Shown here: piece after piece, positions 1 through 13,264 of the stretch
How positions within the stretch are numbered: the first letter of the stretch is position 1
How the letters are laid out: every line of letters begins with the position of its first letter
Assembly (NCBI GenBank): GCA_038321865.1
Contig: JBBQFH010000053.1
Location: 1 to 13,264 of the forward strand
Length of the DNA stretch: 13,264 nt
Reading direction: 5' to 3'
DNA from: Gemmatimonadales bacterium
GTDB lineage: Bacteria > Gemmatimonadota > Gemmatimonadetes > Gemmatimonadales > GWC2-71-9
The notes under the pieces: generated by a model
What the model saw: the letters and a program-made list of their open reading frames with translations, nothing else
What the model was told of the DNA's origin: nothing
Database searches by the model: none
Made by a program: the position numbers and the translations under genes

Positions 1-261
1 GGAGAGACGCCGCGTGATCAGCGGCCAATGCGGTCCACCGAAGATCGCCGCCGCCGAGAACGCAATCGTCGTAATCACGAGATCCCCGGCCGTCGCTCTC
101 GCACACCATGCTGTCGCCCGCCAGAACGGCATCGACTGGATCGGTCGGAAAAGGCTGCCCTGGGCCATCTCCCATGCGAAGTGGAGAGCGACGGTGACGA
201 GGATGACGGCAATCCAGCGCCCGGTTTCATGCACCATTTTGGTGCGGCCGGTCTCGTTCAT
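1..261 (-). CDS. Hypothetical membrane protein, 5' part only (runs off the left edge)
   Basis: Not in the ORF track because it has no stop in the window. Manual translation from ATG 261-259: MNETGRTKMVHETGRWIAVILVTVALHFAWEMAQGSLFRPIQSMPFWRATAWCARATAGDLVITTIAFSAAAIFGGPHWPLITRRLS. The ATG overlaps the upstream TGA (ATGA). Two hydrophobic segments and an LHFAWEMAQ...GD pattern. Confidence 0.7.
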   Translation of the reverse strand, partial: MNETGRTKMVHETGRWIAVILVTVALHFAWEMAQGSLFRPIQSMPFWRATAWCARATAGDLVITTIAFSAAAIFGGPHWPLITRRLS

Positions 262-1568
262 CGAGCGCTCGCTCTCAGCCATCCTCCGCGGAATCCCGCG
301 CGGCGGAGCCCGGTCACGATGACGGGGCACTCGCGCATCAGACGCCAGAGCAGGCCGGAGCGGTAATTCTCGATCATCAGGGCCACCGGTCCCTGGTCCA
401 GCCCGTGGTGCTCCGGGGCGAGCCAACCTCGGTGGGCCGCGTCGCCGGTGTCGAAGCTGGGGTTGAAGCTGGTCAGGAGCCCGTCCTGGCTGACGGTTTC
501 CGGAAACGCCTCCCGGAAGTGCCGGAGCGCCGCCAGGACCATCTCCGGAGCGAACGGCAGGGATGCGGCAACCGCCCAGGGCGCCAGGGTCCCATCATCG
601 GGGCCGACCGGAACGCCCCGGGCCACATAGCCGTAGAACTGCCGCTCGATGCCCCCTTCCAGTCGCCGCGTCGTAAAGCCGGGGCCGAGGCCGGCGGTGA
701 TCCCCCAGGCGTTCTCCCCGTATCCCTTGAACCGCAGGGGGTTGCGCAGGGCGTACTGCTGCTGGACGGCGGTGGCCCGGCGGCTGTTCTCGAAGTAGTC
801 GGACCGCTTCTCCCGCATGAACGCGTCCTGGATGCCGCGCAAGTCGAGCCAGACGTGTGAGAGCTGATGAATGAATAGCGGCGCCGCGAAGAGGAAATCG
901 ATGTCGTAGAGGTTCTCCCACTGATAGGCCTCGCACCACGCGCCGTAACTCTCCGCCGGCAGCGGATGGGTGGGCGAGCCCAGGCCGAGGACGTAGAGCA
1001 GCATCGCCTCGCTGTATCCCTCCCAGCCGTAGCTCAGGAAACCGGCCCCGGGCATCCATCTCATACGCACCGCGCCTCCGCCCGCGGTGGCCCAGAGCCA
1101 CTCGACCCGCGCATACAGGAACCCGGCGAGCTCCCTGATCTCCACTTCGTCTTCCGCCGTAGCCGAGAAGTACATCGCGCTCGTGAGGATGCCGGCGATC
1201 AAGATCCCGGTGTCGATCATCGACAGCTCGCATTGCCACACACGCCGGCCGGACTGCATGTCGAGGAAGTGGTAGTAGAAGCCCCGATACCCGGTGGCGT
1301 CCGGCTCCTCTCCTTGGGGGCTGTCGCGGAAGAACCGCAGCGCGGTCAGCGTCCGCTGGGCCGCCTCGCGGCGCGGGAGGAAGCCTCGCTCCGCGCCCAC
1401 GACGTAGGCGGCGAGCCCCAGCCCGGTGGCGGCGATGCTGCACGGGGCACCTTCCCGCGAGCTGTCGGCGATCAGCCCATTGACCGGATTCGCCGCGCGG
1501 AGGAAGTATCCGACGGCGTCGCGTTGCAGTCTTTCAAGTACCTTCAGGTGCGGTGCGGGCTCGCTCAT
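258..1568 (-). CDS. Glucoamylase-family glycoside hydrolase (GH144-like, putative beta-1,2-glucanase)
   Basis: Family motifs: NPVNGLIAD, CSIAATGLGL, GYRGFYYHFLDM, ELSMIDT, WEGYSEAMLLYVLGLGSPTHP, PLFIHQLSH, DYFENSRRAT, WGITA, DDGTLAP, GLDQGP, IENYRSG. Start placed at ATG 1568 (MSEPAPHL), which overlaps the stop of the upstream GH39 remnant (ATGA). Confidence 0.85.
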   Translation of the reverse strand: MSEPAPHLKVLERLQRDAVGYFLRAANPVNGLIADSSREGAPCSIAATGLGLAAYVVGAERGFLPRREAAQRTLTALRFFRDSPQGEEPDATGYRGFYYHFLDMQSGRRVWQCELSMIDTGILIAGILTSAMYFSATAEDEVEIRELAGFLYARVEWLWATAGGGAVRMRWMPGAGFLSYGWEGYSEAMLLYVLGLGSPTHPLPAESYGAWCEAYQWENLYDIDFLFAAPLFIHQLSHVWLDLRGIQDAFMREKRSDYFENSRRATAVQQQYALRNPLRFKGYGENAWGITAGLGPGFTTRRLEGGIERQFYGYVARGVPVGPDDGTLAPWAVAASLPFAPEMVLAALRHFREAFPETVSQDGLLTSFNPSFDTGDAAHRGWLAPEHHGLDQGPVALMIENYRSGLLWRLMRECPVIVTGLRRAGFRGGWLRASAR

Positions 1569-1891
1569 GTGGGGGCGCCGCCGTCCGACGGCTCGGGTGC
1601 GAGCTCCAGCGTGACCACCGCGATGTTCCATTCCGTGAAGTAGACGGGCCGTTCGCGCGCGCGTTCACGCACCTGTTGCGCCCGATCCCGCATGAGATCG
1701 CGCGGGCTGTTGGCGAGCTGCTCCTCCGTATCCGCGCCCTCGAAGCCGAGTGGGTCGGTCGGGTAGATGTGCGTGCTGATGAAGTCTACCGGCAGCCGGT
1801 TCCGCTCGCAGTAGTCGAGCAACTCGTCGACCCAGGCGGCCATGGCGGTCGCCGGGCCGCCGACGCGAAGCGCCGCGTCGACGGTCTTGAG
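1565..1891 (-). pseudogene. Remnant of a GH39 beta-xylosidase-like glycoside hydrolase (N-terminal half missing, probable internal deletion)
   Basis: Frame reads LKTVDAALRVGGPATAMAAWVDELLDYCERNRLPVDFISTHIYPTD...PVYFTEWN, then IAVVTLELAP...stop. VGGPA, DFISTHxY and TEWN are GH39 (clan GH-A) hallmarks. The WNEP acid/base motif is absent, and upstream the frame hits a stop near 2075 with no start codon. Confidence 0.75.
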
Positions 1892-2121
1892 TTCAGCATC
1901 GTGCTTGCCGTACTGGCCAAGTTCACCTGTGCACTCTGCCTCACGGCGTATGCGGGCATTCTCTCGGCGCTCGGTGGGGGTTCGTGGCCAGCGAGCGAGG
2001 GCTCGCGGTCATGCTGATCGCGTCGCTGTGGAATTTTTGGGCCGCCCGGCGTCCGGCCCCCACGCTGTTGCAAATCAACGGCGCTCAAGGCGCCAATCAC
2101 CCGTAAAATCCGGAGGATCCA

Positions 2122-2391
2122 ATGGCGAAGCGTTCGGTCGAAGTATTCACCGCCGGCTGTGCCCTGTGCGACGAGGCCGTCGAGCAGGTGGAGCAGCTTG
2201 CGTGTTCGAGCTGCGATGTGACAGTCCACGACCTCCACACCGACGCCGGACTTGCGAAGGCGAAGGAGTACGGTGTCGTGCATGCCCCGACGGTGGTGGT
2301 CAACGGCGTGGTCGCCGATTGTTGCCGCCAGGGCGGGGTCAACGAGGCGACGTTGCGGTCGCTCGGCGTGGGCGTGCAGGCGGAAGCGTAG
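2122..2391 (+). CDS. Small thioredoxin/glutaredoxin-fold protein (CxxC)
   Basis: VEVFTAGCALC (CxxC), YGVVHAPTVVVNG (cis-Pro region), extra CSSC and CC. RBS GGAGG at 2112-2116. Confidence 0.85.
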   Translation: MAKRSVEVFTAGCALCDEAVEQVEQLACSSCDVTVHDLHTDAGLAKAKEYGVVHAPTVVVNGVVADCCRQGGVNEATLRSLGVGVQAEA

Positions 2392-2398
2392 CAGACGC

Positions 2399-3460
2399 CT
2401 ACCGCCCGGCGTCGGAGTGTCCGTGCCGGTGATGGATGTCGGGAAAGTGGGGGTGGACGTGCACGAGCGGAGCATGCCGGTGCCGGTGGGTGTGGGGCTC
2501 TCCGGCCGCGATGCCCGGTTCGTGCGGGTGCCGATGGTGCTCGTCGTGGACGTGTCGATGCTCGTGCTCCAGCGCTTCGTGCTGGTGCTGGTGGGCGTGG
2601 CGTTCGCTCAGGTGCAGCCAAAGGCCGAGCGCCATCAAGCCAGCGGCGATGACAAGGGGCGCTGTGACCCGCTCGTGCCAGACCACCAGGCCGACCACGG
2701 CACCCACGAACGGCGCCAGCGAGAAATACGCGCCGGTGCGCGCGGTGCCGAGCGCGCGGAGCGCCCGCACGTAGAGCACGAGACTGACGCCGTACGCGAG
2801 CAGGCCCAGCAAGAGCGCTCCGGCGAGGGTCGGCGCCGGCGGGAGGCGGGCCCCCAGTGAGAGCGCGAGCGCCGTGTTTACGCTCCCCGCGATGAGTCCC
2901 TTGAGCAGCGTGATCTGAAGCGGATCACTCGCGGAGATCCGCTGGGTCAGGTTGTTGTCGATCGCCCAGGCGAGGCACGCGGCCGCGACGAGTAGTGGGC
3001 CGGTGAAGCTGCCCCAGGCGAGGCGCCCCTGCCAGGAAAGGAGCACGCCGCCGGCGACGATGGCGGCCATGCCGATGGCGATGCGACGATCGACATGCTC
3101 GTGAAAGAGAGTCCACGCGAGGAGCGCAGTGAGGACGCCTTCGAGATTGAGCAGCAGGGAGGCACTCGACGCTGGCGTGCGCATGAGGCCCAGCATGAGG
3201 AGCAGCGGGGCGATCGCGCCGCCAAAGGCAATCGCGCCGGCGAGCCATGGCAAATCTCGCCGGGTGAGCCGCGCCTCCCCTGCTCCGCCCCCGCGGCGCC
3301 GGCGAACGAGCCAGGTAATACCGAGCCCGAAACCGGATCCGAGATAGAGCAACCCGGCGAGCAGTTGCGGCGGCGCGTTGCCCAGCAGCCCCTTCGCGAG
3401 CGGCGCGCTCACGCCGAACAACACGGCGGCGGCGAGTGCAGAGCCAATGCCTCGGCGCAT
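2399..3460 (-). CDS. EamA/DMT-family transporter with His-rich C-terminal tail
   Basis: About 10 hydrophobic segments with DMT patterns (ASLLLNLEGVLTALLAWTLFHE, WAIDNNLT, LGTARTGAYFSLAPFVG). The last ~71 aa contain 24 His. Confidence 0.9.
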   Translation of the reverse strand: MRRGIGSALAAAVLFGVSAPLAKGLLGNAPPQLLAGLLYLGSGFGLGITWLVRRRRGGGAGEARLTRRDLPWLAGAIAFGGAIAPLLLMLGLMRTPASSASLLLNLEGVLTALLAWTLFHEHVDRRIAIGMAAIVAGGVLLSWQGRLAWGSFTGPLLVAAACLAWAIDNNLTQRISASDPLQITLLKGLIAGSVNTALALSLGARLPPAPTLAGALLLGLLAYGVSLVLYVRALRALGTARTGAYFSLAPFVGAVVGLVVWHERVTAPLVIAAGLMALGLWLHLSERHAHQHQHEALEHEHRHVHDEHHRHPHEPGIAAGEPHTHRHRHAPLVHVHPHFPDIHHRHGHSDAGR

Positions 3461-3720
3461 CAGCGCGTGGTCCCGGCGACATCAATGATTCGCATCAGCG
3501 CGCGTCCTCCGGGCCCCCATGAATATGCATCCGGTGAATCGAGCCGGTGTTGGTGCTGATGAACCGGAACCGCAGCATCTCACCCACTTCCATCCACATG
3601 ATGCAGGTTGACGGGCACGCCTCGCCGTCGATCGTAAAGTAATTAGGCTCGGCGCTGGGCATGCGCATGGCGGGATACGTCAGATCCTCCCACTTCAGCC
3701 ATTCCTGCAGCCCGATGATT
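3460..3720 (-). pseudogene. Degenerate multicopper oxidase remnant (C-terminal cupredoxin domain, internally deleted and frameshifted)
   Basis: LQEWLKWEDLTYPAMRMPSAEPNYFTIDGEACP...MEVGEMLRFRFI...IHRMHIHGGP resembles the NYFTINGK...HPMHIHG segment of small multicopper oxidases. A second frame at 3510-3460 reads GGRALMRIIDVAGTTR-stop, like an MCO C-terminus. The HCH copper motif and the N-terminus are missing. Confidence 0.7.
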
Positions 3721-3860
3721 GGAGTCGTCTCCACGGTTTCCTGGCTCCGTACGAGCCAGAGTGGGACGAAAAACACGATGGTGCTCCCGGCGAAGCTGCT
3801 CGGGCACTTTCGCCGGCCGGGGCAGCAATCGTCGTCCGCCCGGTGGCGTTGTTGGGTCGC

Positions 3861-3889
3861 TTGCCAACCCGCGCGCGGCGCCACATTCT
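3861..3889 (+). promoter_or_regulatory. Possible sigma70-type promoter for the HxlR-family gene
   Basis: TTGCCA (3861-3866), a 17-nt spacer, then CATTCT (3884-3889), about 40 nt upstream of ATG 3931. The -10 match is weak. Confidence 0.3.
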
Positions 3890-3930
3890 CCTGGTATGAA
3901 TCAGTGGATCCCACCCGAAATCGTCAACGC

Positions 3931-4293
3931 ATGACCGATAGCCCCGCCGAGATTCCCGCATGTGGCTGCAGCACGCCCGGGTCCGCGGCCGCAGCGACGT
4001 GTTACTGCGGCGTCGACGATCTGCTGCGCATCATCCGTCGCCGGTATTCGCTCGCCGTCCTCGACGCGATCCATACCCGGGGCACCGCACGCTACCATGA
4101 CGTCGCGTCCGCGCTGCCGCAGGTGAGCAGCTCGACGCTCGCCGAGACCCTGCATGCGCTGGCCAGCGCCGAGCTGGTGATCCGCCGCGATCTGTCCCGT
4201 ACCGCGGGTCCCCACACGACCTACACGCTCACGCCCTCGGGCACCAAGCTGCTCAACCGGCTGCGCAACCTCCTGGAGGAAGTCCGCCCCTAG
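3931..4293 (+). CDS. HxlR/DUF24 (MarR-like winged helix) transcriptional regulator with Cys-rich N-terminus
   Basis: CYCGVDDLLRIIRRRYSLAVL...ARYHDVASALPQVSSSTLAETLHALASAELVIRR...PHTTYTLTPSG fits the HxlR pattern. The start is more likely ATG 3931 than 3661, since the longer ORF overlaps the MCO remnant. Confidence 0.85.
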   Translation: MTDSPAEIPACGCSTPGSAAAATCYCGVDDLLRIIRRRYSLAVLDAIHTRGTARYHDVASALPQVSSSTLAETLHALASAELVIRRDLSRTAGPHTTYTLTPSGTKLLNRLRNLLEEVRP

Positions 4294-4294
4294 C

Positions 4295-4318
4295 GGCACT
4301 TCGGGCTGCCGAAGTGCC
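4295..4318 (+). terminator. Perfect 10-bp stem hairpin directly after the HxlR stop (possible terminator or operator)
   Basis: GGCACTTCGG-GCTG-CCGAAGTGCC begins 2 nt after the TAG. Only a short CTT follows, so there is no strong U-tract. Confidence 0.5.
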
Positions 4319-4418
4319 CTTGCGCGCCCTCTCGGTGCCCGGTACCCTGCAACAGCATGCATCTCGATGGACGGGCAGCAGTTGGGCCCGCGGACAGCAG
4401 GCCGACACGAGGTATCGG

Positions 4419-5723
4419 ATGGCCACGACCGCAGCTCCTCACCAGCTCAAGCCCAGCCAGCCTTCGATTCCCCAGACTGAACCGGAGCCGAAGGCGCAAC
4501 GCCTTCCTTTGGGCCCTCTGCACACCATACACGTCTTCTGGATTGCCGGCATGAGCTGCGACGGCTGCAGCATCTCGGTCACCGGCGCCACCAATCCCGG
4601 CATCGAGGGACTTCTCACCGGCACCGTTCCGGCGATGCCCAAGGTCATCCTGCACCATCCCGTCCTGTCGGTCGAAGCCGGCGAAGCCTTCACCCAGCCG
4701 TTCAAGGACGCGGTGGCCGGGACGCTCGGCGCGCCGTACGTCGTCGTCATGGAAGGATCGGTCGCGGACGAGCGGATCGCCGCTCGCACCGGCGGATACT
4801 TCTCGGCCATGGGCATGGAGGCGATAAACGACGGCGACGAATCCCATCCGGTGCCGACAGCCACCTGGCTCAAGCGAATGGCACCCGGCGCCGCCGCGAC
4901 GATCGCCATCGGTACCTGCGCCACGTGGGGCGGCATTCCCTCGGCGGACGGCAATCCGACCGGGTCGATGAGCGTGATGGATTTTCTCGGCAAGGATTAT
5001 CGAAGCGCGTTCGGCCTTCCCGTGGTCAACATCCCGGGGTGTGCGCCCGTCGGCGACAACTTTACCGAGACCGTCTTCGCGATCCTGCTCTTCCTCCAGG
5101 GCCTGGGCCCGTTACCCACGTTCGACGAGCTGGGCCGGCCCGCGTGGCTGTTTGCCGAGACGGTCCACCGCGGCTGCACCCGCGCGGGATATTACGAGGA
5201 AGGCGTATTCGCCAAGGAGTACGGCGATCCGGAATGTCTGGTCGAGATTGGCTGCTGGGGCCCGGTGGTGAACTGCAACATCGTGAAGCGTGGGGCGATC
5301 AATCACATGGGCGGCTGCATGGAAGCGGGTGGGGTGTGCATCGCGTGCACGATGCCCGGTTTCCCGGACAAGTTTTCGCCATTCTACAAGGCGCCGCCAG
5401 GTGCGCTGTTCTCGACCGCGGCATCCGTAACGGTTGGCGCCGTCATCCGGCGGCTCCGCCGCCTCAGCAACCGCCACGCAAACCGGGAGGTTCGCTGGGA
5501 CCGGCGCGATTTCGTGCCGAGCGGCTGGGGCAATCTCGAGGCGCAGACGCCGTCGCTCCAGGTGATGGAACTGTTTTATCAGAAGTGGCAGCACTTCCGC
5601 GCCAAGAAGCCCGGCCGGCCGCCCGGCACCGAGGAGTGGCTGTGGGGCGCAGATCGGCCCGGCCTTTCGAGCGACTACCACGATCGCAGCGCCACGCTCG
5701 AGGATTCCGATGACCGACGCTGA
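4419..5723 (+). CDS. hylS: [NiFe]-hydrogenase small subunit, group 1l (Hyl)-like, related to group 1h
   Basis: FWIAGMSCDGCS, IAIGTCATWGGIP, VNIPGCAP, TVHRGCTRAGYY, CLVEIGCWGPVVNC, GGC...GGVCIACTMPGFPDKF supply three Fe-S ligand sets. Start ATG 4419 follows RBS GAGGT (4409-4413). No Tat RR motif. The subgroup is inferred from gene layout and motifs. Confidence 0.9.
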   Translation: MATTAAPHQLKPSQPSIPQTEPEPKAQRLPLGPLHTIHVFWIAGMSCDGCSISVTGATNPGIEGLLTGTVPAMPKVILHHPVLSVEAGEAFTQPFKDAVAGTLGAPYVVVMEGSVADERIAARTGGYFSAMGMEAINDGDESHPVPTATWLKRMAPGAAATIAIGTCATWGGIPSADGNPTGSMSVMDFLGKDYRSAFGLPVVNIPGCAPVGDNFTETVFAILLFLQGLGPLPTFDELGRPAWLFAETVHRGCTRAGYYEEGVFAKEYGDPECLVEIGCWGPVVNCNIVKRGAINHMGGCMEAGGVCIACTMPGFPDKFSPFYKAPPGALFSTAASVTVGAVIRRLRRLSNRHANREVRWDRRDFVPSGWGNLEAQTPSLQVMELFYQKWQHFRAKKPGRPPGTEEWLWGADRPGLSSDYHDRSATLEDSDDRR

Positions 5724-6012
5724 GCTCTGGAGCGCGTGGCGGCTCTGGATGGGCGTGGCGATTGCCGTCGTGCTCATCGCGGCAGGACTGCTGATCACGA
5801 TCTGGCTCACCGCGCGCAGCATCCGCACGCATGCCGTGCGCGCGCTGCACGCCGCCGAGCGGATCCGGGCGCAGACGCAGCCGATCTGGGGGCTGCAGAC
5901 CACCAACGACGTCGCGGTCGAGTTGCTCGCGACGGTGCGGAGCATCGAGGCGAAGGGCGGCAAGCTCGCCGAGGCCCTCGAGAGCCATACCGGCGCGGCG
6001 GGAACCCGGTGA
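5710..6012 (+). CDS. Hydrogenase-associated short single-TM protein 1 (HylTM-like)
   Basis: TM LWMGVAIAVVLIAAGLLITIWL followed by an amphipathic helix. RBS GAGGA at about 5700; overlaps the small-subunit stop. Confidence 0.8.
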   Translation: MTDAELWSAWRLWMGVAIAVVLIAAGLLITIWLTARSIRTHAVRALHAAERIRAQTQPIWGLQTTNDVAVELLATVRSIEAKGGKLAEALESHTGAAGTR

Positions 6013-6028
6013 TGCGGAGACATAGCCC

Positions 6029-6361
6029 ATGAGCGCGCCAAGCGCGGACGCGGTGACGCATCTCTGGATCACGACGCTCGTCATCTACGGAGTCGTGCTG
6101 ATAGTGGTGGCGGTGCTGCTGACACTCATCGTGCACGCCGCCCGGCAGATCAAGGCCGGCGTCTCGGCCATCTGGACGGTGGGCCAGAAGATCGCGAACA
6201 ACACCATTCACATCCCGCTGCTCGACACGACCAATCGCGTGGCCGGTGAGATTCTCGCATCCGCCGGCGGCGTCGTGGGCGCGACCGCCGCCATCACGGC
6301 CCACGCGGAGGGCTGCCCCGGCTGCCCCACATGCGTCATCGGGCCACGGTGGGCCTCATGA
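6029..6361 (+). CDS. Hydrogenase-associated short single-TM protein 2 (HylTM-like), C-terminal CxxCxxC
   Basis: TM LWITTLVIYGVVLIVVAVLLTLIV, a helical region, then HAEGCPGCPTC. RBS GGAG at about 6017. Confidence 0.8.
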   Translation: MSAPSADAVTHLWITTLVIYGVVLIVVAVLLTLIVHAARQIKAGVSAIWTVGQKIANNTIHIPLLDTTNRVAGEILASAGGVVGATAAITAHAEGCPGCPTCVIGPRWAS

Positions 6362-6675
6362 ATACGATGGTGCTGCTCACGCTGATTTCGGTGGTCGGGG
6401 CCGCTGCGCTGTTCATCGCACTCGCGGTGTACCTGCTGCTGATCATTGCCGAACTCGAGAGCATTGGCGGGGAGCGCAAGGCGTACGGCAGCCCGTCCAG
6501 CTTCCTCTCGAAGATCCGGCTTGGAGTGCGGGCCATCGAGACGCAGACCGGCGGGCTGGCCCCCAAGGTCACCGCGCTCAACGGCGGGCTCGCTGCAATC
6601 CGGGACGGGCTCCGCGCAATCGACGACAATCTCGCCGGCCTGATCGCGGCGGTCTCACGGCAGGTGCTCAAGTGA
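6358..6675 (+). CDS. Hydrogenase-associated short single-TM protein 3 (HylTM-like)
   Basis: ATG 6358 overlaps the previous TGA (ATGA). TM VLLTLISVVGAAALFIALAVYLLLII, then heptad-like VTALNGGLAAIRDGLRAIDDNL. Confidence 0.8.
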   Translation: MNTMVLLTLISVVGAAALFIALAVYLLLIIAELESIGGERKAYGSPSSFLSKIRLGVRAIETQTGGLAPKVTALNGGLAAIRDGLRAIDDNLAGLIAAVSRQVLK

Positions 6676-6983
6676 GCGAGGAAGCGGCCGTGTTCCCGCC
6701 CGCGGTCTACACGATCTGGTGGATCGGCCTCATCGTCACGCTGGTCGTGTTCGTGCCGCTCGCGGTCTACCTGCTGCATCGCACCTGGCGCAACGCGCGG
6801 TCAATCCAGGGGTATGCCGCAGATACGCTCGCCGCCGCCGCCGGCATCGCCGCCAACACGAGCAATATCGTGGCGCTCGACACGACCATCGGAGTGGCGA
6901 CGGAAATTCTGGGTACCGCGGGCGCGGTGGCCGCCAAACTCGACACCACGGCGAACGTGCTGGCCGGCCGGGCGGAGGGCTGA
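6672..6983 (+). CDS. Hydrogenase-associated short single-TM protein 4 (HylTM-like)
   Basis: GTG 6672 overlaps the previous TGA (GTGA); this is the C-terminal part of track ORF 6246..6983. TM IWWIGLIVTLVVFVPLAVYLL, then a helix similar to proteins 1 and 2. Confidence 0.8.
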   Translation: MSEEAAVFPPAVYTIWWIGLIVTLVVFVPLAVYLLHRTWRNARSIQGYAADTLAAAAGIAANTSNIVALDTTIGVATEILGTAGAVAAKLDTTANVLAGRAEG

Positions 6984-6986
6984 CCG

Positions 6987-7250
6987 ATGCTGCTGACCCT
7001 GACGCTCATCACCGTCGCACTCGTCGTCCTCGCGCTGGCCGGATTTCTGATCGCCATCGCGTGGGCGCTGCTGCAGGCAAAGCGCAGCGTGGCCGCCATC
7101 GCGGACGGGCTCGAAGCGGTGGACGGCCACACGCGCCCGCTGCCCGAGAAGCTCGCGACCATCAACGGCGCGCTCGGCGCGCTGCTTGACGGGCTCAGGG
7201 TGGCCGACGGCCATCTCGGTCGCGCCGCGACCGTGTTCAAGCTCAACTAG
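6987..7250 (+). CDS. Hydrogenase-associated short single-TM protein 5 (HylTM-like)
   Basis: TM LLTLTLITVALVVLALAGFLIAIAWALL, then a helix similar to protein 3 (LATINGALGALLDGLRVADGHL). Confidence 0.8.
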   Translation: MLLTLTLITVALVVLALAGFLIAIAWALLQAKRSVAAIADGLEAVDGHTRPLPEKLATINGALGALLDGLRVADGHLGRAATVFKLN

Positions 7251-7264
7251 CCGGCGGGGGACGC

Positions 7265-9163
7265 ATGTGCTTCAAGAATCTGCCGATCGATTTCGACTCG
7301 GCGGGAAAGCCTTTCCTTCGCGGCGGCGTGGCCGATCCATACAGCCAGGCGACGGCCGCGCCGATCGGCGCTCCGACGCAGCTCACCGCCGAACGGGTCG
7401 AGGACCTGCTCCGGCGGAACGGGCACATCAAATCGGTCGACTTCGATCCGGTCACGCGCGTCGCCGGCGCGCTCGCCTTCCATACCGTGGCCGACCTCAA
7501 GGCGCGCCGGGTGCTCGAGGCGCGTTCGGTCGCGACGCTGTTCCGCGGGTACGAGGTCATCATGATCGGCCGCGATCCGCGTGATGCGATCTTCATCACG
7601 AGCCGGGCCTGCGGGGTCTGCGGCGGCGTGCACGGCACCTGCTCGGCGCTCGCAACCGAGATGGCGATCGGCTGCTGCCCGCCGCCGCTCGGCGTCCTCA
7701 TCCGCAACCTGATGCTGGCGCTGGAGTTCCTCTACGACAATCCGCTCCATCTGCATCTGCTGGCGGGCCCGGATTACTCGCAGGCAATCGTCGAGCCGAC
7801 CAATCCGTCGCTATATGCTCGCGCGCAGAAGACCGAGGCGCCGCATGCGGAGGTGCACGGGTATCGCACGATGGCGGACCTGATGACGGACCTCAACCCG
7901 CTGACGGGGAAGCTCTACCTCGAGGCGCTCCACATGACGCGGGTGGCACGCGAGGCGTACGTGCTGATCGCGGGCAAGTATCCGCACCCCCAGACAATCG
8001 TGCCCGGCGGCGTGAGCTCGACGATCACGCTGACCGTCATGAACGAGATGTTCCTGCGGCTGGCGCAGTTCTTCGATTACTCGAAGAAGATCACCGGCAT
8101 CTGGGACGACATCACCGATTTCTTCTACGAGGCCGATCCGCAGTACATGAAGGTCGGCGCCCGCCGCGCGCACCTCATCGACACCGGCATCTTCGACGAC
8201 CCCGACGCATACGATGCGACGTACGCCAATGCCGCCGCATGGGGCAATCGCCGGTGGGCCACGCCCGGCGCGATCGTCGATGGCCAGCTGGTGACGACGG
8301 ACCTCCACCGGATCAACATGGGGATCGAGGAATTCGTCGACCATTCCTTTTACGAGGGATGGACCGGCGAGGGCCGGACACCGCATTTCCCAACCGACAG
8401 CGAGGGCAACCCGCTGTCGCCGCATCACCCTTGGAACAAGATCACGAAGCCAAGGCCGCAGGGACAGAACTGGAAAGAGAAGTACACCTGGGACACAACG
8501 CCGCGGTGGGACCGAAACGCGATGGAGGCCGGCTGCTACGCGCGGCTCTGGAACACGGCCGTCGCGCAGCAGCTGCCGGACAACCCGTTCATCGAAGCGA
8601 CCGGCCACTCGCTCAAGGTGCGAATGCCGCGCGGCGCGTTGCCGGAGATGGAGCTGGAGTGGCACGTGCCGAAGGTCTGGAACGCGTTCGAGCGTAACCG
8701 CGCTCGCGCGCATTGTGTGGCGTTCACGGCGATGGTCGCGATGAACAACTGGCTCGCGGCGATGGACCGCATCAAGAACGGCGACCTCCGGACCAGCACG
8801 AAGTTCGATATTCCCCAGAAGGGCGAGCGGGTGGGCGTCGGTTTCTGGGGCGCCGGCCGGGGATACCTCACGCACCATCTCGTACTCGACCGCGGGGCCG
8901 TCTCCAACTATCAGATCGTGACGCCGTCCACCTGGAACGCTTCACCAACCGACGCGTGGCAGCAGCCGGGGCCCTACGAGGAGGCGGTGCTCAACACGCC
9001 GCTGCTCGAGGAGAGCGATGACCCGGCAAAGTTCCGCGGCATCGACATCCTGCGCGCCATCCGGAGCTTCGATCCCTGCATGCCGTGCACCACGCACATC
9101 CAGTCCGAGGGGGGGATGATCACGCGCGAGGTCAACACCTGCGCCTGCGGGCTCGACGGCTGA
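7265..9163 (+). CDS. hylL: [NiFe]-hydrogenase large subunit, group 1l (Hyl)-like
   Basis: L1 motif SRACGVCGGVH (about 7601-7633), L2 motif SFDPCMPCTTH (ends 9097), plus DPVTRVAG, FRGYE, GRDPRDA, GKYPHP, YQIVTPSTWN, GPYEEA. A 21-aa extension follows the L2 His. Both motifs use Cys, so this is not a [NiFeSe] enzyme. Confidence 0.95.
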   Translation: MCFKNLPIDFDSAGKPFLRGGVADPYSQATAAPIGAPTQLTAERVEDLLRRNGHIKSVDFDPVTRVAGALAFHTVADLKARRVLEARSVATLFRGYEVIMIGRDPRDAIFITSRACGVCGGVHGTCSALATEMAIGCCPPPLGVLIRNLMLALEFLYDNPLHLHLLAGPDYSQAIVEPTNPSLYARAQKTEAPHAEVHGYRTMADLMTDLNPLTGKLYLEALHMTRVAREAYVLIAGKYPHPQTIVPGGVSSTITLTVMNEMFLRLAQFFDYSKKITGIWDDITDFFYEADPQYMKVGARRAHLIDTGIFDDPDAYDATYANAAAWGNRRWATPGAIVDGQLVTTDLHRINMGIEEFVDHSFYEGWTGEGRTPHFPTDSEGNPLSPHHPWNKITKPRPQGQNWKEKYTWDTTPRWDRNAMEAGCYARLWNTAVAQQLPDNPFIEATGHSLKVRMPRGALPEMELEWHVPKVWNAFERNRARAHCVAFTAMVAMNNWLAAMDRIKNGDLRTSTKFDIPQKGERVGVGFWGAGRGYLTHHLVLDRGAVSNYQIVTPSTWNASPTDAWQQPGPYEEAVLNTPLLEESDDPAKFRGIDILRAIRSFDPCMPCTTHIQSEGGMITREVNTCACGLDG

Positions 9164-9169
9164 CGACCG

Positions 9170-9724
9170 GTGCGCACCATCATCGCGGGGATCGGCTATC
9201 GAAACCTCCGCGACCACTCGGTGGGACCGCTGCTGGTGGACCGGCTGGCAGGCCAACGTTGGCCCGACGGTGTGGCCGTCGAGGATCTGAGCTACGGCCC
9301 GATCGCGGTGGTGCAGCGCTTCGAGGATGACCCTTTAGACCGCCGCTTTGACCGGGCGGTGGTCGTTTCCGCCGTCCAGCGCGACCGCGAGCCGGGGTCT
9401 CTGACGGTATACCGGTGGGACGGCGTGCTTCCTTCCGAAGAGGGAGTGCAGCGCGCCGTGGTCGATGCCGTCACCGGCGTGATTTATCTCGACAACACGC
9501 TGGTGGTGGCGCGACATTTCCGTGCGCTGCCGGCCGAGGTGATCGTGATCGAAGTCGAGCCGATTCTGCACGAGTTCGGCGACGGGTTCAGCCCCGCGGT
9601 CGCCGAAGCGTTCGAGACGATGTGCCGGCTGGCCCGAACGCTCGCAACCGATTGCGCGTCCGGCGAGGCCATCCCGGTCGCTGGCCTGGGTGGCGGCTCC
9701 CCCGCCGCGACGACTGCGCCGTGA
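9170..9724 (+). CDS. Hydrogenase maturation protease homologue 1 (HybD/HycI fold, divergent)
   Basis: GTG start. MRTIIAGIGYRNLRDHSVG...VEDLSYG...AVVVSAV...PGSLTVY...LPAEVIVIEVEP...GFSPAV matches the fold, but canonical metal ligands are altered. Confidence 0.8.
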   Translation: MRTIIAGIGYRNLRDHSVGPLLVDRLAGQRWPDGVAVEDLSYGPIAVVQRFEDDPLDRRFDRAVVVSAVQRDREPGSLTVYRWDGVLPSEEGVQRAVVDAVTGVIYLDNTLVVARHFRALPAEVIVIEVEPILHEFGDGFSPAVAEAFETMCRLARTLATDCASGEAIPVAGLGGGSPAATTAP

Positions 9725-10569
9725 CCGATTCGGCCGAGACCCGCCAGGACCTGCTCGACGAAATTGGCGAACTGGTTACGGCGCTCGAAGCGCACCCCGA
9801 TGCGACCGTCCGCGAGCAGGTGACCGCGCTGCTGCAGGGTGTGGACGCGGTCCATCGTGTCGCGCTCACCCGCCTTCTCGAAGCAATCCAGGGTCTCGCC
9901 GGCGAAGCATTCGTGAATCGGCTCACCGCCGATCCGGTGATCCGCCTGCTGTTCATGTCCTACGACCTCATCGCCGTCGATCGCCGCATCCAGACCGAGG
10001 AGGCACTCGACGCGGTGCGCGGGCATCTCCACGCGCACGGCGTCGACGTCGAGCTGCTGGACGTGGTGGGAAGCGTGGTGTACGTCAAGCTGCACGGCCT
10101 TGGCGCGAGCGGCATCGCGCCGGACGCCGTGCGGCACGATCTCGAGGAGGCGCTGCGCCATGGGCTCATCGGCTTCCACGAGCTTCAGATCGGAGACCGG
10201 CAGACGGGCGCCGGCGGACTGGTGCAGCTCGGCGGCAAGCGGCCGCTCCGGGCGCCGGTGTATCGCCGGGTGCTGGACGCCGGCGCGCTCCTCCCGGGAT
10301 CGATGGAGGCAGTGGATCTCGACGGAGATCCGGTTCTCATCGCGAACGTCGACGGCGAGTTCTACGCCGTGTCGAACCGCTGCGGGGAGAGCCCGCTGCC
10401 GCTGCACTTCGGCACACTCGCGGGCGCCGAGCTTGTCTGCAGCTGGCACGGCTGCCGGTATGACCTGCGGTCGGGGCGGCGGCTCGACGGCGGCAGCGAC
10501 CGCCTCACGGTGTATCCCGTCGCCGTGGCCGACGGCGAGGTGCGGGTCGCGGTCGGCGCGGAGGCATAG
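9721..10569 (+). CDS. NifU-like / Rieske-like domain hydrogenase accessory protein
   Basis: GTG 9721 overlaps the previous TGA. N-terminal helical region, NifU_C-like EEALDAVRGHLHAHGVDVELLDV, and Rieske-like VLIANVDGEFYAVSNRCGE...LVCSWHGCRYDLRSG...LTVYPV. Confidence 0.85.
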   Translation: MTDSAETRQDLLDEIGELVTALEAHPDATVREQVTALLQGVDAVHRVALTRLLEAIQGLAGEAFVNRLTADPVIRLLFMSYDLIAVDRRIQTEEALDAVRGHLHAHGVDVELLDVVGSVVYVKLHGLGASGIAPDAVRHDLEEALRHGLIGFHELQIGDRQTGAGGLVQLGGKRPLRAPVYRRVLDAGALLPGSMEAVDLDGDPVLIANVDGEFYAVSNRCGESPLPLHFGTLAGAELVCSWHGCRYDLRSGRRLDGGSDRLTVYPVAVADGEVRVAVGAEA

Positions 10570-10570
10570 C

Positions 10571-11050
10571 GTGCGGACGCTGATCGCCGGATTCGGCAAC
10601 GCGCTCCGGGGTGACGACGGCTTTGGCGTCGAGGTGATCCGGCGGCTTCAGCTCGACGGGATCGAAGCGGGCGTGGAGCTCATGGATGTGGGGACCGGAG
10701 GAATCCGGCTCGCGCAGGAGTTGCTTACGCCGTATGATCGTCTGATCATCGTGGATGCGGTGAGCCGCGGCCAGGCGCCGGGAACGGTGTCGGTGGTCGC
10801 AATTGACGAGATCGAATCGGTTGCCGAAATCGACATGCACGTGGCAATTCCCGCGCGGGCACTCTCGGTGGCCAAGGCGCTCGGCGCGCTTCCGGCGGAG
10901 GTGTACATGGTGGGCTGCGAGCCGCTCGAGGTGGATGAGTTGCGCATCGACCTGTCGGCACCAGTGAGGGCCGCGGTCGAGATCGCGCTGCTGCGTGTGC
11001 ACGAGCTCGTGGCGCGGCCCGCAATGCCGGCGGGAGGCGCGGCGCGATGA
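10571..11050 (+). CDS. Hydrogenase maturation protease 2 (HybD/HupD family, canonical motifs)
   Basis: GTG 10571: MRTLIAGFGNALRGDDGFG...MDVGTGG...IIVDAV...APGTV...DMH...VGCEP...LSAPV. The Asp/Asp/His ligand set is retained. Confidence 0.9.
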   Translation: MRTLIAGFGNALRGDDGFGVEVIRRLQLDGIEAGVELMDVGTGGIRLAQELLTPYDRLIIVDAVSRGQAPGTVSVVAIDEIESVAEIDMHVAIPARALSVAKALGALPAEVYMVGCEPLEVDELRIDLSAPVRAAVEIALLRVHELVARPAMPAGGAAR

Positions 11051-11424
11051 GCGGCGACGGTCGCGAGATCGAGCGCCAGGACGAAGTCCTCGAGCTGCTC
11101 TACTGGCTCGAAGGCGAAGGGTTCGCCGGCGCGGCGACGCTCGAGAGCATCACTCGTTTTCTCGCCGACCCGGACCATCGGGTAGACGACACGCTGCGAC
11201 AGCTCATGAACCGGGGCGACGTCGTCCTCCACGAGGCGTCCGCCGAGTACAAGCTGACGGTGACGGGCCGGCGGGAAGCGGGCCGGCGGTTTGCGGAGGA
11301 GTTCAGTTCGATGCTGAGCCAGGGCCATGCCGAGTGCAATGACCCGGAATGTGACTGTCACACCAACCCCGCCGGCGCGGCGGAGTGCCATGCCGCGCGG
11401 GCGCACGGAGATCACCCACATTGA
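11047..11424 (+). CDS. Hypothetical winged-helix-like protein with Cys/His-rich C-terminal tail (putative metal binding)
   Basis: ATGA overlap with protease 2. DEVLELLYWLEGEGF...LRQLMNRGDV...YKLTVTGRREAGRRF is wHTH-like. Tail: GHAECNDPECDCHTNPAGAAECHAARAHGDHPH. Confidence 0.8.
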   Translation: MSGDGREIERQDEVLELLYWLEGEGFAGAATLESITRFLADPDHRVDDTLRQLMNRGDVVLHEASAEYKLTVTGRREAGRRFAEEFSSMLSQGHAECNDPECDCHTNPAGAAECHAARAHGDHPH

Positions 11425-12194
11425 TTCGCCTCGCCATTGCAGGGAAGGGCGGAAGCGGCAAGACGACGATCACCGGTACGCTCGCGCGCGTGCTCGCGCG
11501 GAGCGGCCGCACCGTCGTGGCCGTTGACGCCGACACCAATCCCAATCTCGCCACCACCCTCGGGATTCCGAACGCCGAAGCGCAGGCGATCACCGGATTG
11601 CCCCGGACGCTTCTGCAGCGCGAAACGCAGCCGGACGGCACCGCGAAGACCGTCTTCACCGAAGACGCGAACGAGGTGCTGAAGAAATACGGCGCCGTGG
11701 GACCCGACGGCGTCCGTCTCGTCGTCATGGGCAAGGTGAACCACGGCGGCGCTGGCTGAATGTGCGGAGCCCACGCCACGGTCCGTGGCCTTCTAGGTGA
11801 ATTGGTGGCGCTGCCGGACGATCGGGACATTCTGGTGGACATGGAAGCGGGCCTCGAGCATCTCTCGCGGGGGACGGGCAAGCACATCACGCAGTTCCTC
11901 GCGGTGGTCGAACCGTACTATCGCTCCATGGAAACGGCCCGGCGAATCGTCGAGCTGTCCGGCGAGCTCGGCATCGGCCAGGTACAGGCGATCGCGAACA
12001 AGGTGCGCAACGATGCCGACCACGACGCAATCGTGGCGTTCTGCGCATCGCACGGCATGAACATCGTCGCGGAAATTCCCTACGATTCCGAGCTGGCCGA
12101 TGCGGAACGGGTCGGCCAGCCCCCAATCGAACACGCACCGTATTCCCCCGCGATGCGCGCAATTCAGGAGCTGGCCACGGTGCTCGAGCGCTGA
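11421..12194 (+). CDS. cooC: CooC/AcsF-family nickel-insertion ATPase (MinD/SIMIBI), probable selenoprotein (TGA 11757-11759 = Sec, UxC motif)
   Basis: TTG start overlapping the previous TGA (TTGA). Deviant Walker A IAGKGGSGKTT, VDADTNPNL, LVVMGKVNHGGAG-[TGA]-MC, DMEAGLEHLSRGT, IANKVR, IPYD. Track ORFs 11385..11759 and 11760..12194 share a frame and are the two halves of one 257-aa CooC. Confidence 0.88.
11766..11793 (+). promoter_or_regulatory. Putative bacterial SECIS element
   Basis: Lies just 3' of the in-frame TGA. Lower stem GGAG/CTTC (11766-11769 / 11790-11793), a CCCAC bulge, upper stem GCCACG/CGTGGC (11775-11780 / 11784-11789), apex GGTC at +21 to +24 after the TGA. Confidence 0.7.
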
Positions 12195-12223
12195 ACGAGC
12201 GCCCCCCTCGGTCCGGAGTCTGC

Positions 12224-13264
12224 ATGCCAGCATTTCGATCGTACCTCACGATTCTCTCGGCCACCGTCATCCTCGCCGCGCCGGGTTCGGCGCAGACGAT
12301 GCGGCTCGTCGGCCGCTCCGATCTCGGCGGCAAGGGCCTGAACGGCGCGGTGGCGGTGGTGGGAACCACGGCGATCGTGGGGGCCGGGATGATGCCGGCC
12401 GCCGGGGTACACGCGCACTTCTACAATCCGTATCCGTGCCCCGCGGTGGCGGTGAAGGTGGTGGACCTCTCGCAGCCGAGTGAGCCGCGCGTCGTCGCCA
12501 CGATTCCGGTGCCGGCCGGCGTCGTCGCGCAGGACGTGGCGGCACTGCGGGTGAAGTCGCCGGCGTTCACCGGCGATCTCGCCGCCATTGCGCTCGCGAT
12601 GTGCAGCGGCGCCGGCAGCGGCGTCGAGCGTGGCGTGGCCTACTACGACATCACCAACCCCGCGTCGCCGCAGCTTCTCGGCCGCTATCAGGCGGACAGC
12701 GACAACGTGAAGCCGGCCGACCTGCCGTGCGGACCCGCTCCCACCGGGGCCGACGACCGCTGCGCCGCGTCTCAGCACTCCGTCACGCTGGTCCAGCGAA
12801 CTGATGGGCGGGTGCTGTCGCTGTCGGTCGAACCCGGCGCGTCGGCATCAAAGTTTCCCTCGGGTGACCTCCGCGTCGTGGACGTGACCGATCCGCGCCA
12901 TCCGCGCCAAATCTCGTCATTTCCGCCGGCGGGCGAGCCGATTTTCTCCTCCAACGGGTGCCGGCCGTTTCGGGCGGCCCACAGTGTGGGCACCGGCCGG
13001 GGCGGCACGGTGGCCGTGCTGCCGTTCTACGACGGCGGCTTTTTTGTGCTCGATCTCACGCAGCCCGAGGCGCCGGCCACGATCGGGCGATTCGAGCTCG
13101 CGGCGGACCGCGGGCTGGAGGGAAACTTCGGCTACGCGGCCTACGCCGATCTGGGTAGCCGCCACCTGGCGCTCGTCTCGGAGCAGGACTGGATCGCACC
13201 AAAGACGACGCTCCGGATCGAGCGCCCCGCAGCACTCGCGGGCAGCCGCCCCGCGTGCGAGGCG
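12224..13264 (+). CDS. Secreted LVIVD-repeat (beta-propeller) protein, 5' part (runs off the right edge)
   Basis: Not in the ORF track because it has no stop in the window. ATG 12224 follows GGAG. Signal peptide MPAFRSYLTILSATVILAAPGSA|Q. Repeats: VKVVDLSQPSEPRVVATI, VAYYDITNPASPQLLGRY, LRVVDVTDPRHPRQISSF, FFVLDLTQPEAPATIGRF. Open for 347 codons to the window end. Confidence 0.85.
   Translation, partial: MPAFRSYLTILSATVILAAPGSAQTMRLVGRSDLGGKGLNGAVAVVGTTAIVGAGMMPAAGVHAHFYNPYPCPAVAVKVVDLSQPSEPRVVATIPVPAGVVAQDVAALRVKSPAFTGDLAAIALAMCSGAGSGVERGVAYYDITNPASPQLLGRYQADSDNVKPADLPCGPAPTGADDRCAASQHSVTLVQRTDGRVLSLSVEPGASASKFPSGDLRVVDVTDPRHPRQISSFPPAGEPIFSSNGCRPFRAAHSVGTGRGGTVAVLPFYDGGFFVLDLTQPEAPATIGRFELAADRGLEGNFGYAAYADLGSRHLALVSEQDWIAPKTTLRIERPAALAGSRPACEA

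What the first reader, a model, noticed from the sequence alone, without database searches (positions are those of the whole stretch)
11421..12194. Probable selenocysteine-containing CooC-family Ni-insertion ATPase hidden as a split gene
Seen: two adjacent same-frame ORFs are joined by a single TGA (11757-11759) in the context MGKVNHGGAG-TGA-M-C-GAH. Counting from TTG 11421, the TGA is codon 113 and the Cys is 115. Both halves are otherwise intact (Walker A GKGGSGKTT, DMEAGLEHLSRGT, NKVR, IPYD). Established: CooC proteins bind Ni/Zn at the dimer interface through a GxGCxC motif (Cys112/Cys114 in Carboxydothermus CooC1). Inference: the TGA sits exactly at the first metal-ligating Cys, the classic Cys-to-Sec signature, giving a UxC metal site. 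Pipelines would call this a pseudogene or two fragments. I cannot confirm from here whether hydrogenase-linked Sec-CooC has been described before.
Basis: partly seen in the sequence, partly recalled or inferred. Interest (0 to 1): 0.92.

Follow-up and report, generated by a model that had tools for sequence, protein, structure and literature searches.

The report
Selenocysteine nickel-chaperone ATPase in hydrogenase cluster
A gene that looks cut in two by a stop codon most likely encodes one intact nickel-handling ATPase with the rare amino acid selenocysteine at its metal-binding site, sitting in the gene cluster of a hydrogen-oxidising enzyme of soil bacteria.

Summary
Window 11421-12194 (+) is one CooC-type P-loop ATPase frame broken only by TGA 11757-11759 (codon 113). 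That column is Cys in 119 of 119 full-length homologues and aligns with Cys112 of CooC1, PDB 3kje.

It is not a singleton. At least 119 genome contigs from several phyla keep TGA there. So do 34 of 56 genes in a metagenome set fetched with peptide patterns that do not cover this codon.

A 6-bp hairpin with loop GUC (11775-11789) lies 21 nt after the UGA. It meets the published bacterial SECIS constraints, covaries, and is far more stable than synonymous-codon controls in TGA forms but not in Cys forms.

The host genome has selA, selB, selD and a tRNA-Sec. Contigs of four runs from four studies show the same TGA.

The gene sits in a group-1l-like [NiFe]-hydrogenase cluster. Nickel delivery to that hydrogenase is inferred, not shown.

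I found no Sec-CooC in the papers and catalogues searched. This scan has noted the same family before on other DNA.

The parts
11421..12194 (+). CooC-type (MinD/ParA-class) P-loop ATPase gene read through UGA113; 257 residues plus stop
   Evidence: Pfam CbiA 1.6e-18; 3kje E 6e-34; AlphaFold2 pLDDT 95.1, one domain; Foldseek top hit 3kje, TM 0.78/0.79
11442..11468 (+). deviant Walker A motif GKGGSGKTT (residues 8-16)
   Evidence: G8 K9 G10 G11 G13 K14 T15 T16 are invariant in alignment A4
11757..11759 (+). UGA read as selenocysteine (residue 113), first ligand position of the U-x-C metal motif
   Evidence: Cys in 119 of 119 homologues; TGA in 119 of 119 pattern loci
11763..11765 (+). Cys115 codon (TGC), second ligand position of the motif
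   Evidence: (Cys in all 121 rows aligned)
11775..11789 (+). SECIS-like hairpin: stem 11775-11780 with 11784-11789 (GCCACG/CGUGGC), loop GUC 11781-11783, 21 nt after the UGA
   Evidence: -9.1 against -4.28 kcal/mol for synonymous controls, p 0.01; covariation; consensus constraints
11047..11424 (+). upstream 125-aa ORF (P0122) with a conserved Cys/His-rich C-terminus; its stop overlaps the ATPase start; candidate metal-handling partner
   Evidence: a relative in 52 of 71 Sec loci of at least 5 kb; invariant H, C, D, P, C, C, C; weak support for binding, tested on a relative's pair
4314..5723 (+). [NiFe]-hydrogenase small subunit
   Evidence: (NiFe_hyd_SSU_C, Oxidored_q6)
5710..7250 (+). short ORFs with hydrophobic stretches between the small and large subunits (HylTM-like)
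   Evidence: gene order as described for group 1l in bioRxiv 10.1101/2020.08.06.239558
7265..9163 (+). [NiFe]-hydrogenase large subunit of Cys type (RACGVCGGVH ... DPCMPCTTH)
9170..11050 (+). maturation endopeptidase(s) (HycI/HupD family) and a NifU-like plus Rieske protein (HylE-like); overlapping ORF calls, exact starts not settled

Best explanation
The gene at 11421-12194 encodes one intact CooC-type ATPase. UGA 11757-11759 is decoded as selenocysteine by the host's SelA/SelB/SelD/tRNA-Sec system, directed by the hairpin at 11775-11789 in the coding sequence. This gives a U-x-C site where CooC1 has the Cys-X-Cys that chelates metal at its dimer interface.

Shown here: the recoding signature, namely conserved TGA, a Cys/Sec pair, a SECIS-like hairpin, the Sec machinery, and selection on both halves.

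Inferred: the protein dimerises on ATP and nickel like CooC1 and hands nickel to the large subunit of the neighbouring group-1l-like [NiFe]-hydrogenase. It may do the job HypB does elsewhere, perhaps together with the Cys/His-rich protein encoded just upstream. A selenolate ligand (more acidic, softer, and easier to re-reduce after oxidation) would suit metal transfer in aerobic cells. That last point is my own reasoning and was not tested.
For: 1. Cys/Sec pair. Codon 113 aligns with an invariant Cys in 119 of 119 full-length homologues and with Cys112 of CooC1.

2. Conservation of TGA.
All 119 are open on both sides.
- In sets not chosen by the codon, TGA was seen in 34 of 56 genes, 6 of 9 genomes with a match in the host's phylum sample, and 8 of 10 in a second phylum sample (2 of those 8 were already known carriers).

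3. Hairpin.
- For the 21-nt segment, 142 unique TGA forms average -9.06 kcal/mol against -4.26 for synonymous-codon permutations. 85% reach p<=0.05, and 139 of 142 have a stem of 5 bp or more.
- 24 Cys forms average -5.98 against -4.45, with 12% at p<=0.05 and 11 of 24 with such a stem.
- On 140 unique sequences, 85.5% of cells pair. There are 53 cells changed on both sides against 13.1 in shuffles (0 of 500 shuffles as high), and slid controls pair in at most 48.6%.
- The window's element meets all four constraints quoted from PMC13188914: 3-nt loop starting GU, 6-bp stem, 21-nt spacing, -9.1 kcal/mol.

4. Machinery. selA, the selB wing-3 domain, selD and a tRNA-Sec are in the host genome.

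5. Selection.
- dN/dS against 5 close TGA homologues is 0.09-0.22 upstream and 0.19-0.28 downstream of the TGA.
- 16 of 17 variant sites in four runs fall on third codon positions, and 7 of the 17 lie downstream of the TGA (positions worked out by hand).

6. One fold. The read-through model has pLDDT 95.1 and pTM 0.92, and its best solved match is CooC1.

7. Context.
- Among 71 TGA loci of at least 5 kb, 47 hold a relative of the hydrogenase large subunit, 45 the Rieske/NifU protein and 52 the upstream ORF.
- Two other loci have HypF and a Nik/Opp-type ABC transporter beside the gene.
- In 10 genomes with the TGA gene, HypD is found in 9, but HypB over its cut-off in only 2 and HypA in 3.
Against: - No protein-level evidence exists: no selenium, no peptide and no RNA run (one search lists no RNA holder).
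- Folding energy of the whole 48 nt after the UGA is no better than synonymous controls (mean z 0.02), and the window's own is worse (z +2.2). Only the local hairpin stands out.
- Rfam gave nothing there.
- Some Cys forms also carry a hairpin (stem of 5 bp or more in 11 of 24), so a hairpin alone is not diagnostic.
- selA is in 324 of 401 genomes of the phylum sample, so its presence in 6 of 6 TGA-bearing genomes adds little.
- In the host genome, HypD, which is essential, is missing as well as HypA and HypB (89.85% complete). Nothing about HypB replacement can therefore be read from this genome.
- No Ni-CODH (Prismane family) was found, so the classical CooC client is missing and the real client is only inferred from neighbourhood.
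- Relatedness inflates the covariation statistics.
Confidence: 0.88

Rival explanations
1. Split gene: translation ends at UGA 11757 and restarts at the ATG that follows at once (UGAAUG), giving two polypeptides that assemble into one ATPase.
For: In the window the codon after TGA is ATG, as in 76 of 140 unique TGA forms. Public gene calls start the C-terminal piece there: 118 of 119 best database hits begin MC[GS]AH.
Against: In 64 of 140 forms the next codon is not ATG (CTG 32, CTC 16, CTA 8, eight others), and Met, Leu or Lys is simply the usual x of CxC in Cys forms. A split would remove the invariant first metal ligand and cut a single compact domain between strand 99-102 and helix 115-130. 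It does not explain a covarying hairpin at a fixed distance, nor why the break always falls on the Cys codon.
Confidence: 0.04
2. The UGA is read through, but as an amino acid other than selenocysteine (for example Cys from a UGA-decoding tRNA, or near-cognate Trp or Cys).
For: No tool here can tell which residue is inserted. PMC13582414 mentions SelC*-type tRNAs (passage read), so UGA-to-Cys systems are in print.
Against: The genome has the full canonical set, including selA and selD, and a tRNA that ARAGORN calls Sec. The hairpin fits the SelB-type bacterial SECIS model. If Cys were inserted, nothing would oppose a TGA-to-TGY change, yet TGA is kept in the majority of close relatives.
Confidence: 0.05
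3. Recent nonsense mutation or assembly error: the gene is a pseudogene, or the TGA is not in the organism's DNA.
For: TGC or TGT to TGA is a single base change. The host genome is a 139-contig assembly.
Against: Four runs of four studies carry TGA while differing at up to 13 other sites. At least 119 genome contigs and 34 metagenome genes keep the same TGA. No frameshift or second stop appears in any of them, and dN/dS downstream is 0.19-0.28.
Confidence: 0.01

Closest known systems
CooC1 of Carboxydothermus hydrogenoformans (PDB 3kje, 3kjg, 3kjh, 3kji), the ATP-dependent nickel-insertion factor of Ni,Fe CO dehydrogenase
   Same: Same fold and length. phmmer E 6e-34 over residues 3-222; Foldseek top hit with TM 0.78/0.79 and 32% identity. 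Shares the deviant Walker A motif and a metal motif at the same position (U113/C115 against C112/C114).
   Different: Selenocysteine replaces the first Cys. No Ni-CODH gene was found in the genome. The neighbours are [NiFe]-hydrogenase genes.
CooC-type Ni-insertion ATPase/GTPase listed among genes of the group 1m [NiFe]-hydrogenase cluster (Ray et al. 2022, PMC9561532, passages read)
   Same: A CooC-type NTPase inside the gene cluster of a presumed high-affinity aerobic uptake hydrogenase.
   Different: That paper concerns group 1m of Actinobacteriota, and its main text has no word beginning 'selen'. Here the cluster has the group 1l layout, and the ATPase carries UGA.
HypB (G3E GTPase), the nickel-delivering NTPase of [NiFe]-hydrogenase maturation
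   Same: Same proposed job: a nucleotide-gated dimer with Cys ligands at the interface that passes nickel on (PMC3792862 Discussion; PMC9164220). HypB was found over its cut-off in only 2 of 10 genomes carrying the TGA gene, while HypD is in 9.
   Different: A different NTPase class (MinD/ParA ATPase, not G3E GTPase), with no hypB model match to this protein. It is not a family member, only a possible functional stand-in.
[NiFeSe] hydrogenases, and bacterial selenoproteins with a SECIS inside the coding region (for example FdhF)
   Same: UGA at a metal-ligand Cys position, followed about 20 nt later by a small hairpin with GU in the loop. Selenium would again ligate nickel.
   Different: Here the selenium sits in the chaperone, not the enzyme: the large subunit has DPCMPC, the Cys type. 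The family is absent from the selenoprotein tables in the main texts of PMC13188914 and PMC9312934.

Membership tests
Bacterial selenoprotein gene (Sec-UGA plus bSECIS) | In-frame UGA aligned with Cys in homologues | tested here: met
   Cys in 119 of 119 full-length homologues at column 113; aligns with Cys112 of 3kje
Bacterial selenoprotein gene (Sec-UGA plus bSECIS) | UGA-containing orthologues in other organisms | tested here: met
   119 of 119 pattern loci; 34 of 56 genes in a set not chosen by the codon; 6 of 9 and 8 of 10 matching genomes in two phylum samples
Bacterial selenoprotein gene (Sec-UGA plus bSECIS) | bSECIS: 3-9 nt loop with G in its first two positions, 4-16 bp stem, 16-37 nt from the UGA, MFE <= -7.5 kcal/mol (PMC13188914, Fig. 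2 legend) | tested here: met
   Loop GUC, 6-bp stem, 21 nt spacing, -9.1 kcal/mol; covariation
Bacterial selenoprotein gene (Sec-UGA plus bSECIS) | selA, selB, selC and selD in the genome | tested here: met
Bacterial selenoprotein gene (Sec-UGA plus bSECIS) | Selenium shown in the protein | not testable with these tools
   needs 75Se labelling or mass spectrometry
CooC (nickel-insertion ATPase) | Deviant Walker A motif xKGGxGK[ST] with the signature Lys | tested here: met
   AGKGGSGKTT at residues 7-16; invariant in A4; feature as described in PMC9164220
CooC (nickel-insertion ATPase) | Cys-X-Cys metal motif at the dimer interface | tested here: met
   U113-M-C115 aligns with C112-Y-C114. Sec stands in for the first Cys. 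Metal binding itself was not tested.
CooC (nickel-insertion ATPase) | Closest solved fold is CooC1 | tested here: met
CooC (nickel-insertion ATPase) | A curated family model names it CooC | tested here: inconclusive
   Pfam gives only CbiA/ParA/NifH-type domains. NCBIfam gives no hit over its cut-off. Sources name homologues 'CO dehydrogenase maturation factor' or 'CooC'.
CooC (nickel-insertion ATPase) | Works on, and is encoded with, Ni-CO dehydrogenase (cooS) | tested here: not met
   No Prismane/CooS match in the host genome at 89.85% completeness; the neighbours are hydrogenase genes
HypB (G3E GTPase) | Match to the hypB family model | tested here: not met
   No hypB hit for this protein; the only weak hypB-like match in the genome lies elsewhere
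Group 1l [NiFe]-hydrogenase cluster (Hyl) | Small and large subunits separated by short transmembrane ORFs, with a Rieske-type protein and an endopeptidase (bioRxiv 10.1101/2020.08.06.239558) | tested here: inconclusive
   The layout fits, but I made no hydrogenase phylogeny and no transmembrane prediction. I listed four ORFs, not five.

The most novel reading that the evidence does not exclude
The Sec-CooC ATPase and the Cys/His-rich protein encoded just upstream form a selenium-dependent nickel-insertion system. This system would replace HypB (and often HypA) for the oxygen-tolerant, high-affinity hydrogenases of aerobic soil bacteria. Atmospheric H2 oxidation in these lineages would then depend on selenium supply.
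Probability: 0.3. Interest if true: 0.85.

Novelty: new variant of a known kind. Interest (0 to 1): 0.74.

Why it matters
It would add a widespread selenoprotein family, the first in a nickel-chaperone NTPase, to aerobic soil phyla such as Gemmatimonadota and Acidobacteriota.

It would link selenium to the assembly of hydrogenases thought to consume atmospheric H2.

It also corrects annotation. 1207 database clusters match the C-terminal half at E<=1e-20 among proteins of 79-252 aa, and 118 of the 119 best begin at the Met right after the UGA. These genes are therefore filed as fragments and are missed in surveys of hydrogenase maturation genes.

Tried and rejected
- Whole-region folding (65 nt; 48 nt against synonymous permutations) showed no excess stability, so I dropped it in favour of the local hairpin test.
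- Rfam at E<=10 gave no match at the hairpin.
- 60 relatives of the host, including 5 genomes of the same genus, have no match at E<=1e-20. Close kin therefore gave no comparison.
- The look-up of sequencing runs listed no RNA holder. Expression was not assessed.
- The formate dehydrogenase model TIGR01553 gave only a weak N-terminal match without a stop in the host genome. I did not establish which other selenoproteins the genome has.
- Co-occurrence with selA is uninformative, because 324 of 401 genomes of the phylum sample have it.
- HypA/HypB absence in the host genome was rejected as evidence, because HypD is missing too.
- Literature: searches found no paper on a Sec-containing CooC. For the 20 papers I saw only the listing and the starts of the abstracts. 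No supplement of PMC13188914 could be read.
- One search was a mistyped parameter, corrected.

Full report
**Observation.** The window holds a 774-base frame (11421-12194, + strand) that table 11 breaks into two ORFs at TGA 11757-11759. Read through, it gives a 257-residue protein with the Walker A motif GKGGSGKTT, DMEAGLEHLSRGT, NKVR and IPYD. The TTG start overlaps the stop of the upstream ORF by four bases and matches where homologues begin.

**What the protein is.** Pfam sees only the general CbiA/ParA/NifH-type P-loop domains, and NCBIfam has no model over its cut-off.
- The best solved relative by sequence is CooC1 of Carboxydothermus hydrogenoformans (3kje, E 6e-34). In that alignment U113 falls on Cys112 and C115 on Cys114.
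- An AlphaFold2 model of the read-through protein is a single confident domain (pLDDT 95.1, pTM 0.92). Its best structural match is again 3kje (TM 0.78/0.79).

**Is the TGA a one-off?** No.
- All 119 full-length database homologues have Cys at that column. That search cannot see TGA forms, because gene callers split them.
Their record titles name Gemmatimonadota, Acidobacteriota, Verrucomicrobia, Planctomycetota, Armatimonadota, Deltaproteobacteria, Acidimicrobiia and others. In all 119 the frame is open on both sides as far as the DNA held goes.
- In sets not selected by the codon, TGA is the commoner state.
  - Metagenome loci fetched with peptide patterns elsewhere in the protein gave 34 TGA, 16 TGC and 6 TGT among 56 genes that my motif filter recognised in 55 of 80 loci. 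The other 25 loci, the more distant ones, were not classified.
  - In a 401-genome sample of the host's phylum, 9 genomes have a match at E<=1e-40 and 6 of those carry one TGA (one of the six is the flagged unpublished genome G188).
  - In a 401-genome sample of the phylum of an Acidobacteriota-titled carrier, 10 genomes match and 8 carry TGA (two were known carriers beforehand, one is the unpublished G456).
- On a FastTree of 248 near-full-length rows (107 Sec, 141 Cys, the Sec/Cys column masked) the label changes at least 25 times. 14 changes are forced by starred branches, against about 80 for shuffled labels. Rows dropped: fragments with fewer than 100 codons before or 130 after the site, and duplicates.
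- The window's nearest relatives (71% identity) are TGA forms.

**The hairpin.** Fifteen bases after the UGA lies GCCACG-GUC-CGUGGC (11775-11789).
- Folding of the wider region is unremarkable, so I tested the local element.
- I permuted synonymous codons within each gene. The 21-nt segment of 142 unique TGA forms averages -9.06 kcal/mol against -4.26 for the permutations; 85% are individually at p<=0.05, and 139 of 142 have a stem of 5 bp or more around the Val codon.
- The 24 Cys forms give -5.98 against -4.45, with 12% at p<=0.05 and 11 of 24 with such a stem. The window's own value is -9.1 against -4.28 (p 0.01).
- On an ungapped alignment of 140 unique TGA forms the six pairs are formed in 85.5% of cells. 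There are 53 cells changed on both sides against 13.1 in shuffles (0 of 500 shuffles as high), and every slid control pairs in under 49%.
- Typical swaps are ACG/CGU to GCG/CGC (pair 22-30: AU 84, GC 28, CG 5) and GCC/GGC to GCU/AGC (pair 21-31: CG 99, UA 11). A subset uses a helix shifted by one base on each side. The GU of the Val codon stays in the loop.
- The element meets the four constraints of the bacterial SECIS consensus as quoted in PMC13188914 (Fig. 2 legend).
- Relatedness inflates such statistics, and some Cys forms keep a hairpin. The hairpin therefore supports the reading but does not prove it on its own.

**Host and reads.**
- The host assembly (139 contigs, 89.85% complete) has selA, a SelB wing-3 domain in a 654-aa frame, selD, and a tRNA that ARAGORN calls Sec with anticodon tca.
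- Contigs of four runs from four studies cover 11757-11759 with no other letter listed there, while differing elsewhere.
- 16 of the 17 listed variant sites are third codon positions of the read-through frame, on both sides of the TGA (my arithmetic).
- dN/dS against five close TGA homologues is 0.09-0.22 for the first half and 0.19-0.28 for the second.
- The codon after TGA is ATG in only 76 of 140 unique forms. This argues against a general stop-restart arrangement.

**Context and likely function.** The window has the layout described for group 1l [NiFe]-hydrogenases (bioRxiv 10.1101/2020.08.06.239558, passages read):
- a small subunit;
- several short hydrophobic ORFs;
- a large subunit of Cys type (DPCMPC);
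- endopeptidase(s);
- a NifU/Rieske protein;
- a 125-aa ORF with a Cys/His-rich tail;
- the ATPase.

I did not build a hydrogenase tree, so the group assignment is by layout only.

- Among 71 TGA loci of at least 5 kb, 47 hold a relative of the large subunit, 47 the protease, 45 the Rieske/NifU protein and 52 the upstream ORF.
- In two Acidobacteriota-titled loci the gene lies between hypF and a Nik/Opp-type ABC transporter.
- No Ni-CO dehydrogenase was found in the host genome.
- In ten genomes carrying the TGA gene, HypD is present in 9, HypB over its cut-off in 2 and HypA in 3. This fits, but does not prove, a HypB-like role.
- The host genome itself lacks HypD too, so it says nothing on this point.

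**Comparison with what is known.**
- A CooC-type NTPase in an aerobic hydrogenase cluster is in print for group 1m (PMC9561532). That paper's main text has no word beginning 'selen'.
- The selenoprotein tables in the main texts of the 2026 review PMC13188914 and the 2022 review PMC9312934 hold no CooC, MinD, P-loop, NTPase, PF01656, ATP-binding or carbon monoxide entry.
- The main texts of deep-Sep (PMC12013277), the group 4 Sec-hydrogenase paper (PMC13582414) and the NTPase-metallochaperone review (PMC9164220) do not have it either.
- Full-text searches found no paper on it.
- Supplements of the 2026 review could not be read, and subscription journals are not covered.
- This scan has reported the same family on other genomes. 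One of those reports is marked 'part of it fell', without saying which part.

**Verdict.** The TGA is almost certainly a selenocysteine codon in an intact CooC-type ATPase (confidence 0.88). The link to nickel insertion into the neighbouring hydrogenase is a reasonable inference (about 0.6). It is a Sec variant of a known chaperone kind and, as far as I could check, an uncatalogued selenoprotein family.

**Claims that include flagged unpublished genomes.** None of the conclusions depends on them.
- The 6-of-9 count (G188).
- The 5-of-5 selA count (G188).
- The 324-of-401 selA tally (G188, G099).
- The 8-of-10 count (G456).
- One row (L129) in the scripts.

Noticed in passing
window 11047-11424 (+): A 125-aa ORF (P0122) with no Pfam or NCBIfam hit. 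Its C-terminus, QGH-x-EC-x-DP-x-CDCH...ECH...H-x-H, is conserved: H, C, D, P, C, C, C are invariant in 60 relatives. The DPxCxCH part recalls the DPCxxCxxH end of hydrogenase large subunits. The Atlas gives unnamed or 'transcriptional regulator' clusters and a MarR/IclR lead at 0.87. Complex prediction on the Cys-form pair of a relative (L131, not the window's own proteins) gave weak support: score 0.57 (runs 0.54-0.60), best of 3 controls 0.00, partner pLDDT at least 70, runs agreeing in at least 54% of contacts. The mark was reached by 116 of 157 solved complexes and 2 of 215 mismatches, but passes at 0.60 or under are more often wrong than right unless the guess was likely beforehand.
   Followed up: partly
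window 4314-11050 (+): A complete-looking [NiFe]-hydrogenase cluster with the group 1l gene order. It has two HycI/HupD-type endopeptidase matches (9170-9724, and the C-terminal part of ORF 10100-11050). An HxlR-type regulator at 3661-4293 has a relative next to the Sec-CooC gene in four Acidobacteriota-titled loci.
   Followed up: partly
L175:3333 and L175:4200 (metagenome locus): Two CooC-type genes in tandem, one with TGC and one with TGA at the motif. This is a Cys/Sec paralogue pair in one locus.
   Followed up: no
L148, L153, L155 and others; L168: A more distant Cys subfamily (motif GKPA-x-G-x-AG-x-GCMC-x-SHRAVRG) also carries a GC-rich hairpin at the same place. One member (L168) has TGA. 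This may be a remnant of, or a pre-adaptation for, Sec use.
   Followed up: no
window 11722-11755: In three of four runs the public contigs break and overlap just upstream of the TGA (table 8). The break falls in the most conserved stretch of the family. The likely cause is assembly-graph branching between strains or paralogues.
   Followed up: no
G000:C34:30718-30814: ARAGORN reports a tRNA-like gene of 97 nt with a four-base anticodon (cgag) and no assigned amino acid.
   Followed up: no
window 12224-13264 (+): The downstream ORF, with a weak LVIVD-repeat match, has relatives after the ATPase gene in 5 of 71 Sec loci of at least 5 kb.
   Followed up: no
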